The position numbers and the translations under genes were made by a program. From positions 147,169 through 211,168 of the IMG/VR virus record IMGVR_UViG_3300023181_000025: a stretch of DNA of 64,000 bases. The stretch is one strand, 5' to 3'. Within the stretch, counting starts at the first letter, position 1. The number at the start of each line of letters is the position of its first letter. Positions 1 through 64,000 of the stretch are shown piece after piece. The notes under the pieces are model-generated. The model was given only the letters and a program-made list of their open reading frames with translations, was not told the DNA's origin and made no database searches.

Positions 1-885
1 AAATTGGTTGATTTTGGTTATCGTGGAGTTACTACAGAAGAACAGGCTGGAATTGGCGGATTGGCCGTTTTGACATCCTTTATGGCCACGGATAATTTGG
101 CTGGTATTATTATGGGGATGGAATATTACGGGACACAAATGTGCGGTTTCTCTATTCCGGCTACAGAGCACAGTGTGATGGTGGCAAAGGGTCGCGAAGG
201 GGAGCTTGAACAATGCAAACGATTTCTGGACAAATATCCTAATGGATTAATCGCTTGTGTCTCGGATACTTATAATATTTTTGAATGTTGTAAAAATATC
301 TGGGGTGGCGAACTAAAGGATACTATTGAAAATCGGAACGGAACTTTAGTTGTTCGTCCTGATAGCGGTGATTTTTTTGTTGTAGTTCCAAAAATCCTAG
401 ATATTTTGGCGGAGAAATTTGGATTCTTCATCAATTCCAAAGGGTATAAAGTTCTTAGCGATAAAGTAAAGATTATTCAAGGTGACGGAATGGACCCAGA
501 AACAATTGATTTGCTTTTTGCTAAATTGGTAGAATTAGGTTGGAGTGCGGACAACCTTACCGTAGGGTCGGGAGGTGGACTTCTTATGGAAAATGTTACT
601 CGGGATACTCATAAATTTGCGATCAAGGCTTCTTGGGCGGAAATTGATGGTAAAGGGGTTAGTCTCTTTAAAGACCCGATCACGGATAATGGAAAAAGCA
701 GCAAAAAGGGCCGACTTAAACTTGTAAAACAACTTGCTTTGGATGGCGGCACACAATACATTACAGTTAATGACGCCCACCCTCTCTTTTATGATATGAA
801 GGATGAGCTTGTAGAAGTCTATCGAAACGGTCATTTGTTGGTTGACCAAACATTTGAAGAAATCAAGAATCGGGCTAATCAATGA
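1..885 (+). CDS. nadV: Nicotinamide phosphoribosyltransferase (NAMPT/NadV family), 5'-truncated by window edge
   Basis: Motifs DFGYRG, SIPATEHS, VSDTYN, VRPDSGD, IIQGDG, GSGGGLL, KDPITDxGKxSKKG. Confidence 0.93.
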   Translation, partial: KLVDFGYRGVTTEEQAGIGGLAVLTSFMATDNLAGIIMGMEYYGTQMCGFSIPATEHSVMVAKGREGELEQCKRFLDKYPNGLIACVSDTYNIFECCKNIWGGELKDTIENRNGTLVVRPDSGDFFVVVPKILDILAEKFGFFINSKGYKVLSDKVKIIQGDGMDPETIDLLFAKLVELGWSADNLTVGSGGGLLMENVTRDTHKFAIKASWAEIDGKGVSLFKDPITDNGKSSKKGRLKLVKQLALDGGTQYITVNDAHPLFYDMKDELVEVYRNGHLLVDQTFEEIKNRANQ

Positions 886-1031
886 ATCAATACACCAAGA
901 CATTCATACTAGCAGTAGTTTTCTCCATATTGGCGGCAGTGTGCGCGATACTTGCATTTTTTCCTCTAGTCTTTACTTTTATTTTCTTGACAGTTCTTAC
1001 TTTATTTCTTGGTCCCCTTATGTTTGATTAA
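882..1031 (+). CDS. Small membrane protein (49 aa)
   Basis: ATG overlaps nadV stop; long hydrophobic stretch; not in ORF track. Confidence 0.55.
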   Translation: MNQYTKTFILAVVFSILAAVCAILAFFPLVFTFIFLTVLTLFLGPLMFD

Positions 1032-1045
1032 ATATAAATATTAAT

Positions 1046-1261
1046 ATGACAGATTTACAAATCCTTGCGGTAAAGAGAATAAGAAGCCTAGCTGAGGGAA
1101 TGGATATTCCAATGGCATCTATTGGGTATGCCGCGAAAAATTGGACGGAAGAAATGATTAAGGAGCACGACGAAAAAGCTTCCCCAAAATGGTTAGAGAA
1201 CGATAAGGCGCAAAGGGAAATCATTGAATGGGCAATGGCATTATTGAAAGAATTAAAATAA
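1046..1261 (+). CDS. Hypothetical protein
   Basis: ORF tiling, AT-rich leader. Confidence 0.7.
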   Translation: MTDLQILAVKRIRSLAEGMDIPMASIGYAAKNWTEEMIKEHDEKASPKWLENDKAQREIIEWAMALLKELK

Positions 1262-1270
1262 ATTATTTAT

Positions 1271-1489
1271 ATGAAAATTAAGACTATCACAAGCCAACAT
1301 AGGCGCGATTTTAAAGCAATTCTAGAGTGCGAGCATTGCGGAAAAGAAGAGAGTCTCAACACTGGATACGATGATGCTAATTATCACCAGAATGTTATTC
1401 CTTCCTTTAAATGCCCAAGTTGCGGGAAATCAGCGCCGGAAGAATATAGGCCACTTACTACTAAATATAAGGAAGGGTTCGTTATTTAA
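1271..1489 (+). CDS. Zinc-ribbon protein
   Basis: CEHCG...CPSCG. Confidence 0.75.
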   Translation: MKIKTITSQHRRDFKAILECEHCGKEESLNTGYDDANYHQNVIPSFKCPSCGKSAPEEYRPLTTKYKEGFVI

Positions 1490-1490
1490 T

Positions 1491-2279
1491 ATGAAGAGGA
1501 CTGAGCTAATTTTTGGGTCAACTGCATTGAAATTTCATTTCCCTGACCTTCCGAGGGAGCCGCATGATTTGGATGTTATTTCCAAGTCCGGAAAGATGGA
1601 ACAAAAGGAACAGCACTATTGGGTTGATTCATTTCAATATATATTAGATAATAATAAGGACGATATATATATTGACCCCAATTTACTTTTGAGCTGCAAA
1701 CTCTCGCATCTCGGATGGAATGTCCACTGGTCAAAAACCCTTAATGATGTGCTTTTTCTAAAGAAAAAGGGGTGCAAAGTAGTTCCCGAATTATATAAAT
1801 TACTCGTTAAAGATTGGACAAAGGTTCACGGGAAAGCATGGGCGTCACTCGAAAATAAAGATGCCGGGAAATTCTTTAAAGATGCCGTCAAACGTAAATA
1901 TGTTCATGACGATTTGCATGAAGTGGTTTCAGTGTATGAAGAGCCGCTATATTTTCGCATCCTTAAAGAGGATGGAAAGGTTGGATGCTCAGAAGAAAAA
2001 TTCAACCAACTTTCCCACGAAGACAAAATTTTGCTGGTTAAAGAAGAGGTTTGGGTGACGGCATTAGAGCGTTATTTGATTCCTAACAATTTTAAATGCA
2101 GCAAGAATCTTGCATATTTCGAATCATTAAAAAAATTATCAACTACTATGGCAAGCGGTTGGTTTAAGTTTTTTATTCTTGACAACATTGACCAACTTTA
2201 CATCAGCAGGGATTACGCATACATTGACAAATTTAAACAAGCAGAAAAATTAGGAAAAATTAGACTAGAAAATAACTAA
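1491..2279 (+). CDS. Phage protein with N-terminal nucleotidyltransferase-like (Pol beta) motif
   Basis: IFGSTAL...HDLDVI (GS...DxD); start reassigned to ATG 1491. Confidence 0.6.
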   Translation: MKRTELIFGSTALKFHFPDLPREPHDLDVISKSGKMEQKEQHYWVDSFQYILDNNKDDIYIDPNLLLSCKLSHLGWNVHWSKTLNDVLFLKKKGCKVVPELYKLLVKDWTKVHGKAWASLENKDAGKFFKDAVKRKYVHDDLHEVVSVYEEPLYFRILKEDGKVGCSEEKFNQLSHEDKILLVKEEVWVTALERYLIPNNFKCSKNLAYFESLKKLSTTMASGWFKFFILDNIDQLYISRDYAYIDKFKQAEKLGKIRLENN

Positions 2280-2280
2280 T

Positions 2281-2676
2281 ATGGAAGAAGATAAAGTATA
2301 TAATGTAGAGGAAGTTCTTAAAAATTTTGATGGGTCCGAAGAGTCTCTTATTGATCTTTTCGCCGCCCTTAAAGAGCGTGATGAAGAAGAGGAATTTGAT
2401 AATAGCGAAGCTACAAGTGAACTCGAAGATGAGTTAATTGGAGAGGGCGGCTTTGAAATTAATGAAAATTGGTCTATTGAATTCGTAGATACTTCCGACC
2501 TTCATGAACTAGAGGAATGCTATTTGGTGTTTTCGGTAAAGAAGGACGGCGAAGTTCAGTCTAATTGGATGGTTAACGGTTTTCATTGTAGCCAAGAAGG
2601 CATGCAGCTTGAATTTGATAGTTTCTATGAGGTGGAAAAGGTCAGAAAAAATATTTGGGTTTGGGAGGAAAAATAA
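2281..2676 (+). CDS. Acidic hypothetical protein, tandem family E member 1
   Basis: YLVFSV...W.VNGFHCSQEG.QLE..V.....WE, shared with next three ORFs. Confidence 0.75.
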   Translation: MEEDKVYNVEEVLKNFDGSEESLIDLFAALKERDEEEEFDNSEATSELEDELIGEGGFEINENWSIEFVDTSDLHELEECYLVFSVKKDGEVQSNWMVNGFHCSQEGMQLEFDSFYEVEKVRKNIWVWEEK

Positions 2677-2680
2677 AAAT

Positions 2681-3100
2681 ATGGAAGAATATACAAAACT
2701 ACTGGAAGATTTCTCTGGAGAGGAATCACAAATCAAAGCGCTACTTCGTTATTATGTGAATGAGGAAGAATACGACCCTAATAAATTAGATATTAAAGAA
2801 TTTATTAGTGACCGTTTAATGTCAAAGATCCGCTGGGATGGGGAAAAGTGCGTTCCTCGCGATAATATTTTCAAAATTAACGAAAGCTGGCAGATTCGCG
2901 GAGAAGCTGAGTATGGCGGTGAGGGAATGGGCGACGAATATTGGCGTGTTTTCTCGGTTGAGAAAGATGGCGAAACACAATCTTATTGGAAGGTGCCCGG
3001 CTGGTATCAATCTTATAACGGCGGCGAACTTGAATACAGTGAAGTTTTCAAAGTTAAACCTGTCCAAGTAACAATCACAAAATGGGAAAACGATAAATAA
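2681..3100 (+). CDS. Hypothetical protein, tandem family E member 2
   Basis: YGGEGMGDEYW...YWKVPGWYQSYNGGELE. Confidence 0.8.
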   Translation: MEEYTKLLEDFSGEESQIKALLRYYVNEEEYDPNKLDIKEFISDRLMSKIRWDGEKCVPRDNIFKINESWQIRGEAEYGGEGMGDEYWRVFSVEKDGETQSYWKVPGWYQSYNGGELEYSEVFKVKPVQVTITKWENDK

Positions 3101-3118
3101 AATCAAAAATATTAGTAT

Positions 3119-3559
3119 ATGAAATTCAATAATAAAATAGTTAAAAAGGATGTGGAAGTTAATGTTGAGCAAGAATTTAATGATCTTGCCGAAGCGTTCA
3201 AACCAGACAGGCAAGGCGTTAGGGACATTATTAATTTTTTAGCGAAGCATGATAGTCCTGATTACGGTTTGTTGAACGAATGGGCTAGTGAGGAATCCGA
3301 CACTCCTCTTAAAATTACGGAAGAATACTCTTTCGAATTCGAGCAAAAAGAAGGCGGTTACGAGGGTGGCGGAGAAGAGTATTGGGTAGTAATTAAGTTG
3401 GTTAAAAACGGAGAAACCCATTCATATTGGAAAATTCCGGGATGGTATCAGTCTTACGATGGCGGAGAATTGGAATGGAGCGACACCTACCGAGTTTACC
3501 CATACACTAAACTTGTAACGGATTGGTCAACTGATCCAAATGTAAAAAATCACGTATGA
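3119..3559 (+). CDS. Hypothetical protein, tandem family E member 3
   Basis: GGYEGGGEEYW...YWKIPGWYQSYDGGELE. Confidence 0.8.
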   Translation: MKFNNKIVKKDVEVNVEQEFNDLAEAFKPDRQGVRDIINFLAKHDSPDYGLLNEWASEESDTPLKITEEYSFEFEQKEGGYEGGGEEYWVVIKLVKNGETHSYWKIPGWYQSYDGGELEWSDTYRVYPYTKLVTDWSTDPNVKNHV

Positions 3560-3993
3560 ATAAAAAAGATTTAATTCTAGAAAGGAAAGCGGAGGTTTCG
3601 CGTCTTTGCAAGGAGATTGACGATTTGCATCTTGAGCTCGCTAAGGAGAACTGTAAATCTTTCCCTGAAACATCCGAACAATATAGCGTTTTTTATAATT
3701 CGCTTTTAAAGATTGACGCAGGGTGCTTTCATGTATTTGATCATGTAGAATGTGGAGGAACGGGATATTTATATGATGATTACGAAATTTCTTACATAGA
3801 CAAGGGAACGTTTGAGCGCGAATATGGTTCGGATGGTCTATATTTAGTATTTGAATTAAAGAAGGCCGGAAAATCTAAATATTTTAAAATTAAAGGCTGG
3901 TCTTCAAGCCTCAGCGATGACAAATACATTTGGGAGTCCGCAGAGCCCGTAAAGCCAATTACAAAAACAGTTTATATTTATGAAAACGATTGA
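3556..3993 (+). CDS. Hypothetical protein, tandem family E member 4
   Basis: YLVFEL...YFKIKGWSSS...VKP...YE. Confidence 0.7.
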   Translation: MNKKDLILERKAEVSRLCKEIDDLHLELAKENCKSFPETSEQYSVFYNSLLKIDAGCFHVFDHVECGGTGYLYDDYEISYIDKGTFEREYGSDGLYLVFELKKAGKSKYFKIKGWSSSLSDDKYIWESAEPVKPITKTVYIYEND

Positions 3994-4240
3994 AGAATTA
4001 AAAGTAATACAAAACGGAAAAATTTTATTTAGCGCGAGTTTTTGTGCACCTTGCCGAGGCATAATTGCGCACATTGGGCATAAAAATATTACGGATATTG
4101 AGGTATTTAAAGTTGACGATCATATCTCAGAAGTAAAAGAAATTTGGGGGATTAAGACAGTTCCAACTTTAATTGTTGTTGACAATGGAGTGCAAGTAGC
4201 TAAATTTGTAGGAGAACTAGAAGTTAAACAAAATCTATGA
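3980..4240 (+). CDS. Thioredoxin-like protein
   Basis: FSASFCAPC (CxxC) and GIKTVPTL cis-Pro motif. Confidence 0.85.
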   Translation: MKTIEELKVIQNGKILFSASFCAPCRGIIAHIGHKNITDIEVFKVDDHISEVKEIWGIKTVPTLIVVDNGVQVAKFVGELEVKQNL

Positions 4241-4416
4241 AAAAAACAGAACAAAACCCCGGCCCAGACAAAAAAGTTTCTTCAAAAGACCTAATTGAGC
4301 ATATTGCTTCGCTTTGTCCATCAACGGAACATGAGGAAAAGGTGGCCCAATTTAAAATGATGGCGCTTGACATTGTTTTGGATGTTATAAATTGGATCAA
4401 GAAGAACGAAAAGTGA
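4237..4416 (+). CDS. Hypothetical protein (59 aa)
   Basis: ATGA and GTGA overlaps with both neighbours; not in ORF track. Confidence 0.6.
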   Translation: MKKTEQNPGPDKKVSSKDLIEHIASLCPSTEHEEKVAQFKMMALDIVLDVINWIKKNEK

Positions 4417-5081
4417 ATAAAATCATTCACCAAAGCTATAAAACGGATGATTTAAATGGAACACCCTTCCGTTCGATTTGGAAGGAGAGCTGGCTAAAAG
4501 AAAATCCAACTTGGGAGCGCCGGTTTTGGAGCGACGAAGATACAGAATCTTTCATTGCGGAAGAATATCCAGAATTTTACAGAGACGTATGGTTGGAGTA
4601 TGACGTGAATATTAAGAAGTGGGACAGCGCGAGAACTCTTATTCTTAAGAGGATAGGGGGCGTTTATGCAGATATGGATTTTGCCTGCCTTAAACCATTG
4701 GATGATTTAGTTAAAAATTTAGGGAACAAATTTCTCATTACAACAGAAGGGGATATAGGTAACCCTCAGACCTTGGGAAATTCATTCATGGCGTGTGAGC
4801 CTAATTGCCCATTTTTAGACACTATTGAAGAAGACTTTAAAAAGGCGCGCTTCAAGCATGTGCTTAGTTCATCGGCATGTGGTTTTATGACAAAAAGGGC
4901 TAAAGAAACAGGCCGGGGAAATCAAATCTATTCCCCTAAGTCAGAATGGATTTTCCCCCTTTGGTGGCAAGATCCGCGCAAACCAAAATATTTCAACATG
5001 CCTCTTGAGGAAATTAAAAAAGATTTCCCAGAGAGTTTTGCGATTTCATTTTTTACAGGGTCATGGTTAAACCAGTATTGA
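4413..5081 (+). CDS. Glycosyltransferase, GT32/OCH1-like (DxD sugar-binding)
   Basis: KIIHQSYK, GGVYADMDF.CLKPLD, NSFMA..P. Confidence 0.88.
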   Translation: MNKIIHQSYKTDDLNGTPFRSIWKESWLKENPTWERRFWSDEDTESFIAEEYPEFYRDVWLEYDVNIKKWDSARTLILKRIGGVYADMDFACLKPLDDLVKNLGNKFLITTEGDIGNPQTLGNSFMACEPNCPFLDTIEEDFKKARFKHVLSSSACGFMTKRAKETGRGNQIYSPKSEWIFPLWWQDPRKPKYFNMPLEEIKKDFPESFAISFFTGSWLNQY

Positions 5082-5108
5082 GGGGTAGGGATTTAAAATA
5101 AAAAATAT

Positions 5109-5342
5109 ATGAAAGCAAAATGTAACTTAATTTTTGATGTAGTCCAAATAAATAATGAAAATGACATTGATTTGTTCTTGACGGAATACTACGATAACGA
5201 TACAAATATAACCATAAACAAAGGAATGGTAAAAATCGGGCAACTGAATTTGGAATTTACAGATTGGATTGTAATTTCAGAAGAGGGAAACTTTTTAGTT
5301 TTGTCTGACGAAGAATTCCATAATAACTATACACTACAATAA
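5109..5342 (+). CDS. Hypothetical protein (PGDYG-like motif)
   Basis: DWIV....G.F......F...Y, similar to ORF 15287. Confidence 0.6.
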   Translation: MKAKCNLIFDVVQINNENDIDLFLTEYYDNDTNITINKGMVKIGQLNLEFTDWIVISEEGNFLVLSDEEFHNNYTLQ

Positions 5343-5343
5343 T

Positions 5344-5562
5344 ATGATTAATCCATCATTGGTAAAAATTGAATTGATCGGCGGTCTTCATGACGGAACG
5401 ATCATTCAAAGGGAAAATCCTTTAGAAAAAATTAAATTTGAAGGGGTTGAATATAAAGATTCATTTAAGTTTACCAACGAAGGAAACGCTTTATATTATT
5501 GCTCTAAGGGTGAAGGAAGTTTGAAAAAGTCCTTTTTCGAGGATAAAAATAATAATGGATAA
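5344..5562 (+). CDS. Hypothetical protein
   Basis: LIGGLHDG motif; tiling. Confidence 0.65.
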   Translation: MINPSLVKIELIGGLHDGTIIQRENPLEKIKFEGVEYKDSFKFTNEGNALYYCSKGEGSLKKSFFEDKNNNG

Positions 5563-6799
5563 TTTAAATAAAAAACAACGGGCCGCGATTAATTTAATTA
5601 AGCTTGGCAGTAATGTATTGGTAACGGGGGCGGCAGGTGTAGGCAAGTCTTATTTGGTAAGTGAAATTATTGGAGAATTTACAGATTTTCATATTACTTC
5701 CTCTACAGGAATTTCTGCCGTAAATATTGGAGGTCGCACAATTCACAGTTGGGCAGGAATAGGAATTGCTATCGGGACAAAAGAACAAATTTATAATGAA
5801 CTTTCTAAAAGAAAGCATGTTGTTCTAAAGATTAGAAAAGCTAAACGTCTTATTCTAGACGAAATATCAATGATAGACGCAGATCTACTAGATAAAATCG
5901 AATATGTTTTAAGGCGTATCAAGGGAAATCATAAGCCATTCGGTGGAATTCAAATGGTATTTTTTGGGGACTACTTGCAGCTTCCGCCCGTTAGCAGAGA
6001 GGGAGAAGAAGAAAAAAGATTCTCTTTTGAAGCGGAGTCTTTTAATAATAGCAATGTGAAAATTATTGAGTTGACGGAAGTTATTCGTCAAAGTGATGAG
6101 AGTTTTATTAAAGCTCTTCATAAAATTCGAATGGGGAATGTTGACCAACCAACTAAAGATCTATTTAATAGTAGGCTCGGGAAAAAGCCATCCAAAGATA
6201 TTTTGGCAACTCATTTAATGACTCATAATTATATGGTCGATAGGGTAAACGATAAAAAGCTTGCGGCAATTAATCTTCCAAGCAAAAACTTCAAATGGTC
6301 TAAGGGAGGGGCGGATGCGGCGCTAAATATGCTGGAGAAAAGCTGCCCAGCCCTAGAAACTCTTGAACTAAAAATTGGGGCGCAGGTTATATGCTTAAAA
6401 AACATTGATCCCGCCAAAGAAATTGCAAATGGTAGCGTTGGGAAAGTAACTGGATGGTCTGCGGACGGGCCAATTGTTAAATTTAATAATGGAGAAGAGA
6501 TTTCAATTAAAAAAGCTCTTTGGGAAATTAAAGAATTTAAAGGCGACAAGCAGGTTGTGACTGCATGGATTGAGCAATTCCCTCTTAAGTTAGGATGGGC
6601 CTCAAGTATTCACAAAGCGCAAGGCCAAACAATCGACCATGCAGTAATTAACCTAAAGAGTTGCTTTGAATGTGGTCAGGCTTATGTCGGACTATCTCGA
6701 ATTAAAAATCTTAATGGAATATATTTGGAAGATATTGACTGGGACAAAGTTATCGCTCACCCAAAAGCTGTGGAATTTTACGAGAATCTTAATAAGTAA
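5555..6799 (+). CDS. Pif1/RecD-like SF1B DNA helicase
   Basis: GAAGVGKS, LILDEISM, PFGGIQ..FGDYLQLPPV, QFPLKLGWASSIHKAQG, GQAYVGLSR. Confidence 0.95.
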   Translation: MDNLNKKQRAAINLIKLGSNVLVTGAAGVGKSYLVSEIIGEFTDFHITSSTGISAVNIGGRTIHSWAGIGIAIGTKEQIYNELSKRKHVVLKIRKAKRLILDEISMIDADLLDKIEYVLRRIKGNHKPFGGIQMVFFGDYLQLPPVSREGEEEKRFSFEAESFNNSNVKIIELTEVIRQSDESFIKALHKIRMGNVDQPTKDLFNSRLGKKPSKDILATHLMTHNYMVDRVNDKKLAAINLPSKNFKWSKGGADAALNMLEKSCPALETLELKIGAQVICLKNIDPAKEIANGSVGKVTGWSADGPIVKFNNGEEISIKKALWEIKEFKGDKQVVTAWIEQFPLKLGWASSIHKAQGQTIDHAVINLKSCFECGQAYVGLSRIKNLNGIYLEDIDWDKVIAHPKAVEFYENLNK

Positions 6800-6804
6800 T
6801 TTCA

Positions 6805-7089
6805 ATGATAAAAACTGTATCAATTTTAATTGGAAATTCAGACGACAAACTAAGCCAACAAGAATGGCACGAGTTTGTTAATACTGCCAAACTTATTGTT
6901 CTAGCTCATTCAAAATCTGTTTACTTCGAAGGGGGATCAAATAATGAAAGTAAGTTTCAGAATTTTTGCTTTGTAGCTTCACTCGAAAATGATAGGGTAT
7001 ATTCAATTAAAAATCTTTTTAGATCTTTGGCTGATAAGTATAAGCAAGACTCTATCGCTTGGGTTGAGGGCGAAACTGAATTTATTTAA
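6805..7089 (+). CDS. Hypothetical protein
   Basis: IGNSDDKLSQQEW; tiling. Confidence 0.7.
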   Translation: MIKTVSILIGNSDDKLSQQEWHEFVNTAKLIVLAHSKSVYFEGGSNNESKFQNFCFVASLENDRVYSIKNLFRSLADKYKQDSIAWVEGETEFI

Positions 7090-7420
7090 AGCTACTTAAT
7101 AATTCTAAAACGGCGGGTAAATAAACATTTTCCACACCCCTTACGAAACCCTCTTCTGTGTCCCCTTCGCTTTTGAAAACGGAAAAATCAAATCCGCAAA
7201 TTCTAATGGCGGCATGAAACAACTCATGCAATAAGGTGTCCCGTAATAATGCGGGATTTACGAGACAATTTGTGCTTATCTCAATTATTCTATCGTCAAA
7301 GCGCAAATAGCCCCATGCTTCGTCAGTTTCGATATAATTTATTTGAAAAGTATGCCCGGCGATGGTTACTTTATCAATTTTTATGGTTGACTGGGCGGGA
7401 ATATCCATTATTATCTCCAT
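7082..7420 (-). CDS. HExxH zinc metallopeptidase-like protein
   Basis: DTLLHELFHA plus downstream EE; fills gap between + genes; start may be 7408. Confidence 0.75.
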   Translation of the reverse strand: MEIIMDIPAQSTIKIDKVTIAGHTFQINYIETDEAWGYLRFDDRIIEISTNCLVNPALLRDTLLHELFHAAIRICGFDFSVFKSEGDTEEGFVRGVENVYLPAVLELLSSFK

Positions 7421-7422
7421 AG

Positions 7423-7890
7423 ATGATTACACCAAATCAGAAAGAACCTGTATGGCTAAAGTCCAGAGGAAGGATTAAAGTAGACAAAAATGAAGGCCGA
7501 ATTGTTTTGGAAATTTCAAATGATTTTTGTAATTATTATAACTGGCTTATTCAAAGGCATTTCTGGAAAGTCTTCTCTATTTCGCGATTCGGAGCGCATG
7601 TGTCCCTAGGGCTGCAAAAACTTCACCCTCATATGTCATTTATCGGGGCGCAAAAATACGCAGGCAAAGTAGTTGAATTTGAGTATAACCCACACATTGA
7701 AATTGGCGGAGGTTCTAAGGATTTTACTAGTTTTTGGATGAAAGTAAGAAGTCCAGAGCTGAAAGAAATTAAAAGAAATTTAGGAATTATTGATGGTGAC
7801 AAATTTATGGGATTACATGTTACATTAAGCAGTTCAAAAAAACAACCCAAAGGGGTTAAGTTTCAACCAAAAATGATTGAAGTTCGATGA
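7423..7890 (+). CDS. 2H phosphoesterase-fold protein
   Basis: Two Hx[ST] motifs, AHVSL and LHVTL, about 73 aa apart. Confidence 0.65.
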   Translation: MITPNQKEPVWLKSRGRIKVDKNEGRIVLEISNDFCNYYNWLIQRHFWKVFSISRFGAHVSLGLQKLHPHMSFIGAQKYAGKVVEFEYNPHIEIGGGSKDFTSFWMKVRSPELKEIKRNLGIIDGDKFMGLHVTLSSSKKQPKGVKFQPKMIEVR

Positions 7891-8510
7891 AAATTATCAG
7901 CAAATTTAAAGATTTTTATGATTCTGCCGGGGAAATTGACTATTCATTTAATTGGATAAGAGGGGAGCCGGTAGAAAGCCCAAACTGTGTCCATGTAGGT
8001 TACGGGCTAAGGGATTCTGACCGTTTTTCGCATCATCAGGCCCGCAAATCAATTGTATGTTTTTGTGGGAAAATGTATCCATTTCTTACAGCCCTCTCGG
8101 AATATGGAGATCCAATTGAATACATTTACGATAAAGAAAAAATTGCGGCGTGCCTAGAAGAAGAAAATAAAAAGATGAAATTTCTTCGGTGGGACAGTAA
8201 GGGCGAGCCACAAAGGTTCACTGGTCTATATGGCAAAGATTGTATTAATATTAATATGGAATTTAAAACGCCAATTGTATTGTTGGAACAAAAAGTTCTT
8301 ACCGTCAACCCAAACTTAAGTCTAATTAATTTTGGCAAAGCTGTTGGACCATACGATGCCCGCCAACGAATTGAGCAATTTCTTAGAAATGATTTGGCGT
8401 GCGAAAATAAAATACTTGAAACCCCTTCAGATAAAGTTAAGATTCAGGCTCACGGATTTGACCAAAAAACTTCTTTTAGAAAAGATACACCTCCCACACG
8501 AAAACAATGA
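7887..8510 (+). CDS. Hypothetical phage protein
   Basis: ATGA overlap; MKIISKFKDFYD...AHGFD.KTSFR. Confidence 0.75.
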   Translation: MKIISKFKDFYDSAGEIDYSFNWIRGEPVESPNCVHVGYGLRDSDRFSHHQARKSIVCFCGKMYPFLTALSEYGDPIEYIYDKEKIAACLEEENKKMKFLRWDSKGEPQRFTGLYGKDCININMEFKTPIVLLEQKVLTVNPNLSLINFGKAVGPYDARQRIEQFLRNDLACENKILETPSDKVKIQAHGFDQKTSFRKDTPPTRKQ

Positions 8511-8618
8511 AATTTGAAATTGAATTAAAACAAGTTGCGCTTTGCGAATGTGGGACTTGGGAAGCGCATGAGACGACTCGAAAGATTTGGAGGTTGGGGG
8601 TATTGCCAAAATAAAAAA

Positions 8619-8861
8619 ATGAGATTCTTATACACATCAATAATTTGTTTTCTTTTTATCGTATCATGTAATACTAAGGAATCCCCACGGGCCGCAACAA
8701 AAAGATATATTCCCGGTGATAAGCAGGATGAGGCCGCCGCGCTGGTCGCAAAATTAGTTGAATCAATGAAAGATAAAGGGTATAATCCTAATGTAATTAT
8801 GGATTCCGCAAAAGATCAGGTATACGATATTTACAGTGTTCCCGTCGAATTAAAAAAATAA
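8619..8861 (+). CDS. Putative lipoprotein
   Basis: Signal peptide ending IVSC. Confidence 0.6.
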   Translation: MRFLYTSIICFLFIVSCNTKESPRAATKRYIPGDKQDEAAALVAKLVESMKDKGYNPNVIMDSAKDQVYDIYSVPVELKK

Positions 8862-8862
8862 T

Positions 8863-9063
8863 ATGACTGATTTCGCGGGTAATGAAATATTAGTAAATTG
8901 TAAAGTTGTCTTTTTGAGTAATGACAAAAAGCCTAAATTTGAAAAGGGGGAGGTGATTGGGTTTGCGGGACAATATGTTATTGTTAGTTATATTCCTAAC
9001 GGCTTGACAGGTCGATATGAAATCAAAAAACCGCCGCAATCAATTGTGGTATTTGAAAAATGA
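8863..9063 (+). CDS. Hypothetical protein (SH3/KOW-like)
   Basis: D..GNEI....KVVF...GEVIGF. Confidence 0.65.
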   Translation: MTDFAGNEILVNCKVVFLSNDKKPKFEKGEVIGFAGQYVIVSYIPNGLTGRYEIKKPPQSIVVFEK

Positions 9064-9407
9064 ACTGGGCTTTAGAATTTAACAATCAGGCTCAATGTGT
9101 TGTCTCGGATATTAAATCGCACCCATTGAAAAAGAAAATTTGGGGGTATTTGACCAATGACTTTTCCAACGTTATAAAACAATTTAATATTTCCTTTAGC
9201 CAAACCAATTATTTGGAGTCAAAGGAATTTATTAAAATTGCTTCGGATATTTTTCGAGAACCTTTTGATAGAGTAAAGTTTAATGATTTGTTTAAAAATC
9301 ATTTTTTAAAATATAATACTTTTGAAGACGGCATATATAATCCATCTTTTGGCGAATACACAGAAAGAAAAGTCAAGTTGTTATTGGGGATTTATTGGAA
9401 TATTTAA
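9060..9407 (+). CDS. Hypothetical protein
   Basis: ATGA overlap. Confidence 0.6.
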   Translation: MNWALEFNNQAQCVVSDIKSHPLKKKIWGYLTNDFSNVIKQFNISFSQTNYLESKEFIKIASDIFREPFDRVKFNDLFKNHFLKYNTFEDGIYNPSFGEYTERKVKLLLGIYWNI

Positions 9408-9408
9408 A

Positions 9409-9666
9409 ATGCAAAACAAAACTATTTTAGTTATGGGTGAGAAGGTTTTCTTCTCTCCAGATTGCGCATCTTGCATTGCAAAGGTCATGGTAAATAGCCA
9501 TAAGAAGGGCATCAAAATTGCGCAGTATTTGTTCACAGAAGGCTTGATACCGGAGCATAAATATGTTCAAGTCTTTTCTAAGAATCTCAGAAATGGATCA
9601 GTAATAAAAAGACACTATTTTGGAAATGAAAGCGACACGAAAGACGGAAATTACAATAGAAATTGA
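9409..9666 (+). CDS. Hypothetical protein
   Basis: Tiling. Confidence 0.55.
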   Translation: MQNKTILVMGEKVFFSPDCASCIAKVMVNSHKKGIKIAQYLFTEGLIPEHKYVQVFSKNLRNGSVIKRHYFGNESDTKDGNYNRN

Positions 9667-9886
9667 AGGACAAAAATTTGTTTTGTCAGAAAGCGAGGCT
9701 AAGAAATTGCGAGACGCTCTAGATAGCGTTTTGAATGATAAAGTTGCTCAAGCTCCGATTATTCTTGAAAAATGGATTGAGAAAAACAAAGATATTCCAT
9801 ATCCATATAAGCCCTCATACCCCAAAAAGGCCCCTGAATATCCGGGATATTGGCCGGATATTATTTGCAGAACGGTTGATTTTTAA
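9626..9886 (+). CDS. Hypothetical protein
   Basis: LS..EAKKL..AL with Pro/Tyr-rich tail. Confidence 0.65.
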   Translation: MKATRKTEITIEIEGQKFVLSESEAKKLRDALDSVLNDKVAQAPIILEKWIEKNKDIPYPYKPSYPKKAPEYPGYWPDIICRTVDF

Positions 9887-10041
9887 TTTATTATGAAAAA
9901 TATTTTTAAAATTATTGGAATTATTTTTATATCTCCTTTTATGGTTATCCATTTTATCGCGTGGTATTCATTCAATTCATTTCTTGGGGGAACATTAAAC
10001 TATAAAAAATGGGGGCACGCTCCATTAAATCTTCCTTAATT

Positions 10042-11202
10042 ATGAATAATCTAACGCAATACCCCGAGCCGCCGAACCCTGACGCCGTGATACTCGGGCC
10101 GGGAGGGAGCTTCAAAGTGCCGGAGAGCTTAGCAGGCTTTCAAGGATGGGCATTTTATGAAGACGGAAGAGGCTGGGATGGGCCATATTGGCAACACGGA
10201 GAGTGCCCCCGAGCCATCTACGCCGCACGCCGCGATTCGGACGTGGTGAGGCTGAATATTCCTGATCACCTCGACATTGACGGCGATCCTCCGGACCATC
10301 GGACGTATAGGCACGAGGAAGCAGAAGATTTACCGCCGGAAAAAACATCGCCCGTAGCAAAGAGCGGCCTGCCGCCATACTTTCAGGAAGATGTCACGGT
10401 TGAGGAGCACGAGGCCGACTTGGGGGCGTTTTTAAATGCCATGGAGAAGCAGCACCCGAAAGACGTTTTTCGTGAGTGCGACAAGTGCGAGTCTTTAGGT
10501 GCTCAACTCGTCTGTGGAGACACCGGGCAGTGCTGCGCGGAGAACGGCGAACGGAAATTCCTGCATCTGGCTGCACAAGGATTGAAGCCGCTTACCGACG
10601 AGGAAGTTCAAAGGTGGGCTGACACGGCATTCACCAAGTTTACCACCCCACCCCTTGCCGGTTCAGGGAAGGGGGAGGCGGGGACTCCGAGAGGAATGAG
10701 GGAGTGTCACCGCACGTTCATGGAAATGTTCCCATGGCTGGACAAACAATTCTCCAGCTACGACGAGTGGATAGTTTCCGACGACGACCACGCACGATCA
10801 TTCCGCCAAGGATGGGCGGCCAACACCAGGGCTCTCGCCTCAGCGCGGGCGGAGATCGAGGACATTAGAACCTTCGCGCAGAAATTACAGGATGATGTTC
10901 GTTCACTTTGCGGAACGCCGGTCGGAGTCTCGACCCGAGACGGCATTTCCTTGCTCAAGGCAGAGATCGAGAGGCTGAGGGGTGCGCCAGTCACAATCGA
11001 CGGTAGGAACTTTAAGACGCCGCTTGAGGCCTCCCTGCATCTGCTTTGGCTGCTGCAACGCCTGAGCTATTACGAGCCGCACCGCGAAGGAATGCCCGCA
11101 GACGGCCCACGATTCCGCCAAGGGATCATTGAGTCCCGCAAACTCCTTTCCACCATTGGATACATGAAGGAAGCCACCAACGCGGGAGGCTCCGGTGAGT
11201 GA
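10042..11202 (+). CDS. Mosaic hypothetical protein on a GC-rich island
   Basis: Visibly higher GC than flanks; N-terminal domain resembles repeats of ORF 33244. Confidence 0.7.
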   Translation: MNNLTQYPEPPNPDAVILGPGGSFKVPESLAGFQGWAFYEDGRGWDGPYWQHGECPRAIYAARRDSDVVRLNIPDHLDIDGDPPDHRTYRHEEAEDLPPEKTSPVAKSGLPPYFQEDVTVEEHEADLGAFLNAMEKQHPKDVFRECDKCESLGAQLVCGDTGQCCAENGERKFLHLAAQGLKPLTDEEVQRWADTAFTKFTTPPLAGSGKGEAGTPRGMRECHRTFMEMFPWLDKQFSSYDEWIVSDDDHARSFRQGWAANTRALASARAEIEDIRTFAQKLQDDVRSLCGTPVGVSTRDGISLLKAEIERLRGAPVTIDGRNFKTPLEASLHLLWLLQRLSYYEPHREGMPADGPRFRQGIIESRKLLSTIGYMKEATNAGGSGE

Positions 11203-11617
11203 GCTTCTGCCATGCCCGTTTTGCGGAAACAGTGCTATAATTAGAAAATATGATGGTGAATGGTATATCCGCTGTTACGGAAATGGAAGTTGTCATGCTA
11301 ATCCGTTTTACGCAGATCCAGACCGAGAAATAGTTTGTAAACGCTGGAACACCCGCGCCCCGTCAGCCGGTGAAGCAGAGGTTAGGGGAGAGCTAAAGCG
11401 AATCAAAGTCCACTTTGCCGAAGATATGGTTGACAAACGAGAGGAAATGCGCGCATTACGTTCGATAGCTGATAAACTTGAAGAGGCGGGAACATTTCTT
11501 CGTCAAGATTTAGAATTAGAATTAATTGATAGAAGACAAATTAATACCTCTAAATGGTGCTCCCTAGTAAATTGGAACGAAGTTTTGGCCGAATACGCTG
11601 TGTTTAAAAACGAGTAA
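11195..11617 (+). CDS. Lar-family restriction alleviation zinc-finger protein with coiled-coil tail
   Basis: ELLPCPFCG...YIRC...C...WNTRA. Confidence 0.75.
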   Translation: MSELLPCPFCGNSAIIRKYDGEWYIRCYGNGSCHANPFYADPDREIVCKRWNTRAPSAGEAEVRGELKRIKVHFAEDMVDKREEMRALRSIADKLEEAGTFLRQDLELELIDRRQINTSKWCSLVNWNEVLAEYAVFKNE

Positions 11618-11627
11618 CTACAAATAT

Positions 11628-11993
11628 ATGAAAACTAAAAAAGAAATACTTGAATACGTAATCAGTGAAATTTGCGCACAGGGGCGGGCAACAAATGGAA
11701 GTCATTGCTGTCTCGAAACGAATGACGGAAAGCGTTGCGCATTTAGTTTATGTATAACTGATGATAGTCGAAAGGCTTTAATTTTATCTAATTATAGCGG
11801 GGCCGTAAGCGGCCTAAGCGATTGGGAGATTGAACAATATCTTAAACCAGAGTTTCACGGTCACGAGAGGGAATTTTGGGAAAACCTTCAAGTTCTTCAT
11901 GACGTAGCAACGAATTGGGAAAATTATAGCGGCCCAACACTATTATCCTCTGAAGGGGTAAAACAATATAAAAAAATTCTTAATAACGAATAA
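11628..11993 (+). CDS. Paralog family A member
   Basis: G..CAF..C; FW..LQ.LHD...NW. Confidence 0.8.
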   Translation: MKTKKEILEYVISEICAQGRATNGSHCCLETNDGKRCAFSLCITDDSRKALILSNYSGAVSGLSDWEIEQYLKPEFHGHEREFWENLQVLHDVATNWENYSGPTLLSSEGVKQYKKILNNE

Positions 11994-11997
11994 AATT

Positions 11998-12474
11998 ATG
12001 AATAGATCTCTATTTTATAAGGCGTGGCACGAGGCCGATAGCCAGAAAAACATTAAATTTCAAAACATTTTAATCGACCGGCAAACTTTTAATGTAATTA
12101 ATTTAATTTCAAGGCGGCCATCCAGAAGTTGGGCAGGTATTAAGAGGGAGGCAAAGAAATTTGGTTTTAAGCCGTCCACTTACGGGTATGCTTTAATTGG
12201 CAAAAATTTTGTAGTCAAAACCTCTGGCTTTTGCGGCAAAAAACCCAAAAAGGCTTGTCCCACTTATGAAATTAAAAATACCGGCTGGATATTACAACCT
12301 AAACTGGATTTACTTGCTGACGATTTTAAAGAGAGTCATTGGGAGGTATTGGTAAAAAATGGATGGGCAAAAAAAGAAGTTAATTATACATATAATATTC
12401 CCGGTTTTGGAGAGGACGCCCATGAGCAAAATTGGGGAATTTTAAACGGAGAATTCGTTCAGCATGATTGGTAA
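11998..12474 (+). CDS. Minimal kinase-like protein
   Basis: FVVK, ILQ, DAHEQNWG...HDW resemble kinase beta3 Lys, catalytic loop and DFG equivalent. Confidence 0.5.
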   Translation: MNRSLFYKAWHEADSQKNIKFQNILIDRQTFNVINLISRRPSRSWAGIKREAKKFGFKPSTYGYALIGKNFVVKTSGFCGKKPKKACPTYEIKNTGWILQPKLDLLADDFKESHWEVLVKNGWAKKEVNYTYNIPGFGEDAHEQNWGILNGEFVQHDW

Positions 12475-12610
12475 AATATTTATTTTGTTGTTGTTTGTTG
12501 GGTTGACAAATTGCGCGAATGGCTATAAACCTGTCCCCGAAAAATTAGAGCTTCAATTGCCTTTGGTTGGCGGACCAAAATTTACCATGGGGTTTGAAAA
12601 GATAAAATGA
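12464..12610 (+). CDS. Small lipoprotein (48 aa)
   Basis: MIGKIFILLLFVGLTNC lipobox; overlaps both neighbours. Confidence 0.6.
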   Translation: MIGKIFILLLFVGLTNCANGYKPVPEKLELQLPLVGGPKFTMGFEKIK

Positions 12611-13095
12611 AGATATTTAATACAATTTTATTTAGCCGCAAAAGAGTCGAATTGGGCGGCGATAGCCACATTATTCAATATACTATCTTTGAAAATAAGA
12701 AATTTGGTGGAATTTGGTTTTATAACTGGGGAAAAGTAGGGTCAAAATCGGAGACCGGAGGAACAAGATTTCACACTCATGCATTTAATTCGTTTTGTTT
12801 TACTCTCAAAGGGTCATATGATCAAGAAGTAATTGATGAGAATGGAATAAAAAAAGAACGCGTGCGAAAATTGTTTAGGCCTAGGTTTCTACCCCGTAAT
12901 TATACCCACAGGATTACCAATGCAGCGCCCGGCACTTGGACTTGTGTGATTTTCGGTAAGTGGTCTAAGTTTTGGTTTGAGTATTTCCAAGATACAAATA
13001 CATGGGTTCAATTTAGTCACGGAAGAAAAGTTATTGACAAAATTACTAATTCCACATATTCTCAAATTAAAGAATTAATAAAAAATGAGCAATGA
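12607..13095 (+). CDS. Cupin-fold protein
   Basis: FHTHAF...LKGSY.QE...HRI. Confidence 0.7.
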   Translation: MKIFNTILFSRKRVELGGDSHIIQYTIFENKKFGGIWFYNWGKVGSKSETGGTRFHTHAFNSFCFTLKGSYDQEVIDENGIKKERVRKLFRPRFLPRNYTHRITNAAPGTWTCVIFGKWSKFWFEYFQDTNTWVQFSHGRKVIDKITNSTYSQIKELIKNEQ

Positions 13096-13336
13096 ACTAT
13101 TAAATAAACAGATTGATCAGGGTGAGAAATGGAGCCTTGCCTGTCTAGAGGCGGGCGAATGGGAAATCGCTGACGTATATATTTCTAATTCTCCGGGAAA
13201 AACAATGGAATTGGCTCAAGAAAAACTTGGGGCTGCTTACGGCAGGTCTTGCAGTTGGCAGCAGATAAAAAACTTAGGTTATATTTTAGTTAGGTTTAAT
13301 CAAACGGCGAAAATCACAGGAGTTTTAAATGAATAA
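13085..13336 (+). CDS. Hypothetical protein
   Basis: Tiling. Confidence 0.6.
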   Translation: MSNELLNKQIDQGEKWSLACLEAGEWEIADVYISNSPGKTMELAQEKLGAAYGRSCSWQQIKNLGYILVRFNQTAKITGVLNE

Positions 13337-13348
13337 AATATTGTTTAT

Positions 13349-13669
13349 ATGATTGAAAGAAAGCAAATATCTTACCAAGAATTAAAGAAGCTCTACCGCG
13401 AAAGGCGCGGATTTATGTTGGCTTTCCCTGTTCCCTCTAGTGGCAAAGGAGTTGAAGAGGTTTCCCAAAAAATGATTGACACTGGAGTGTGTTCCGTGCA
13501 TGCTGAATTCGTAACAAATTACAGGACTAAAAGTGGCGGGGAAATGTGGTTTTTTGTTTACCCACCCGATTCAGATTTCAACAGCGCAAAATTTTACGAA
13601 GATTCTCGCGCCGCACAATTCCACAACATACAATCAGATACTTTGCTAGGATACTTTAATGAGCATTAA
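13349..13669 (+). CDS. Hypothetical protein
   Basis: Tiling. Confidence 0.65.
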   Translation: MIERKQISYQELKKLYRERRGFMLAFPVPSSGKGVEEVSQKMIDTGVCSVHAEFVTNYRTKSGGEMWFFVYPPDSDFNSAKFYEDSRAAQFHNIQSDTLLGYFNEH

Positions 13670-14219
13670 TTATATAAATGAGGAAAAACTAGAGCGGGCA
13701 AAACAATTTGCCATTGACGCCCATGAGAGCATTGGGCAAATGAGGAAATATGGCGAGGAAAAGTATTACTTTCATCCTTTACGCGTAGCTGAAACGATTA
13801 AGGCGGTAGGAGGAACGGAAAATATGATCATTGCAGCAAAATTCCACGACATTCTGGAAGACGTGCTTCCATTAAACTCAAGTTACGGACCAGACAAAAT
13901 TCTTAGATTATTTGGGCCAAAAGTTCTTAGTCTGGTTTTTGAACTAACGGACGTATTCACCAAAGAGGCCCACCCACAACATAATAGGAAGTTCCGAAAG
14001 GTGTTTGAAGCGGCAAGACTAGCTTCTATTAGCGATGAAGCAAAAATTATTAAAATGGCGGACATTGCTGATAACAGCCGAAATCTTGACACGTTCCCCG
14101 GATTTAATAGGGTTTGGATTGAAGAAAAAGCAAGACTGATTCCCCTTTTGCTACCAAGCGAAGGGCGTTGGCTGGAAGCTTACACAACTCTTTTGGGAAA
14201 ATGCGGGAAAATTAAATAA
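13659..14219 (+). CDS. RelA/SpoT-type HD-domain hydrolase (small alarmone hydrolase/Mesh1-like)
   Basis: FA..AH...Q.RK....Y..HP..VA, HDILED, ELTD, IKMAD..DN. Confidence 0.88.
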   Translation: MSINYINEEKLERAKQFAIDAHESIGQMRKYGEEKYYFHPLRVAETIKAVGGTENMIIAAKFHDILEDVLPLNSSYGPDKILRLFGPKVLSLVFELTDVFTKEAHPQHNRKFRKVFEAARLASISDEAKIIKMADIADNSRNLDTFPGFNRVWIEEKARLIPLLLPSEGRWLEAYTTLLGKCGKIK

Positions 14220-14235
14220 AAATATTATAATTATT

Positions 14236-14763
14236 ATGTCAAAAAAGAAAAATTACACCATTAAAGAACAGTTCGAATACGCCAATTCTTTTGTTGGGAA
14301 AACTGTTTCGATCGAAGAAAGGGTTACAATTTCCAATGTTGGGTGCATTGGGGATATAAGCGAATATCATGAAGACGACGACGGGGAAGAGGATTATCTT
14401 ATTCGAGCGCAAACCATTATTGATGAACAGGGGTTTATTTTTTGTTATCAATATGACGATAACGAACATATTATATTTATTCACCCTTCGGTTTTTCTGC
14501 TAGAAGAAGCCCCTCCAATTGTAAATATTAACGGTTTCCAAGCGCAAGAATTTGAAGATTATATTGAATTTGGATGTGCTAAATTTAATAAAGAAATTCT
14601 TAGGGCAGCGAAAGTTTTCCTTGAAAAGGTGGCCGAAGTAGAGTATAACGCAAAAACAAACAACAGACTAATCGAAAGTGTTCAACTAGGGAGTGGCAAA
14701 TTTTATTTGGATGACCTAAAAAATCTTCTATGGAAAGATGAAAAGAAGGAAGAAAACACCTAA
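14236..14763 (+). CDS. Paralog family D member
   Basis: EQ...A.S.VGK N-domain; INGF.A...FGCAK C-domain, as in ORF 48713. Confidence 0.75.
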   Translation: MSKKKNYTIKEQFEYANSFVGKTVSIEERVTISNVGCIGDISEYHEDDDGEEDYLIRAQTIIDEQGFIFCYQYDDNEHIIFIHPSVFLLEEAPPIVNINGFQAQEFEDYIEFGCAKFNKEILRAAKVFLEKVAEVEYNAKTNNRLIESVQLGSGKFYLDDLKNLLWKDEKKEENT

Positions 14764-14855
14764 TTCTATTGACGCGGGTTCGTATGCTCAACGCAAACGA
14801 GCGCGGCAAAAGCCTGTTCGCCCAAGCGAACGCCACAAGGACAAAAAAAACGATT

Positions 14856-15125
14856 ATGACAGAAAAAAAGAACAAAAATCCGACGAACAAGGTTTATAAG
14901 ATTAAATCTATAGAGGACATTTTCAACCTCCCGACCAAAGAAAACATTTTGGATTGTTTGGAGGATTTAAAAGAATGTCTGATTAAAGGCCGCGAAATAG
15001 AAGAGAAAATTAAATTTTTGGGTTTTACTATTCCGTATTTTAAGATAAGAGAGGTTAATTGGAAAGACGACGGGCTCAGAGAGGTAAAAATTAATCTAAG
15101 CAATGTTTTCATCAGCAATGAATAA
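14856..15125 (+). CDS. Hypothetical protein
   Basis: YKIKSIEDIF...WKDDG. Confidence 0.65.
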   Translation: MTEKKNKNPTNKVYKIKSIEDIFNLPTKENILDCLEDLKECLIKGREIEEKIKFLGFTIPYFKIREVNWKDDGLREVKINLSNVFISNE

Positions 15126-15300
15126 AATCCTAACCGCTCACCTTCAAGAATTATTTGATACATATAAATTTTCGCGAATTCAATTGCTTGACATTCAAGA
15201 AAAGATGATTATGTTTGCAATTGAAGCTACCGAAAACGAAGACGTTCGTTTGTTTCTTGAGGATTACAAATTTATTATAGAGAAAAATGATCAAGCTTAA
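15118..15300 (+). CDS. Hypothetical protein
   Basis: Tiling. Confidence 0.55.
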   Translation: MNKILTAHLQELFDTYKFSRIQLLDIQEKMIMFAIEATENEDVRLFLEDYKFIIEKNDQA

Positions 15301-15718
15301 AACACCACAAGACATTCCAGAGAGTTGGGAAAGGTTTTCAGCAAAAAAGAATACATTTATTAAAATTCGAAAGGCCAAAGGCGGGGAGGTTTTTAACGTT
15401 AGCTGGGGGGACGGAACGCTGGTAGCAGACCCTGATTTGGATTGGATTTTAATTAACCCTGACGGGCAAGAATATCCTTGTAAAAAACACATCTTTGAAA
15501 AGACATACGAAAAAGTAGCGGAATCAGATTTTTACATTAAGAATAAATCTTCTGTTTTGGTTAAAATTCCAGAATTTGAAAAGGTTTCTATTGAAACCTT
15601 GGAAGGAAGCCTTGAATGCGTAGAGTATCCAAACTATATTGCTATTGGAGAAACCCAAGAGCTTTACGCCAATGCCCAATCGTTTGTGAATAAAAACCTA
15701 ACACTGACAAAAATTTAA
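15287..15718 (+). CDS. PGDYG-like protein, internally duplicated
   Basis: VSWG..L.A....DWI....G.EYPC...F.KTY, then TLEG....YI..G...LY. Confidence 0.7.
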   Translation: MIKLKTPQDIPESWERFSAKKNTFIKIRKAKGGEVFNVSWGDGTLVADPDLDWILINPDGQEYPCKKHIFEKTYEKVAESDFYIKNKSSVLVKIPEFEKVSIETLEGSLECVEYPNYIAIGETQELYANAQSFVNKNLTLTKI

Positions 15719-15719
15719 T

Positions 15720-15962
15720 ATGACGAAAAAATTTAAAGAATCTTATGAATCTCTTCTAAAAATTGTAGTTGATGGACCACAAACAGAAATGGCTCTTAAA
15801 AATGCCGCCGCAAACATTGTGGCAATCATGAACAATGATGGGGGAACGCAAATTGGAAAAGCAATTAGATCTATCAGAAACGATATTATTAGTTCTACTC
15901 AGACTGAGCTCTTGCTTTATGAAGCGGCGGCGCATTTGATTGAAAAAGAAATTAAAAAATGA
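15720..15962 (+). CDS. Hypothetical protein
   Basis: Tiling. Confidence 0.6.
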   Translation: MTKKFKESYESLLKIVVDGPQTEMALKNAAANIVAIMNNDGGTQIGKAIRSIRNDIISSTQTELLLYEAAAHLIEKEIKK

Positions 15963-16399
15963 ATCTAATTGAAATCTATACAGATGGAAGCAGCGATCTG
16001 CCCCGAGGAGTTTGTTCTTGGGGCATTGTTGTAAAAAATGGCAATTACCAAAATAGTGGAGCATTAAAGGGGACAAATAATGTTGGCGAGTTGACGGCCA
16101 TTCAAGAAGCAATTAAATATTGTCTTCGGGAAAATTACAAAGGAAAAGTAATTCATATTTGCGCAGATTCGCAGTATGCAATAAATAGCACGGACGTTTG
16201 GTGCCACAAATGGCGAGCCAATGGTTGGTCAAAACCCGGCGGGATTAAAAATTTAGAAATCATTAAAGAAAATGTCCGGGCTTTGGAAGAGCTAAGAGCG
16301 GCGGGAAATATTGTTGAATTTAAATGGATTAAAGGCCACGCAGAGGACGAGTGGAATTGTCTTTGCGACCGAATCTGTAGCATCAAAAACTTTTATTGA
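15959..16399 (+). CDS. rnhA: Ribonuclease HI
   Basis: IYTDGS, TNN.GEL.A, DSQY, WIKGH....WN..CD. Confidence 0.92.
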   Translation: MNLIEIYTDGSSDLPRGVCSWGIVVKNGNYQNSGALKGTNNVGELTAIQEAIKYCLRENYKGKVIHICADSQYAINSTDVWCHKWRANGWSKPGGIKNLEIIKENVRALEELRAAGNIVEFKWIKGHAEDEWNCLCDRICSIKNFY

Positions 16400-16419
16400 G
16401 GCTTTGATAAAGAAAGCTA

Positions 16420-16454
16420 TTGACAAAAACCGCGAACAATGATTAATTACCTCC
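16420..16454 (+). promoter_or_regulatory. Representative sigma70-type early promoter with leaderless start; recurs dozens of times between 16.4 and 63.6 kb
   Basis: TTGACA, 17-nt spacer, AT-rich -10; ATG 35 nt after first T. Confidence 0.8.
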
Positions 16455-16730
16455 ATGACAGAGCAAAAAACTAAAGACGCTAGGGGCCGCAAGGTTGGTT
16501 CAACCGACACAGTAAACGTGCCCATTTCATTTTTGATTCAAAATAATTTTAAACTAATTCCTGTCCGCCGCAAGTGGGTGGAGCAGATTTGCGCCGCACT
16601 TAATATCGAAATTCCAGACATGGAAGAAAAGGTTAAGATTACCGTTCCTGCCCCGGAAGTGTTGGAAACCGGAGAAAGCCCAGACGATCCAAAGGTGGCC
16701 GTCGCATTTATTTGTGAAGAATTGGATTGA
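16455..16730 (+). CDS. Hypothetical protein with AT-hook-like RGRK motif
   Basis: ARGRKVGS. Confidence 0.65.
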   Translation: MTEQKTKDARGRKVGSTDTVNVPISFLIQNNFKLIPVRRKWVEQICAALNIEIPDMEEKVKITVPAPEVLETGESPDDPKVAVAFICEELD

Positions 16731-16761
16731 CCTTTAGCTAAAAACCATTATTATCACTCAC

Positions 16762-17754
16762 ATGACGACACACACAGACGATTATTTTGAAGGGGTTGTA
16801 GGCCAAACGCACGTAAAGAAAGCATTGTCTTTCTATCTTGATAAGCATCGCCACAATGGATCGGTAATGCCAAACATTTTGCTTACTGGTTTCCGTGGAG
16901 ACGGTAAGAGTCACCTTGCACGTAAGATTGCTCGGAACTTTCCAGACCTTTCCCAGCCTGAGAAAAAGCATAAGGCATTTTATTCTTTTAATGGAGCGTC
17001 CATTAAGAATATTTCAGTTTTTCTTGAGGGGATTTGGACCAAGCTTCAGTCAGAAAATGATTATCTAACGATTTTCATTGATGAGGCCCACGGCCTTCCG
17101 AAATCGGTCCAAACAGCCATGCTTTCCATTATGGAAAAAACCCGTAATCATATGACCAAATATGTTCATAACGATATGGAATATAATTTCGATTTCCGGA
17201 AAGTTAATTTTATTCTTGCGACTACGGAAGACGACGGAATTTTCCATGCTCTTAAAGATCGCCTTACCACCTTTGGGCTTCAGCCATACACTCGAAAAGA
17301 GCTTGGCGAAATTGTCCAAATGGTTGTAGATGATAGGTGTGAAATTAGCGATTCAATGCTAACTAAAATTTCTCATTACATCCGCCGCAATGCTCGCGCG
17401 GCAAATGAAATGGCGAACCATATTCTTTCATTCGGTTGTCCGGTTTTTGAAGATGAGCATTTTGAAGCCCTTAAAGAAAACCTCCACCTTTTGGATTACG
17501 GGATTAATGAAGATGAGCTTCGGGTTCTTGAAGCTTTGAGTGAAGGGGAGTTGAGTCTTGGTCAACTCGCTTGTCGTGTGGGAAGGCCCAGCAGAGCGAT
17601 GCAACACGAACTAGAGCCATACCTTATTTCCCTTAAGCTTATGGAAATTGATGGGAAGCGCCGTATTACTCAAAAAGGAAAGGATTTTCTCGCAAAAGTG
17701 AATGGGACTTTTGAAGAAAAGGTAAAGACTAAAGACAGCGGCGAGCAACTTTAA
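16762..17754 (+). CDS. ruvB: RuvB-like Holliday-junction AAA+ ATPase
   Basis: VVGQ..VK, G..G.GKS, IFIDEAH.L, LATT, L.DR, C-terminal wHTH EPYL...R.IT.KG. Confidence 0.8.
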   Translation: MTTHTDDYFEGVVGQTHVKKALSFYLDKHRHNGSVMPNILLTGFRGDGKSHLARKIARNFPDLSQPEKKHKAFYSFNGASIKNISVFLEGIWTKLQSENDYLTIFIDEAHGLPKSVQTAMLSIMEKTRNHMTKYVHNDMEYNFDFRKVNFILATTEDDGIFHALKDRLTTFGLQPYTRKELGEIVQMVVDDRCEISDSMLTKISHYIRRNARAANEMANHILSFGCPVFEDEHFEALKENLHLLDYGINEDELRVLEALSEGELSLGQLACRVGRPSRAMQHELEPYLISLKLMEIDGKRRITQKGKDFLAKVNGTFEEKVKTKDSGEQL

Positions 17755-17833
17755 TTTTTCTTCGTCATTATTTTCTATTGACAAACTCAAAATTTTAGCT
17801 ATTCTCTAAACACAATACGAAAGACAAAACAAC

Positions 17834-18208
17834 ATGAACACAACTGATACAATTAACAAAATTAAGAAGGCCGGGCATCGAGTTAATATTTCTCACCTGC
17901 GCCGACTCAAGAACAATAAGCATCGAAGCGCCCTCGTCCGCGTTCGCGATGTTAAACCGGACAAGGACGGGAATAAGCCCATGATTAGTCCAACTGGCGG
18001 CGCAACCCATATGCGAATCGAATTCAATGATGGAACCATTCGCGAAGCAAAGTTCGGCGTGTGGCACGAAGACTCTTACGAAAAAGAAACGGGTCGCTAT
18101 AAGTGTCTTGCGCATCTTGCGGAAACCGTGCCCGACAAGTTCGCGGACCTTTTTGAAGACATTAAGGAATCTTCATTGGAAAATGAAAGCTGGGTGATTA
18201 AGCTCTAA
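17834..18208 (+). CDS. Hypothetical protein
   Basis: Own promoter and A/C-rich leader; GGAT motif. Confidence 0.7.
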   Translation: MNTTDTINKIKKAGHRVNISHLRRLKNNKHRSALVRVRDVKPDKDGNKPMISPTGGATHMRIEFNDGTIREAKFGVWHEDSYEKETGRYKCLAHLAETVPDKFADLFEDIKESSLENESWVIKL

Positions 18209-18233
18209 AAAACAAACAAACAATAACAATAAT

Positions 18234-18527
18234 ATGACTGATACAAACACTACTACGAATTCTCCCACAAACAAGCGGGTTCGCACCGCCAAGCCAAAGG
18301 CTATCAAGCGTGGCCGTCCGCCACGGGTTGACTGGAGCAAGTTCACGCTTCTCTGGAAGTCCCATACCGACAGTGAAATTGCTCATAAGGCGAATTGCAC
18401 CGTTGTCAACGTCTTTCTTCGTCGCAAGCGGCTTATCTCCGCTGCGGCAGACGACAAGAAGGCTTTTTATAGTTGCTCCAAGCCAGCTTATACGAAGTCC
18501 CGCTTTCTAAAGGAAAAGGCAAACTAA
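18234..18527 (+). CDS. Basic DNA-binding protein (AT-hook plus HTH-like)
   Basis: KRGRPP; DW...DSEIA...C...V..RR. Confidence 0.6.
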   Translation: MTDTNTTTNSPTNKRVRTAKPKAIKRGRPPRVDWSKFTLLWKSHTDSEIAHKANCTVVNVFLRRKRLISAAADDKKAFYSCSKPAYTKSRFLKEKAN

Positions 18528-18565
18528 TATCTCGTGAGTCAAAACGATTGATGTTTGATCTTTAT

Positions 18566-18594
18566 AAGAGCGCCCAAATCGGGCGCTCTTTTTT
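18566..18594 (+). terminator. Rho-independent terminator
   Basis: AAGAGCGCCC-AAATC-GGGCGCTCTT plus T tract. Confidence 0.9.
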
Positions 18595-18673
18595 ATTGAC
18601 TAACGCCAGACATTAGCTATCATCAACTTGTGGGTAAGGAACTCCATAAACAAAAAAAAAAAAAAACAACAAT

Positions 18674-18892
18674 ATGATTCGCAATTTTATCAAAGAATTC
18701 AAGAAGCGTCGTTTTCAAAAACGTGCATATGCTATCCATAAGCTCAATAGCGCGCGCCTTCTAATGAATCACATTAACGAAGTGACTCATTCAGGTCATT
18801 ACACCTTCGTAGCAAACCGGGAAAGGGTATTGAATAATCCCAAGCCAAAGGTCGCAAAACCAGTTTGGTATGCAAAATATTACGATCAATAA
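18674..18892 (+). CDS. Hypothetical protein
   Basis: Promoter at 18596 and poly-A leader. Confidence 0.6.
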   Translation: MIRNFIKEFKKRRFQKRAYAIHKLNSARLLMNHINEVTHSGHYTFVANRERVLNNPKPKVAKPVWYAKYYDQ

Positions 18893-18900
18893 ATAAGTAT

Positions 18901-19440
18901 ATGTTGTTGGGGGTAAAAATTCGCAAAAAGGTTGAAGAGGGTTTCTTAATTGCCGAAAAATATTATGGTCAGACAATTCCCCGTCCTAAAATTTCTTTTG
19001 ATTTAAAAGGGAGGACGGCGGGAACTTCAAATTACTCAAAAAATGAATTGAGATTTAATTTAATGCTCGCCATGGAAAATGAAGAGCAGTTTTTGGGCGA
19101 CACAGTATTCCACGAGGTGGCCCATTATATCCAAAGATGGAAGCATGGCTATGGGTGCCCGCCTCATGGTAATGAATGGAAAGCCATTATGATCCAATGC
19201 TTTAAGCTTCCGCCTAAGAGGTGCCATACCTATGATGTCACCAATGTCTCGCGAAGGACTCGACCCTATTCTTACAAGTGCAACTGCAAAACCTATCAGG
19301 TCGGCCTTACCCTCCACTCTCGTATTCAACGCAATAATCCTCAGTATATTTGTAGGCTTTGCGGGGTAATGATCGCGCTTCAATCAACCAAACTTCCAGT
19401 AAACAAGGGATTTGTAATAACTCCAGAAGAGCTTGACTAA
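18901..19440 (+). CDS. SprT-like zinc metalloprotease
   Basis: RTAG, TVFHEVAH, PHG.EWK, Y.C.C...C..C. Confidence 0.9.
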   Translation: MLLGVKIRKKVEEGFLIAEKYYGQTIPRPKISFDLKGRTAGTSNYSKNELRFNLMLAMENEEQFLGDTVFHEVAHYIQRWKHGYGCPPHGNEWKAIMIQCFKLPPKRCHTYDVTNVSRRTRPYSYKCNCKTYQVGLTLHSRIQRNNPQYICRLCGVMIALQSTKLPVNKGFVITPEELD

Positions 19441-19500
19441 AATATTGTCAGAATATTGTTGACTAAAAGTCCTTAATACATACACTCATAAACGTAACAC

Positions 19501-19770
19501 ATGAAATTCAATACACTCCTTGAAAAAATTATTGAGACCATCCAGCACTGGCAAGAGCTTGGTTTGGTGAACGCGGGACATTATATTTATAAGGCCACTA
19601 ATCAGATTGATGGGTTTATTCAAGAGGGAGAATATACTGTCCCTCAAGAAGTCTATATGCAAAGAGCGCGCACATTTTTTGAAACCATTTTGGAAATTGA
19701 TGGAGCGCCATCCCTTGAAATTATTGATGAATCTAATTTTATTATTGCCGCTAGCGCAAAACTTGTATAA
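19501..19770 (+). CDS. Hypothetical protein
   Basis: Promoter at 19459. Confidence 0.65.
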   Translation: MKFNTLLEKIIETIQHWQELGLVNAGHYIYKATNQIDGFIQEGEYTVPQEVYMQRARTFFETILEIDGAPSLEIIDESNFIIAASAKLV

Positions 19771-19784
19771 ACAATTTTAATACT

Positions 19785-19933
19785 AAAGGACTGAACGGCG
19801 AAAGCACTGTCAATGCAGCCGGAAGGGAGTTTAGTTAGGGCGTGAGTAAGATTATCCTCCTATGGGAGGTGACAGGTTAAATAATTCCGGCAGGAAAAGT
19901 TTAAAATATAATCGACAATCCGCCCAACCCTTT
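19785..19933 (+). ncRNA. Candidate structured RNA resembling the group I intron P3-P7-P8 core
   Basis: CTGTCA/TGACAG, GATTAT/ATAATC, CCTCC/GGAGG, GCCGGAA/TTCCGGC, GGGCG/CGCCC pairings; TAAAATATAATCG resembles S element. Confidence 0.55.
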
Positions 19934-19934
19934 T

Positions 19935-20189
19935 ATGAAAACGATCAAACAAAAACGCAAAAGATCACGGGCAAGGGAGAGAGACAGACGCGCAAAAGAA
20001 AATAAATTTTGTAAAAAAATTAGCACAAAACGCTGCCAAATCTACTGGCTGTTCAATGAGAAAACACAAATATTCGCCTCCAATTTGTTTGAAAACAAAG
20101 AAGATCATGATTATTACGGTATTGCATGGAGTCTTTTTAGAAGGAAAAATAAAGAAAAGGGTCTATGGAGGATTGTAAAGAAAACTTAA
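19935..20189 (+). CDS. Basic hypothetical protein
   Basis: Arg/Lys-rich N-terminus. Confidence 0.55.
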   Translation: MKTIKQKRKRSRARERDRRAKENKFCKKISTKRCQIYWLFNEKTQIFASNLFENKEDHDYYGIAWSLFRRKNKEKGLWRIVKKT

Positions 20190-20192
20190 TAT

Positions 20193-20342
20193 ATGAGCCT
20201 ACACACAATTAAACTTCGTTCAAATTATTGGCTTGCCCGGCTTTTTAAGCTTGCAGGGCTATGTTATAAATGCAAGATTACGTCATTGAACTTCACGCGA
20301 CATGGACAAGGGGTTTGCCCAAAGTGCGGGAAACGAGTTTGA
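20193..20342 (+). CDS. Small zinc-ribbon protein (49 aa)
   Basis: CYKC...CPKCG; not in ORF track. Confidence 0.6.
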   Translation: MSLHTIKLRSNYWLARLFKLAGLCYKCKITSLNFTRHGQGVCPKCGKRV

Positions 20343-20353
20343 ACATTATTTAT

Positions 20354-20887
20354 ATGAAATTTGCAGATATTCCAAAATTTCCACATTCTTTTTATAGAAT
20401 TAATGTAGATCTAGACCATGTAGAACGCGCACTGGAGCACTGGGATGAACCTGCATCGGGGAGCCCATTAATCCTTAATCCTGAATGGCAACGGGGCCAC
20501 GTCTGGACAAAAAAGCAACAAACTTCATATATGGAATATATGCTTAAGGGCGGGAACACGGGAAAAGAAATTTATTTTAATTGTTCTTCTTGGGGTGGAG
20601 GTTTCAATACTCCTATTTATTGCGTTGATGGTCTTCAGCGTCTAAGTGCGGCCCTTGCCTTTATCCGTAACGAGATTCCCGCTTTTGGGTTTTTGTGTAA
20701 AGATTACGAAGACAGGCTCAGAATGTCTGGCGTGGGGTTCTTTTTCAACATGCTTCAAGTTAAAAGCAAGAAAGAACTTCTCAATATTTATATTGATTTT
20801 AATAGCGGCGGCACACCTCACAAACCAAAAGAAATTGCCCGCATTATCGAATTGCAAAAAAATACAGATCCATCCGAAACAGTATGA
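20354..20887 (+). CDS. DUF262 (ParB/GmrS-like) domain protein
   Basis: LNPEWQRGHVW, VDGLQRL, F..FNSGG. Confidence 0.85.
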   Translation: MKFADIPKFPHSFYRINVDLDHVERALEHWDEPASGSPLILNPEWQRGHVWTKKQQTSYMEYMLKGGNTGKEIYFNCSSWGGGFNTPIYCVDGLQRLSAALAFIRNEIPAFGFLCKDYEDRLRMSGVGFFFNMLQVKSKKELLNIYIDFNSGGTPHKPKEIARIIELQKNTDPSETV

Positions 20888-21213
20888 AAGAAACTAAAAT
20901 TAAATTCGATTTTAAGTCACAAAGCACAGATGCAAAATTTGTAGCAAAAACATATATTAGAACAGAGGATAGCTCTCTTTTGTTTTTGGCTGATATTTCT
21001 TTTGAACCTAGCGAAGCGAATTGGGCGAAAGGGATTCGAGATATGGCCTCCATTATTTATTCTAAAAACTTTTCTAGTCTTATGAAAGAATACAATATTA
21101 GCTTGAAAAGTTTTGAAATTATTATAGAAAATGTTTCTGGGATTGCGGCATATTACTTTGGGTGCAATGAAATTATAATTAAATCAGATGAATCAAGCAC
21201 AAATAATCAATAA
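20884..21213 (+). CDS. Hypothetical protein
   Basis: ATGA overlap. Confidence 0.55.
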   Translation: MKETKIKFDFKSQSTDAKFVAKTYIRTEDSSLLFLADISFEPSEANWAKGIRDMASIIYSKNFSSLMKEYNISLKSFEIIIENVSGIAAYYFGCNEIIIKSDESSTNNQ

Positions 21214-21616
21214 GATTCTCAATAGCAAAGGTAACTTTGTTCGTGCCGCATGGCGCTCTAATACAGAGCCTGCTGCGAAATTTAAAGATATCTCTATTGA
21301 AAAAAGAACGTCGGCCATCGTGCGGGCGGGAATTAATTTTGCCAACCTTCAAAAGAGCAAGGGTCGTGAGACCGAACCTTTGCCATATGGAGAATGGTTT
21401 AAATTTCCATATGTAATTAAACACAACAATACTATGTATCTCCGACTTTACTCAACTGAAAGCGAACAGGAGGAAACTTATTTTGTGGATGGTAAAGAGG
21501 TTGACAAAGAAACCTTTCGAAGCTATCTTACTCCTAGCGCGGCAAAAAAGCTGGATGAGGAAAAAGACTGCTTCAATATTAAACTTGAAAACGTAATCGG
21601 AACTGAAGAGCTATAA
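21188..21616 (+). CDS. Hypothetical phage protein
   Basis: VRAGINFANL...LPYGEW..FPYVI.H. Confidence 0.75.
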   Translation: MNQAQIINKILNSKGNFVRAAWRSNTEPAAKFKDISIEKRTSAIVRAGINFANLQKSKGRETEPLPYGEWFKFPYVIKHNNTMYLRLYSTESEQEETYFVDGKEVDKETFRSYLTPSAAKKLDEEKDCFNIKLENVIGTEEL

Positions 21617-21619
21617 AAT

Positions 21620-21919
21620 ATGTCATACGCAGACGAAAACGAAAAAGTAATTACAAAGGAAAAAGATTTCCCGGCCTTCCAACATTTCGCGGCAATTGAA
21701 TTTTGTGATTTTTATTTTTCAGATGATGGCTATGGTGAATCCGGGTCTGTAGATATTACCAAATATATTTATTTTAAAGATAGGGCCGCTATGGAGACAT
21801 ACGTAAGAAATAAAGAACTTTCTGAAAGCTCTTTTTCCTCCAAAGTAAAATATAAAATTATTGAAGTTGCACCATTGCAGGTTCAAAAATCTGTTACAGT
21901 ATCAGCCAATACTTATTAA
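21620..21919 (+). CDS. Hypothetical protein
   Basis: Tiling. Confidence 0.65.
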   Translation: MSYADENEKVITKEKDFPAFQHFAAIEFCDFYFSDDGYGESGSVDITKYIYFKDRAAMETYVRNKELSESSFSSKVKYKIIEVAPLQVQKSVTVSANTY

Positions 21920-21920
21920 T

Positions 21921-22328
21921 ATGAACGAACAATTGCAAGAAAGAGTTTTCTCTTGGGTTTCTCAAACGGCTGAGAATATCGGGGAGTGGACCACAAAAGA
22001 AGTGCCGCTTTTCATTAACGAATATTTGTTGTGGAAGTTTTGGGAGAACGCGATTGGCATTGGGATGTATATCGCGGGATTTTTAATTTGTTGGGGTTTT
22101 TGGGCAATTTTATATAAAAAGCTTTGGGGAAAATTTAAAGAAAGTTGGGAAGACAATAGAGACTGGATTCCAGTTGTAACTATATTTGGTGGCGCGGCGC
22201 TATTTGTTTCTTTTGTTGTTACTCTTCTCGCCTTTCCAAGTGAAAATATTCTCACTTGCCTGAAAATTAAAGTTGCGCCGAAAATATACCTCGTTGAAGA
22301 GGCTGCGCGCATTATTAAAAATAAATAA
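21921..22328 (+). CDS. Membrane protein (2 TM)
   Basis: Two hydrophobic helices; APKIYL. Confidence 0.7.
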   Translation: MNEQLQERVFSWVSQTAENIGEWTTKEVPLFINEYLLWKFWENAIGIGMYIAGFLICWGFWAILYKKLWGKFKESWEDNRDWIPVVTIFGGAALFVSFVVTLLAFPSENILTCLKIKVAPKIYLVEEAARIIKNK

Positions 22329-22333
22329 TTCAT

Positions 22334-22636
22334 ATGAAGATAGTCACGCGACAAGAATTTATAGATTGGATTAGGTCTAATCATGGGAATAAGAAAATCA
22401 ATATGTCTGAAAATAAGGCGGGCGATCCTTGTGGGTGCCTTATGGTTCAATATGCTCGGGATAAATTTCCTAAAGACTTCTTTAAAAAAGGAAGCTGCGG
22501 TTATGAATCATGGACAAATCAGGGCCGAACAATAGCTAAATTAGATTGTGATATTTGTGAAATTGTTCCCGGTTGGAAATGGGCAAATATTAAAACCTTC
22601 CAGCAGGTAAAAAAGATCTTGACAGAAACGCGCTAA
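22334..22636 (+). CDS. Paralog family B member
   Basis: TRQEFIDW...CGCLMVQY. Confidence 0.8.
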   Translation: MKIVTRQEFIDWIRSNHGNKKINMSENKAGDPCGCLMVQYARDKFPKDFFKKGSCGYESWTNQGRTIAKLDCDICEIVPGWKWANIKTFQQVKKILTETR

Positions 22637-22653
22637 TAAGTAAACGTATACCT

Positions 22654-22917
22654 ATGAAAGTAACAGAAGGAAAGACAGAAGTTCAAACGATCACCTCCGC
22701 TCTTAAGGATATTAAGGCGGGCGAAGTAGTTAGGTTTTCATACGATTCGATTGAAGAAGCCTTTAAGGCTGATTTGTTCTATATGAAGCTGGAAACTCCC
22801 GGCGCAAATCCGGGCCGCGTTCGGCTTGTAAACATTACGTCTGGAAAAGTAACGGAATATGATGACATTCATCGTGTCGTGACTCATAAGGCGGAACTCC
22901 ATCTTTTTAACCTATAA
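22654..22917 (+). CDS. Hypothetical protein
   Basis: Leaderless after promoter at 22619. Confidence 0.7.
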   Translation: MKVTEGKTEVQTITSALKDIKAGEVVRFSYDSIEEAFKADLFYMKLETPGANPGRVRLVNITSGKVTEYDDIHRVVTHKAELHLFNL

Positions 22918-22928
22918 TATATTGGTTT

Positions 22929-23534
22929 ATGAATAAATTTGAAATAAGAGAAGGGGGTTGGGGATTTTATATTGGCCTAGTCGATCAAGGGGCAACCCTA
23001 GAAGCATGGAGGTATCTTGGGCGCGGCGGAGAAATTCTTTCAGACTGTCGAAATGGCTGGTTTAAAACAAAAAAGGAAGCACAAGAAGCTCTAGATAAAT
23101 ATAACGATGAAAATAGATCCGCAATGATTAATATTTCCATTGAAGAACAAATCGAATTGGCGAAATCTTATGTTGGCAAGAGAGTAACATATAATTCTAT
23201 CATTATAACAACAGGGCAGGTCAAATCTTGGAGTATTCGTGGCGGTGAAGAGTTCAAGGATTTTTTTATTTCCCCTTCCCCTCATTCTTTAGTTAGTATG
23301 GAGATTAAAGAAACAGGATTTTGTGTTTGCCTAAATATGGCTAGTGGCGCAGCTATTCCGATTAGAATGGTATCGTTGGTAGTTGAGCCTGAATTTTACG
23401 AAGTAAAACTAAATAATAATTTCAAAGCAAAGGTATATAAGGATAAAATTGAGGTAGGGTGCCAAACCTTTCCTATTGCAGTCCTTAAAGATATGAAGGA
23501 AGCCCTTGATAACTTCAAGAAAGAAAGTCCTTGA
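22929..23534 (+). CDS. Paralog family D member
   Basis: EQIELAKSYVGK; IEVGCQTF. Confidence 0.75.
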   Translation: MNKFEIREGGWGFYIGLVDQGATLEAWRYLGRGGEILSDCRNGWFKTKKEAQEALDKYNDENRSAMINISIEEQIELAKSYVGKRVTYNSIIITTGQVKSWSIRGGEEFKDFFISPSPHSLVSMEIKETGFCVCLNMASGAAIPIRMVSLVVEPEFYEVKLNNNFKAKVYKDKIEVGCQTFPIAVLKDMKEALDNFKKESP

Positions 23535-23569
23535 CGGATCGTTTGAAATCGCGTAAACATTATTCATAA

Positions 23570-23962
23570 ATGAAAACTAAGCAAGAGATCATCGAAGAAA
23601 CGGCAAATTATTACAATCTGAGTAATCGGGCAGTTACTCTTTCAGGTAAATGTAAATATTCAACCAGTGACGGAAGACAATGTGCCGTAGGTAGGTGCTT
23701 TACTGATAAAGAGGCTGACAGCTTTTGTGATTTTGACGGGCCGGTGAGTTTTGTAAACTCAACCCTAAAAGTCAACGCAAATAAAGAGCTTGATGATATT
23801 TTGAAAGAGGAATATCGCGGCCATTCGATTATTTTTTGGATGGATCTTCAAAGTTTTCATGATACACAGGAGAACTGGAATGATGATGGAATTTCTGAGG
23901 TTGGGCTGAAAGAAAAAGCAGAACTTCTTGAAAAGTATGTTGACAAACAAGAGGGAAACTAA
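23570..23962 (+). CDS. Paralog family A member
   Basis: IIEETA.YYN..NR; CAVGRC; FWMDLQSFHD. Confidence 0.85.
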   Translation: MKTKQEIIEETANYYNLSNRAVTLSGKCKYSTSDGRQCAVGRCFTDKEADSFCDFDGPVSFVNSTLKVNANKELDDILKEEYRGHSIIFWMDLQSFHDTQENWNDDGISEVGLKEKAELLEKYVDKQEGN

Positions 23963-23974
23963 TACTTTATTCAC

Positions 23975-24334
23975 ATGACCAAGCAATCAATTATTGAAGA
24001 GACCGCCGCCTATTACAATTTGGGAAATCGTTCGGTTTGCCCTAAAAAGGGCGGGTGCCTCTATTTGAACCCCGAGGGAAAAATGTGTGCTTTTGGTAGG
24101 TGCATGACGGAGGAAGGTCTGGACGCTTATAAGAATTCGGGCGATTACGTTAGAGCCTTAAGTGTTGGAGATAGCGTTGACCATCTTTTGCTGGCAGATT
24201 ATAAGGGCCATTCTGTAGAGTTTTGGACCGACATCCAAATGTTCCATGACATGGAAAATCATTGGACTGAGACCGGCCTTTCCTCTAAAGGCGAAGAATT
24301 TAAGAAAAAACTTCTCAAAAAGTATGTTGACTAA
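23975..24334 (+). CDS. Paralog family A member
   Basis: CAFGRCMT; FWTDIQMFHD. Confidence 0.85.
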   Translation: MTKQSIIEETAAYYNLGNRSVCPKKGGCLYLNPEGKMCAFGRCMTEEGLDAYKNSGDYVRALSVGDSVDHLLLADYKGHSVEFWTDIQMFHDMENHWTETGLSSKGEEFKKKLLKKYVD

Positions 24335-24360
24335 CTGCGCTTTTTAGTGTAACTTCTTTT

Positions 24361-24450
24361 CATAGCGCAACACAGGGGACCGCGCCCCTCCGAAAATTGT
24401 AGTGATACGGTGACTACTAAACTAAGCTTCTGCGAGATTTAGTTTGAGGA
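24361..24450 (+). ncRNA. Candidate small structured RNA
   Basis: Promoter TTGACT-N17-TAACTT at 24327; no ORF; three hairpins. Confidence 0.45.
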
Positions 24451-24499
24451 ATAAAGAGGTTGACAGGGAAAAGAAAAAACGATAGATTGTAAAAACAAA

Positions 24500-24573
24500 G
24501 GGGCGATAGCTTAACCGGTGAAAGCAGCGGTTTCATAAACCGTTGAGTGAGGGTTCGACCCCCTCTCGCCCTA
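24500..24573 (+). tRNA. tRNA with CAT anticodon, probably tRNA-Ile2 (lysidine-modified); elongator Met not excluded
   Basis: Cloverleaf GGGGCGA/TCGCCCT, GCGGT-TTCATAA-ACCGT, GAGGG-TTCGACC-CCCTC; no initiator features; tilS nearby; CCA not encoded. Confidence 0.92.
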
Positions 24574-24574
24574 C

Positions 24575-25099
24575 TTATAAAATTCTTTCAGGGTTGTGTA
24601 ATTCCATATGGCAATTAGAGCACAATAAATCACATTTGTCTATTTCTAGCAATAGAGAGGCCCAATTTGTATTGGAGAGTTTTCTAGAGTCCAGCTTAAA
24701 AGTTTTTTCTTTTGGATCTCTGTGATGGAAACACAGGGCGGAATAATTTTTATCGTATCCGCATATTTTGCATTTCCCGCCCTTCAAATCAACTAAAGTT
24801 TTCTTTCTGTCTAAAGAAACGAGTTTTTGACGTTCGTTATTCTTTCTATTTTGCTCTTGTTTATTATCTTTATAGAACTGCTTGCAACTACATTCGTTAG
24901 AGCAAAACTTTAGTTGATTCCCCTCTAATCTTTTGGAACACATTAAACAAAACGTATCGGGAGAATGAGTTTTTTTAGTATTTAATCCATGTTTTCTAAG
25001 CCAATACCTTATATTGGTTTGACTGCAATTAAGTTTAATTGCGATTTGATAAGTAGACATGCCTTGTTCAATTAATTCTTTTAATGTTTCATAGCTCAT
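24575..25099 (-). CDS. HTH + zinc finger + HNH endonuclease
   Basis: GMSTYQIA..L.CS...IRYWL; C..C...FCS..C; CKICGY...FHHRDP...LCSNCH..H. Confidence 0.9.
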   Translation of the reverse strand: MSYETLKELIEQGMSTYQIAIKLNCSQTNIRYWLRKHGLNTKKTHSPDTFCLMCSKRLEGNQLKFCSNECSCKQFYKDNKQEQNRKNNERQKLVSLDRKKTLVDLKGGKCKICGYDKNYSALCFHHRDPKEKTFKLDSRKLSNTNWASLLLEIDKCDLLCSNCHMELHNPERIL

Positions 25100-25192
25100 A
25101 AAGTTATTTACACAAAAAATATAAATTGTGAACTAGTATGTTTGACTTTTTTATTTCTTGACTTTTCTCCATAATTTTCAATACTGCCCCCC

Positions 25193-25834
25193 ATGATCAA
25201 ATTCATCCCCGGCACAATCCCCCATGATCCCGTTTTCATGATCAGCGGCGGCGTGGATAGCGTGGCGGCGGCCCACTGGCTAGCCACCAAGGCGCGCAAA
25301 AAGATTTCGGCTATCCACTTCAACCATAACGTCCAACCCGCGAACGAAGCAATGCAGACGGCGGTGTGCGAGCTTTGCGCGTCTCTTGACATTCCCCTTA
25401 TGATCGTGAAGAATACGACAGCTTGCAAACTGAATGAGGCCAGTCTTAGGCATTGGAGACTAACAGTTTTGAAAGGCATTAAGGGAAACTTTCTAAGTGC
25501 TCATCATGTAGGGGATGCAATTGAAAATTATTTAAACAACTGTTTGAAAGGCTGTCCAGAATATAAGCCAATTAAAGAAAAAACTGAATTCGATGGTTTT
25601 ACAATTTCCCACCCATTCCTTACCACTCGCAAGAGCGATTTCGAAAAATACGCAAGACAAAACAATCTAGACCAATTCATCTGCCCCGACCCCACTAACG
25701 CCGATACTTCCTTTAATCGAAACTGGATTAGAAAACTAATTAGCGAATCGGAAGATCGCGGCAAAGGGTTGGAAAAAGTAGTCTTAAAGAAATTTTACAA
25801 AAAGAGAATTGACATTGGCGGGGGATTTGAATAG
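25193..25834 (+). CDS. tilS: tRNA(Ile)-lysidine synthase, catalytic domain only
   Basis: SGGVDS PP-loop, HFNH, AHH..D..E, DPTN......RN.IR. Confidence 0.9.
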   Translation: MIKFIPGTIPHDPVFMISGGVDSVAAAHWLATKARKKISAIHFNHNVQPANEAMQTAVCELCASLDIPLMIVKNTTACKLNEASLRHWRLTVLKGIKGNFLSAHHVGDAIENYLNNCLKGCPEYKPIKEKTEFDGFTISHPFLTTRKSDFEKYARQNNLDQFICPDPTNADTSFNRNWIRKLISESEDRGKGLEKVVLKKFYKKRIDIGGGFE

Positions 25835-25847
25835 AACTAATCACCTT

Positions 25848-26171
25848 ATGACAACGACAGAACAAAAACTATTTGACGCTCTTTACCGAATCTGCAAAAA
25901 TGCCCATAGAAAGGAAAGGCATGGGTTTACTGATGATATCGTTGCTCCCCTATTCCTCAATGAGGCCCGCGCACTGCTAGAAGAAATTGAAGCCTCAAAT
26001 CAAAGATTTCGCTGTGGCATGAATCCGGGAGAAACGTGCTGCATTGTTTCTCAGCATCCGGGGTTGTCCCCGATTTTTGACTACGAAAATGGTGTGGGGA
26101 TTTTCTATTGTTTCGCTCTAAGCCCCACAGAAGCCAAAGAAATTGCTAAAAAACTAAACAAATCGGAATAA
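25848..26171 (+). CDS. Hypothetical protein
   Basis: Promoter at 25809. Confidence 0.65.
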   Translation: MTTTEQKLFDALYRICKNAHRKERHGFTDDIVAPLFLNEARALLEEIEASNQRFRCGMNPGETCCIVSQHPGLSPIFDYENGVGIFYCFALSPTEAKEIAKKLNKSE

Positions 26172-26175
26172 AATT

Positions 26176-26439
26176 ATGGAATTTTTTATAAAAAATAATG
26201 ACGAAATCACCTTGCCCGGCTGGATAGGTGGATCAAGTCTTACCCTTCAAGAAATTGGAGCGATTGTATGTTTGGCTTGTTTAGAAACCGATGGAGATAG
26301 CGAAGCATTGGGGGCAAGATTTTCTTCTGAAGAATTTTCTCTTTGCGCCAAACCTTTAATTGAAAGAGGAATCGTGAAAGTATCTTTTAACAAAGAGAAA
26401 TCACGAATGAAGATGGATATTGATCTTGATGAAATATGA
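26176..26439 (+). CDS. Hypothetical protein
   Basis: Tiling. Confidence 0.6.
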   Translation: MEFFIKNNDEITLPGWIGGSSLTLQEIGAIVCLACLETDGDSEALGARFSSEEFSLCAKPLIERGIVKVSFNKEKSRMKMDIDLDEI

Positions 26440-26484
26440 AAAAAACGAAGTAAATAATCTAAGAATATATAACGACTAAATAAT

Positions 26485-26808
26485 ATGGGCGACAGAGGAA
26501 ATATTGTAATTGAAGCCGATGGGCAGACGTTCCCACATGAGGTGTATCTTTATACCCATTGGGACGGATCAAACGTAAAAAAGACGCTAAAAAAAGCCCT
26601 TGTTAAAGGGAGGGATCGCTGGGATGACCCTCAGTATTTGGCTCGGGTTATTTTTCAAACCCTGATTGATGGAGATCAAGACGTTACGGGTTACGGCCTT
26701 TCCACTAAAATGGGAGATGGTGGGACAGAGATTTACGTAAATCTTGAGCAACAAAAGGTTAAATTTAAACAAAAAGAATGGTCTTTTGAAAATTTCGTCA
26801 AGGAATGA
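26485..26808 (+). CDS. Hypothetical phage protein (YxHWDG type)
   Basis: MGDRGNI...VYLYTHWDG...YLAR. Confidence 0.75.
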   Translation: MGDRGNIVIEADGQTFPHEVYLYTHWDGSNVKKTLKKALVKGRDRWDDPQYLARVIFQTLIDGDQDVTGYGLSTKMGDGGTEIYVNLEQQKVKFKQKEWSFENFVKE

Positions 26809-26842
26809 TTGACTTTTTCTATAATTTACCCATATTTATAAC

Positions 26843-27067
26843 ATGAAATACCAAGTTTTTGAAAACGATATCGCCTGTTCTGAAATTGCCAAAAGCCTGC
26901 GAGATCCCGCATGGCAAAAGGATACATTTGATAATTTCGCGGATGCTGTAGAATTTGCAGAACAATGGCTTGGCTTCTATGGCTTGGGGCATGAAAAATA
27001 TTACCCTAATCAAAAAATAAATTATTATCCCGAAGATGGGTGCACAATTGAAGTCCGCGAAATTTAA
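26843..27067 (+). CDS. Hypothetical protein
   Basis: Leaderless after promoter at 26809. Confidence 0.65.
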   Translation: MKYQVFENDIACSEIAKSLRDPAWQKDTFDNFADAVEFAEQWLGFYGLGHEKYYPNQKINYYPEDGCTIEVREI

Positions 27068-27078
27068 ACTTTAATAAT

Positions 27079-27288
27079 ATGACTTTTCTAATTGCAGCTT
27101 TTATTTATTTAATCTGTTGGGCGGCGGCCTCATTTCTTGTTTATATTCTTTTTACGATTGATTTTCCAGAACCCAAAGAAAAGGGAAGAAACCTAAGAAC
27201 ATCTATAGTCTTTGGGTTCGGCGGGCCTATATCTTTATTGGTATCTTTACTTTTAGTATTTATTGAATGGCCCTTTAAAAAGAATTAA
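27079..27288 (+). CDS. Small membrane protein
   Basis: Two hydrophobic segments. Confidence 0.65.
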   Translation: MTFLIAAFIYLICWAAASFLVYILFTIDFPEPKEKGRNLRTSIVFGFGGPISLLVSLLLVFIEWPFKKN

Positions 27289-27292
27289 TAAT

Positions 27293-27796
27293 ATGAAACT
27301 ACAACTCATAAACAAAACTGAATTTAACAAACTTTCCGCCGCCCAAAAGCGCGTGGCAATCGCAAAGGATGTTCTATTGCGAATTAAAAAGAAAAATATT
27401 AAGCAATACCAAGGTGATTTTTTCTTAAATAAAGAAGATATATTTGAAGAACTTGACGAAAAAGATTCTATTCAAGACGCAATCAACAGTTCGCAATGCG
27501 AAGTATGCGCAAAAGGAGCACTCGTTTGCTCATGGGTAGGAAATTTTAACAAAGTAAAAAAGGAAGATATCGAATCATTTGAGGTCAATTTGGTTTTTGA
27601 AGACGCGGCCCCTAAAGGATTGGTTAAACTTTTCGGGCGTGACATGCTTGATTCTATTGAATATAATTTTGAGGGCGAAGATTATGCTTGGACTTCCCAT
27701 AACGCTCTCAGAAAAGGTTACAATAAAAAATATAATAATAATTTGCGCGCTATTATGCAAAACATCATCGAAAACGAAGGCAAATTCATTCCTTAA
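27293..27796 (+). CDS. Paralog family C member
   Basis: QKRVAIAKDVL; CEVCAKGALVCSW; close to ORF 32284. Confidence 0.85.
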   Translation: MKLQLINKTEFNKLSAAQKRVAIAKDVLLRIKKKNIKQYQGDFFLNKEDIFEELDEKDSIQDAINSSQCEVCAKGALVCSWVGNFNKVKKEDIESFEVNLVFEDAAPKGLVKLFGRDMLDSIEYNFEGEDYAWTSHNALRKGYNKKYNNNLRAIMQNIIENEGKFIP

Positions 27797-27806
27797 TATC
27801 AATAAT

Positions 27807-28235
27807 ATGACAAAAGAAGTATTTTTGTTGGTGGGAATAAGCTATCTACACGTAGAGGGCCGCAAAATGCGTCATCGTCTTGACGAGCTTTACAGAACCG
27901 ATAAAGAGAAAGCAATTGCTTTAAATAAAGAATACCGCGCCTCTAAAGAATTTGTTTCTCATATCGGGAGTTCTACTGTTTTAAAAGGAATATTTGAAAC
28001 ACAAAAAGAAGCGATTGATTTTCTTCAAGAAAACCAGAACCATATCCATGAAGGCGCGTATTATACTTATTTTGTAATTGAAAAAAGATATTTTGGATAT
28101 GAAGGATATTCTTTTTTTGAGGTAGATCCAGAGCTTTGGTTTGAGGGTCAAAGCTGCGGTTCAGATTGGCATGACTATAAATATGTCCAATGTGAGAAGC
28201 CCGAATTTTATAAAGGAATAATTGGATTTGCGTGA
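27807..28235 (+). CDS. Hypothetical protein
   Basis: Tiling; start ATG 27807. Confidence 0.7.
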   Translation: MTKEVFLLVGISYLHVEGRKMRHRLDELYRTDKEKAIALNKEYRASKEFVSHIGSSTVLKGIFETQKEAIDFLQENQNHIHEGAYYTYFVIEKRYFGYEGYSFFEVDPELWFEGQSCGSDWHDYKYVQCEKPEFYKGIIGFA

Positions 28236-28252
28236 AACATAAATATTAATAT

Positions 28253-28531
28253 ATGATTACGATAACTCGACAAGAATTAATTGATTTCATCAAACGCCAA
28301 CCTGATGAAAAAGAATTTTGGATGGACCAATCGACAAACCAATCTTCTTGCGGTTGTCTCATGGTTCAATACGGGAGAGAACAAAACTGGGACTTCGAGG
28401 GCTGCGGGTTTACTTCATGGTGGAGTGAAGCTGATGAGCTAATAGCACAAATTCCTTTTAATATTTTTTCTTTAGCTCCAAATGTAACTAAAAACACTTA
28501 TGGAGAAACAAAAAAGTTTCTTGGGCTATAA
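28253..28531 (+). CDS. Paralog family B member
   Basis: TRQELIDFI..QPD; CGCLMVQYGRE. Confidence 0.85.
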   Translation: MITITRQELIDFIKRQPDEKEFWMDQSTNQSSCGCLMVQYGREQNWDFEGCGFTSWWSEADELIAQIPFNIFSLAPNVTKNTYGETKKFLGL

Positions 28532-28542
28532 ATATTAATAAT

Positions 28543-28791
28543 ATGTCCAATCAACCAATTTCCGCAAACCCTTATGAAGTCACAGACGAACAACTGGCGA
28601 TTGATTATGTTTTTCGTGCCGCGCATGGAGCGCAACGAAATCCTCATGTCGCTGCAATTGTTTTGCAAAAGTATGTAATGGATTTGGAGGCTAGGGGCTG
28701 GAAATGGCAACCAGAAGAATTTCCTAGTGTGGTGAAAGAAAATATTATGCTCAATCAAGAACGGGAGATTATTGATTTGACAATAACCTGA
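28543..28791 (+). CDS. Hypothetical protein
   Basis: Tiling. Confidence 0.6.
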   Translation: MSNQPISANPYEVTDEQLAIDYVFRAAHGAQRNPHVAAIVLQKYVMDLEARGWKWQPEEFPSVVKENIMLNQEREIIDLTIT

Positions 28792-28810
28792 ATTCCTCCA
28801 TTCTAAGCGC

Positions 28811-29275
28811 ATGACCAACAGCAACTCACCAGTCTATGGCGATCTTCTTAAAGACGTTTACATCCCTGATATTTGCGAGCGCGTAATGTATAAATGGGCG
28901 GGTAAAGAAAAGGCTGAACCGCACCGCGTTGAGGGTTGGTATAAAGCAATTCCAGAGCGCGAAAAGCCTGCGGAAGATGCTGATTTCATGGAGAGGATCG
29001 GCTGGGATTTGGGGAAAGAGGATCGTGAGCGTCGTGCAGAGCGTGGTGATGTTCGTGTTATTGCTTGTTCTCGTGAGGAAGCAACTCATGTTTCGATCTA
29101 CGCTGTGGCGGGTGCGCTTGTTCGTATCGACAGGGTGGAGCCAACGAAAAAGCATGTTGAATGGAGTGCGGAACTGATTGAAGAAACGCGCAAAACTTGG
29201 CTTAACTTTTATTGCCGCGATGCAATGTATTTTGGTGCTGAGACTGAAAAATTAGTTTCCACACATAGATTCTAA
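28811..29275 (+). CDS. Hypothetical protein
   Basis: Leaderless after promoter at 28777. Confidence 0.7.
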   Translation: MTNSNSPVYGDLLKDVYIPDICERVMYKWAGKEKAEPHRVEGWYKAIPEREKPAEDADFMERIGWDLGKEDRERRAERGDVRVIACSREEATHVSIYAVAGALVRIDRVEPTKKHVEWSAELIEETRKTWLNFYCRDAMYFGAETEKLVSTHRF

Positions 29276-29279
29276 CCAC

Positions 29280-29765
29280 ATGGTTACTCCTTCCACGCAC
29301 TACGTTAAGTTCACTGGTAAATTCCGCGACCTTAAGGGTCAAGGATACCGATTCTGGAAGGCTTTTGGGCGTAATTACAGAGTTTATAGCAAAACTTTAA
29401 ACGCTCGTAATCTCACTATATGGCAACATCATGGAGGCTATTTTGAGGTTGCTGATTTGTATGAGCTTTCTGTGATGCTTGTTGAGTTGATTCGGGGAGG
29501 GTTCCAAGGGGTTACGCCAAACATCGGCATATTTTCAGGGCAACAGCGTTATACTATGGTGTTTGATCGACAAGAAAACAAATTTGTTGATGCTATTGGT
29601 CCGAATACAGCAAGGTATGCATTAAAAAATAACGATGACGCTGGGTTTGATGCGTGGTATGAGCGTTATCGGGAATATTGCCTCTGTAAGGATACGATTG
29701 AGGAAATCCAGCACCTACTATCTTCGGGGCAAATCGAGATAGCTCTTGACAATCGGAAGAAATAA
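29280..29765 (+). CDS. Hypothetical protein
   Basis: Tiling. Confidence 0.7.
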   Translation: MVTPSTHYVKFTGKFRDLKGQGYRFWKAFGRNYRVYSKTLNARNLTIWQHHGGYFEVADLYELSVMLVELIRGGFQGVTPNIGIFSGQQRYTMVFDRQENKFVDAIGPNTARYALKNNDDAGFDAWYERYREYCLCKDTIEEIQHLLSSGQIEIALDNRKK

Positions 29766-30289
29766 TCCATAGTTGATCCATGAAGGAATTTAATCTCGCC
29801 CAACTTAGATATGCTGAGGAAGTATGTTTTAAGGACGATTTCATTAAGCTATTCAACAAATACGCTTTGAATTCGTTAGAAGAGAACTTGGGACTATATC
29901 ACTGGTATTATATTTGCAGCGATTATCAAGGCAAAGTATTGAATTGGATTTTCCACTGGTCCCGCGCTGACATGAAAAATGCGATGGGTGGGATCATCGA
30001 AGGAATGCTCACCGATCTAATTGGAGATTACAAAGGATAAAATGAAAAGTTTAATCTTAGGGTTTATTTTGGGGTTCATGATGGTTTTTGGCGTGTGGTG
30101 GCTCAAAACTCCGAATCCCCCATTGGTTTGCTTTCTTCTGGCGGTAGCCTCTATCATTTACCCTCTCAAGGTAAAGATAGATGAGTTAAGCACCAAAATT
30201 TATGAATTCGACAAAGATTGCGGCGGAATTCTTGTAGATTTCCTGAAATGTGTTGAGGGTAAAAAGGATGTTGACAATCGGAAGAAATA
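29746..30289 (+). repeat. 19-bp direct repeat TTGACAATCGGAAGAAATA (29746-29764 and 30271-30289) flanking a two-gene cassette
   Basis: Exact match; both copies are promoter -35/spacer and encode C-terminal DNRK. Confidence 0.9.
29780..30040 (+). CDS. Hypothetical protein
   Basis: Leaderless after promoter at 29746. Confidence 0.65.
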   Translation: MKEFNLAQLRYAEEVCFKDDFIKLFNKYALNSLEENLGLYHWYYICSDYQGKVLNWIFHWSRADMKNAMGGIIEGMLTDLIGDYKG

Positions 30290-30290
30290 G
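30042..30290 (+). CDS. Membrane protein, duplicated at 49638
   Basis: Two TM segments; near-identical DNA copy. Confidence 0.75.
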   Translation: MKSLILGFILGFMMVFGVWWLKTPNPPLVCFLLAVASIIYPLKVKIDELSTKIYEFDKDCGGILVDFLKCVEGKKDVDNRKK

Positions 30291-30304
30291 TTCATTCTAC
30301 TCAC

Positions 30305-30532
30305 ATGGACCGCGAAGCATTAGAAGCTGAATTGAATAGTCTTTACGAACAAATTGGTTCGGTGGGGGCGATTAGCGAAATTCCTGAATCTGTGTTCGAG
30401 CGAGTATGGGAAATCGAAAGGATTCTTACCCCGTCTTCGTTGGAATTGGAAGAGGATTATCGTTGCGGCTGCGAATCTGTGTGGTGCATGGAGTGTGCCT
30501 GCGAACGTGGTGGATGCCCCGAAGATATTTAA
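30305..30532 (+). CDS. Hypothetical protein with Cys-rich C-terminus
   Basis: CGC...C..C.C. Confidence 0.65.
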   Translation: MDREALEAELNSLYEQIGSVGAISEIPESVFERVWEIERILTPSSLELEEDYRCGCESVWCMECACERGGCPEDI

Positions 30533-30533
30533 T

Positions 30534-30824
30534 ATGAAAGGCTTAAAAGTTACTACTATTCCAGAACAACGGGTAGAAACTTTCAATGATGGAGAATCAT
30601 TGGGGTTTTTAAATCAGTTTGAAATAAATCGTCTTCGTATTGAAGTAAAGGATTTCTATAAGGGAAAACCCTCTACCGCTGACACTGGCCTTGAATTGCT
30701 GTTTGACGGTCAGACGATCAGAATTGACTCTAACGGTAATTTGGAATCTTGGCCGCGTGGTCTATTTGATATGTTGGATAACCAATTGATGGTTTTGATT
30801 GATTGGCCCCAAGAAAATAGTTGA
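30534..30824 (+). CDS. Hypothetical protein
   Basis: I.ID.NG.L..WP.G.FD tail. Confidence 0.7.
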   Translation: MKGLKVTTIPEQRVETFNDGESLGFLNQFEINRLRIEVKDFYKGKPSTADTGLELLFDGQTIRIDSNGNLESWPRGLFDMLDNQLMVLIDWPQENS

Positions 30825-30854
30825 CAAATAAGTCCTCTCAAGTAGAGTAACTAC

Positions 30855-31184
30855 ATGAAGCGATACGAAGTCAACCTTTGTAATTCTGAAACCTTTCAAG
30901 GTATGATCGAAGCTCCCGATGGCGATTGGGTTGCTTATGACGAGCTTGGTGTGGTCTCGATGGACAAAGATAAGTTTTATAAAATTGCTAAGTCAATGGA
31001 GCCAGAAAAGAATTGTCGCTTATCTGGTGATGGAAAGCCTTTGTCAAAAGACAAACAAAGATGGCTGAATATTATGGTGGGGGAGATTCGCGCATTGCGC
31101 GAACTTTACGGCCAAGAAAACCCTTTAATAAAAGAAATCTGCACAAATCTACTCGTCGAGGCCATTCTTCTTGACGGCGAGTAA
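30855..31184 (+). CDS. Hypothetical protein
   Basis: MKRY...M...PDGDWV.Y. Confidence 0.7.
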   Translation: MKRYEVNLCNSETFQGMIEAPDGDWVAYDELGVVSMDKDKFYKIAKSMEPEKNCRLSGDGKPLSKDKQRWLNIMVGEIRALRELYGQENPLIKEICTNLLVEAILLDGE

Positions 31185-31205
31185 AATTCAATTAATTTAC
31201 CCCAC

Positions 31206-31451
31206 ATGACCGAGAATCAGGTTAATGTAATTCGATTTGCCGCATTATCTTTGGAACTAACGCTTTGCGATTCATTGAAAAATGATTTCGAAGAGGATCG
31301 CATACAAAAAGAAAATGTTTTGCAGGGTTTATTTTGTAACGCTGATTTGTTAGGTTTAGATTCTGGTGAAATTATTAAAGAATTCGAACGCCAAATGAGC
31401 GTTGTTTCGTGGCTTAGACCATCAATGATGGAGAGCCCTTGGGGTTTTTAA
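31206..31451 (+). CDS. Hypothetical protein
   Basis: Leaderless after promoter at 31171. Confidence 0.6.
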   Translation: MTENQVNVIRFAALSLELTLCDSLKNDFEEDRIQKENVLQGLFCNADLLGLDSGEIIKEFERQMSVVSWLRPSMMESPWGF

Positions 31452-31506
31452 AGCTTTTTTGCAGAAAAAAGTTGACAAATTAATTTACAACGAATAGATT
31501 ATCCCC

Positions 31507-31809
31507 ATGACCACAGTTACCAGACAACAAATCATTGATTTCGTCCGCGCCCAACCCAATGATCGTCCCGTTAATATGGATGAAAACTCAAACAATGAAA
31601 CAGGTTGCGGCTGCGTGATGATTCATTACGGCAGGGAGATTTTGAAACTATCTCAGAATGATTTTGAGGGTTGCGGCTGCACCGTTTGGGAGGGGTTTAA
31701 TGGAGATATTCTTGCCAAAATTGAAAACAGAGAAAGGATCGAAAAGATCCTTTCGGTCAAGCTTTATTTCCGGGGAACGTATGGAGATATTAAAACAAAG
31801 CTTTCATAA
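31507..31809 (+). CDS. Paralog family B member
   Basis: TRQQIIDFV.AQP; CGCVMIHYGRE. Confidence 0.85.
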   Translation: MTTVTRQQIIDFVRAQPNDRPVNMDENSNNETGCGCVMIHYGREILKLSQNDFEGCGCTVWEGFNGDILAKIENRERIEKILSVKLYFRGTYGDIKTKLS

Positions 31810-31838
31810 TATATTACCTTACCTAAAATCTCCTAAAC

Positions 31839-32051
31839 ATGGATATTTACTGCTGTTTTAAACCCACTAAAAGGAATGAGAAGTGTCCACAAGATGTAAA
31901 TCCCGCTTCGCGGCGAATCCTTTATTTTGTGCGCGAAGACCCCGCTGGGGGTTTCACATTGGAGCGGGTTAAAACTGGCGCAATTGAACATGTTGACGAT
32001 ATTTCCCACTTGAAGAAAATGCCCAAAGACTTTATTTTACCCCTCAAATAA
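31839..32051 (+). CDS. Hypothetical protein
   Basis: Tiling. Confidence 0.55.
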   Translation: MDIYCCFKPTKRNEKCPQDVNPASRRILYFVREDPAGGFTLERVKTGAIEHVDDISHLKKMPKDFILPLK

Positions 32052-32066
32052 GATATATTAGTTAAT

Positions 32067-32273
32067 ATGAATAAACCATTTCTACTTATTGCGGGGCGTA
32101 ATTATTACCCCTGTGGCGGCACAGAAGATTGGATTGACCGTTTTGAAACAGAAGAACAGGCCAAAGAAGCCGTTATAATCGACAAATCAAGTAGCTGGGG
32201 CTACACCATTAATGGAAATTATTATGATTGGTTTTCAATAGTAAATCTTGACACTTGGCAAAAAGACAGTTAA
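32067..32273 (+). CDS. Hypothetical phage protein
   Basis: FLLIAG.NYYP.GG..DW...F. Confidence 0.75.
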   Translation: MNKPFLLIAGRNYYPCGGTEDWIDRFETEEQAKEAVIIDKSSSWGYTINGNYYDWFSIVNLDTWQKDS

Positions 32274-32283
32274 ACATACCCCT

Positions 32284-32781
32284 ATGAAACTTATTGATAA
32301 AAAGACATTCAAATCTCTTACCGCCGCCCAAAAGCGCGTGGAAATTGCGAAAGACGTTCTGCTTCGAATTAAGAAGAAAATGGTGTCACCTACGGTGGGC
32401 CAGTTTTTTACTAATCTTGATGATGTTATAGGAGGCTTAGATTGGAAAGACTCAGTCCAAGAAGCCATCAATAATTCACAATGCGAGGTATGCGCCAAAG
32501 GGGCGCTGGTTTGTTCTTGGGTTGGAAACTTTAACAGGGTTAAGAAGAAAGATGTTGTAGGTTTCGATATAGATCTTAGATACGAAGATAGCTTTCCAAA
32601 ATCTTTGGTGAAACTATTCGGACGCGATATGCTTGATTGTATTGAAAACAATTTTGAGGGAATGGATTATGGCTGGGCCTCAAAAGAGGCAAGTAAACGA
32701 GGTATCCACCCTAAATATTGCGGGAATCTCGCGGCCATTATGAAAAACATTATTAAAAATAATGGCACATTCATTCCTTAA
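32284..32781 (+). CDS. Paralog family C member
   Basis: QKRVEIAKDVL; CEVCAKGALVCSW. Confidence 0.85.
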   Translation: MKLIDKKTFKSLTAAQKRVEIAKDVLLRIKKKMVSPTVGQFFTNLDDVIGGLDWKDSVQEAINNSQCEVCAKGALVCSWVGNFNRVKKKDVVGFDIDLRYEDSFPKSLVKLFGRDMLDCIENNFEGMDYGWASKEASKRGIHPKYCGNLAAIMKNIIKNNGTFIP

Positions 32782-32799
32782 CAATTTTAAATATTCGAT

Positions 32800-33096
32800 A
32801 TGAAAACCATTTCAACAAAAGAAATTCTAGATTTTGTCCGCGCCCAACCAGATGATAAAATGGTTAATATGACTGAATCGCTTAATTCAGACCCATGCGG
32901 CTGCGTTATGGTGCAGTATGGCCGGGAAAACAATATTGATTTTGATTGTTGTTTGGCTCGTAGCTTTTATAGAAACAAATCATTTGAAAACCCAATAGCT
33001 TTTCTTGAGGATAGTATTTTCTATATTCTTGGTATAGCCGGAAATTGGATTGGAACTTATGGAGAATTGAAAAAGAAACTACTTGACAAAGTATAG
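32800..33096 (+). CDS. Paralog family B member
   Basis: ILDFVRAQPD; CGCVMVQYGRE. Confidence 0.85.
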   Translation: MKTISTKEILDFVRAQPDDKMVNMTESLNSDPCGCVMVQYGRENNIDFDCCLARSFYRNKSFENPIAFLEDSIFYILGIAGNWIGTYGELKKKLLDKV

Positions 33097-33243
33097 GGAC
33101 AGGAACTGAAACAAAGCAGGTATCAAGCCCTGTCATCGTTATTTTTTATTATTTCTCATTGACATTAATTCTCAATACCCATATTTTATACCCAATGAAA
33201 CGCCGCGCTTCTTACTGTAATTTTACTAAAAATGATTAACCAT

Positions 33244-34047
33244 ATGAATGAATCAGATATTGCCCGCAAATCGTGTCCTGAAGGTTTCCATTATTTTGGG
33301 AATGGGCCAATTATTAATCCGGGAAGCGATTCGAATCGCGATGTGAGAGGTTATTTTAAAGAAAAATGGTGGGATCATAACTGTAATGGTTTAGGCTCTT
33401 CTATTCTTTATGCAATTCGCAAGGGGTCGAAACTTGCGCACATTAATGGATTAGAAAAGTCTTTTGAAGATATCGCGCGAGAAAGCTTGGACGGCAACTA
33501 TTGGTTTATTAAAGGGCCAATTAAAAGAGAAAGGGGCTTCAATGAAGGCGTGGCCATGTTTCTGCTGGGATCAAAAGAATGGGATTATGGTTCCAACATG
33601 GGCAGTGAGGAATATTTTTATGGAATTAAAAAGGGCTCCAGTCTAGCTATTCTTAATAAACTTGAGGGCCTCTATCCTCAATTGCCTAAGAATGCCGAGT
33701 ATATTGGCATGGGGTCGCCAGATAGAGAAAACGAGCGATGCGAGTATGTTTTTGGAGAGGGCGCGGGAACCAAGGAATGGCTTCATTATGGAAATTATTA
33801 CTTTGACGGATGGAAACCCTTGAGCCCAAACCTTCATTACGCCCGTATTGTTAAAAACCCGCATCTTAATTTTATTGAAGCCTTTAAAGAGCTTCAAAAG
33901 GGAAAAGAACTAATGGGGCCGAGCGGCGTAGTAATTTGGATGGAAAACGGATGTATTTGGGTTAAAATGGATCATCCGCATGAACCTCTCCAGTATAACT
34001 TTCGCGAAATAGATTATTTTTTTGAAAAGTGGAAAGTAATTGATTAA
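33244..34047 (+). CDS. Three-repeat protein with C-terminal Tad2/DUF2829-like domain
   Basis: Repeats DIAR.S...GPI...W...G.....Y.I.KGS.LA..N.LE; tail NFIEAF..L.KGK...D.....W.VI. Confidence 0.6.
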   Translation: MNESDIARKSCPEGFHYFGNGPIINPGSDSNRDVRGYFKEKWWDHNCNGLGSSILYAIRKGSKLAHINGLEKSFEDIARESLDGNYWFIKGPIKRERGFNEGVAMFLLGSKEWDYGSNMGSEEYFYGIKKGSSLAILNKLEGLYPQLPKNAEYIGMGSPDRENERCEYVFGEGAGTKEWLHYGNYYFDGWKPLSPNLHYARIVKNPHLNFIEAFKELQKGKELMGPSGVVIWMENGCIWVKMDHPHEPLQYNFREIDYFFEKWKVID

Positions 34048-34048
34048 T

Positions 34049-34366
34049 ATGAGCAATAAACTATATTCATATGGAAACCGCGATTTCCCTATATGCGAAA
34101 GAAGCCGTGTTGTTTGTGCCGCCAATCGCCGAAAAGATGGCTTGATAATTTGCGGCGCTCGCCATTGGGATAGCGTCATGAGAGGGCAGAAGAATGCAAT
34201 TGGAGGCGCGCCCGAAGATTGGTATGATATAGAAGATGGGTTCATTGACCAATTCAATAACTTCTTGACACGGGAGGAAGCTTGGGTTATTGCTCTTAAA
34301 CAAAGGCAAATTATTCGCGACGAGGATAAAACGCCCGGCACCCTCTATTCTGAAAACCTTTATTAG
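34049..34366 (+). CDS. Conserved hypothetical phage protein
   Basis: VCAA...G.RH...GFIDQ...FLTREEA...LYSE.LY. Confidence 0.8.
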   Translation: MSNKLYSYGNRDFPICERSRVVCAANRRKDGLIICGARHWDSVMRGQKNAIGGAPEDWYDIEDGFIDQFNNFLTREEAWVIALKQRQIIRDEDKTPGTLYSENLY

Positions 34367-34384
34367 AAATATCCAAATTAATAC

Positions 34385-34942
34385 ATGAACTCAATCTTAA
34401 ATTTTTATTATTTTCATCCGGTTTGGGGCTTTATTGTTCCAATAGCTTTTTTTATTATTTTAACTGCATTCTTCCACAGGATTGACAGGTTTGACGAATC
34501 GGGACTAGTTTCACTTTGTGGGCTGGGCGCGCTCCTAAGTTTTATTGGTTCTATTCTTCTTATTTTTGGAAGTTATTCAAAAATTAATGACCGATGGGAA
34601 GAAGAAACCCCTTTGAAAATTATTTCAATTACTTCTAAAGAAGGGTGGAACATACAAGGGGCAGGAGGCGGAAGTGTTTTAGGTTTTGCCGGACAAGTTC
34701 AAGGTGGATCGGCTTCAAAATATTCATTTTATTGTGAAGAAAAGGGCTTTATTGTCAAAAAGGTTGTTGACTTTGACAAGGTAAGGTTCCAGTATGGCCC
34801 CGAACCAAAAGTTACCCCTTGTTATCGTCTTAACAGTGACCGGGGCGGGACGACTTATTATGTAGATAAAAATTCAGAATTTATCTATACAATCACTGTC
34901 CCCGAGGGTTCGTTTGAAAAATATATCACTATTTCACAATAA
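34385..34942 (+). CDS. Membrane protein
   Basis: Two N-terminal TM helices; ITVPEGS. Confidence 0.75.
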   Translation: MNSILNFYYFHPVWGFIVPIAFFIILTAFFHRIDRFDESGLVSLCGLGALLSFIGSILLIFGSYSKINDRWEEETPLKIISITSKEGWNIQGAGGGSVLGFAGQVQGGSASKYSFYCEEKGFIVKKVVDFDKVRFQYGPEPKVTPCYRLNSDRGGTTYYVDKNSEFIYTITVPEGSFEKYITISQ

Positions 34943-34946
34943 AAAT

Positions 34947-35327
34947 ATGAATTATAAAATTAAGAAAGGAAGCGAAATCTCTCTTCGGGCTTTGCTTGGG
35001 GCCCTTGTTGGGCTTGGGTATAAATTTTCCGATTATTTCGAAGATGTAGAAAGATATTTACGTAAATCCACTTATCCGTATGTCCTTATCACAGAAAGCG
35101 GTATTATTGATGCGTGCCGGGAGAATTATACTGAAGCGGAGATCATTTTATGGCCGGAAGGCTTTGAGGAGATTATTTCGGTAGCTCTTATAAAATCAAT
35201 TTATATCGAAAATGTGGGGAAATATAAAGCAAAAATTACCGCTAAAGGCATTAAAGTGGGCTGCACTTCGATTTCATTTGAAAAGTTTAATGAGATTGCC
35301 GAAGCGGTCAAAAGTTTCCAACAATAA
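34947..35327 (+). CDS. Paralog family D member
   Basis: WPE...I.NVG.Y.A.I....IKVGC..ISFEKF.EI. Confidence 0.8.
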   Translation: MNYKIKKGSEISLRALLGALVGLGYKFSDYFEDVERYLRKSTYPYVLITESGIIDACRENYTEAEIILWPEGFEEIISVALIKSIYIENVGKYKAKITAKGIKVGCTSISFEKFNEIAEAVKSFQQ

Positions 35328-35364
35328 TCTTTGACAGACCGGATGAGACCCGGTAAGTTATAAG

Positions 35365-35590
35365 CAGTCGCCCATGCTGATTTTCTTTTTAGTTTTATTC
35401 AGCTAGAATTATTAAGAAAAGGGGCGGAATTGAATAAAAAATAGAGGTAAATCGAAACTATATAAGCTATTTGGTTCGAGTCCAAAAGGGTTGGCGTTCT
35501 TTCTATTAGGAAGACGCTATATAGAAGTAGGAAAAAGATAAAACGTGTAGCTAGCGGGGGTGGGAGATTTTCTCCTGCCCCTCTTTTTTT
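35365..35590 (+). ncRNA. Candidate standalone structured RNA (about 225 nt) with pseudoknot and T-loop
   Basis: Promoter TTGACA-N17-TAAGTT at 35330; long 5' stem; TTTGG-TTCGAGT-CCAAA; ends in terminator. Confidence 0.65.
35556..35590 (+). terminator. Rho-independent terminator
   Basis: GGGGGTGGGAGA-TTT-TCTCCTGCCCCT plus T tract. Confidence 0.85.
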
Positions 35591-35625
35591 GTTGACATCA
35601 AAGGCGTAAAATATAAGATGAGCTT

Positions 35626-35790
35626 ATGGAAAACCATATTGACGCCGCCGAATCGAAAGAGACCAGCTACGAAATTGGCTGGAAGGCCGGGGAAACCGAT
35701 GCCCCTTATGACAATCCATACATGGAGAATACCGACGAATGGGTTCAATATAATCAAGGATTTTGCGAGGCCGTTAAAACTGTAAACTAA
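35626..35790 (+). CDS. Rmf-like small protein (54 aa)
   Basis: YEIGWKAG......NPY......W..Y.QGF; leaderless after promoter at 35592; not in ORF track. Confidence 0.55.
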   Translation: MENHIDAAESKETSYEIGWKAGETDAPYDNPYMENTDEWVQYNQGFCEAVKTVN

Positions 35791-35899
35791 AATATTAATA
35801 TGAACATATGTAATTTTTTTCTTTGTTTTAATGAGGTAACCGTCAAAGAAATTGACAAAACGACAGGGTGATTTATCGCTGGCGAGAACTACACAAATA

Positions 35900-36124
35900 A
35901 TGAGAGACATTAACAATACTGAATATTCTAATCCGTGTCAATACATTCTAGACACTTCTTCTGAGAACTGGATTGAGGATTTAGAAGAGAAACCTTTTAA
36001 TATTCAAAAGAAATCAATGCCAATTAATTGCGGCAATAAAAATATTTCGCCATATAGGGTATCTAAACGTCGCAAGAAAAAAGAATTTTCCAGAAAATCT
36101 AAACAAAAGAACCGCCGCCCATGA
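35900..36124 (+). CDS. Hypothetical protein with basic tail
   Basis: KRRKKK..SRKSK.KNR. Confidence 0.55.
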   Translation: MRDINNTEYSNPCQYILDTSSENWIEDLEEKPFNIQKKSMPINCGNKNISPYRVSKRRKKKEFSRKSKQKNRRP

Positions 36125-36360
36125 ACACCGAAACCAATATTCAAAAATCTAGGAGAGACTCTGTTCCGAAAAGCCCGCAAGATAAATTTACTTCCCTTTG
36201 TTTGTTTTATAGGACAAAGAATAAAGAACCAGACTCTGGCCTTTTTAGTTGCCTTGCTGGGGAAATGTTCCCTGACAGTTGGCACGCAGCTTTTGAATCT
36301 GGAGTTTGGGAGGAAAAGGGGGTCTATGGCGATAATTTTCGTAAATATTTTGGGCTTTAA
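36121..36360 (+). CDS. Hypothetical protein
   Basis: ATGA overlap. Confidence 0.55.
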   Translation: MNTETNIQKSRRDSVPKSPQDKFTSLCLFYRTKNKEPDSGLFSCLAGEMFPDSWHAAFESGVWEEKGVYGDNFRKYFGL

Positions 36361-36363
36361 ACT

Positions 36364-36657
36364 ATGACAAATAATAAACGTTGCTGCAATTGCCGATACT
36401 CCCTTACGGAAGACAATGGTTATTCAAATTGGACAGTTGAGGGAACCGATATTGATTGCCTCAAAAAACTCAATCCGTCTTTTCCTGTTGACGCTTGGTA
36501 TGGAGAATGCCCCGAAGGAAAATTCGCATAAACATGCCCTTCTTTCACAGAGGGCGAAGGCGTTCATGTTGATGTGGATAAAGATGACGGAAAGCTAGAA
36601 AACTATTCGCCTCATCCTGACATTAAAGAACTACTTAGAGCCCGCGAACTTTCTTAA
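36364..36657 (+). pseudogene. Cys-rich ORF interrupted by in-frame TAA (36529-36531)
   Basis: CCNC.Y....GYSNWTVEG...FA*TCPSF.EG reads on in the same frame. Confidence 0.6.
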
Positions 36658-36713
36658 TGCTAAAAACGTAAAGTCCTTGACTTTACCGTGAGCAACCTTT
36701 AGATTGCGAACAT

Positions 36714-37049
36714 ATGAAATACATCGCGCCCATACTTATAAGTTCAGCAATGAGTCTAGTTTATTATTTGGCTTTTGCGCCTGAATATATTGTGTTTAAG
36801 ACAATCGCATGGGTTCTTATTTTTTTAAGTTTTATTGGACTATTTGTTCCGAGTTCATACAAAAAAGACAATTCAGAAATAAACATTTTTTTTAGAATTC
36901 TGTTTTTTACCTTTTTCAATACAATCAATTTGTTGATTATGTTTTCTTTCCCTTCTGGTGTTCAATACGGATTTTTATACCTAATTATTCAAATTGTTTT
37001 TTGGGGCATCAAAGCGGCAGTTTGGTCAAAAGAAAACGAAAATCATTAA
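36714..37049 (+). CDS. Membrane protein (4 TM)
   Basis: Hydrophobic; promoter at 36677. Confidence 0.65.
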   Translation: MKYIAPILISSAMSLVYYLAFAPEYIVFKTIAWVLIFLSFIGLFVPSSYKKDNSEINIFFRILFFTFFNTINLLIMFSFPSGVQYGFLYLIIQIVFWGIKAAVWSKENENH

Positions 37050-37050
37050 T

Positions 37051-37416
37051 ATGAAATACTCCAAAATTCAAATCATCGAAGAAATCGCGGCAAAGTATAA
37101 TAGTGACAATCGTTCTTATAAATCTATGGCGGGGTATGAAGTGTGCCAATACGATTTTCGTGGGAAACAATGTGCCGTAGGTCATTGCATGACAGAAGAA
37201 GGGCGGGATTTGGCCATGAGACAGTTATGGGAAGGCGTAGAGGATTTGGGAATTCGTCTTTTGGAGGGTAGCCTGAAGGAAGAATACAAGGGGCACGAAT
37301 TGGAGTTTTGGAGCGACCTTCAACGTTTTCATGATACAACCCAATATTGGAGATCCGAAGGACTTTCTCTTCGTGGTGAATTTTACAAACAAGAACTACT
37401 AATTAAATATGCTTGA
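37051..37416 (+). CDS. Paralog family A member
   Basis: CAVGHCMT; FWSDLQRFHD. Confidence 0.85.
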   Translation: MKYSKIQIIEEIAAKYNSDNRSYKSMAGYEVCQYDFRGKQCAVGHCMTEEGRDLAMRQLWEGVEDLGIRLLEGSLKEEYKGHELEFWSDLQRFHDTTQYWRSEGLSLRGEFYKQELLIKYA

Positions 37417-37609
37417 AAATCTAATTACCGCGATTGCGATTGGCACCCTAATAGCTTCTGGAGCGATTGTCTCTATAGGCGGGTTAGTTATTTTAGTTTG
37501 GGTAAGTAATCTTTATAACGGTTCTCAAGACAAATTAAAAGTTTCCTTCGGTTATTTTTTGGCTATTGGAATTTTTGTTGCTTCTTTAGCTTATTTACTA
37601 ATTAAATAA
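37409..37609 (+). CDS. Small membrane protein
   Basis: Two TM segments. Confidence 0.65.
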   Translation: MLENLITAIAIGTLIASGAIVSIGGLVILVWVSNLYNGSQDKLKVSFGYFLAIGIFVASLAYLLIK

Positions 37610-37629
37610 ATTATAAAAGGTTTAATGAT

Positions 37630-37911
37630 ATGAAAGTTGCGGTAGTTATTTTTGTTTTGCTTTTTGGATTTGCTAACGCTTCAATTCCTAACTACGCTCC
37701 TATTTTTCCTAGAATTGTAAGTGAGAAATATCTAAAAAGCCATAATTTGGAAGTTTTTGATAAAAAGGATAAAGAAAAAGTCCCGATGGTTATTCGGGTT
37801 TGTCCTCAAGAGGGTTGGCTAGAAAAGTGGGATATCATTTTAATTGAAAAGGATTTATTTTTGCGTATCGTGAGAATAAAAGGCGATTGGGGTATTCGAA
37901 ATAAGTCTTGA
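37630..37911 (+). CDS. Putative exported protein
   Basis: Signal peptide ending ANA. Confidence 0.55.
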   Translation: MKVAVVIFVLLFGFANASIPNYAPIFPRIVSEKYLKSHNLEVFDKKDKEKVPMVIRVCPQEGWLEKWDIILIEKDLFLRIVRIKGDWGIRNKS

Positions 37912-37955
37912 CAAATTGGCCGGGCAGTTTAAATTATACACATTAAGACATTAAC

Positions 37956-38477
37956 ATGAAAGTAATTAATAACAATATTGAAACTAAGATCGAAGACAAA
38001 TCCATTAAGGATATGACGGACGGGGAGATGGGCGTAATTACTCAATGGGGAACACTCCATAGTTATACTGGAAGGGTTATCCAAAGGTGTGGGAATAGAT
38101 TTATTTCTTTGGGGCAAGGGGCGGGCAAATCTTTTAATGGAATTTTGGGAAGCTCTCTAGATTTGGAGCTTCTGCGCGTTAAGCCGCTAGGTCCGGGTGA
38201 CATTATTAATGTTTCCGATCTAACGGTAACTTTTGCGGAACCGTCTGATGATAGCATTCCTGTAAACGAAATGGTGGACGGGGAAATCGCCATTATTAGC
38301 AAGTGGATAGATCCTAAACTAAATCTTGGTGTGGTCGTTAAAAGAGTGGGTGGAAACCTTGTTTCTTTACGGATTAAAAGTGGCGTTGGAGGAGTTTACC
38401 ACAATCTTTTTAGAGGGGAATTGCACCCACACCTTCGCGTTAAGATTTTGCCTCCCGGCACTCAAATTGAGATTTAA
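37956..38477 (+). CDS. Hypothetical protein with two internal repeats
   Basis: M.DGE...I..W...G.V..R.G....SL...LRVK.L.PG occurs twice. Confidence 0.75.
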   Translation: MKVINNNIETKIEDKSIKDMTDGEMGVITQWGTLHSYTGRVIQRCGNRFISLGQGAGKSFNGILGSSLDLELLRVKPLGPGDIINVSDLTVTFAEPSDDSIPVNEMVDGEIAIISKWIDPKLNLGVVVKRVGGNLVSLRIKSGVGGVYHNLFRGELHPHLRVKILPPGTQIEI

Positions 38478-38481
38478 AATT

Positions 38482-38730
38482 ATGAACGACGCTGAACTTA
38501 AAGAGCTTTTCAAAGATCTTAAATTTTATCAACTTGTTTCCACTGACTATGGCGGATCGCAAACCGTAGAGAAAATTTCCTGCTCTAAAGAGGATTTGGA
38601 GGAAATTATTGAGAAGGCTGGCCGGTATGAGCAATTTTGGTCCGCTAATTGGCATAAGCCAGAATTTGATTTTCTTCCCTACCCACGCTTTAGACATTGT
38701 TATGTAGAGATTGAAGAAGTTAAGAATTAA
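38482..38730 (+). CDS. Hypothetical protein
   Basis: Tiling. Confidence 0.6.
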   Translation: MNDAELKELFKDLKFYQLVSTDYGGSQTVEKISCSKEDLEEIIEKAGRYEQFWSANWHKPEFDFLPYPRFRHCYVEIEEVKN

Positions 38731-38733
38731 TAT

Positions 38734-39111
38734 ATGAACGTTAAAAGGAAAACAGATGTTATCCGCGAAACTGCGGAATTTTACAATCTTAATAATAGAG
38801 GTGTGGATGGTAATGGCCATTACCATTATCTAACCGATGATAAAAAGTGCGGCGTAGGTCGCTGCATGACGGATGAAGCCCTACAAAGGTCTCTGGAAGG
38901 ATGGCCGTCTATTGGATCTTTTGTCCAGTGGCAGATTGGCAGTGAATCTTATTTAAAAATTTTTAAACCCCAATATAAAATTGATGATATTCAATTTTGG
39001 GAAGACATTCAGGGCTTTCACGACGTAGATGACTATTGGAATGAAACTGGTCTTTCGGCAGAAGGTAAGAAAAAATATCAACGCCTTCTTGACAAATACC
39101 TCAATCAATAA
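38734..39111 (+). CDS. Paralog family A member
   Basis: CGVGRCMT; FWEDIQGFHD. Confidence 0.85.
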   Translation: MNVKRKTDVIRETAEFYNLNNRGVDGNGHYHYLTDDKKCGVGRCMTDEALQRSLEGWPSIGSFVQWQIGSESYLKIFKPQYKIDDIQFWEDIQGFHDVDDYWNETGLSAEGKKKYQRLLDKYLNQ

Positions 39112-39144
39112 TATAAAAGGCGCGAACCAAAACAACAAACCATC

Positions 39145-39405
39145 ATGGCACTTAAAGAAGTTAAATCATACAAAACCCGCGACAACGCGATCTTTGAAAG
39201 CAAGATTGAAGCTGAAAAGCACGAGGCCGCACTTACTTTGCGCGCCCTTGTTCAGCAAACCATTCGCACCGATTCGCTGAGTCCGCTGCAATTTGGAAAA
39301 TTCGCTGTTGACAATCTGGATTCTGTGATTGATACTCTAATCAATCTGCGGCGCAAGGTTAACGCAGCGGGCCGCACTCGCAAGCCCCCTGAAAATCTCG
39401 GTTGA
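39145..39405 (+). CDS. Hypothetical phage protein
   Basis: Y.T.D...F....EAE.HE; CAA-rich leader. Confidence 0.75.
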   Translation: MALKEVKSYKTRDNAIFESKIEAEKHEAALTLRALVQQTIRTDSLSPLQFGKFAVDNLDSVIDTLINLRRKVNAAGRTRKPPENLG

Positions 39406-39557
39406 ATAGCTGGCCCCGCTTCTCGCTTGTTTTTTATTTCCTATTTTTCGAGTGAGAGGCGGGAAAGATTTTGTTGACAAACTCTTTTTTAAATGAAAAT
39501 AATTCAATCAGTATTGCTCCTTGAAGGGGAGCTTGTATTTCACAAATAAAATCTCCA

Positions 39558-39905
39558 ATGAATCCAAACACCGATCAACTACTCAGAGAGCTTTCCCAAA
39601 AGCTCGGCATAAGCATTCAATTTATTCTTGATGCATATGTTAAACAAGCATATGTTTATGGCTGGACGGCTATTGGAAGTTATATTTTCTCAATCGCGGT
39701 AATTCTGTCTTTTTTCGCTTTCACTAGGTTTAAGCAAAAAGAATTTGAGGAACGGGGCAAAAACTTCGACAAGGAAAATTATCTTTTTCCTAGCTTTCTC
39801 GCGGGTATTTTTATTATTGCATTTTTGTGTTCTGTTGGGAGCGTGATCAGTGCTTTCGCGAACCCTCAATATTGGGCGCTTAAGGAACTTCTTTCTAATT
39901 TTTAA
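39558..39905 (+). CDS. Membrane protein (2 TM)
   Basis: L..KLG...NPQYWAL. Confidence 0.75.
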   Translation: MNPNTDQLLRELSQKLGISIQFILDAYVKQAYVYGWTAIGSYIFSIAVILSFFAFTRFKQKEFEERGKNFDKENYLFPSFLAGIFIIAFLCSVGSVISAFANPQYWALKELLSNF

Positions 39906-39908
39906 TTT

Positions 39909-40322
39909 ATGAAAACTAAAATTAAAGTCATTAACGAAACTGCGGCACATTACAATTCTAATAATCGTGGAAACGATGGATTGAGCTGTGTGTATGATGC
40001 GGGTGATGGGAACAGGTGTGCGGTAGGTAGGTGCATGACGCCCGAGGCATTGGAAAAGTCTTTGTTTGTTTTGCATAGTAATTATGCTTGGGGAAGCGTA
40101 AGAAACATTGAGGCCAACATTGAAAACCATTTGTTTCAATTCCCAGAAGGAGCGAAAAGTTTTCTTGATCTTCTTAGGGAAGAATACCAAATTGATGATC
40201 TTAAATTTTGGAAAGATCTCCAGCAATTTCATGATGAGGGGTCTAATTGGGACGACCAAGGCCTTTCCGAGCGAGGGAAAAAGGCTTATAAGATTCTGCT
40301 TGACCAATATAAGGGTCAATGA
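39909..40322 (+). CDS. Paralog family A member
   Basis: CAVGRCMT; FWKDLQQFHD. Confidence 0.85.
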   Translation: MKTKIKVINETAAHYNSNNRGNDGLSCVYDAGDGNRCAVGRCMTPEALEKSLFVLHSNYAWGSVRNIEANIENHLFQFPEGAKSFLDLLREEYQIDDLKFWKDLQQFHDEGSNWDDQGLSERGKKAYKILLDQYKGQ

Positions 40323-40355
40323 TAGAGTGAGTTTGTCGTTAGGAAAAACATTTAT

Positions 40356-40658
40356 ATGAAACTTAATATTCCCCGCGCCACGGCGCTCCAAATGCTTGCC
40401 GAAAGCGAATCTTTCCGTGAATTTATTGTTGACAATTTCGTTGGAATTGACAATGTATCTCAAACCGCCACTGAAGAGTTTAAGGATAGAATCCGTTTCA
40501 TTAAGATGGCTAGCCCTATTCAAGCTATCAAAGTAGTTAGAGAGGCCTTTGGCACTAGTGAAGAAGCTGTTGCAAGGTTGGCGGCAAAGGATTTTGGAAT
40601 TGTTTTTGGTGATAATTTCGGTCTTTTGGATGCAAAAAGATTTGTAGAAAGACTTTGA
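40356..40658 (+). CDS. Protein with ribosomal bL12 (L7/L12) C-terminal-domain-like motif
   Basis: IQAIKVVRE...FGLLDAKRFVE versus bL12 KI.VIK.VRE...GLKEAK.LVE. Confidence 0.65.
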   Translation: MKLNIPRATALQMLAESESFREFIVDNFVGIDNVSQTATEEFKDRIRFIKMASPIQAIKVVREAFGTSEEAVARLAAKDFGIVFGDNFGLLDAKRFVERL

Positions 40659-40661
40659 CAA

Positions 40662-40874
40662 ATGAAACCGCGTTATATTATCTTCTGGCATGGCGTGACG
40701 CCAAAGATTGAAGAAAAAATTAAAGAAATCTGCGGTGATAAAATGGAATTTGCTGATAGTTATTTTTATTCTGGAAGTATTGACAATTTCATTGACAAAT
40801 GGCTAGGAGGGCCTATTATGGTAACAGATCAGTGGATCGCAGTCACACAATATGGTAGGTTTGATGCGCGATAG
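40662..40874 (+). CDS. Hypothetical protein
   Basis: Tiling. Confidence 0.6.
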   Translation: MKPRYIIFWHGVTPKIEEKIKEICGDKMEFADSYFYSGSIDNFIDKWLGGPIMVTDQWIAVTQYGRFDAR

Positions 40875-40899
40875 ATAGTAAATAGATTTTTATAAAAAC

Positions 40900-40981
40900 G
40901 GTCCGTTGCCCAAATTGGTAAAGGGAACATCTTTAAACGGTGTCGCGTAACAGCTTCTCGGTTCGAGTCCGAGGCGGACTA
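40900..40981 (+). tRNA. tRNA-Leu(TAA)
   Basis: GGTCCGT/GCGGACT acceptor, ACATC-TTTAAAC-GGTGT, long variable arm, CTCGG-TTCGAGT-CCGAG; CCA not encoded. Confidence 0.92.
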
Positions 40982-41596
40982 CTTATTTTTACCTTTGTTT
41001 TTGCCGCAATAAGTTTCCGTAAGGGAATGGCAATTAGGACAAAGAAATCGAAGGTTTGACAGTTCATTGTTGGAGTTGTCCCCATCTATATGGTCCAAGT
41101 GAAGAGAGAGTTTAATTCCTCGCCATTCTGTAAGGAAACACTCATCACATATATAAGGAATAAGACCGTATTTAAGAATTTTTCGTTTTAGATTTGTGCT
41201 ATGGAGAGTTCCATCTTTAACAAAAGATTCCTCTATAGATTTTTCTGGTGCATATATATTTGTCTTATTTTTTAAATGCCCCTGACCAGTAAAATGGGAG
41301 GTGTCCAAGCACAGTGATTTTATTCTATTATAAAAAATTCTATAATTGCCTCCCCTAGGAACAATGTCACATTTCTTTAAAACCTCGGCGACTGAAAAAC
41401 TTTCAGCAACATATTGAGAAAATAATTCATTATCAACTTTTGCCGTTGAATGTTTGGATTTAATTTTATCCTTGCTGGTCTTTCCTTTGCACCAGTCCAT
41501 AACAGTTGAGCGATTTACCCCTGTTTGTCTGGATATTTCACAGTAATTTAAACCCTTTTCCCTTAATTTTAATACATTTTCAAATAATTCATTCAT
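40979..41596 (-). CDS. HTH + HNH endonuclease
   Basis: GLNY.EISR.TGVNRSTV..W; C..C...W....L.LHLDHIDG...NN...NLR.LCPNCHS.T. Confidence 0.92.
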   Translation of the reverse strand: MNELFENVLKLREKGLNYCEISRQTGVNRSTVMDWCKGKTSKDKIKSKHSTAKVDNELFSQYVAESFSVAEVLKKCDIVPRGGNYRIFYNRIKSLCLDTSHFTGQGHLKNKTNIYAPEKSIEESFVKDGTLHSTNLKRKILKYGLIPYICDECFLTEWRGIKLSLHLDHIDGDNSNNELSNLRFLCPNCHSLTETYCGKNKGKNK

Positions 41597-41725
41597 GATG
41601 AAATTAATTACACTCACCATGGTGAAATGTGAACTAGGGCAATTTCTCTGTTGACATTCACCCCATCTTAACCCATTCTATCCAAAGATGAGCTAGGAAC
41701 AAAAGCCTTTAAATATCAAATCAAC

Positions 41726-41968
41726 ATGAAATTTCAATTCTTTAACTACTTCACAAAATCATGGATGAGCGAACAGTCCTTTGCCATTTCTTCCGGGGAG
41801 GTCTATGGACTTATTCATAATTTTCCAGACGTAAATGACGAAGCTTTGGGCGATGTTCCCATTCACGGATTTCTATATCTAAACGGAATTTTTCTAAAAT
41901 CTACAGTTTTGATTAATGGCGAAGTAATTGTGCCGCCGCCGCATTTTATCGTCCCGAGAGGGTTTTAA
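41726..41968 (+). CDS. Hypothetical protein
   Basis: ORF after promoter at 41651. Confidence 0.55.
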   Translation: MKFQFFNYFTKSWMSEQSFAISSGEVYGLIHNFPDVNDEALGDVPIHGFLYLNGIFLKSTVLINGEVIVPPPHFIVPRGF

Positions 41969-42009
41969 CTCTTGACTCTCGCCCGAATTAAACTAAATTT
42001 ATTCAAATT

Positions 42010-42267
42010 ATGACACCCGAAACCAAACAATACGCCAAGGAAACCTTGGCCAGAGCGGAAAGGGCTATTAAACTAGCAGACGATAGCAAAAAGAAAGGTA
42101 AATTTGCCCGCGAAATTACCTACTACTCTTCCGAAGTTGCGTTTCGTATGCCTATTGTTAAGAATAATGTGGACGCGGCAATTGTTACCTATCACGCCAA
42201 TATCCTTCGCAATGATACGGTAACTCTCAGGGGGTATTTGGCCTTGGACGCGGAAGAAACAATTTGA
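42010..42267 (+). CDS. Hypothetical protein
   Basis: Own TTGACT promoter. Confidence 0.6.
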   Translation: MTPETKQYAKETLARAERAIKLADDSKKKGKFAREITYYSSEVAFRMPIVKNNVDAAIVTYHANILRNDTVTLRGYLALDAEETI

Positions 42268-42277
42268 AAATATTTAT

Positions 42278-42484
42278 ATGAAATACATTATCGCTTTTAT
42301 AGCTTTTATCGTGCTTGTCCCAACCCTTTCAGTGGTTTGGCTTGTTCATTATAGTAACGCTAACGAGGCCATGGGGACCGTCTTAGTAGAATCCAATGAA
42401 GACGTGCGGCTTTACAAACGCTGGGATTCAAATAACGCAGAGTGGATCTATTTCACAAACAAGGGGAATGTTTATTCTAAATAA
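42278..42484 (+). CDS. Small membrane-anchored protein (DUF4884-like), paralog of 57486
   Basis: TM helix then V.LY...D....WIYF. Confidence 0.65.
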   Translation: MKYIIAFIAFIVLVPTLSVVWLVHYSNANEAMGTVLVESNEDVRLYKRWDSNNAEWIYFTNKGNVYSK

Positions 42485-42562
42485 ATATAAAAATCTATTA
42501 AATTTTGGGGAAGCAAGAAATTCCTCATTGACATTCGCAAAGAATCTTGATATTTTAACTCT

Positions 42563-42931
42563 ATGACTAAGCAAGCAATTATCGAAGAAACTGCCGCATT
42601 TTACAATAGCGGTAATCGCGGGCAAACCTCTATTGGCTATATTTATGTAAATAAATATGGTAACAAATGTGGGGTAGGTCGCTGTATGACAGATGACGGC
42701 ATCGCAGTGTTTGGGGGATTTGGGGATGATGTTATTGAACTTGAAAAAAAGGTTAAGGATTCCTATAGCGGCCTTGATGATATTTTGAAAGAGGAATATC
42801 GCGGCCATTCGGTTGATTTCTGGGCGGACATCCAAGGGTTTCATGACAATAGCGAGAATTGGGATAAAGAAGGAATTTCGTTTCGGGGTTTAGCATCTAA
42901 AGCATTCCTTCTTGAAAAATATTCCAGTTGA
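42563..42931 (+). CDS. Paralog family A member
   Basis: CGVGRCMT; FWADIQGFHD. Confidence 0.85.
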   Translation: MTKQAIIEETAAFYNSGNRGQTSIGYIYVNKYGNKCGVGRCMTDDGIAVFGGFGDDVIELEKKVKDSYSGLDDILKEEYRGHSVDFWADIQGFHDNSENWDKEGISFRGLASKAFLLEKYSS

Positions 42932-42961
42932 CACTTAGCAAAATCCTAATACCTTCATTTT

Positions 42962-43345
42962 ATGAACAAAGAATCAATTATCGAAGAGACGGCGAATTAT
43001 TACAATTCGGAGAATCGTTCACTTAATAGTGGTGGGACCGGATGCTCGTATCTTGGCTCAAATGGAACTTGGTGCGGTTTCTCTAGGTGTTGCAAAAATG
43101 ACGCCAAGACTATAGAGTCTCTTGAGGCTATGGATGATGTAGTAGGAACCCTGAATTGTTATGAACTTGATAAAAATGAGATTTCGTATGAAGAACTTCT
43201 CCAAGATCAATACAAAGGACACGAATTGGAATTTTGGAGAGACGTTCAGTTTCTCCATGACGGAAAAGAAAATTGGAATAAGTCTGGTCTGAGTGAAAAG
43301 GGGCAAAAATTTAAGGATAGGCTTATTGGAAAGTGGCGAGAGTAA
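42962..43345 (+). CDS. Paralog family A member
   Basis: CGFSRC; FWRDVQFLHD. Confidence 0.85.
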   Translation: MNKESIIEETANYYNSENRSLNSGGTGCSYLGSNGTWCGFSRCCKNDAKTIESLEAMDDVVGTLNCYELDKNEISYEELLQDQYKGHELEFWRDVQFLHDGKENWNKSGLSEKGQKFKDRLIGKWRE

Positions 43346-43394
43346 AAGAAAATATTAATATGAATGGCACGCGCGAATGGTGGGACAATATTAT

Positions 43395-43583
43395 ATGGCA
43401 ACAGGAAAAATGATCTCCCTCACAAGCGAAGAGGCAATTGAAATTTTAATTCGAATTAATGAAATTTCCTGCGTTAGGCAATATTCGAATGGGACAAAAG
43501 TAGTCATGGAAAATGGTGATTTCGAATTCGTAAAAGAATCTGCGGGTCATATCCAAGAAATAATTAACGAAATCGAACAATGA
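43395..43583 (+). CDS. FlbD/SwrD-like small protein
   Basis: I.LT......I....I..V......T...M.NG....VKES...I. Confidence 0.55.
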   Translation: MATGKMISLTSEEAIEILIRINEISCVRQYSNGTKVVMENGDFEFVKESAGHIQEIINEIEQ

Positions 43584-43762
43584 AACGCCAATTTATTAAA
43601 CTCACCGTTAAAACTTCGGGCCTTGATATTCTAATCCCCGTAGATTCTATTGTTAAAATTTCTGAACCCGCCCATGATAATGGGGCACACGTTTATCGCG
43701 AAAATTCCGAAATGCTCCATACGCGAGAAAATATCGAAAATATTATCGAACTTTTGAAATAA
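43580..43762 (+). CDS. FlbD/SwrD-like small protein, tandem paralog
   Basis: FIKLT...I.I..DSI..I.E...RE..E.I. Confidence 0.55.
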   Translation: MKRQFIKLTVKTSGLDILIPVDSIVKISEPAHDNGAHVYRENSEMLHTRENIENIIELLK

Positions 43763-43763
43763 T

Positions 43764-44003
43764 ATGATTTATTTGATTCTGTATGCTATCGCGGGGATCG
43801 TGGTTTTCTTTATTAATATCATTTATAATATGAAAAAGAATACATATAAAGGGCTTCACGATTTCTATATTATTGCTGGTATAGTATGGCCGATAACAAT
43901 TTTCGCGGTTCTCTTCGATTTTCTTCGTCCATTTTTGGAAAACTTGTGGATTAAAATTGAAACCATTCTTTACAAAATATCTGGGAAAACCAAAAACTCA
44001 TGA
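43764..44003 (+). CDS. Membrane protein, tandem paralog
   Basis: Y...G...WP...LW.KIE..LYK.SGK. Confidence 0.7.
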   Translation: MIYLILYAIAGIVVFFINIIYNMKKNTYKGLHDFYIIAGIVWPITIFAVLFDFLRPFLENLWIKIETILYKISGKTKNS

Positions 44004-44239
44004 CTCTTTATATTATTTTAGCTTATATTTTAATTGGATTTTTAATGTTTTGCGCATTGATTGTCTATGACATGCGATCAGGCGAATATTTTGGATTTAG
44101 TGGAGTCTATCTTCTTGGGTGGGTTCTTTGGCCCATCTTTGCTATTTCTTATATACTTTTCGAAATCCTCCCATTTCTTTGGGAAAAGTTTGAAAATCTT
44201 TTATATAAGTTTTCTGGAAAACAACGGGGGGAGACTTAA
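44000..44239 (+). CDS. Membrane protein, tandem paralog
   Basis: Y...G...WP...LWEKFE..LYK.SGK. Confidence 0.7.
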   Translation: MTLYIILAYILIGFLMFCALIVYDMRSGEYFGFSGVYLLGWVLWPIFAISYILFEILPFLWEKFENLLYKFSGKQRGET

Positions 44240-44244
44240 TCCTT

Positions 44245-44502
44245 ATGAATGAGCAATTAGAAGCGTTCGCTCGCAAAAAACTTCTAGAAGGTCTGCTAAA
44301 ATGTAGCGATTCCGAACAACTTATTTTTAAGCGAATGTATTCTCATAAAAATCTTGACAACCCTATTTCAAATGTGGTCGCCGAAATGGCGACCGATAAG
44401 CTAAATTGGGCACTTAGTCAAGTTGAAGCTACCCTTAAGAACAAGAGAAAAAGAGAGCGAGAAATTTCTAAAAATGCAATTGACTTTTTGAGAATCCTTT
44501 AG
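44245..44502 (+). CDS. Hypothetical phage protein
   Basis: FKRMYS...KL.WA..QV. Confidence 0.7.
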   Translation: MNEQLEAFARKKLLEGLLKCSDSEQLIFKRMYSHKNLDNPISNVVAEMATDKLNWALSQVEATLKNKRKREREISKNAIDFLRIL

Positions 44503-44609
44503 TAATTTAACTGCATATGAATGACACGTTCTCTATTATCGTTCTTTTAATTCTATTGGTTCTCTTTGGAATCGCCTATATTACCAAATAAAATTAAAAA
44601 TATTTTTAT

Positions 44610-45011
44610 ATGCCCTGCAATTGTGATTATATGGAGCCAAGCGAGAGTGAATTTCAATCCCAGCTTACTTGTCAGCACATTCAATATGTTCTAAAAACTT
44701 TGGACCGCCCTGTTCCACAATGGATCAAGGACGCCGCGAAAAATAGTTACGGGAATCCCAGCCGACTTAACGAGGCCGTAGTGACTCTTTGTGACTTGTG
44801 CCATGAACTTACCACCGAGCAAGAGGGCGCAATCATTTATGACGGGCGCAATCCAAGGGCGCGAGCACTCGCTGATTGGTGGGATCGCCATAAGGCGGCA
44901 GACAAAGCGCGAAAGAAAAAAGAACGGGAAGAGAAAAATAAACTAAAAGCAATTGCCTCGGCGAAAGACAAGCTAACCGCTGACGAGAAAAAGGCTTTGG
45001 GAATTGCGTGA
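44610..45011 (+). CDS. Hypothetical phage protein
   Basis: MPC.CDY...LC...WW..HK..D...KLT..EK.ALG. Confidence 0.75.
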   Translation: MPCNCDYMEPSESEFQSQLTCQHIQYVLKTLDRPVPQWIKDAAKNSYGNPSRLNEAVVTLCDLCHELTTEQEGAIIYDGRNPRARALADWWDRHKAADKARKKKEREEKNKLKAIASAKDKLTADEKKALGIA

Positions 45012-45053
45012 ATTCATATTGACAATTTGCTGCATATTGGATAATTTACACCC

Positions 45054-45632
45054 ATGGAACTGTCCCTTAAAACCTTAAAAGATCGAAAGAAAGTCGCCGA
45101 GCACCTTCGGGAAAGGGCAAAAGATCCGGGTGAGGATAGTTATTATCAATATGGTTTGTTTCTAATTAAAAATACTCCAAATGCACTTGAGAAAGCGGCC
45201 AAGCTAATTACACGTAGCGGGCCATCATTTTATAAAATTAAGCCAAGCGACGGGTCAGCGCAGGCTTTGACATTTTACGGTTCATACCAAAAGAATATTG
45301 AAGCCATTGTTCGGCAATTGGAAATCCAGAGGGAATATATGGAGCCTTCTCAGGTAATTGCATGTGAGAGGCAATTGGTAATTCTTAAAAATCTAAGACA
45401 GGCAGAAACAATTGAGAATCTAAGACGCTCTCTTTCTATAGATCTACGAAATTCTATTTATTATCTTAATGTAGAAACGGAGCGCCTGACGCGCACGCGG
45501 GGCGCAAAGCTTATTGAGGAAAGAAAATCAAAAATTGAAAAATTAAAAAAATCTTTCGAACAGGAACTTGATAAATTCGCGCAAGACGATCAGGAATTGA
45601 TTGAAAACATTTATAAATATCTAATATTGTGA
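45054..45632 (+). CDS. Coiled-coil hypothetical protein
   Basis: Leaderless after promoter at 45019. Confidence 0.65.
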   Translation: MELSLKTLKDRKKVAEHLRERAKDPGEDSYYQYGLFLIKNTPNALEKAAKLITRSGPSFYKIKPSDGSAQALTFYGSYQKNIEAIVRQLEIQREYMEPSQVIACERQLVILKNLRQAETIENLRRSLSIDLRNSIYYLNVETERLTRTRGAKLIEERKSKIEKLKKSFEQELDKFAQDDQELIENIYKYLIL

Positions 45633-46042
45633 AAGTAAAAGTTTCTTTAATTCTGGATATTCCAGATAAATATGCTGATGATGGATTACCTAAAAGCGAT
45701 CCACTCACTCCATCGGGCACGCCTTGGGCCGATGCCTTTATTAGACAGGGAGTATTTGATAATTTTACGAATTACGCTAATTGCCAGCATTTACAAGATG
45801 CTTTAAAATGGGTGTGCGAGCCAAAATCCGTTACTCAACAGTATATTGTGGATACTCATAAAGAGTGGGCTGAAATCCTCAATAAAGGAAATAGAAACTG
45901 TCAAGTGGAAATTCTTAGCGAGAAGGACGGAAAGGAACAAATTGCCGCTAGGTTCGCCGCAATGGGATTCAGCGAGAAAGATCTGGTTACTTTGGGCTAT
46001 GTGGAGGAAAAAGAACTTTACAAAAGCTCAAGGGAATGCTGA
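45629..46042 (+). CDS. Hypothetical protein
   Basis: GTGA overlap. Confidence 0.65.
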   Translation: MKVKVSLILDIPDKYADDGLPKSDPLTPSGTPWADAFIRQGVFDNFTNYANCQHLQDALKWVCEPKSVTQQYIVDTHKEWAEILNKGNRNCQVEILSEKDGKEQIAARFAAMGFSEKDLVTLGYVEEKELYKSSREC

Positions 46043-46117
46043 CAAGGATTTATCCAAATGCAGCCGCCAATTAATAATTCTTGACACCCTTCAAAAAACA
46101 ACCATACTAATCTCACT

Positions 46118-46309
46118 ATGAAACAAGGAACCATTGCAGAACTCGCACAAACATATAAGGTCAATCCAATTCAAATGAATGGCGCGATCCACTTTCTTCT
46201 TGCTGTTGGTAAGGCGGAACTCGTCGGCCCTAAGGAACGCCCGGCAGGAACTAAGGGCAAGCCAAGTATGATTTATAGTGTTGACATTGAACCAAAAACT
46301 GAAGTATAA
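46118..46309 (+). CDS. Small winged-helix-like protein
   Basis: TIAELA...GKP..IY. Confidence 0.6.
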   Translation: MKQGTIAELAQTYKVNPIQMNGAIHFLLAVGKAELVGPKERPAGTKGKPSMIYSVDIEPKTEV

Positions 46310-46348
46310 TAATTTATCCGCAGGCTGTGAGATAAGGTGAGAGGTAAT

Positions 46349-46380
46349 AAGGGCGGCGGAAGAAATTCCCCGCCCTTTTT
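46349..46380 (+). terminator. Rho-independent terminator
   Basis: AAGGGCGG-C-GGAA-GAAA-TTCC-CCGCCCTT plus T tract. Confidence 0.85.
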
Positions 46381-46418
46381 CGTTGACAAACCCCTCATAA
46401 TATTAATAATATCCCCAT

Positions 46419-46841
46419 ATGAATGAACTTATCGAATCTCTTAGGAGGGGAACTGAGCAGGCAATTGCACGCGGCGAAGAAATGAAACGCCAGAAAGAAA
46501 AAGACGACGCCCAAAAAGAGCTTTTCCGTCATGACCTTGCTAAGACATGGGCAGAAGCGAAGGCGCAATGCCTCCCCGAAAAAGCTAAACAAGCGGCCAG
46601 TGAAGGAAAAAATGAGGTTTGCGTTGTAGCTTCTGGGAAATACGGAAAATCTGAATTTGGGGTTGTTGAGGATGATCGCAGTTTTACGGGAGTCCTAAAG
46701 GATTGGAATACAAAAGGATCGGGGTTGAAATATTATTACCTTCATAAACTTTTGATTGAGGCGGATTTTAACGTTAGTGTTAAATATGAGTATGATGGTG
46801 GCGGGCAATGGAGCTGGTATAGCATTTACATTAATTGGTAA
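46419..46841 (+). CDS. Hypothetical protein
   Basis: Promoter at 46383. Confidence 0.7.
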   Translation: MNELIESLRRGTEQAIARGEEMKRQKEKDDAQKELFRHDLAKTWAEAKAQCLPEKAKQAASEGKNEVCVVASGKYGKSEFGVVEDDRSFTGVLKDWNTKGSGLKYYYLHKLLIEADFNVSVKYEYDGGGQWSWYSIYINW

Positions 46842-46856
46842 TTAATTAAAAATAAT

Positions 46857-47102
46857 ATGGCAAAGTTTATTTCACAGTCTGGGCTACGAAACCTCAAAGA
46901 GGGGGCGGTTGTTTCGTTATGCGGAGACAATGGGAAAATACAAATTTTTAGTTGGAGCGGTAGAATTTCTGAATTAGTTTTAGAGGTTTTTGACGCGAAT
47001 ATTCAATTTAGTATGAAGGGCAAAGAAACTGAGATTAGTATTTATGGTTATGTTTCTAGCTCTAACGGCAAATATGAACTAATTGAAATTTATTTAAAAT
47101 AA
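46857..47102 (+). CDS. Hypothetical protein
   Basis: Tiling. Confidence 0.55.
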   Translation: MAKFISQSGLRNLKEGAVVSLCGDNGKIQIFSWSGRISELVLEVFDANIQFSMKGKETEISIYGYVSSSNGKYELIEIYLK

Positions 47103-47112
47103 TATTTTATAT

Positions 47113-47496
47113 ATGAAAACATACGCAGAAATACAGGGCGAGCCACCCTTTAATTGGTTTAATTTTTTGAGCCAAGAAAACATTTCATCCGAGGAATGGC
47201 AAGACGCTAAGATTAAATCAAGTTCATGGGTTACCTGCGCTTGTGGCAACCAATGCAGTATTATCCCTCGCTCAATTTACGGCGCGCCTCTTGATAATGA
47301 GCTAGAGGCATTAGGAGGGGGTCAAGGCTTTCATGGGGCAATCGAATTGAAGCTTAAAGGGGTGGCGCTGGAATACCTTAAACTTATTGAAAAAAGGTCC
47401 GCCTATTTGATCAAAAATATAAACGAAGAGATTGAAAGGGAGATTATGGATCATGAAGAAGAAATTAAAAGGCTCAAAAAACTACTTATTTCTTGA
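47113..47496 (+). CDS. Hypothetical phage protein
   Basis: WVTCACG....IPR...G.P.D..L..LG. Confidence 0.75.
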   Translation: MKTYAEIQGEPPFNWFNFLSQENISSEEWQDAKIKSSSWVTCACGNQCSIIPRSIYGAPLDNELEALGGGQGFHGAIELKLKGVALEYLKLIEKRSAYLIKNINEEIEREIMDHEEEIKRLKKLLIS

Positions 47497-47527
47497 TATT
47501 TGCGAAAAATAAGTGTATAACGAAGGC

Positions 47528-47749
47528 ATGAAGGTCTTCTTATTTATGTCTTTTGTAGCAATTTGGCCTGTTTCTTGTCATGATAAGAACAAAAACCATT
47601 GCCCCGCGCCACCTCAAAAGCAGGTTTGCGAGCCTAAACCGCATTGCTATACTCAAATGCCCCTGATCGCGCCTGAGCCGTCCTTAGCTATGGGAAGCGC
47701 CTTTACATGCACGGTAATGCTAGGGGTTCTACGCAGGCGAAAGCCATAA
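47528..47749 (+). CDS. Miniature PEP-CTERM protein (73 aa)
   Basis: N-terminal signal (PVSC); C-terminal APEPS, hydrophobic helix, RRRK; own promoter TTGATA-N17-TATAAC. Confidence 0.75.
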   Translation: MKVFLFMSFVAIWPVSCHDKNKNHCPAPPQKQVCEPKPHCYTQMPLIAPEPSLAMGSAFTCTVMLGVLRRRKP

Positions 47750-47790
47750 AATTAGGTTGACAAATTTAATAAACGGTCCATTCTTTTCGC

Positions 47791-48090
47791 ATGACTCGTC
47801 ACAAAAAGCTCATTGAGCAAATAACCTCTCTTGAAAGTTCAATTTCTCAAACTCCGGTGAAGGCAAAGAACGCACGGAAATTTGAGTTAGATTCTAATTT
47901 TGCTTTCCAGTGCGGCGAAATGTCAAGGGTTATAGATAAAATGCTTCCTATCGTAAATGAGTATGCTAATTTTGTTGGACATGGGGAAATTTATTTAAAA
48001 TGCGTTAATGCTTTGGAAACTTACCGGGATTTTCAGGAAAACAGATTAGCTTTTGTATCTGGGAAAGATTTCCCCGGAATTGAAGGTTAA
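47791..48090 (+). CDS. Hypothetical protein
   Basis: Leaderless after promoter at 47757. Confidence 0.65.
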   Translation: MTRHKKLIEQITSLESSISQTPVKAKNARKFELDSNFAFQCGEMSRVIDKMLPIVNEYANFVGHGEIYLKCVNALETYRDFQENRLAFVSGKDFPGIEG

Positions 48091-48109
48091 ATATAAACAA
48101 ATTAAAATA

Positions 48110-48340
48110 ATGGACACAATCCCATCGCCTCGGCCTAACGAAACCCTTGATGGTTATTATCTCCGATTGGTGGATACTCTGGAAGCAGAGCGAAGCTCAT
48201 CGCCTACATTTCTTAAACAGCGGATTGCTATAGTTCTTAGTCTAATTGGAAATGTAGATCATTCAATTGGAAATGGCCCCAAGGCTGCCAAAGTGCGCGG
48301 CGAAAAACTAAACGATATTCGTCTTATCCTTAGCGAATAA
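48110..48340 (+). CDS. Hypothetical protein
   Basis: Tiling. Confidence 0.6.
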   Translation: MDTIPSPRPNETLDGYYLRLVDTLEAERSSSPTFLKQRIAIVLSLIGNVDHSIGNGPKAAKVRGEKLNDIRLILSE

Positions 48341-48344
48341 TAAT

Positions 48345-48680
48345 ATGGACATTAAAACCCTTGAAGAATTGATTCAAATTTTGGATCAAAATAAAATTAA
48401 ATATTATGGGGAAACCTCCGAAACGGTCATTTACCCCGCCATGAAAAAAGAATACAAAGGATATATTAGGATTCATTTTAGTCCAGAAAATCCTCTTCCC
48501 GATGTTTGGGAAAGCATTCTTATTTCAAATATTAAAGGAATCGAGGTCTCTGTTTCTGGAACTCGTATTGTGAGCGGAAACGGTGCAATTGATGGTATGC
48601 TATTGCCGGAATATGCCATGCGGCGAGAAAGCCTTAACGAAAAGAGGAAATCGCTTGGATTCCAGCCTATTGGATATTGA
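48345..48680 (+). CDS. Hypothetical protein
   Basis: Tiling. Confidence 0.6.
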   Translation: MDIKTLEELIQILDQNKIKYYGETSETVIYPAMKKEYKGYIRIHFSPENPLPDVWESILISNIKGIEVSVSGTRIVSGNGAIDGMLLPEYAMRRESLNEKRKSLGFQPIGY

Positions 48681-48712
48681 CTTTTCCAGCAAGCCTTTGT
48701 ATTGTCGTTTAT

Positions 48713-49609
48713 ATGGATAAGATTTATAAAATTTGCTCAACAGAGGAATATGATTTGTTGGTGGAGAAGTTTGGGAAAGAGTATTGGAAGACCTCCAAAA
48801 GAGGTTGTCTTTCCGCTCTTGGGATGCATTCAGAAATTGCTATTTTCCCTCGCTCTATTTCTTTGTCGGGGAATTATTCTTCTAATCCTGAAGCGACTAA
48901 AAAACACAAACCTTGCCTAGAAATTGTTTCTTTTGATGAGGCGATGGCGGAAAATTTTAATATAAATACTGGGGATAAGTTTGAAGCTGTGAGGGATGAG
49001 CCTTTTTGTATTAGTCGTCTTAAAAAGGGTGGACCAATTACAGTTACGAAAATTTTGGAAACGGGCGGGTTTCTTGGAAAAATTCCCGGAGACATTTTTG
49101 ATTATATTTTTAGGAACGATCCGCGCCAAATTAAAAAAATCAAATCAAAAACATCCATGACCCTCCGCGAGCAAATCGAATTGGCAAAAAGCTACTTAGG
49201 AAAAACAATTGAATACTCTGAAGGGATATCCAATACAGTTTCGGGGATTGTATTGGGAACAGATACGAATGCTCAAGTTGGGGGCGCTTATACCGACAGA
49301 GCGGAAAAACAAATCGCTAAAAATGGCTTTTTTGTTTCAATTTGGTTGAAAGAAAGTAAAGGATTTATTTTGATTGATGATCAGACCCCTAATTTTAAAA
49401 TTCATGAGCCTATCATGGTGAACGGTTTTGAAGCCAAAGATCGCGGGGATTCTTATGGTTTTGGGTGCGCGAAGATTGGAAAGGAGTCCTTGAAAGCGGC
49501 GAAAACCTTTTTGGAAACAGTCAAATCAGACGGAACTAATAAGCCGGTCGAGTTTGTAGAGATTGGCGCGGGTAAATTTACTTTGGAAATTCTTAATAAG
49601 CTCGTTTGA
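48713..49609 (+). CDS. Multidomain paralog family D member
   Basis: EQIELAKSYLGK; VNGFEA...FGCAKI...V.IG.GKF. Confidence 0.75.
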   Translation: MDKIYKICSTEEYDLLVEKFGKEYWKTSKRGCLSALGMHSEIAIFPRSISLSGNYSSNPEATKKHKPCLEIVSFDEAMAENFNINTGDKFEAVRDEPFCISRLKKGGPITVTKILETGGFLGKIPGDIFDYIFRNDPRQIKKIKSKTSMTLREQIELAKSYLGKTIEYSEGISNTVSGIVLGTDTNAQVGGAYTDRAEKQIAKNGFFVSIWLKESKGFILIDDQTPNFKIHEPIMVNGFEAKDRGDSYGFGCAKIGKESLKAAKTFLETVKSDGTNKPVEFVEIGAGKFTLEILNKLV

Positions 49610-49637
49610 AAAATAATTATTGACAGTCCTTCAATTA

Positions 49638-49875
49638 ATGAAAAGTTTAATCTTAGGATTTATTTTGGGGTTCATGATGGTTTTTGGCGTATGGTGGCTT
49701 GAGACTCCAAATCCCCCATTAGTTTGCTTTCTTTTGGCGGTAGCCTCTATCATTTACCCTCTCAAGGTAAAGATAGATGAGTTAAGCACCAAAATTTATG
49801 AATTCGACAAAGATTGCGGCGGAATTCTTGTAGATTTCCTGAAATGTGTTGAGGGTAAAAAGGATGTTGACAATC
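49638..49875 (+). repeat. 238-bp dispersed repeat (other copy 30042-30279)
   Basis: 8 mismatches by hand count, all in the first ~100 bp; ends in TTGACAATC. Confidence 0.95.
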
Positions 49876-49880
49876 AATAA
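49638..49880 (+). CDS. Membrane protein, duplicate of 30042
   Basis: 238-bp near-identical copy. Confidence 0.75.
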   Translation: MKSLILGFILGFMMVFGVWWLETPNPPLVCFLLAVASIIYPLKVKIDELSTKIYEFDKDCGGILVDFLKCVEGKKDVDNQ

Positions 49881-49922
49881 TTTGCTTGACAAGTTTCAAT
49901 AATCCATTACCTTAATCCCGTT

Positions 49923-50123
49923 ATGCCTGAGCAACAATTAATTAATTTGCAAATCACTCCCGGAGAGCTTTCCACAATTAAGTGTGGGGTTTATGCTCTT
50001 ATTGGCAGACAGCGGGAAATTATCGCCTCGGCAAAAGAGCGGGGACAATTTATTCTTGTGGATATTAAAAAGGACGAATTGAAAAAACTAGAGGAAGTTT
50101 ACCAAAAACTCTTGACAGCTTGA
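49923..50123 (+). CDS. Hypothetical protein
   Basis: Own TTGACA promoter. Confidence 0.6.
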   Translation: MPEQQLINLQITPGELSTIKCGVYALIGRQREIIASAKERGQFILVDIKKDELKKLEEVYQKLLTA

Positions 50124-50146
50124 TATATTTATAAATAATAGTCCTT

Positions 50147-50461
50147 ATGAAAGACGTGGAATCTCATTACGCTTGGCTAGAGGATCATATCGTTGATTTT
50201 GCGGCCACCTTTAATATTGAAAATATGAATCGTGGTGTTATTGCAGCCCACGGCGATAAGTGTTATGGGTATAGATCTTATTGGAAAGAAAACGAAGTTC
50301 CTTTTGCGCTGGGGGTGGCAATTTATTTTCTAACTTATTTTCACCCTTTTAGCGAAACCGCTCGGGACACAAAAGACGGTTGGGTAAAGCCAGAACAATG
50401 GGTGGTTAATTTTTTTAATTCGAATAAAAACAAACTAAAAAAGTATCTGGAGGACTTCTAA
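50147..50461 (+). CDS. Hypothetical protein
   Basis: Own TTGACA promoter. Confidence 0.7.
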   Translation: MKDVESHYAWLEDHIVDFAATFNIENMNRGVIAAHGDKCYGYRSYWKENEVPFALGVAIYFLTYFHPFSETARDTKDGWVKPEQWVVNFFNSNKNKLKKYLEDF

Positions 50462-50770
50462 CCATATGAAAAACTTTCACGAAAAAGGAATTAAATTAAT
50501 TCAAGAGGATAAGCGCGGGCAATGGGATTGTTTTATTGGTTTTATTTGGCAAACTACTTGCGAAACCAAAACAGACGCCTTGAATTGGCTTAACAATTAG
50601 CATGAAAACAATTTTTGTTTATACTTCCCCTTATTTTTATAAAAGGATCAGGGCTATGGCTTTCCATTATCTGCAAAATTTTCGAGTTTCAAAGAATCCG
50701 CTAGATCTTAAGAAAGCGCGATGCTTGTTCAGGCAGTCCAGCGCCCATAGAATGGTTTTTAAATAATTTT

Positions 50771-50810
50771 TAAGGAATAGGCTGATTTCGCTGCGCCTAT
50801 TCCTTATTTT
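50771..50810 (+). terminator. Terminator-like hairpin
   Basis: TAAGGAATAGGC/GCCTATTCCTTA 12-bp stem plus T tract. Confidence 0.7.
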
Positions 50811-51006
50811 CTCATTGACAGATTAACAAAAATATCCAATACTACCTGTATGAAGTTTACCGCAGAACAAATTAAGCTTTTGGAAAGGCTCTTGGAAGAA
50901 AGAATTGATTATTTGACACTAAATTTTAAAGGTTTGGAAGATTCTATTCGGCTGGCCGAGAAAACTTTGAAAGAAATTAAAGACTTTTATCGTTAAATAT
51001 TAATAT

Positions 51007-51288
51007 ATGAAAACAAAAGCAATTCGCGCCGCTGCCCGCACATATCACCAAAATCGAATCAAATCGACTGCTGAGAATCCTTGGAGCAAAGAGGAAGACC
51101 AAAAGGCACTGTTTGGGGCTATGGGAGAAGCGGGACTAGGAAAGCTTCACGCAATGGCCGGAACCCACATCGGAACAAAGCCCAACGGCAAGCTTTTTGT
51201 TGTCGATATTGGCGACGAAATCAGTTTTAAAACATATAAAGACTCCGCTGACTTTTTCAATTCTTTTCCTAAAGTATTTAGGCGTTGA
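51007..51288 (+). CDS. Hypothetical protein
   Basis: Tiling. Confidence 0.6.
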   Translation: MKTKAIRAAARTYHQNRIKSTAENPWSKEEDQKALFGAMGEAGLGKLHAMAGTHIGTKPNGKLFVVDIGDEISFKTYKDSADFFNSFPKVFRR

Positions 51289-51326
51289 CATTAAAGCCCG
51301 AATTATTGATATTTAAATTTATTATT

Positions 51327-51521
51327 ATGGAAAACGAAATATTGTGGAACGTATCCAAAACAATCTTGGAAAGAGAAAAGGAACCGCTTTTGCTTTCTCG
51401 TGTGGCGGCGGCAACTGGTTTGACTGAACTGGACATTATTGAAAGACTAATTAAATATTCTTCATCCAAAGGGACGGCTCAATTCAATATTCCCGCTACA
51501 AAAATAATTTCTTTGTCATAA
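51327..51521 (+). CDS. Small HTH-like protein
   Basis: LSRVAAATGLT...I...L. Confidence 0.5.
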   Translation: MENEILWNVSKTILEREKEPLLLSRVAAATGLTELDIIERLIKYSSSKGTAQFNIPATKIISLS

Positions 51522-51539
51522 AATTAATTCATTAACACT

Positions 51540-51770
51540 ATGACTCTTTACACCCTTTTGGGCGGACGCTCAAAAAAGAAAATGGTTCGTCTGGAAACGA
51601 ATTCTAAGGAAAAGTGCGAAAACTACAGGGATGCCCTTAAGGTCACTCGTAACAGCAAATACAAATGGTTTGAGATTCGCGAAGCACTGCCAGAGGAAGA
51701 GCTGAAAGTTCACAAATCGCAAAACGCTTGGACTAATTATGGGGCTTCTGGCCCAAAAATAATCAAATAA
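51540..51770 (+). CDS. Hypothetical protein
   Basis: Tiling. Confidence 0.6.
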   Translation: MTLYTLLGGRSKKKMVRLETNSKEKCENYRDALKVTRNSKYKWFEIREALPEEELKVHKSQNAWTNYGASGPKIIK

Positions 51771-51775
51771 TTCAT

Positions 51776-52042
51776 ATGGAAACAAAAATTCATTCACCCG
51801 CCGATATTGAAGTCGGCGCATATTATTTAGATCCAGATTTGAATCTTTTGCTTGGCGTCGGGAAAAGAAAAATCTTTACTTCGGACCAATTTCATTTTAA
51901 ATGTTTAGTTATTATGCAAGGGAACTGGAAGGGGCGCGTGATACAAGAGGGGTTGTGGGAAAACGGATTTCAAAAAATTGATGATCAATTAGCACAAGAA
52001 ATGTTGAGATGTGAAACAATTTTGATGGTCGCCAGACAATAA
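51776..52042 (+). CDS. Hypothetical protein
   Basis: Tiling. Confidence 0.6.
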   Translation: METKIHSPADIEVGAYYLDPDLNLLLGVGKRKIFTSDQFHFKCLVIMQGNWKGRVIQEGLWENGFQKIDDQLAQEMLRCETILMVARQ

Positions 52043-52083
52043 AACTTATTGACACGAGGGCTTGAATCTCTACAATTACGCCC

Positions 52084-52284
52084 ATGGCTACACTAGAAGC
52101 TCAATTGAAAATCGCCCGCAAGAAAGTTGGTAAACTAATTTTTGGCACTTCTGAATGGGAAGCCGCTATGCAGATTGTTCGGGATCTTTGCGAAGCAATA
52201 GACTCCCAAAGGCCTCAAGAAGAGTTTTGCAGCGTGGATAGCGGATTCCATCGAACTCGTTTGAATTCAGGGCGAATCATTTAA
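52084..52284 (+). CDS. Hypothetical protein
   Basis: Leaderless after promoter at 52049; EWEAAM..VR.L. Confidence 0.7.
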   Translation: MATLEAQLKIARKKVGKLIFGTSEWEAAMQIVRDLCEAIDSQRPQEEFCSVDSGFHRTRLNSGRII

Positions 52285-52530
52285 ATTTTATATTTTCTTT
52301 AAAAACAATATTAATATGAATATATTTATTTCTTACAGTAATATGATTATTGGGGCCGCAATGATTGCCTTTGCGCTCATCATGACAACTTCTGGCCTCA
52401 GAAGCGCAGTAATTTTCAAGGTCTTGCCTTTCTTTGGCGGGGTAATTCTACTCTTTAATGGCTGCAAGCTTATTGGTTTGATCTGAAAATATCAATATGG
52501 ATCACGGAAAATTTTAAAACAAATAAGTAT

Positions 52531-52767
52531 ATGATTAAAATCAAAATTCCTTCCAACCCTTCCAAAAAACTTTTGACCCGGAGACAAATTCTTAAAAAAG
52601 ATGGGGTTTACGCTTCAGAAAACAGTTTTGTTCGTTTCGTTGTAGCTTCTAATGTTTGTTTTATTATAGGCGATCAGTGCCCTATTTATGTATCGGGAGA
52701 TTTTGATATGGACACCCCAAAGTATTACGAAACGAGCGAAACAATCGTATTTGAAAAAGATCAATAA
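52531..52767 (+). CDS. Hypothetical protein
   Basis: Tiling. Confidence 0.55.
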   Translation: MIKIKIPSNPSKKLLTRRQILKKDGVYASENSFVRFVVASNVCFIIGDQCPIYVSGDFDMDTPKYYETSETIVFEKDQ

Positions 52768-52866
52768 CGAAATTCCCGATTTTATTTGTTTTGTTATTAA
52801 TTAGAATAAGGGCGGCGGAAATTAATTATTGACAAACACGTCAAAATTTCAATAATACCACCATAT

Positions 52867-53388
52867 ATGGCAATAGAACTTTCCAAACCGAAATATCAAA
52901 TCAATGAACGCGTGAGGTTCATTTATGATTCCAAACCCTATTACTCCACATCCGCAGAGTATTCGATTGCTCGCGGGGATGTAATTGATTCTCATTTTGA
53001 CAGTATCAAAGGCGAATGGGTTTACATTATTGACCCTTGGAACGCGGGTTACGCTGGACATAAAAAGCACAATATTCCAGAATCCGCGATTAATCCCTCA
53101 TTTGATGCGATTGAGGCACTAACTGAAAAGGCCTCAATTACTTTGTGTAAATATGATATGGATGGAGATTCCGCTCATAGAAATAGGAAAAATGAAATTG
53201 AAAATAAAGATTTCCGGGAGATTATCGTAAATGGGTATAGGGTAATCCGGGCATCGGACGAAAACGCCATCCACAAAGCGATCCAGAAGGCCGACGAGGA
53301 GGCCAAAAACATCGCGCATTGGAAAGACGCAGAGGGGCGCGAAGCGGTGATTAATTCCTTCGCCGTAGTCCGTAAGGTCGAACCATAA
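52867..53388 (+). CDS. Hypothetical protein with SH3-like N-terminus
   Basis: PKYQINERV.F...G.V....Y.I. Confidence 0.65.
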   Translation: MAIELSKPKYQINERVRFIYDSKPYYSTSAEYSIARGDVIDSHFDSIKGEWVYIIDPWNAGYAGHKKHNIPESAINPSFDAIEALTEKASITLCKYDMDGDSAHRNRKNEIENKDFREIIVNGYRVIRASDENAIHKAIQKADEEAKNIAHWKDAEGREAVINSFAVVRKVEP

Positions 53389-53399
53389 ACAACATCTTC

Positions 53400-53573
53400 G
53401 TGAGTAATTACAAATCATTTGCCGAAAAGGTGAAAAAAGCAAAAACTTTAATTGATTTGAAAAAGCTGGGAGAATTGCTGACTCGTCTTTACGATGCCTG
53501 AGCTCTAACTATTTCAGAATTTCAACGGCTGGATGCCAAGATCATTGACGCGGAAATTTCGATGGCCGGGTGA
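53400..53573 (+). pseudogene. Small ORF interrupted by in-frame TGA (53499-53501)
   Basis: ...LTRLYDA*ALTISEFQRLD... continues in frame. Confidence 0.55.
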
Positions 53574-53617
53574 ATTAATTATTGACTTCATAAGAACAAC
53601 CCATTAGCTTCATTTAT

Positions 53618-53986
53618 ATGCAAAAAAACATTAAAGTTAATTCAGAAAAATCCGCAAAAACCATAATCGCCACGTTGAAAAAAATGGGATATGCGTGGCG
53701 CAGTAACCGCGTTCAATGGAGCACGAATTATCCAATCATTATTATTTCTTCTGAAAAGAAAGAAATGTGGGGAGATGACCACCATAATGTTGAAGGTGGA
53801 AAACAACTTTTTTGGCCCGAAGATGCGACCGAAATTCTTTCTGAGTCTATTGAAATTGAAATTCGCAATGTGGCGGGACATACTGCTGTAATTTCCGAAG
53901 CGAAAATTAAAGTGGGATGCCAGTTTGTGAGTTTTGAGAAATTTGACGAAATCGCTGAAGCCGTCAAGAAAGTTAGGGGCAGTTGA
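53618..53986 (+). CDS. Paralog family D member
   Basis: WPEDA..I...NV..H.A.I....IKVGCQ.VSFEKF. Confidence 0.8.
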   Translation: MQKNIKVNSEKSAKTIIATLKKMGYAWRSNRVQWSTNYPIIIISSEKKEMWGDDHHNVEGGKQLFWPEDATEILSESIEIEIRNVAGHTAVISEAKIKVGCQFVSFEKFDEIAEAVKKVRGS

Positions 53987-53995
53987 TAAAAAGTA

Positions 53996-54292
53996 ATGAA
54001 TTACACAGTTTCAAAAGCAAGCTGGGAAAAGCAAACTATTTATATCCTAGAAAACGGTTGGGTTCTTACCGAGGAACATAATCAATGTTATGGTTATTTT
54101 GTAAAAAGCTTGCGATCCCCACAAGGAAAAGTTTGGCTAGCCTGCAATGGCGATAGACACTTATATTATAATGAAGTGTTTAAAACAGATAAATATATCG
54201 CTTTGCCAGATTTTGCGGCTGGATGGAAGGAAACTAAATTCCCTGAGTTGGTTCGCTTTGATAAATCATTTTATAAAAGGATTGACAACTAA
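53996..54292 (+). CDS. Hypothetical protein
   Basis: Tiling. Confidence 0.6.
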   Translation: MNYTVSKASWEKQTIYILENGWVLTEEHNQCYGYFVKSLRSPQGKVWLACNGDRHLYYNEVFKTDKYIALPDFAAGWKETKFPELVRFDKSFYKRIDN

Positions 54293-54315
54293 CCGAATTG
54301 TTACATAATACGGCC

Positions 54316-54489
54316 ATGCAAATAACTTCTATTGGTTTTCTAAACACTTCTGAAGGTGTAACACTGGTTGCTTGCACCCTAGAAAACTCTCATGGTTTCC
54401 GCCAGAAGGTTTCTCGGGAAGAGTTTGAAAAGGTTCGCGGCGATCAAGAACAAATGAAAAATCTTTTCCTTTTGAAATATGAAAATTAG
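54316..54489 (+). CDS. Hypothetical protein
   Basis: Leaderless after TTGACA promoter. Confidence 0.55.
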   Translation: MQITSIGFLNTSEGVTLVACTLENSHGFRQKVSREEFEKVRGDQEQMKNLFLLKYEN

Positions 54490-54661
54490 AATGGATACTA
54501 ATGGAAATAAAACACTTTATTGTTTCTACGGTGGCACAAATAGGAAAATCCAAACAAATGGAAATCTACCGCGCACCCACAATGACGGCATCGGACCTTG
54601 GACGCAAAGGGAAATTTTGGATTATTTTCAATCCGGAAGGGATCGCATTGCGAATCCGTAA
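54479..54661 (+). CDS. Hypothetical protein
   Basis: IQTNGNLP.TH. Confidence 0.65.
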   Translation: MKIRMDTNGNKTLYCFYGGTNRKIQTNGNLPRTHNDGIGPWTQREILDYFQSGRDRIANP

Positions 54662-54678
54662 ATATTTATTTTAACAAG

Positions 54679-54803
54679 GTTGGTGAGCAGCACGGAAAGC
54701 AGACGTGCGGGACTAGAGAAATCCGCGAACGGCAGGACAGAGGCCCCTCTAGGGTAGCGACCGTTGAGCATAATCCGATTAGCGCCGGATCTCACTAACG
54801 CCA
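54679..54803 (+). ncRNA. tRNA-like RNA with 9-bp acceptor stem, extended variable arm and encoded G-CCA
   Basis: GTTGGTGAG/CTCACTAAC followed by G-CCA; GCACG/CGTGC; AACGG/CCGTT; ATCCG/CGGAT. Confidence 0.65.
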
Positions 54804-54866
54804 CTTTAAACGATGCTCCGAAATGTGGCAAAATTGATAATTCTTTTTCATTTAAAAACTTTTAAT

Positions 54867-55265
54867 ATGCAATTCTTTTCGGACCTATGGGAAATATTTA
54901 GCAATAAGCCGCCCATTGAAAATTCGTCTCGGCTTGAGGAAACAAAAAATTCAAATGAGTTATTTTTTTCTGTGGTGTCATTTAGCGGGGAATACTATGT
55001 CTTAATGGTAAGGTTAGGGAATAGGGCGTGGAAATACGTAAAAGAAACTCGTGGCGACCGTTATGACAGTTTAAGGATTCTTAGTCGTTATGATCAGCCT
55101 GTTTTGGGACGCTTTGAAGAGTTGAAAACTTTGGCGAAAAAATATAAACAAAATCCTAATCTTTATTACGAATTTATTGCTCAAGAGGATAAAAAATATA
55201 ACGATGCACGGGAAAGAATTTTAAATAAAGAAAAGGAATATCGCAGCAAAACCTTTGAAATCTGA
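54867..55265 (+). CDS. Hypothetical protein
   Basis: Tiling. Confidence 0.6.
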   Translation: MQFFSDLWEIFSNKPPIENSSRLEETKNSNELFFSVVSFSGEYYVLMVRLGNRAWKYVKETRGDRYDSLRILSRYDQPVLGRFEELKTLAKKYKQNPNLYYEFIAQEDKKYNDARERILNKEKEYRSKTFEI

Positions 55266-55471
55266 ATTGATTTATGAAAAAACGATTTAAAAATGGATGT
55301 TGCCGCGAATTTATCTATAGGGTAATAGAAACGAATCCAATTAAACCAATTCCAAATAATAACCCTATTTGCTACAAGCATTTAAGAAAAATTAAAGAAA
55401 ATAGATAATCTCAGAGGACGCGGAATGATTAAATGATTTGACATTGGCGGGAAATTAGCTAAAGTTTGGAC

Positions 55472-55729
55472 ATGAAAAAAAGGATTGTTGTCGCAAATGA
55501 ACATACGCTAGGGATTATTTCTGGCCCCGAAATTTTGCCGGAATTTAGCTATTTAGAAATTTTGCGCGCATCAGTCCTGAAAGGCTCACCTTTTGACTAT
55601 CTTAGCGGAAGGGTTTTAGTCGGCCCTAACTGCAATATCCGCTTGGCCACACTTGCGGATTTTGAAGCATTTCGGGTTTCTTCCAAAGGGTTTTTTGAAA
55701 ATGAAACAGAATATGAAATGATTCGATAA
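55472..55729 (+). CDS. Hypothetical phage protein
   Basis: NEHTLG.I...IL..SVLKG...RLAT..DF..FRV. Confidence 0.75.
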   Translation: MKKRIVVANEHTLGIISGPEILPEFSYLEILRASVLKGSPFDYLSGRVLVGPNCNIRLATLADFEAFRVSSKGFFENETEYEMIR

Positions 55730-55776
55730 AAATATTTAGTTATTGACAAATAGTTGGAATTATAAAAAATAGCCTC

Positions 55777-56097
55777 ATGGACACAGTAGTTACCAGACAA
55801 CAAATAATTGATTTCGTGAATGCTCAACCTGATGAGAGACCTGTCGATATGAGAGAATGTATAAATTCAGAGCCTTTTTGCGGATGTGTTATGATTCATT
55901 ACGGACGGGAGGTTTTAAAACTTTTTTCGTCGAAGGATTTTTTTGGCTGCGGGGTGGCGCAGTGGATAGTAGAGGATGGGCTGGCCCCTTATATTCATAT
56001 TGAAAATTACGAAAGTATCGGTGATATTCTCAATATTAGTTTTGACTTTGAGGGGAATTACGGACAAATTAAAGCAAGATTGTTGCAAAAAAACTAA
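55777..56097 (+). CDS. Paralog family B member
   Basis: TRQQIIDFVNAQPD; CGCVMIHYGRE. Confidence 0.85.
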   Translation: MDTVVTRQQIIDFVNAQPDERPVDMRECINSEPFCGCVMIHYGREVLKLFSSKDFFGCGVAQWIVEDGLAPYIHIENYESIGDILNISFDFEGNYGQIKARLLQKN

Positions 56098-56110
56098 AAA
56101 AATCATTTAT

Positions 56111-56470
56111 ATGGGATATACTCACTACTTTGAACAAACGGGCGGAACCATTCCGCAAGATAAATGGGACGAACTGCTGGAAGCCGTTGGGCCAATCTTG
56201 AGAGATCATGCGGAAATCATCTGCTGCAATTACGATGAGCCCGAAGGAAGCCCAATCGCTGATGAAAACGAAATCATTTTTAACGGCAAAGGCGAAGACG
56301 GACACGAAACATTTGTTTTGACTCGCGAAGCCAGCGGTGAATTTGAATTTTGTAAAACGGATCACAAGCCCTATGATAAAGTTGTGGTGGAGGTTTTGCA
56401 ACAAGTCAACAAAATTTGCCCTGAATATTATAATCTTGATAGTGACGGCGGATCTGACATTTTCCAATAG
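56111..56470 (+). CDS. Conserved hypothetical phage protein
   Basis: MGYTHY...FNG....HETF...FCKT..KPYD.VV. Confidence 0.8.
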   Translation: MGYTHYFEQTGGTIPQDKWDELLEAVGPILRDHAEIICCNYDEPEGSPIADENEIIFNGKGEDGHETFVLTREASGEFEFCKTDHKPYDKVVVEVLQQVNKICPEYYNLDSDGGSDIFQ

Positions 56471-56530
56471 GGACAAGGGGCGGCAAATTTAATTATTGAC
56501 ATATTAGTTCGGTTATTGAATAATAAGCGC

Positions 56531-56719
56531 ATGACAGCAATTAAAGCTCTTTGCAAACAAACTGGAACCATTCCAAAACAATGGGATGAAATTGATGGCC
56601 CGGATTCTGGCCATGGGGTGGATCATTATTTTATGCACGCTGTAACAGAGGAAGTCTGGTATGCGAATGAAGATCAGGGAGACTTTTCTGTTTACTTTTG
56701 TTCTGAAGATGAAGAATAA
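56531..56719 (+). CDS. Hypothetical protein
   Basis: Leaderless after TTGACA promoter. Confidence 0.6.
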   Translation: MTAIKALCKQTGTIPKQWDEIDGPDSGHGVDHYFMHAVTEEVWYANEDQGDFSVYFCSEDEE

Positions 56720-57450
56720 GGGGCGCGGGTCAAATGATTTATTTAAATAGATTAGAATGTTTAACTATTTGAAAAGGTTCATTTAATACAATTAACTACA
56801 CCGCATTACATATAACTACACTGCTATGCACTCATTCATTTGATCAAAGCCCGTGTAAGGCGTTCTGAGAGCAACCAGAGGGTAATAAAGAGGGTTGAAA
56901 GCAGTCGAAAAAAGCACAAAATAATAAGGAATTAGACGTGGTTTTGGACGGCTTGGAATGACTGGAAAGCCTTATGGAATAAGGCTTCTACCAAACATAA
57001 ACCATAATAGAGAATATAACTATATATAAGTCCCATAGAGAAACAATAAGAAAAATGCAGGAGTGTTGAAAATTTTGGGGGAATAAATAGGGGTTCGCAG
57101 AAATTTATCTAATTTTACTCGTAATTTTAAGTTAATAGTGGAAAAACTACTAGTTCAAGTTTTTTTGAACAAATATAACTCATTAATAATCAATAAAAAT
57201 ATCCCAAGCAAAACCCAAGGTATCCCAAGGTGAGATAAAATGTCACAGAGAAAAAACAAAACAAAAATTAGACCCATTTAAGGCATTTTAAATAATTAGG
57301 CTGTTTTATATTTCATTCATTTTCGATCAATTTCGGCAAATTATCGAATTTTTCGACAATTTTTGATACGAAAAAAGTGTTTTTCCCTATAGCTCCAAGA
57401 AATCACTTTTCTATATTCTATAAGGGTTCCAGCGTTTTCTGAATATTTAA
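56720..57450. other. 730-bp AT-rich non-coding region (possible origin or region boundary)
   Basis: Longest gene-free stretch; short repeats TAACTACAC x2, CCCAAG x3; hairpin AAGCCTTAT/ATAAGGCTT. Confidence 0.5.
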
Positions 57451-57485
57451 TTGACAAAAAAGGCACGATCGAACACACTAGCTCT

Positions 57486-57701
57486 ATGGATAGGTTTGAT
57501 ATTTCTGTTGCGATATTCATTGCGTGGGCGGTTATTCTGGTTTCGATACCCTTTATTTTGGGCGGACCTAACAAAACCCCATCAAACCCAATCCCCGCGC
57601 CTGCCCTCTATTGCGAAATTGACGGAATCAAGCTCTATAGGGTGAAGGATGAGAGAGGGGATTGGATTTATTTTAACGAAAAATCAACAAAAACTGATTA
57701 A
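57486..57701 (+). CDS. Small membrane-anchored protein (DUF4884-like)
   Basis: TM helix then L..EIDGIKLYR..D..G..IYF. Confidence 0.7.
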   Translation: MDRFDISVAIFIAWAVILVSIPFILGGPNKTPSNPIPAPALYCEIDGIKLYRVKDERGDWIYFNEKSTKTD

Positions 57702-57781
57702 AAAGTCTTTTTCCCTATAGTGCGGAAAAAATAAATGGCAAAAAGATTGACTGCCGCGCCCCTTTATCTAAACTTGCGGCC

Positions 57782-58225
57782 ATGAAAGGAATCCTACTGA
57801 GGTTTGAGAAAGACGTAAAGCATGCCACCGATGTAGTGGGGCTGGGCCTTTATTCCGCATATTTTAGCGATGAATTTAATTTATATCAGGGCGACCTCCA
57901 CATTCCGCCCGATGAAGATAAAAAACTAATTAAAAACAAAAAGAAAACTGGGATCGTGGAAACCTTTGGTAATTTCTATTTTGGATTTTCCGACTATAGG
58001 CAAATCAGGCGCTGGATGTATGATGACGGGATTTTTGATTCTCTCCAAGCTGAGGGGTTCTATCTTGGAATTTACTATGGGGATATCGTGAAAGGCAACA
58101 CGCAGGCGATGATTCAAAACAATAGTAATTTAAAACTAATCAAAAAGGTTCCCGCCCACGCTGTTGCAAGAAAAGTAAAGAAAATTCCTTATTTCGGAGC
58201 TATTGACCCTAGAAATTCTAATTAA
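57782..58225 (+). CDS. Hypothetical phage protein
   Basis: R.E...G.Y...H.PP..D...FGF....Q...W. Confidence 0.7.
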   Translation: MKGILLRFEKDVKHATDVVGLGLYSAYFSDEFNLYQGDLHIPPDEDKKLIKNKKKTGIVETFGNFYFGFSDYRQIRRWMYDDGIFDSLQAEGFYLGIYYGDIVKGNTQAMIQNNSNLKLIKKVPAHAVARKVKKIPYFGAIDPRNSN

Positions 58226-58244
58226 AAATCTCTACTATTCATAT

Positions 58245-58484
58245 ATGGATATTAACAATCTTAAGTCAGGCGATAAATTTAAATCAAAAGGAAATAAATA
58301 TAATCCGCCCGCGACCACCATCTACACGCTCCAGAAACTTCCCGATTTTGATTTGTGGGTTCTAGTTTCTGACTATGGGGTTTCCAAGCCGGGCATCCGA
58401 AGGTTTAACTACTGGTGCGCGCCGCAACCCTCCGCAATTCAGGCTTTCGGGCACGCGGAAAACGAATTTGAAAAGATTATTTGA
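58245..58484 (+). CDS. Hypothetical protein
   Basis: Promoter at 58203. Confidence 0.6.
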   Translation: MDINNLKSGDKFKSKGNKYNPPATTIYTLQKLPDFDLWVLVSDYGVSKPGIRRFNYWCAPQPSAIQAFGHAENEFEKII

Positions 58485-58532
58485 TAAAAAAAGAGTTGAC
58501 CCGCGCCGGGTTATTAACTAATGTCTTTTTAG

Positions 58533-58865
58533 ATGAAAACAACGCCAATCTTTTCTGATTCAATTTTTGGATACTATCTCAGCCAGCATAGCGAGGGCGG
58601 TCGGAAACAAATTGATTCTATTTTTTGCTATACTAAGGGTGACGGGGGATTCCTCCGCGCCATTTATTACAAAACAAAAAAACGCTCTACCCGGACAGAA
58701 TCGCGAAAACAAATTTATTTTGTTCCAAACGAATTAGCGGACCCGAAACTAATCAAAGCAGAATTTACCCGCGCCATGCAATTTTTTTCCGCAAAGGATG
58801 GTATGCTTTGGGGAGCCTATTACGAACTTACCAAGCTGGGAAAATTTGTGGAAATTAATGTTTGA
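58533..58865 (+). CDS. Hypothetical protein
   Basis: Own TTGACC promoter. Confidence 0.6.
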   Translation: MKTTPIFSDSIFGYYLSQHSEGGRKQIDSIFCYTKGDGGFLRAIYYKTKKRSTRTESRKQIYFVPNELADPKLIKAEFTRAMQFFSAKDGMLWGAYYELTKLGKFVEINV

Positions 58866-58895
58866 CATGGGATAAAGAATAGCTAATCTCCCCTT

Positions 58896-59081
58896 ATGAC
58901 TCTGGACGAAAAAGTTGCTGCCACAATCCGCTTCGCTTCTTCCCTTATTAGGGCGGGATGGAAAACAGATGCCGCAATTGTTAATTCTCAAAACCTCTAC
59001 CATCTTTCTAAAAAAAGAATGAGAGTAGTTTCCGCCGCCGTTGAAAATGCTGTATTGTCTGGCAAAGCTGTAGAAGAATAA
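58896..59081 (+). CDS. Hypothetical protein
   Basis: Own TTGACA promoter. Confidence 0.6.
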   Translation: MTLDEKVAATIRFASSLIRAGWKTDAAIVNSQNLYHLSKKRMRVVSAAVENAVLSGKAVEE

Positions 59082-59100
59082 AACAATATCCTTTTTACTT

Positions 59101-59358
59101 ATGAAAATAATTCTCCTACCTCCGGGCAATGGTAAAGGTTGGCGAGCGGAAATCCACAATGGACCAGAGGGAACCCGTGGAGAAATTCTAATTCGTTTTA
59201 GTAGGTTTAAAGATGCTCATCCGTTTTTGCAGTGTGATTCGCCGGACTATTATATGGTAGAATTTTGGACCGATAAAGAAGAGAGGGCTAATGCAGCCTT
59301 CGAAATCTTAAAAGAAATTGAAAATAACTATCTTGCATCTGTAGTTCTCGCCTCTTAA
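59101..59358 (+). CDS. Hypothetical protein
   Basis: FLQ......MVEFW. Confidence 0.65.
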   Translation: MKIILLPPGNGKGWRAEIHNGPEGTRGEILIRFSRFKDAHPFLQCDSPDYYMVEFWTDKEERANAAFEILKEIENNYLASVVLAS

Positions 59359-59411
59359 TAATGCGGAGTTTTAAGGGTGGACATTTTTTTGGGTTAATTT
59401 ATTTTTTGTAT

Positions 59412-59573
59412 ATGAAGTTAAGTCAATTGCTCGCGAGCTGTTTCTGGTCTGCATCTTATGACCTTACGGACATTGCTCGCTTTGTCAGGGTTGTTGGAAA
59501 GGCTCGCGATCATAGCGTGAAACGCCCTAACAGTGCCGTTGGCGCTGCCCTTTACAAATCAATGGGGCTATAA
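59412..59573 (+). CDS. Hypothetical protein
   Basis: Start reassigned from promoter geometry. Confidence 0.55.
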   Translation: MKLSQLLASCFWSASYDLTDIARFVRVVGKARDHSVKRPNSAVGAALYKSMGL

Positions 59574-59594
59574 ATCTTTTTTAATGAAAAGCAT

Positions 59595-59999
59595 ATGAAA
59601 ACACTAATTCGCACCACTTCTTTGGAGGATAATGAAACAGTTATTAAAATGCTGGTTTCTTTTGGATTTGAAAAGCCAATTAATCTAGGAAATTTTGAAA
59701 GTTATAACTATATCGTTGTTGGCTACGACAACTCTAATGTTTTGACAAGGGCTAATTCAAAATATACCAAATATGATATTTCATTCGATTGGCCCGCCGA
59801 TGCAACAAAAATCCTTGCACTTCGACCTGAAAAGAAAATCAAAATTTTTAATGTTGGAACGGATGGTTATGAGGCCACTGTTTCAAAGGCTAATCTCGTG
59901 GTGGGTTGTCAAACCATTAGTTGGGAAAAGTTCGCGGAAATCGAAGCGGCCCGGAAAGAAGTTTTTGAAGAAAATAAAACAGAATATCCCGGCCCTTAG
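59595..59999 (+). CDS. Paralog family D member
   Basis: WPADATKI...NVG...Y.A.V....VVGCQTISWEKF. Confidence 0.8.
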   Translation: MKTLIRTTSLEDNETVIKMLVSFGFEKPINLGNFESYNYIVVGYDNSNVLTRANSKYTKYDISFDWPADATKILALRPEKKIKIFNVGTDGYEATVSKANLVVGCQTISWEKFAEIEAARKEVFEENKTEYPGP

Positions 60000-60077
60000 A
60001 AACGAGACAACGGGTTGTCTTAAAATGCGGGATTGTTTTTTCTTGTCATTCGCAAATTATCTAATAATCTTGTCTTT

Positions 60078-60287
60078 ATGAGAAACAAATCGAAAAACAA
60101 ATTGATTCGCGTTAGGGTTTGCCCGGACGTAATGGCGACCGATTTCAAGGGGGAATGGCACACTGGCTGGCGGAAGCCCTTTTCACAAACAATTGCTTTT
60201 TATTATAAAAAAGCTTGGTATTCTCTTCACGAGCACAATATTGTGAAAATGAATTCAAAAGAAAAAGCCCTACAGGGTGTGAATTAA
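60078..60287 (+). CDS. Hypothetical protein
   Basis: Leaderless after TTGTCA promoter. Confidence 0.55.
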   Translation: MRNKSKNKLIRVRVCPDVMATDFKGEWHTGWRKPFSQTIAFYYKKAWYSLHEHNIVKMNSKEKALQGVN

Positions 60288-60333
60288 AAAAATAATCCTT
60301 GCAAAATAATCCCTATTAACTAAATTCATCCAT

Positions 60334-60603
60334 ATGGAAACACAAGTTACCTCAATCGAAATTTCCCCCGTTGTTCAAAAACGCGCATATGACAAGCGGT
60401 TTTATGTCGAATCAACTTTGAAGGCGAAAAATGGGCATTCTTGCACCTATCAAATTTCCAGCCAAAAGAAAAAGGACTTGCCCGCCGCCATCGAACGCGC
60501 TAAAACTTCAGTCGCGGGAGGCGGAATGTTTTTCACTGATACCGGGATGGTGATCTCAAAATGGGAAATGGGAAAAAAGGGCTTGCAACCCGCCGCAAAT
60601 TGA
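60334..60603 (+). CDS. Hypothetical protein
   Basis: Leaderless after TTGCAA promoter. Confidence 0.65.
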   Translation: METQVTSIEISPVVQKRAYDKRFYVESTLKAKNGHSCTYQISSQKKKDLPAAIERAKTSVAGGGMFFTDTGMVISKWEMGKKGLQPAAN

Positions 60604-60751
60604 TTGGCCCGCTGGAGCTTTCCAAGCATAACGATTATAACGCGGAGTTAATCGCCCGCCCCGCTCTAAAAGGCCGAAAGGGGGAAAGGCCAACAATTTT
60701 CTTGCAACTCTAAATAAATCACTTACCTTTCATTCATAACCAACTAACACC

Positions 60752-61024
60752 ATGGCCAGCAAACGTCTCCGCTCAACTCTTACCCGCCGTCAACGTGTCA
60801 CTCATATTCAAAATGAACGCGCATTGAAGGAATATTTTAACTTGCTTCGCGAGGCCCGCCTTTCCAATCCGGTGCCCGCTCGCAAGGTTTTTGAATCTGT
60901 GAAAGCAATGCAGCTTCATCCCGCCGAAAAAATCAAAGTCGCAAAGGACGGGAAACTGTTTTTCCAAGCGCGCGTAAAGGGGAAATTCCAGCCCCGGCAA
61001 ATTGTGGACCTTAGCGCCCATTAA
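60752..61024 (+). CDS. Basic hypothetical protein
   Basis: TTGCAA promoter; A/C-rich leader. Confidence 0.65.
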   Translation: MASKRLRSTLTRRQRVTHIQNERALKEYFNLLREARLSNPVPARKVFESVKAMQLHPAEKIKVAKDGKLFFQARVKGKFQPRQIVDLSAH

Positions 61025-61246
61025 AATATAAACAAATAAATTCCCGCGCCCCTAAAAGCATTTGAGTTTTCAATGGGGCCGGGCAACTTAATTATTATGT
61101 TTATTATCCATATGGAACTTATTTTTGCTTTTATTTTTATCCTTCTTTTTGTCAAATCTTATTGCTCAGCTCAAGACTGATCACCCCGAAAAACGCTTAG
61201 TTTTCTTTCTTGTCATTTAACTAAAACTAACCCATCTTTCGCTCGT

Positions 61247-61546
61247 ATGAAAAAACAAATCATCGCAATTGCAATCCTCGCTGAATTTCTCGCCACCTAC
61301 CCGGTGCAAGTCATTCCGGAAGGAACTCACGAACTCATCGTTATTTCCGACAAAGGGGAACTTCGGATTGATGCCCGCAAGGATACCGCCGCCGAGTCTC
61401 TGATTGATTTCCTTGCCTCTGATGGCTTTGACAAGGAAGTGCTGCAATCGGATCTGAAGGTGACAATCTCGGTTTCCGACTATGCGGATACGGTGCCCGA
61501 TGCTCCAGAAGATGAGCAAGAGACCGAGATTGATGAGGCGGTCTGA
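61247..61546 (+). CDS. Acidic hypothetical protein
   Basis: D/E-rich; GC-richer codons; own promoter. Confidence 0.7.
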   Translation: MKKQIIAIAILAEFLATYPVQVIPEGTHELIVISDKGELRIDARKDTAAESLIDFLASDGFDKEVLQSDLKVTISVSDYADTVPDAPEDEQETEIDEAV

Positions 61547-61731
61547 AATTCCCCTAGGAAATAAAAACAATACAAAAAATAAAAATGGCCCGCGCCCCAC
61601 CCTGAAAAGAAAAGGTGATTGGACAAGGTTTTATTTTGGGAATTAAAAATTGAATAGAAACTCTAACCTTTGGGAAGGGAATAAAAATGGTTAACTATCA
61701 TAAGAACTAATAAACATATCTAAAGTATATT

Positions 61732-61771
61732 TCCCGCGCTTCTTTAACTAGGGGCGCGGGATTTCTGTTTT
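61732..61771 (+). terminator. Rho-independent terminator
   Basis: TCCCGCGCTT/GGGCGCGGGA stem followed by TTTCTGTTTT. Confidence 0.7.
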
Positions 61772-61827
61772 AAAAATGCTTAGTTTTTTGTCTAGACGCA
61801 GGCACGTTATTAGCTAATAGTTCCCGC

Positions 61828-62196
61828 ATGGATCGCAAAACTATTGAATTGCTTTTTCGGATCGAATGCCGTCAACACAAGATTGAAGGTGTTAAGCTGG
61901 CTTGGCGCGATAAAAAGCAAAGCCCCCATGGATTGGCTTGCGCCAATGGGCCGGAAAGAACCATTTACTTTTACCCGCTCGCAACCCTATTAGGAGAAAA
62001 AACAATTGAAAAAATCATGCGCCATGAATTGGCCCATATTTTGGATCATGACGAGCGCGGCCAGTATGAAAATGAAAATGGCAGATTCAATGCGCATGGT
62101 AAAAATTGGCGCAAATATTGTAAACAGCTTGGATGCCCGCCTACGGCAAAACTTGTTCTAACGCAAGAGGAAAATAGAAGGCTCGCCGTCGCCTGA
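61828..62196 (+). CDS. SprT-like zinc metalloprotease (short)
   Basis: IMRHELAH...HGKNWR..C..LG. Confidence 0.85.
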   Translation: MDRKTIELLFRIECRQHKIEGVKLAWRDKKQSPHGLACANGPERTIYFYPLATLLGEKTIEKIMRHELAHILDHDERGQYENENGRFNAHGKNWRKYCKQLGCPPTAKLVLTQEENRRLAVA

Positions 62197-62250
62197 AAAA
62201 TGCGGAGTTTTTTCACTTGGATTAAATAAAACCTATTCTAGTTTCTAGTC

Positions 62251-62736
62251 ATGTCATTGCCAACCCCTGCTAGCGTTAAATTTATCCTTCGCGAAGAGCC
62301 ATTAGCTTATTGCCCGCGCGAGCTTAAGCTAGACACGCCGGAAAGGATAAATGATTTCCTTAAAACCGTTGTGGCCACAGATGGATCATTCGAGGCGGGT
62401 AAGGAAAATTTGATTTTGATTTGTTTGGATGCTCGTTTGAATTTCACGGGATATTCTATTCTATCGGTTGGAACATTGACAGAGACCGCCGCGCATCCTC
62501 GCGACATTTTCCGCGCCGCGATACTGGCAAATGCATGCTATTTCATTTTGGCTCACAATCACCCAAGCGGGGAAGTAAGCCCTAGCCGGGCAGATGAGCA
62601 AATGACTAGAAAGGTTGACGAGGCCGCTGCAATCATGGGCATTCGTTTTTTGGATCATGTCATTTTTTCTACTGGCTACCCTACGCCCGGAAAATTGCCA
62701 TATTATTCCTTCAGGGAAGGCGGATTCATTCGTTAA
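62251..62736 (+). CDS. RadC-like JAB/MPN domain protein
   Basis: E....I.LD...GTL......PR.IF...AHNHPSG...PS.AD...LDHVI. Confidence 0.92.
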   Translation: MSLPTPASVKFILREEPLAYCPRELKLDTPERINDFLKTVVATDGSFEAGKENLILICLDARLNFTGYSILSVGTLTETAAHPRDIFRAAILANACYFILAHNHPSGEVSPSRADEQMTRKVDEAAAIMGIRFLDHVIFSTGYPTPGKLPYYSFREGGFIR

Positions 62737-62802
62737 AAATGCGGAATTTATTTCGATTCTTTTCTTTCCTTTGTTTTAGATAAAAGCCATATTGGTCACG
62801 TA

Positions 62803-63021
62803 ATGAAAACGCAAGAGAACATGAAACACACGCCGGGGCCTTGGAATTACGGAATCGCATCCGAATGTATTATTACTCCCCAAGGTCATGAGATTGCTAG
62901 TTTAGCAGATTCAGACTCTACTGAAAAAGAAACCAATGCCCGCCTCATCGCAGCGGCTCCGGTTGCGCGGAAAAATCGCCATCGCCAAGCAATACGAAGA
63001 TATCTGCGATTGGCTCTATAG
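62803..63021 (+). CDS. HTPGPW/NARLIAAAP-type phage protein, likely chimeric 3' end
   Basis: KHTPGPW...NARLIAAAP, then abrupt GC rise. Confidence 0.7.
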   Translation: MKTQENMKHTPGPWNYGIASECIITPQGHEIASLADSDSTEKETNARLIAAAPVARKNRHRQAIRRYLRLAL

Positions 63022-63141
63022 GGAGCGCATCGCCCCCGTCATTGAGTGCTGGTAAAACCCCGCCTGATGAGATCCCCGGCACGGGATCGAAACGCCTCCG
63101 GGCGTCGCGGCATGCAAACCAACTGCCCACCTAATCCCCCT

Positions 63142-63357
63142 ATGAAACACGCGCAAGCAATCGTATTTCCCGCCCGTCGCCACAATCTTAACCGGCGCGT
63201 GCGCTCATCAAGCGTTGAAACCCTTAAGACTCTGGCACTCGTCACAATGGCTGTGCTAGCTCTTGCGGGGATCATCGTGGCAGATAACTACAATCCACCC
63301 GCGCCAGATATGAGCAAGGCCCCGGCATGCGTGAGAGAATTGCTTTTGATTAAATAA
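63142..63357 (+). CDS. Small membrane protein on GC-rich patch
   Basis: Basic N-terminus plus TM helix. Confidence 0.5.
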   Translation: MKHAQAIVFPARRHNLNRRVRSSSVETLKTLALVTMAVLALAGIIVADNYNPPAPDMSKAPACVRELLLIK

Positions 63358-63367
63358 TTATTCCGAT

Positions 63368-63592
63368 ATGAAAATTACCGATATGAAAACACGCCCCACA
63401 AAAGAACAAATCGAAATCCTAGCTGCAAAAGCTTCGGACCCGGAACCCGTATGGGATTTTGTCGGATCTCTCCCCTTCGGATCAACCCTGCCCGACAATC
63501 TTGCAAACCTAGCTATGGATGCACGTTTGTATGGATGGGATAAAAGCATTGTGGACGCAATTCGCGAGGGAATCAAAATGGCGGTTTATTAA
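63368..63592 (+). CDS. Hypothetical protein
   Basis: NL.MDARLY.W....V.AI..GI. Confidence 0.7.
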   Translation: MKITDMKTRPTKEQIEILAAKASDPEPVWDFVGSLPFGSTLPDNLANLAMDARLYGWDKSIVDAIREGIKMAVY

Positions 63593-63636
63593 ATTATAAG
63601 TTGACCGGCGCGGGAAATCCAATTAGTTTCTCCCTA

Positions 63637-63888
63637 ATGAGTGCAACCCAAACGATTCCAGAAAGCGAAACCATCGAATGTGAAGGCGTGAAGTTTTATT
63701 TTTTGGATTTGATGGAAGATGATAGCCGCAACTTTATTCTATACGTCTTGCTAGACGGGGAGTGGGTCGCGGCTGATTATGTCTGCCCATTCTACTGCCG
63801 GGATATGACTCTCAATTTTCTTGCGACCTATCTTAAGCAAGTTGGCGCGCTTTCCGTTAGCGTGGAGGATTTCGGGCCGGACCAATAA
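63637..63888 (+). CDS. Hypothetical protein
   Basis: Leaderless after promoter at 63601. Confidence 0.65.
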   Translation: MSATQTIPESETIECEGVKFYFLDLMEDDSRNFILYVLLDGEWVAADYVCPFYCRDMTLNFLATYLKQVGALSVSVEDFGPDQ

Positions 63889-63913
63889 AAACTAAACAAA
63901 TCTAAACAAAGTT

Positions 63914-63940
63914 GAGCGGCTCGCCCCCGCTCTTTTTTTT
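63914..63940 (+). terminator. Rho-independent terminator
   Basis: GAGCGG/CCGCTC stem plus T8. Confidence 0.8.
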
Positions 63941-64000
63941 GTGCCTGTATCAAAAAATTGCATGCAATATTAATGATTGGGGAAATTGATAGTTTAAGCT

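What the first reader, a model, noticed from the sequence alone, without database searches (positions are those of the whole stretch)
47528..47749. Phage-encoded miniature PEP-CTERM protein
Seen: a 73-aa ORF with a signal peptide or lipobox, a ~30-aa Cys/Pro linker and the tail APEPSLAMGSAFTCTVMLGVLRRRKP. Known: PEP plus TM helix plus Arg cluster is the exosortase sorting signal, abundant in Verrucomicrobiota, Planctomycetota, Cyanobacteria and some Proteobacteria, and linked to EPS/surface layers. Inference: with almost no cargo domain and its own early promoter, it may be an exosortase decoy or a surface-remodelling or superinfection-exclusion factor. It also constrains the host.
Basis: partly seen in the sequence, partly recalled or inferred. 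Interest (0 to 1): 0.7.

Follow-up and report, generated by a model that had tools for sequence, protein, structure and literature searches.

The report
Phage mini-protein mimicking exosortase sorting signal
A 211-kb phage from leaf litter carries a 73-residue orphan gene that is little more than an export signal, a short Cys/Pro-rich linker and a C-terminal sorting tail copied from a sugar-binding surface protein family that some Verrucomicrobiales bacteria process with a dedicated exosortase; the phage may use it to occupy or exploit that host pathway, but expression and function are untested.

Summary
The ORF exists as described (window 47528-47749, +). A PEP + hydrophobic helix + Arg-cluster C-terminus occurs about 0.01 times per simulated phage genome. 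The real genome has two, both with signal-like N-termini. The general PEP-CTERM models (PF07589, TIGR02595) do not hit the ORF. They also miss its true relatives: the tails of ~280-aa DUF4114 (lectin-like) proteins in a few Verrucomicrobiales genomes. Those genes lie next to a divergent, unnamed exosortase paralogue. A profile built from five such tails, collected through their N-terminal domain, scores the ORF 28.6 bits (E 9e-8 against 1835 phage ORFs). Ordinary PEP-CTERM tails from the same genomes reach at most 16.9 bits. Only the tail is homologous. The rest of the ORF has no relative among 1.84 billion representative proteins, IMG/VR, GenBank phages or JGI metagenomes. Codon usage and GC3 are host-like rather than phage-like, which suggests recent capture. 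The phage also carries a full-size choice-of-anchor-A PEP-CTERM gene shared with related phage contigs. Best reading: an exported minimal substrate or competitor for a dedicated host exosortase (inferred). Main rival: a recently captured, possibly inert gene fragment. The promoter, "early" timing and lipobox are not supported. The host is constrained to family level only.

The parts
47528..47749 (+). 73-aa ORF including the stop codon (alternative GTG start at 47513 gives 78 aa)
   Evidence: It fills a 294-nt interval that would otherwise be among the longest 3% of intergenic gaps.
47528..47578 (+). Signal-like N-terminus M1-C17: MK, an 11-13 residue hydrophobic core, then P-V-S-C. Signal peptidase I cleavage after V-S-C or lipoprotein processing at C17 are both possible.
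   Evidence: Heuristic n/h-region test passed. No SignalP-type tool was available. GC3 is 0.35, phage-like. Pro at -3 departs from the lipobox consensus quoted in PMC6139136.
47579..47668 (+). 30-residue Cys/Pro/Lys/His-rich linker H18-I47 (Cys25, Cys34, Cys40); the only 'cargo'
   Evidence: Sequence. No homologue found. GC3 0.53.
47669..47746 (+). Variant PEP-CTERM sorting tail A48-P73: PEP codons 47672-47680, hydrophobic span L53-L68 at 47684-47731, RRRK at 47732-47743
   Evidence: Profile of 5 host DUF4114-protein tails: 28.6 bits, E 8.9e-8 against 1835 phage ORFs. The 7-tail profile gives 40.4 bits. BLASTP to the G124 protein: 15/24 identical, E 5e-9. The same 10-mer APEPSLAMGS occurs in metagenome locus L094.
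47493..47521 (+). Possible sigma-70-like promoter TTGATA-17 nt-TATAAC, ending 6 nt before the ATG (weak, unverified)
   Evidence: Read. Not listed by the scanner. Promoter-like sites are frequent in this AT-rich DNA.

Best explanation
The ORF is a phage gene for a Sec-exported mini-protein with three parts. A signal peptide takes it across the inner membrane. A roughly 30-residue Cys/Pro-rich peptide is exposed in the periplasm. The C-terminal tail holds the protein in the inner membrane and presents a PEP motif. The tail is not a generic PEP-CTERM. It is the particular flavour ([G/A]-A-P-E-P-[S/T]-L-x-x-G, 15-16 hydrophobic residues, RRR) carried by DUF4114 lectin-like surface proteins. Those proteins are encoded beside a divergent exosortase paralogue, a TPR protein and an EpsI-like protein in a small subset of Verrucomicrobiales. 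Shown: the tail homology, its specificity, the linkage of host tail and exosortase paralogue, and the absence of any cargo domain. Inferred: the host's dedicated exosortase recognises and cleaves the mini-protein. With no cargo, the mini-protein would act as a minimal substrate. It would either compete with the resident lectin for processing and so change what the infected cell displays (for example receptor or matrix-lectin loss, superinfection exclusion, easier release), or be delivered itself to the surface. Host-like GC3 in the linker and tail suggests that this part was captured fairly recently from host-like DNA.
For: Tail specificity: (28.6 bits, E 8.9e-8; next phage ORF 5.6 bits; 34 ordinary PEP-CTERM proteins of the same genomes at most 16.9 bits). 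Pairwise and profile matches. More tails of the same flavour on full-size DUF4114 proteins in metagenomes. Chance exclusion. Linkage of the tail family to an exosortase paralogue: about 2 kb apart in G124, G140, G195, G048, G155, G214 and G113; 12 kb in G266; a contig break in G116. All 9 of the 301 sampled genomes with the paralogue also have the DUF4114-PEP gene. Tail flavour covaries with the exosortase subclade: APEP[ST]L tails go with paralogues 42-53% identical to G124's, ANPEP tails with 34-37%. The phage uses this host pathway elsewhere: its 262-aa choice-of-anchor-A protein (TIGR04215 2e-22) has a PEP-CTERM tail (18 bits), and its homologues all carry tails. Feature-based look-alikes are small (82-95 aa) bacterial PEP-CTERM proteins, a lead only at score 0.84. 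Gene spacing. The same sequence stands in contigs of a second sample.
Against: No hit to PF07589 or TIGR02595. No full-length homologue anywhere, so no evidence of purifying selection. Not found in the available fragments of related phages. Codon log-likelihood is -0.017 per codon against 0.179 +/- 0.065 for real genes, within the range of spurious ORFs. Synonymous codon usage is not phage-adapted. No RNA data. The host is unknown, and no sampled genome combines the DUF4114/exosortase cassette with the choice-of-anchor-A homologue. Exosortase chemistry and acceptor are themselves not established.
Confidence: 0.45

Rival explanations
1. Inert remnant. The phage recently picked up the 3' end of a host gene with this tail. 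It happens to be open and in frame with an upstream start and a hydrophobic stretch, but it is not expressed or has no function.
For: Orphan status and no conservation in relatives. GC 48% against 38% for the genome. GC3 is 0.53-0.54 in the linker and tail against the phage mean of 0.34 (binomial p 0.0016), close to host DUF4114 genes at 0.59-0.63. The GC-rich block ends at the stop codon. The neighbouring genes are orphans in a fluid accessory region.
Against: A signal-like N-terminus is found in only 2-4% of spurious ORFs. The ORF fits the tight gene spacing. All conserved tail positions are intact. The family profile stops 3 residues before PEP, so no trace of DUF4114 is retained. There is no nucleotide similarity to the closest host tails (39/81), so the capture is not very recent relative to the sampled hosts.
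Confidence: 0.25
2. A small bitopic envelope protein whose PEP is incidental. It would have an N-terminal (lipo)protein signal plus a C-terminal membrane anchor, acting as a unimolecular-spanin-like lysis protein or as a receptor-blocking or superinfection-exclusion protein, independent of exosortase.
For: The topology (Cys after the signal, Pro-rich periplasmic segment, C-terminal helix with a basic end) resembles u-spanins and o-spanins as described in PMC6139136. Unusual lipoboxes are documented there.
Against: The tail matches one host sorting-signal family over 24-26 residues, not just 'helix plus Arg'. None of 58 u-spanins has a periplasmic Cys (PMC6139136); this protein has three. The periplasmic part is only about 35 residues. 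No endolysin was found with PF00959, PF01464 or PF01510, and no lysis genes are recognisable nearby. A 225-aa phage protein with a canonical lipobox and a C-terminal helix (genome 7962-8639) is a better architectural u-spanin candidate.
Confidence: 0.1
3. A chance ORF or an assembly chimera with host DNA.
For: Short ORF with atypical composition.
Against: The tail motif is expected 0.01 times per genome and 0 of 100 times with a signal. Profile E-value 8.9e-8. Contigs from a second sample cover 47608-47951 and 47303-47514 without any difference.
Confidence: 0.03

Closest known systems
PEP-CTERM/exosortase sorting system (Haft et al. 2006, PMC1569441; PF07589, TIGR02595)
   Same: PEP motif, short hydrophobic helix and Arg cluster at the extreme C-terminus; N-terminal signal; a candidate host lineage rich in PEP-CTERM proteins and exosortases.
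   Different: Scores below every reporting threshold of the general models. Encoded by a phage. Essentially no cargo.
Dedicated variant exosortase/variant-tail pairs (such as XrtC with VPDSG-CTERM and XrtD with VPLPA-CTERM in NCBIfam); here an unnamed pair: DUF4114 protein tail plus a divergent exosortase paralogue in Verrucomicrobiales
   Same: The mini-protein carries this pair's tail flavour (28.6-40.4 bits). The host tail and enzyme are genetically linked and covary.
   Different: The mini-protein lacks the DUF4114 domain. It sits in a phage with no exosortase. The host enzyme reaches no named Xrt subtype cut-off.
Small bacterial PEP-CTERM proteins (Atlas clusters of 82-95 aa, PF07589 in 100% of members)
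   Same: Size and architecture: signal, short linker, sorting tail (a lead only).
   Different: No sequence homology was shown. Those proteins are bacterial and their function is unknown.
Small phage envelope lipoproteins that block receptors or exclude superinfection (T5 Llp, TP-J34 Ltp; recalled from my own knowledge, not tested here) and u-spanins (PMC6139136)
   Same: Small exported phage protein with Cys residues and a membrane anchor; a plausible role in changing the infected cell surface.
   Different: None of these has a sorting-enzyme recognition tail. The lipobox here is non-canonical. u-spanins lack periplasmic Cys.
The same phage's choice-of-anchor-A PEP-CTERM protein (genome 115412-116200; TIGR04215, PF20597)
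   Same: Phage-encoded, signal peptide plus PEP-CTERM tail; homologues in Verrucomicrobiales chromosomes.
   Different: It has a 200-aa adhesin-like cargo, a generic tail flavour and phage-adapted codons, and it is conserved in at least four related phage contigs.

Membership tests
PEP-CTERM domain (PF07589 / TIGR02595) | Match to the family HMM at or above the curated cut-off (20.7 bits for PF07589) | tested here: not met
   hmmscan gave 0 families at E<=10 in Pfam and NCBIfam. The six-frame PF07589 scan of the phage reports only the other gene. Bona fide host proteins with the same tail flavour also fail.
PEP-CTERM domain (PF07589 / TIGR02595) | [quoted passage not shown] | tested here: met
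   Residues 49-51 are PEP, 53-68 are uncharged (mean Kyte-Doolittle about 1.7), and 69-72 are RRRK, one residue from the end.
PEP-CTERM domain (PF07589 / TIGR02595) | N-terminal signal peptide | tested here: inconclusive
   A heuristic n/h-region test is passed. No dedicated signal-peptide predictor was available. The cleavage type is undecided.
PEP-CTERM domain (PF07589 / TIGR02595) | Occurs in an organism with an exosortase (EpsH family) and several PEP-CTERM proteins | tested here: inconclusive
   The phage has no exosortase and two PEP-type ORFs. Candidate host-lineage genomes have exosortases and 15-53 PEP-CTERM hits each. The actual host is unknown.
Variant tail of DUF4114 proteins paired with a divergent exosortase paralogue (unnamed) | Match to a profile of that tail family, better than ordinary PEP-CTERM tails | tested here: met
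   28.6 bits, E 8.9e-8 (5 tails gathered by N-domain homology); 40.4 bits (7 tails). Ordinary tails score at most 16.9 bits.
Variant tail of DUF4114 proteins paired with a divergent exosortase paralogue (unnamed) | DUF4114 (PF13448) cargo domain | tested here: not met
   The full-length family profile aligns only to residues 50-77 of the 78-aa form. Pfam gave no hit.
Variant tail of DUF4114 proteins paired with a divergent exosortase paralogue (unnamed) | Gene adjacent to the exosortase paralogue, TPR and EpsI-like genes | tested here: not met
   tblastn of the cassette proteins against the phage finds only the tail. The neighbours are orphans.
Unimolecular spanin | Lipobox at the N-terminus plus a C-terminal transmembrane domain | tested here: inconclusive
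   A C-terminal helix is present. P-V-S-C deviates at -3 from [LVI][ASTVI][GAS]C, although deviant lipoboxes exist (PMC6139136).
Unimolecular spanin | Periplasmic domain without Cys, beta-rich, and located in a lysis cassette | tested here: not met
   Three periplasmic Cys and about 35 periplasmic residues. No endolysin or holin is recognisable nearby.
Bacterial lipoprotein | Lipobox [LVI][ASTVI][GAS]C after a signal h-region | tested here: not met
   Pro at -3. Three other phage ORFs have canonical-looking lipoboxes: TFSC, LSSC and MAGC.

The most novel reading that the evidence does not exclude
A virus encodes a cargo-less mimic of a C-terminal protein-sorting signal that is aimed at one dedicated host exosortase. 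During infection it jams or hijacks that enzyme, so that a lectin-like surface protein (possibly the phage receptor or a matrix anchor) is no longer displayed. This would be the first viral decoy substrate for a sortase-like sorting enzyme, and a natural probe for the still unknown exosortase reaction.
Probability: 0.2. Interest if true: 0.8.

Novelty: new variant of a known kind. Interest (0 to 1): 0.55.

Why it matters
What exosortases cleave, and what they attach their substrates to, is still largely unknown. A 73-residue natural substrate with a roughly 30-residue mature part, matched to a single dedicated exosortase paralogue, would be a convenient handle for mass-spectrometric mapping of the cleavage and attachment product. 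If the phage uses it as a competitor, that would be a new way for viruses to remodel the host surface. The work also shows three further things. A clade of large low-GC phages carries PEP-CTERM surface proteins, which points to Verrucomicrobiales hosts. A tail variant and its exosortase paralogue are missed by the current general models. A negative general-HMM result would have wrongly dismissed the finding.

Tried and rejected
1. The exhaustive phmmer search gave one hit, P0017. It is a translated perfect tandem repeat whose weak 12/28 match is counted seven times, so it is an artefact.
2. L002/H3 (Yersinia phage, 17 residues of the signal region) and the other tblastn hits in GenBank phages have E of 2 or more and are spurious.
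3. Complex prediction of the G124 exosortase paralogue with residues 18-73 gave 'no answer' (score 0.01, controls not run). This is no evidence either way.
4. A tblastn alignment appeared to extend from the tail into the DUF4114 core motif (F..IW....D.N). It adds no score, and the family profile does not support it.
5. Searching related phages through neighbouring genes failed. The 310-aa neighbour has no homologue by word index or in IMG/VR. Logan contigs cannot be searched whole.
6. The choice-of-anchor-A gene was not found in IMG/VR or GenBank phages.
7. Rfam and folding of the start region gave nothing significant.
8. Shine-Dalgarno analysis is uninformative, because only 18 of 160 phage genes have one.
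9. Reads from three leaf-litter samples show no variants in the ORF, so no selection test was possible. No RNA run was listed.
10. A 52-aa PF07589-positive frame in G124 is a frameshifted larger gene, not a host mini-protein.
11. Organism names for the G handles could not be obtained.

Full report
**Setting.** The window is bases 147169-211168 of a 211,168-bp virus record, rated complete by CheckV and 37.5% G+C. It is the JGI contig Ga0247815_10000014, and near-identical sequence stands in three leaf-litter metagenome runs. About 91% of the genome is coding, mostly on the + strand, with a median intergenic gap of 9 nt. The window holds phage auxiliary and replication genes (NAPRTase, Pif1-like helicase, RuvB-like ATPase, PP-loop ATPase, GmrSD_N). 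It also holds two tRNAs and many orphan small genes. The ten ORFs around the finding have no PHROG hit and no meaningful Pfam hit.

**The observation.** It has a signal-like N-terminus ending P-V-S-C17. A 30-residue linker follows, with Cys25, Cys34, Cys40 and seven Pro. The tail is A-P-E-P-S, 16 uncharged residues, R-R-R-K-P. I tested whether this could arise by chance. A regex for PEP + uncharged hydrophobic stretch + basic C-terminus hits only two open frames in the genome, both with signal-like N-termini. One hundred order-2 Markov genomes gave one tail and none with a signal. The second real hit is a 262-aa choice-of-anchor-A protein at genome 115412-116200 (TIGR04215 2e-22, PF20597 2.5e-26). 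Its tail scores 18 bits with PF07589 in the six-frame scan.

**General models fail, a specific one does not.** Pfam and NCBIfam give no hit for the 73-aa protein even at E<=10. A six-frame search of 301 genomes of the family that contains Akkermansiaceae bacterium UBA1315 found no full-length relative. Three of the six best partial hits were C-terminal tails of PEP-CTERM proteins, aligned in register. The two closest (G124, G116) belong to one orthologous group of ~280-aa proteins with a DUF4114 domain. I then collected orthologues through their N-terminal domain rather than through the query. Seven proteins in six genomes share a distinctive tail: [G/A]-A-P-E-P-[S/T]-L-x-x-G, 15-16 hydrophobic residues often with Cys, then RRR. 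A profile of the five tails not found via the mini-protein scores the ORF 28.6 bits, E 8.9e-8 against all 1835 phage ORFs. The next ORF scores 5.6 bits. Thirty-four ordinary PEP-CTERM proteins from the same genomes score at most 16.9 bits, mostly around 0-3. Four more full-size DUF4114 proteins with this tail turned up in JGI metagenomes. One of them shares the 10-mer APEPSLAMGS. None of ten such host proteins reaches the PF07589 cut-off, and the G124 protein scores 19.5 against 20.7. The negative general-HMM result therefore reflects a divergent tail variant, not the absence of a sorting signal.

**The host-side system.** In G124 the DUF4114-PEP gene lies in a co-directional cluster. The cluster contains a second DUF4114 protein, a 650-aa TPR protein, a 275-aa exosortase-family protein, a 270-aa unknown and an EpsI-like DUF3485 protein. 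The exosortase-family protein scores 63.7 bits with PF09721 and 41 bits with TIGR04178, and no named Xrt subtype comes near its cut-off. G124 also has a separate XrtA-like exosortase. The paralogue occurs in 9 of 301 sampled genomes, and all nine also have the DUF4114-PEP gene. The two genes are about 2 kb apart in seven genomes, 12 kb apart in one, and separated by a contig break in one. The tail flavour tracks the enzyme. APEP[ST]L tails go with paralogues 42-53% identical to G124's. A different flavour (ANPEPxFWxMMA) goes with paralogues 34-37% identical, and with homologues elsewhere in the phylum that score at most 3.4 bits with the tail profile. This is the signature of a dedicated enzyme and substrate pair. 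According to PMC9109919, DUF4114 is a Ca-dependent sugar-binding (PA-IIL-like lectin) domain.

**What is and is not homologous.** Only the tail is shared. The full-length family profile aligns to residues 50-77 of the 78-aa form and stops three residues before PEP. An apparent tblastn extension into the DUF4114 motif adds no score. At nucleotide level the tails are unrelated (39/81 identical). The signal and linker have no relative in any of the following:
- 5.8 billion clustered proteins searched by word index;
- 1.84 billion representatives searched exhaustively, where the single hit is a tandem-repeat artefact;
- IMG/VR;
- GenBank phages;
- JGI metagenomes searched by tail pattern.

**Is it a working gene?** Four points speak for it: the combination of signal and tail, intact conserved tail positions, a good fit to the phage's gene spacing, and the presence of the same sequence in a second sample. 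Several points speak against or are neutral. The codon log-likelihood is -0.017 per codon, against 0.179 +/- 0.065 for real 73-codon windows, and overlaps the range of spurious ORFs. Synonymous usage lies between phage-adapted and uniform. GC3 is 0.53-0.54 in the linker and tail against 0.34 for phage genes (p 0.0016), near host DUF4114 genes at 0.59-0.63. The 17-codon signal is phage-like at 0.35, but it is too short to weigh. I read this as relatively recent capture from host-like DNA. That fits both a young functional gene and an inert fragment. By contrast, the phage's choice-of-anchor-A gene is fully phage-adapted. It is also conserved at 49-56% identity in low-GC phage-like contigs (L057, L059/L060, L061, and the 34%-GC contig L007 filed under an actinobacterial MAG). 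Its bacterial homologues sit in conserved chromosomal context in Verrucomicrobiales. The available fragments of those related phages contain no mini-protein.

**Promoter, timing and lipobox.** TTGATA-17-TATAAC (47493-47521) is visible, but the scanner does not list it and such sites are common here. Only 11% of phage genes have a Shine-Dalgarno motif, so its absence is uninformative. No RNA run was listed. 'Early' is unsupported. P-V-S-C fails the lipobox consensus at -3. Signal peptidase I cleavage after V-S-C is equally plausible from my reading.

**Mechanism.** I commit to the following. The protein is exported, anchored by its tail, and recognised by the DUF4114-type exosortase paralogue of the host. 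Because it has no cargo, its effect is on the pathway: as a competitor for the resident lectin, or as a short surface-delivered peptide. The steps shown are the tail homology and specificity, and the host enzyme-tail linkage. Recognition, cleavage and any phenotype are inferred. The complex prediction gave no verdict.

**Rivals.**
- Inert captured fragment: probability 0.25.
- Exosortase-independent bitopic envelope protein, such as a u-spanin-like or exclusion protein: 0.10. It is weakened by the specific tail match, by three periplasmic Cys where none of 58 u-spanins has any (PMC6139136), by the short periplasmic span, and by a better u-spanin-like candidate elsewhere in the phage.
- Chance ORF or assembly chimera: 0.03.

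**Host.** Both phage PEP-type genes point to the GTDB family that contains Akkermansiaceae UBA1315 and Roseibacillus, and exosortases are present in every genome checked. However, the five tail-flavour genomes tested (of the six) lack a choice-of-anchor-A homologue, and UBA1315 lacks the DUF4114 cassette. The host is therefore an unsampled member of the family, or the two genes have different sources. Host loci are 48-62% G+C against 37.5% for the phage, which is a large gap.

**Novelty.** PEP-CTERM proteins, small ones included, and dedicated exosortase/tail pairs are known kinds. I found no report of a phage-borne, cargo-less copy of a dedicated pair's tail. The literature searches returned only a passing PEP-CTERM annotation in a Dehalococcoides virus-like element. 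I rate the finding a new variant of a known kind, of moderate interest, limited by being a single unexpressed-as-yet orphan.

Noticed in passing
L001:787-1575 (genome 115412-116200, outside the window): The phage encodes a 262-aa choice-of-anchor-A / ice-binding-like adhesin-domain protein with a signal peptide and a PEP-CTERM tail. Homologues at 49-56% identity lie in several low-GC phage-like contigs (L057, L059/L060, L061). Homologues at 46-58% lie in Verrucomicrobiales chromosomes between nuo genes and aspS/hisS. This points to a phage clade that carries an exosortase-sorted surface protein.
   Followed up: partly
L069 (G124:C110:5500-17500); also G140, G195, G048, G116, G266, G155, G214, G113: A host cassette of DUF4114 proteins, a TPR protein, a divergent exosortase paralogue and an EpsI-like protein. 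The paralogue reaches no named Xrt subtype cut-off in NCBIfam. The cognate tail variant is missed by PF07589 in 10 of 10 proteins. It looks like an undescribed dedicated exosortase subtype.
   Followed up: partly
window 30041-30279 and 49637-49875: A 239-nt direct repeat (97% identical) inside two paralogous genes for 86-89-aa proteins with two hydrophobic segments. It explains the apparent variants and loose ends at 49637-49875 when contigs were laid. The 310-aa neighbour (48677-49609) and two 177-aa ORFs also have paralogues in the phage.
   Followed up: partly
L097:2963-3640 (genome 7962-8639): A 225-aa phage protein with a canonical-looking lipobox (T-F-S-C) and a C-terminal hydrophobic helix, about 730 nt upstream of the PhoH-like gene (one ORF between them). 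Its architecture resembles a unimolecular spanin. It has no Pfam hit.
   Followed up: no
L001:484-750 (genome 115109-115375): An 88-aa lipoprotein-like ORF (M-A-G-C lipobox, Pro-rich start of the mature part) immediately upstream of the choice-of-anchor-A PEP-CTERM gene. It has no Pfam hit.
   Followed up: no
L007 (JASLCW010000479.1, 8158 bp): A contig filed under a Marmoricola sp. MAG is 34% G+C and carries a choice-of-anchor-A PEP-CTERM gene 54% identical to the phage's. It is probably a mis-binned fragment of a related phage.
   Followed up: partly
whole phage genome: Only 18 of 160 long genes have a Shine-Dalgarno-like 4-mer at spacing 3-12. Upstream regions are A/T-rich with T at -1. This suggests SD-independent initiation.
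   Followed up: partly
window 10001-12000: A local G+C peak (0.50 against about 0.38) over a 397-aa ORF (10009-11202) with no Pfam hit; possibly another foreign gene. G+C also rises to 0.43-0.47 at 60-64 kb.
   Followed up: no
window 24500-24574 and 40900-40982: tRNA-Met (CAT) and tRNA-Leu (TAA) genes.
   Followed up: no
window 20270-20887: A 205-aa protein with a GmrSD_N (restriction endonuclease N-terminal) domain, in a phage.
   Followed up: no

What the first reader, a model, noticed from the sequence alone, without database searches (positions are those of the whole stretch)
54679..54803. Oversized tRNA-like RNA with 9-bp acceptor stem and encoded CCA
Seen: a GC-rich 125-nt segment after an AT-rich leader folds into a 9-bp terminal stem GTTGGTGAG/CTCACTAAC followed by G-CCA. 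It has a D-like arm GCACG-GAAAGCAGA-CGTGC, a weak arm GGA-CTAGAGAAA-TCC at the anticodon position, a 38-nt arm AACGG...CCGTT, and a T-like arm ATCCG-ATTAGCGC-CGGAT stacked directly on the acceptor stem. It lacks TTCG and a canonical anticodon arm. The two real tRNAs in this window do not encode CCA. Known: G73 with a long variable arm is Ser/Sec-type identity. Inference: a non-decoding tRNA mimic, such as a decoy for anticodon nucleases or tRNA-sensing defences, an aminoacyl donor, or an RNase P/Z processing signal.
Basis: partly seen in the sequence, partly recalled or inferred. Interest (0 to 1): 0.75.

Follow-up and report, generated by a model that had tools for sequence, protein, structure and literature searches.

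The report
New widespread phage RNA, tRNA-shaped frame
The flagged 121-nt segment is a real, conserved structured RNA: a divergent member of a large phage and prophage small-RNA family that no database consulted here names, built as a constant tRNA-shaped three-helix frame around a hypervariable insert, but it is not a tRNA and its CCA end is a coincidence.

Summary
Taken alone they are not significant: fold z = -1.0, and about 640 comparable 9-bp closing helices occur in this 211-kb phage genome. ARAGORN and Rfam find nothing there.

A search with the two hairpin loops as a DNA pattern then found over 170 homologues in IMG/VR viral contigs. More lie in cultured Pseudomonas and Ochrobactrum phages and, sporadically, in bacterial genomes.

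All share three helices:
- P1, a closing stem of 7-9 bp or more.
- P2, 5 bp with loop GAAAGCAGA.
- P4, 5 bp with loop AKUWGCGC, stacked directly on P1.

Between P2 and P4 lies a 53-113-nt domain with no conserved sequence or fold. Covariation is very strong: 97.9% of cells paired, and 16 of 18 pairs with compensatory changes. A covariance model built without the window sequence finds window 54679-54799 at E = 2.5e-9.

No Rfam 15 family matches. Members often sit in tRNA arrays on the same strand, and some carry a tRNA-like module inside.

Most likely it is a stand-alone stable phage RNA matured with tRNAs: a constant frame that binds a conserved cellular partner, plus variable cargo. That mechanism is inferred, not shown.

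The parts
54679..54687 (+). P1, 5' strand of the closing helix (GTTGGTGAG)
   Evidence: Pairs with 54791-54799. P1 covaries in the family with all four Watson-Crick pair types at positions 3-8 and 95-99% pairing. R2 aligns it as P1.
54688..54689 (+). Two-nucleotide linker CA between P1 and P2
   Evidence: The family has CG in 138, CA in 14 and other dinucleotides in 3 of 155 members.
54690..54708 (+). P2 hairpin: 5-bp stem GCACG/CGTGC with 9-nt loop GAAAGCAGA (54695-54703)
   Evidence: The stem differs from the family consensus GCGUG/CACGC by compensatory changes. The loop is identical to the family's.
54709..54771 (+). Variable central domain (63 nt).
   Evidence: In the family this domain is 53-113 nt, has no conserved motif and folds into 1-4 predicted hairpins. 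The genome holds no antisense match longer than 12 nt.
54772..54772 (+). Conserved unpaired A before P4
   Evidence: A in 146 of 155 members.
54773..54790 (+). P4 hairpin: 5-bp stem ATCCG/CGGAT with 8-nt loop ATTAGCGC (54778-54785)
   Evidence: The stem is fully compensated relative to the consensus GCCGG/CCGGC. The loop variant AUUAGCGC is shared with 12 other members; AGUAGCGC occurs in 138.
54791..54799 (+). P1, 3' strand (CTCACTAAC), directly abutting P4
54800..54830 (+). Downstream hairpin GCCAC...GTGGC. It contains the 'G-CCA' and is not part of the conserved element.
   Evidence: Predicted by the fold in context. No CCA is conserved after P1 in the family.
54501..54674 (+). Upstream flanking ORF (57 aa), unknown function
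   Evidence: No family match.
54867..55265 (+). Downstream flanking ORF (132 aa from the ATG at 54867), an ORFan
   Evidence: Only itself found among 5.8 billion proteins.

Best explanation
Window 54679-54799 (+) encodes a stand-alone structured small RNA. It is a divergent member of a large phage and prophage RNA family that is absent from Rfam 15.

Shown:
- The family has a constant frame. P1 is formed by the two ends. A 2-nt linker follows. P2 has loop GAAAGCAGA. P4 has loop AKUWGCGC and stacks directly on P1.
- The frame encloses an insert of 53-113 nt that is hypervariable in length, sequence and fold. In a minority of members the insert is a tRNA-like cloverleaf.
- The family has no conserved protein neighbour.
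- It is sporadic in bacterial genomes.
- It is transcribed from the strand given here.
- It often lies in tRNA arrays on the same strand.

Inferred mechanism: the RNA is transcribed with or like tRNAs, and its ends are made by the tRNA-processing nucleases. The P1/P4 coaxial stack and the P2/P4 loops form a tRNA-like 'top half' that makes it stable. The two constant loops bind a widely conserved cellular partner, such as a tRNA-handling enzyme or a tRNA-sensing defence protein. The insert is exchangeable cargo or a specificity module.

It is not a decoding tRNA and is probably not aminoacylated.
For: Family and membership:
- The loop-based pattern gave 6 viral loci, then 86 and 88 with relaxed patterns.
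- That yields 155 unique elements.
- RNAalifold recovers P1, P2 and P4 de novo, with 16 of 18 pairs compensated.
- On 103 sequences, 97.9% of cells pair against 75.4% in shuffles and 33-44% when partners are slid. There are 385 double-change cells against 93 expected, reached by 0 of 500 shuffles.
- Model R2, built without the window sequence, hits window 54679-54799 at 55.9 bits, E = 2.5e-9. It hits nowhere else in the genome.

RNA strand: in inner pairs, G.U-type pairs outnumber A.C-type by about 37 to 9.

Not a known family: there is no Rfam hit for the window at E<=10. Twenty member loci give none at gathering score, and nine give none at E<=1.

Free-standing gene:
- The largest neighbour cluster is 7 proteins in 6 of 157 loci.
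- In a Pfam census of 90 neighbours, no family occurs more than twice.

Mobile:
- Found in 1 of 151 genomes in a phylum sample and 2 of 41 in a family sample.
- Two copies occur in some phages, once in tandem.

tRNA link: same-strand tRNAs lie 3-360 nt away in 11 loci. The Rfam tRNA model hits inside the insert in L189, L156 and L150. A canonical T arm occurs in 10 of 155 inserts against 0.1 in shuffles.

GC: the intergenic region is a GC outlier in this genome.
Against: - No expression data. The runs holding this phage are DNA only and show no variants.
- The partner, the processing and the stability are inferences from architecture and context.
- Loop invariance is partly an ascertainment effect, because the search patterns fixed those loops. 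Members found by other routes show small loop changes: POI1126 has GAAAGCGGA and GGUAGCGU; Persinger has GUUAGCGA.
- In the window itself the element is 13.7 kb from the nearest tRNA.
- The closest large relative of this phage has no copy in the syntenic 10 kb.
- Only about 8% of loci have an adjacent or internal tRNA.
Confidence: 0.5

Rival explanations
1. A self-cleaving or tRNA-processing ribozyme. The constant junction and loops form a catalytic core, the insert is an optional domain, and the role is to release neighbouring or embedded tRNAs or to process phage transcripts, as theta (HDV-like) and hammerhead ribozymes do in phages.
For: The element is phage-restricted and independent of its neighbours. 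Its insert varies in length. tRNAs lie adjacent to it or embedded in it. Theta ribozymes next to phage tRNAs are a precedent (PMC10879173).
Against: The conserved nucleotides sit in two terminal hairpin loops rather than in junction strands or internal loops. No Rfam ribozyme model matches, even at E<=10. More than 90% of members have no tRNA to process.
Confidence: 0.12
2. A cis-acting regulatory leader or boundary element. Candidates are a processive antiterminator like HK022 put or EAR, an attenuator, or an RNase processing or terminator structure acting on the flanking operon.
For: Members lie at module boundaries. In L104 the element directly precedes a NusG-like antiterminator gene. In PotUPM1 it lies beside the cI region. 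In L103 it is upstream of the terminase.
Against: There is no consistent downstream gene class or orientation. In Persinger it lies after the integrase, facing convergent genes. Tandem copies and tRNA-array positions fit a gene better than a leader. Only 10 of 154 members have a U-run after P1.
Confidence: 0.1
3. One reading: an aminoacylatable tRNA mimic of Ser/Sec type with an encoded CCA, acting as an aminoacyl donor or as a decoy for anticodon nucleases.
For: The frame has tRNA-like topology, with the T-like arm stacked on the closing stem. This phage does carry an unusual Sec-shaped tRNA elsewhere, which shows that the detectors work on this genome.
Against: - CCA and the discriminator are not conserved.
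- There is no T-loop or D-loop consensus.
- There is no conserved anticodon arm.
- tRNA, tRNA-Sec and tmRNA models and ARAGORN all fail.
- P1 length ranges from 7 to 22 bp.
Confidence: 0.05
4. A DNA-level site (attP, cos/pac or origin) rather than an RNA.
For: In Persinger the element lies directly after the integrase gene. Several IMG/VR members lie near contig ends.
Against: Helix sequences differ freely while pairing is kept, and G.U pairs are tolerated on one strand only. Positions in phage genomes are diverse. In L107 the prophage sits beside a tRNA, and the element lies 1.6 kb inside it.
Confidence: 0.03

Closest known systems
tRNA (Rfam RF00005) and tRNA-Sec / allo-tRNA-type long-stem tRNAs
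   Same: A closing stem is formed by the two ends. A 2-nt linker leads to a D-like hairpin, and a 5-bp T-like hairpin stacks without a linker on the 3' strand of the closing stem. Members are often encoded in tRNA arrays on the same strand.
   Different: There is no anticodon arm; a hypervariable 53-113-nt domain takes its place. The loops are GAAAGCAGA and AKUWGCGC, not the D-loop GG and T-loop UUCRANY. There is no conserved discriminator or CCA. P1 is 7-22 bp. The CM and ARAGORN fail.
tRNA-like domain of tmRNA, and bacterial Y RNA YrlA (own knowledge of these families; Rfam models tested)
   Same: These are RNAs in which a tRNA-like module is combined with a large non-tRNA insertion and the 5' and 3' ends pair. 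Some members here contain a genuine tRNA-like cloverleaf, as YrlA does.
   Different: There is no canonical T arm in the frame and no CCA. No tag reading frame or pseudoknots are conserved. No SmpB or Rsr linkage appeared among the neighbours. There are no Rfam or ARAGORN hits.
P4 CI / P1-P7 C4 antisense RNAs (Rfam C4 family; own knowledge: cloverleaf-like precursors cut by RNase P)
   Same: These are small stand-alone RNAs of temperate phages of Proteobacteria. A tRNA-like fold is used for maturation, and other parts carry the regulatory specificity.
   Different: In C4/CI the loops are the variable, target-pairing parts. Here the loops are constant and the centre varies. There is no Rfam C4 hit, and no antisense target was found in this genome.
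GOLLD and ROOL RNAs
   Same: These are phage-associated orphan structured RNAs that lie near tRNAs (PMC5737381, ROOL section). Their function is also unknown.
   Different: GOLLD and ROOL are several hundred nucleotides long with ornate conserved cores. This family has an approximately 57-nt constant frame. No Rfam match.
Theta (minimal HDV-like) ribozymes next to phage tRNAs (PMC10879173)
   Same: Small structured RNAs of phages that lie beside tRNA genes.
   Different: Theta ribozymes have a nested double-pseudoknot HDV fold. Nothing comparable is conserved here, and no HDV-type model matches.

Membership tests
The new family (P1-P2[GAAAGCAGA]-variable-P4[AKUWGCGC]-P1) | Significant match to a covariance model built from other members only | tested here: met
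   R2 was built from 44 IMG/VR members without the window. It hits window 54679-54799 at 55.9 bits, E = 2.5e-9, over the full model 1-138.
The new family | Three helices P1, P2 and P4 in register, with P4 abutting P1 and a 2-nt P1-P2 linker | tested here: met
   The stems of P2 and P4 differ from the consensus by compensatory changes.
The new family | Loop sequences GAAAGCAGA (P2) and AKUWGCGC (P4) | tested here: met
   GAAAGCAGA at 54695-54703 and AUUAGCGC at 54778-54785.
tRNA (RF00005) | Cloverleaf recognised by the covariance model or by ARAGORN | tested here: not met
   There is no hit at gathering score or at E<=10. ARAGORN finds nothing credible, even with relaxed scores or introns allowed. 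The 20 or more real tRNAs of this genome are found.
tRNA | Anticodon arm (5-bp stem, 7-nt loop) at a conserved position | tested here: not met
   The region is hypervariable in length and fold across the family.
tRNA | Conserved discriminator plus CCA, or a uniform 3' end after a 7-bp acceptor stem | tested here: not met
   N-CCA follows P1 in 8 of 154 members. P1 is 7-22 bp.
tRNA-Sec (RF01852) / Ser-type identity | Model match; long variable arm and G73 conserved | tested here: not met
   There is no hit at E<=10. The same model scores 52 bits on another gene of this genome, which serves as a positive control. G73 and the arm are not conserved.
tmRNA | tRNA-like domain with a T arm and CCA, plus a tag reading frame | tested here: not met
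   ARAGORN -m and Rfam find nothing.
YrlA / Y RNA | Rfam model match; linkage to rsr | tested here: not met
   There is no Rfam hit. No TROVE/Rsr protein appeared among 90 neighbours; RtcB appeared once.
C4 antisense RNA (P1/P7 c4, P4 CI) | Rfam model match; variable loops complementary to a nearby target | tested here: not met
   There is no Rfam hit. The loops are constant. There is no complementarity longer than 12 nt in the genome.
Known self-cleaving ribozymes (hammerhead, twister, twister-sister, pistol, hatchet, HDV-like) | Model match | tested here: not met
   There is no Rfam hit at E<=10 for the window or at E<=1 for members.
Any self-cleaving ribozyme | Site-specific self-cleavage | not testable with these tools
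   Needs an in vitro transcription and cleavage assay.

The most novel reading that the evidence does not exclude
This may be a new class of phage RNA: a natural 'tRNA scaffold'. A constant tRNA-shaped frame would be recognised by the host's tRNA machinery or by a tRNA-sensing defence protein. Phages of several bacterial phyla would use it to express and stabilise interchangeable RNA cargo, including whole tRNA-like modules. Alternatively it could titrate a conserved tRNA-binding factor during infection.
Probability: 0.3. Interest if true: 0.85.

Novelty: categorically new. Interest (0 to 1): 0.78.

Why it matters
One unremarkable-looking 121-nt segment of a leaf-litter jumbo phage led to an RNA family with well over 170 members. 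They occur in viral metagenomes and in cultured Pseudomonas and Ochrobactrum phages. None of the public records I inspected annotates the element.

The covariation is as strong as for established RNA classes. The loop sequences are nearly identical in a 37.5%-GC jumbo phage that lacks Shine-Dalgarno sites and in approximately 60-65%-GC temperate phages of Proteobacteria. This points to a conserved cellular partner.

The constant frame around a free insert, and the occasional embedded tRNA, are unusual. They bear on how phages handle tRNAs, tRNA-targeting defences and RNA stability.

Cultured phages carry the element, so its function can be tested at the bench now.

Caveat: an anonymous entry for it may already exist among the 8,495 IMG/VR candidate RNAs of PMC10690425. 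I could not check this, because no supplement text is held.

Tried and rejected
1. Thermodynamics: fold z-scores of -1.0 and 0.03 give no support.
2. The 9-bp stem as evidence: rejected, because the genome holds about 640 equivalent helices.
3. Close homologues were sought without success:
   - blastn against GenBank phages
   - an exact 23-mer in IMG/VR
   - flanking ORFs in IMG/VR
   - the downstream ORF in 5.8 billion proteins, which found only itself
4. Microdiversity: three leaf-litter runs hold identical sequence, so no variants are available.
5. Distant DnaE relatives in IMG/VR (41-44% identity, 45 records): no hit with the single-sequence model R1.
6. RadC-anchored contigs L091 and L092 turned out to be unrelated phages.
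7. Homologues of the 310-aa protein occur only on a 5.4-kb contig without the region.
8. I walked 79 kb of the 195-kb contig of the nearest large relative (DnaE 61%) to the RadC anchor. The syntenic 10 kb holds no homologue.
9. AT-rich matches downstream of the element are low-complexity noise.
10. Coding potential: the overlapping 66- and 67-aa ORFs have no family match. The reading frame is not preserved, because the insert length varies freely.
11. Antisense target of the variable domain in the own genome: none.
12. E. coli genomes hold no member, and the plasmid matches are chance hits.
13. L109, L131, L232 and L247 were dropped from the analysis as likely chance hits: L109 lacks the P4 hairpin and the others lack the P1/P2 context seen in the listing.
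14. Literature search by sequence words and by topic found no description of this RNA.

Full report
**Setting**

The window is the last 64 kb of a 211,168-bp IMG/VR virus record (Ga0247815_10000014). CheckV rates it complete. It was assembled from a leaf-litter metagenome.

The genome has 37.5% GC. ARAGORN finds 20 tRNAs, and Rfam adds two more. It encodes a DnaE-type polymerase and a terminase. Almost no genes have Shine-Dalgarno motifs. The nearest relatives share 50-71% DnaE identity and exist only as Logan, ENA or JGI contigs. IMG/VR holds nothing closer than 44%.

**Step 1: the observation**

The MFE fold keeps all three.

The element fills a 151-nt gap between a 57-aa ORF (54501-54674) and the next ORF (54813/54867-55265). 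That intergenic region is among the three GC-richest of 100 in the genome, above the regions that bear tRNAs.

From this sequence alone, nothing exceeds chance:
- The fold z-score is -1.0, and 0.03 in context.
- The genome has 336 (+) and 300 (-) helices of 9 bp with at most one G.U that close 100-135 nt.
- GC-rich islands are frequent.
- ARAGORN in all modes finds nothing. Rfam finds nothing at gathering score or at E<=10.

The CCA lies in the 5' strand of a separate downstream hairpin.

**Step 2: looking for relatives**

All routes through close relatives failed; they are listed under Tried and rejected. I walked the 195-kb contig of the nearest large relative in six look-ups to the syntenic RadC anchor. 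I found neither the element nor its flanking ORFs there.

The breakthrough came from treating the two hairpin loops as the probable conserved parts:
- The pattern GGAAAGCAGAC-N60-90-GATTAGCGCC returned 6 IMG/VR loci.
- A 21-mer of the P2 hairpin returned three bacterial contigs.
- The single-sequence model R1 scored seven of these over its whole length at E of 6e-7 to 9e-5. Their closing stems had different sequences but stayed complementary.
- Two relaxed patterns then gave 86 and 88 loci, which reduce to 155 unique elements.

**Step 3: anatomy of the family**

- P1 is the closing helix. Its modal length is 8-9 bp and its range is 7-22 bp. All four Watson-Crick pair types occur at positions 3-8, with 95-99% pairing.
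- A linker follows: CG in 138 members and CA in 14. The window has CA.
- P2 is a 5-bp stem, GCGUG/CACGC in most members, with a 9-nt loop GAAAGCAGA.
- The central domain is 53-113 nt. It has no shared motif and folds into 1-4 predicted hairpins.
- A conserved A precedes P4.
- P4 is a 5-bp stem, GCCGG/CCGGC in most members. Its 8-nt loop is AGUAGCGC in 138 members, AUUAGCGC in 12 (the window among them) and AGUUGCGC in 5. P4 runs directly into the 3' strand of P1.

RNAalifold on 44 diverse members predicts exactly P1, P2 and P4, with 16 of 18 pairs showing compensatory changes.

On 103 sequences aligned to R2:
- 97.9% of cells pair, against 75.4% in shuffles and 33-44% when partners are slid.
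- There are 385 double-change cells against 93 expected.
- None of 500 shuffles reaches the observed values.

This alignment was fitted to the model. The MAFFT-based result agrees with it.

G.U-type pairs outnumber A.C-type by about 4 to 1 in inner pairs. The RNA is therefore read from the strand given.

Nothing is conserved after P1. N-CCA occurs in 8 of 154 members, a U-run in 10 of 154, and the tail is merely G-poor.

One caveat applies. The patterns fixed the loops, so their invariance is partly ascertainment. Members found through P2 alone have P4 loops AGUAGCGC, AGUUGCGC, GUUAGCGA and GGUAGCGU. One has GAAAGCGGA in P2. The loops are therefore strongly conserved but not absolutely.

**Step 4: membership of the window element**

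R2 was built without the window sequence. It finds window 54679-54799 at 55.9 bits, E = 2.5e-9, end to end. It finds nothing else in the genome or in the 79 kb walked in the relative.

Relative to the consensus, the P2 and P4 stems of the window element are fully compensated, and both loops are the family's. The conserved element is therefore 121 nt (54679-54799).

**Step 5: context**

- Neighbouring proteins are not conserved. The largest cluster is 7 proteins in 6 of 157 loci.
- In a Pfam census of 90 neighbours, no family occurs more than twice. The families seen are ordinary phage functions: integrase, ERF, terminase, portal, SSB and lysis enzymes. RtcB appears once.
- In Pseudomonas phage Persinger the element directly follows the integrase gene. 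In PotUPM1 it lies beside the cI region. In Ochrobactrum phage POI1126 it lies between small genes next to the capsid module. It is unannotated in all three records.
- In bacteria it is sporadic. It was found in 1 of 151 genomes of a phylum sample and 2 of 41 of a family sample, both counts including the query genome Massilia oculi, which has two copies. The filters in those searches were strict.
- Some phages carry two copies, once in tandem with 8 nt between them.
- In 11 of 155 loci a tRNA lies within 400 nt, always on the same strand, and in three cases only 3-12 nt away.
- In L189, L156 and L150 Rfam's tRNA model scores 41-48 bits inside the variable domain.
- Ten of 155 inserts have a canonical 5-bp T arm with UUCRANN, against 0.1 in shuffles.
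- Two members lie beside other orphan Rfam motifs: Proteo-phage-1 and DUF3800-IX.

**Step 6: what it is and how it may work**

Shown: this is a free-standing, mobile, strand-specific structured RNA gene of phages. It has a constant three-helix frame and an exchangeable centre.

The frame copies the topology of a tRNA's acceptor/T-arm stack plus D arm, but none of the tRNA's recognition sequences.

Inferred, at about 0.3-0.35 for the mechanism and about 0.95 for the identity as a conserved RNA:
- The RNA is made and trimmed like a tRNA.
- The frame gives it stability.
- Its two constant loops engage a partner conserved across bacterial phyla.
- The insert is cargo or a specificity module.

**Step 7: comparison with what is known**

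Rfam 15 has no matching family for the window or for typical members. tRNA, tRNA-Sec, tmRNA, YrlA, C4 and the ribozyme models all fail. The tRNA-Sec model does fire on another gene of the same genome, which acts as a positive control.

Sequence-word and topic searches of the literature found no description. A catalogue of 8,495 anonymous IMG/VR candidate RNAs exists (PMC10690425) and may contain it or parts of it. Its supplements are not held.

**Verdict**

The finding leads to a large RNA family that I could not match to any named family. Interest 0.78.

Noticed in passing
Outside the window: genome 83083-83168 (L006:3083-3168): A tRNA gene missed by ARAGORN matches Rfam's tRNA-Sec model at 52 bits. 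It has a 9-bp acceptor stem, a 6-bp D stem with a 4-nt loop and a long variable arm. Its anticodon loop UUGGAAA gives anticodon GGA (Ser). It looks like a Sec-shaped or allo-tRNA-like seryl tRNA.
   Followed up: partly
Outside the window: genome 81855-81932 (L006:1855-1932): Rfam's tRNA model scores 49.5 bits here, with 17 extra nucleotides in the anticodon-loop region. This may be an intron-bearing or otherwise unusual tRNA. ARAGORN does not call it.
   Followed up: no
Outside the window: genome 91899-91973: A tRNA with anticodon CTA, i.e. an amber suppressor; ARAGORN labels it Pyl. It suggests TAG recoding in part of this phage's genes.
   Followed up: no
Outside the window: genome 79726-80412: A 228-aa PolyA_pol-family protein (CCA-adding-enzyme-like) is encoded inside the tRNA cluster. 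It is 53% identical to one on Logan contig L093.
   Followed up: no
Outside the window: genome 13560-16298 (L002): The terminase large subunit is 912 aa. Its family matches split into residues 31-150 and 451-783, which suggests an inserted domain or an intein.
   Followed up: no
window 10009-11202: A 397-aa ORF has GC up to 0.69 over 1.2 kb in a 37.5%-GC genome and no PHROG match. It was probably acquired horizontally.
   Followed up: no
window 11203-11425, window 60604-60751, and genome 1687-1791: These are other GC-rich intergenic regions of this phage (0.46-0.52 GC) that contain no predicted tRNA. They are candidates for further structured RNAs.
   Followed up: no
window 62251-62736: A RadC-like JAB-domain protein (Pfam E = 8e-34). 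It is conserved at 48% in the nearest large relative and served as the synteny anchor.
   Followed up: partly
L104:4355-4448 and L189:6608-6682: Members of the new family lie directly downstream of other orphan phage RNA motifs: Proteo-phage-1 (RF03044, 64.5 bits) and DUF3800-IX (RF02968, 49.2 bits). This suggests clusters of non-coding RNA genes in temperate phages.
   Followed up: no
L172:1705-1844 and 1852-1988; L144:11778-11930 and 12617-12759; L169:6223-6362 and 6426-6586: These viral contigs each carry two copies of the family. In L172 the copies are in tandem, 8 nt apart, as in tRNA arrays.
   Followed up: partly
L100:945-1200 (relative's contig, logan:SRR33465453_2486): The relative's early region has a small basic ORF followed by a classical intrinsic terminator: a GC-rich stem followed by a T-run. 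No such terminator follows the element in the window.
   Followed up: no
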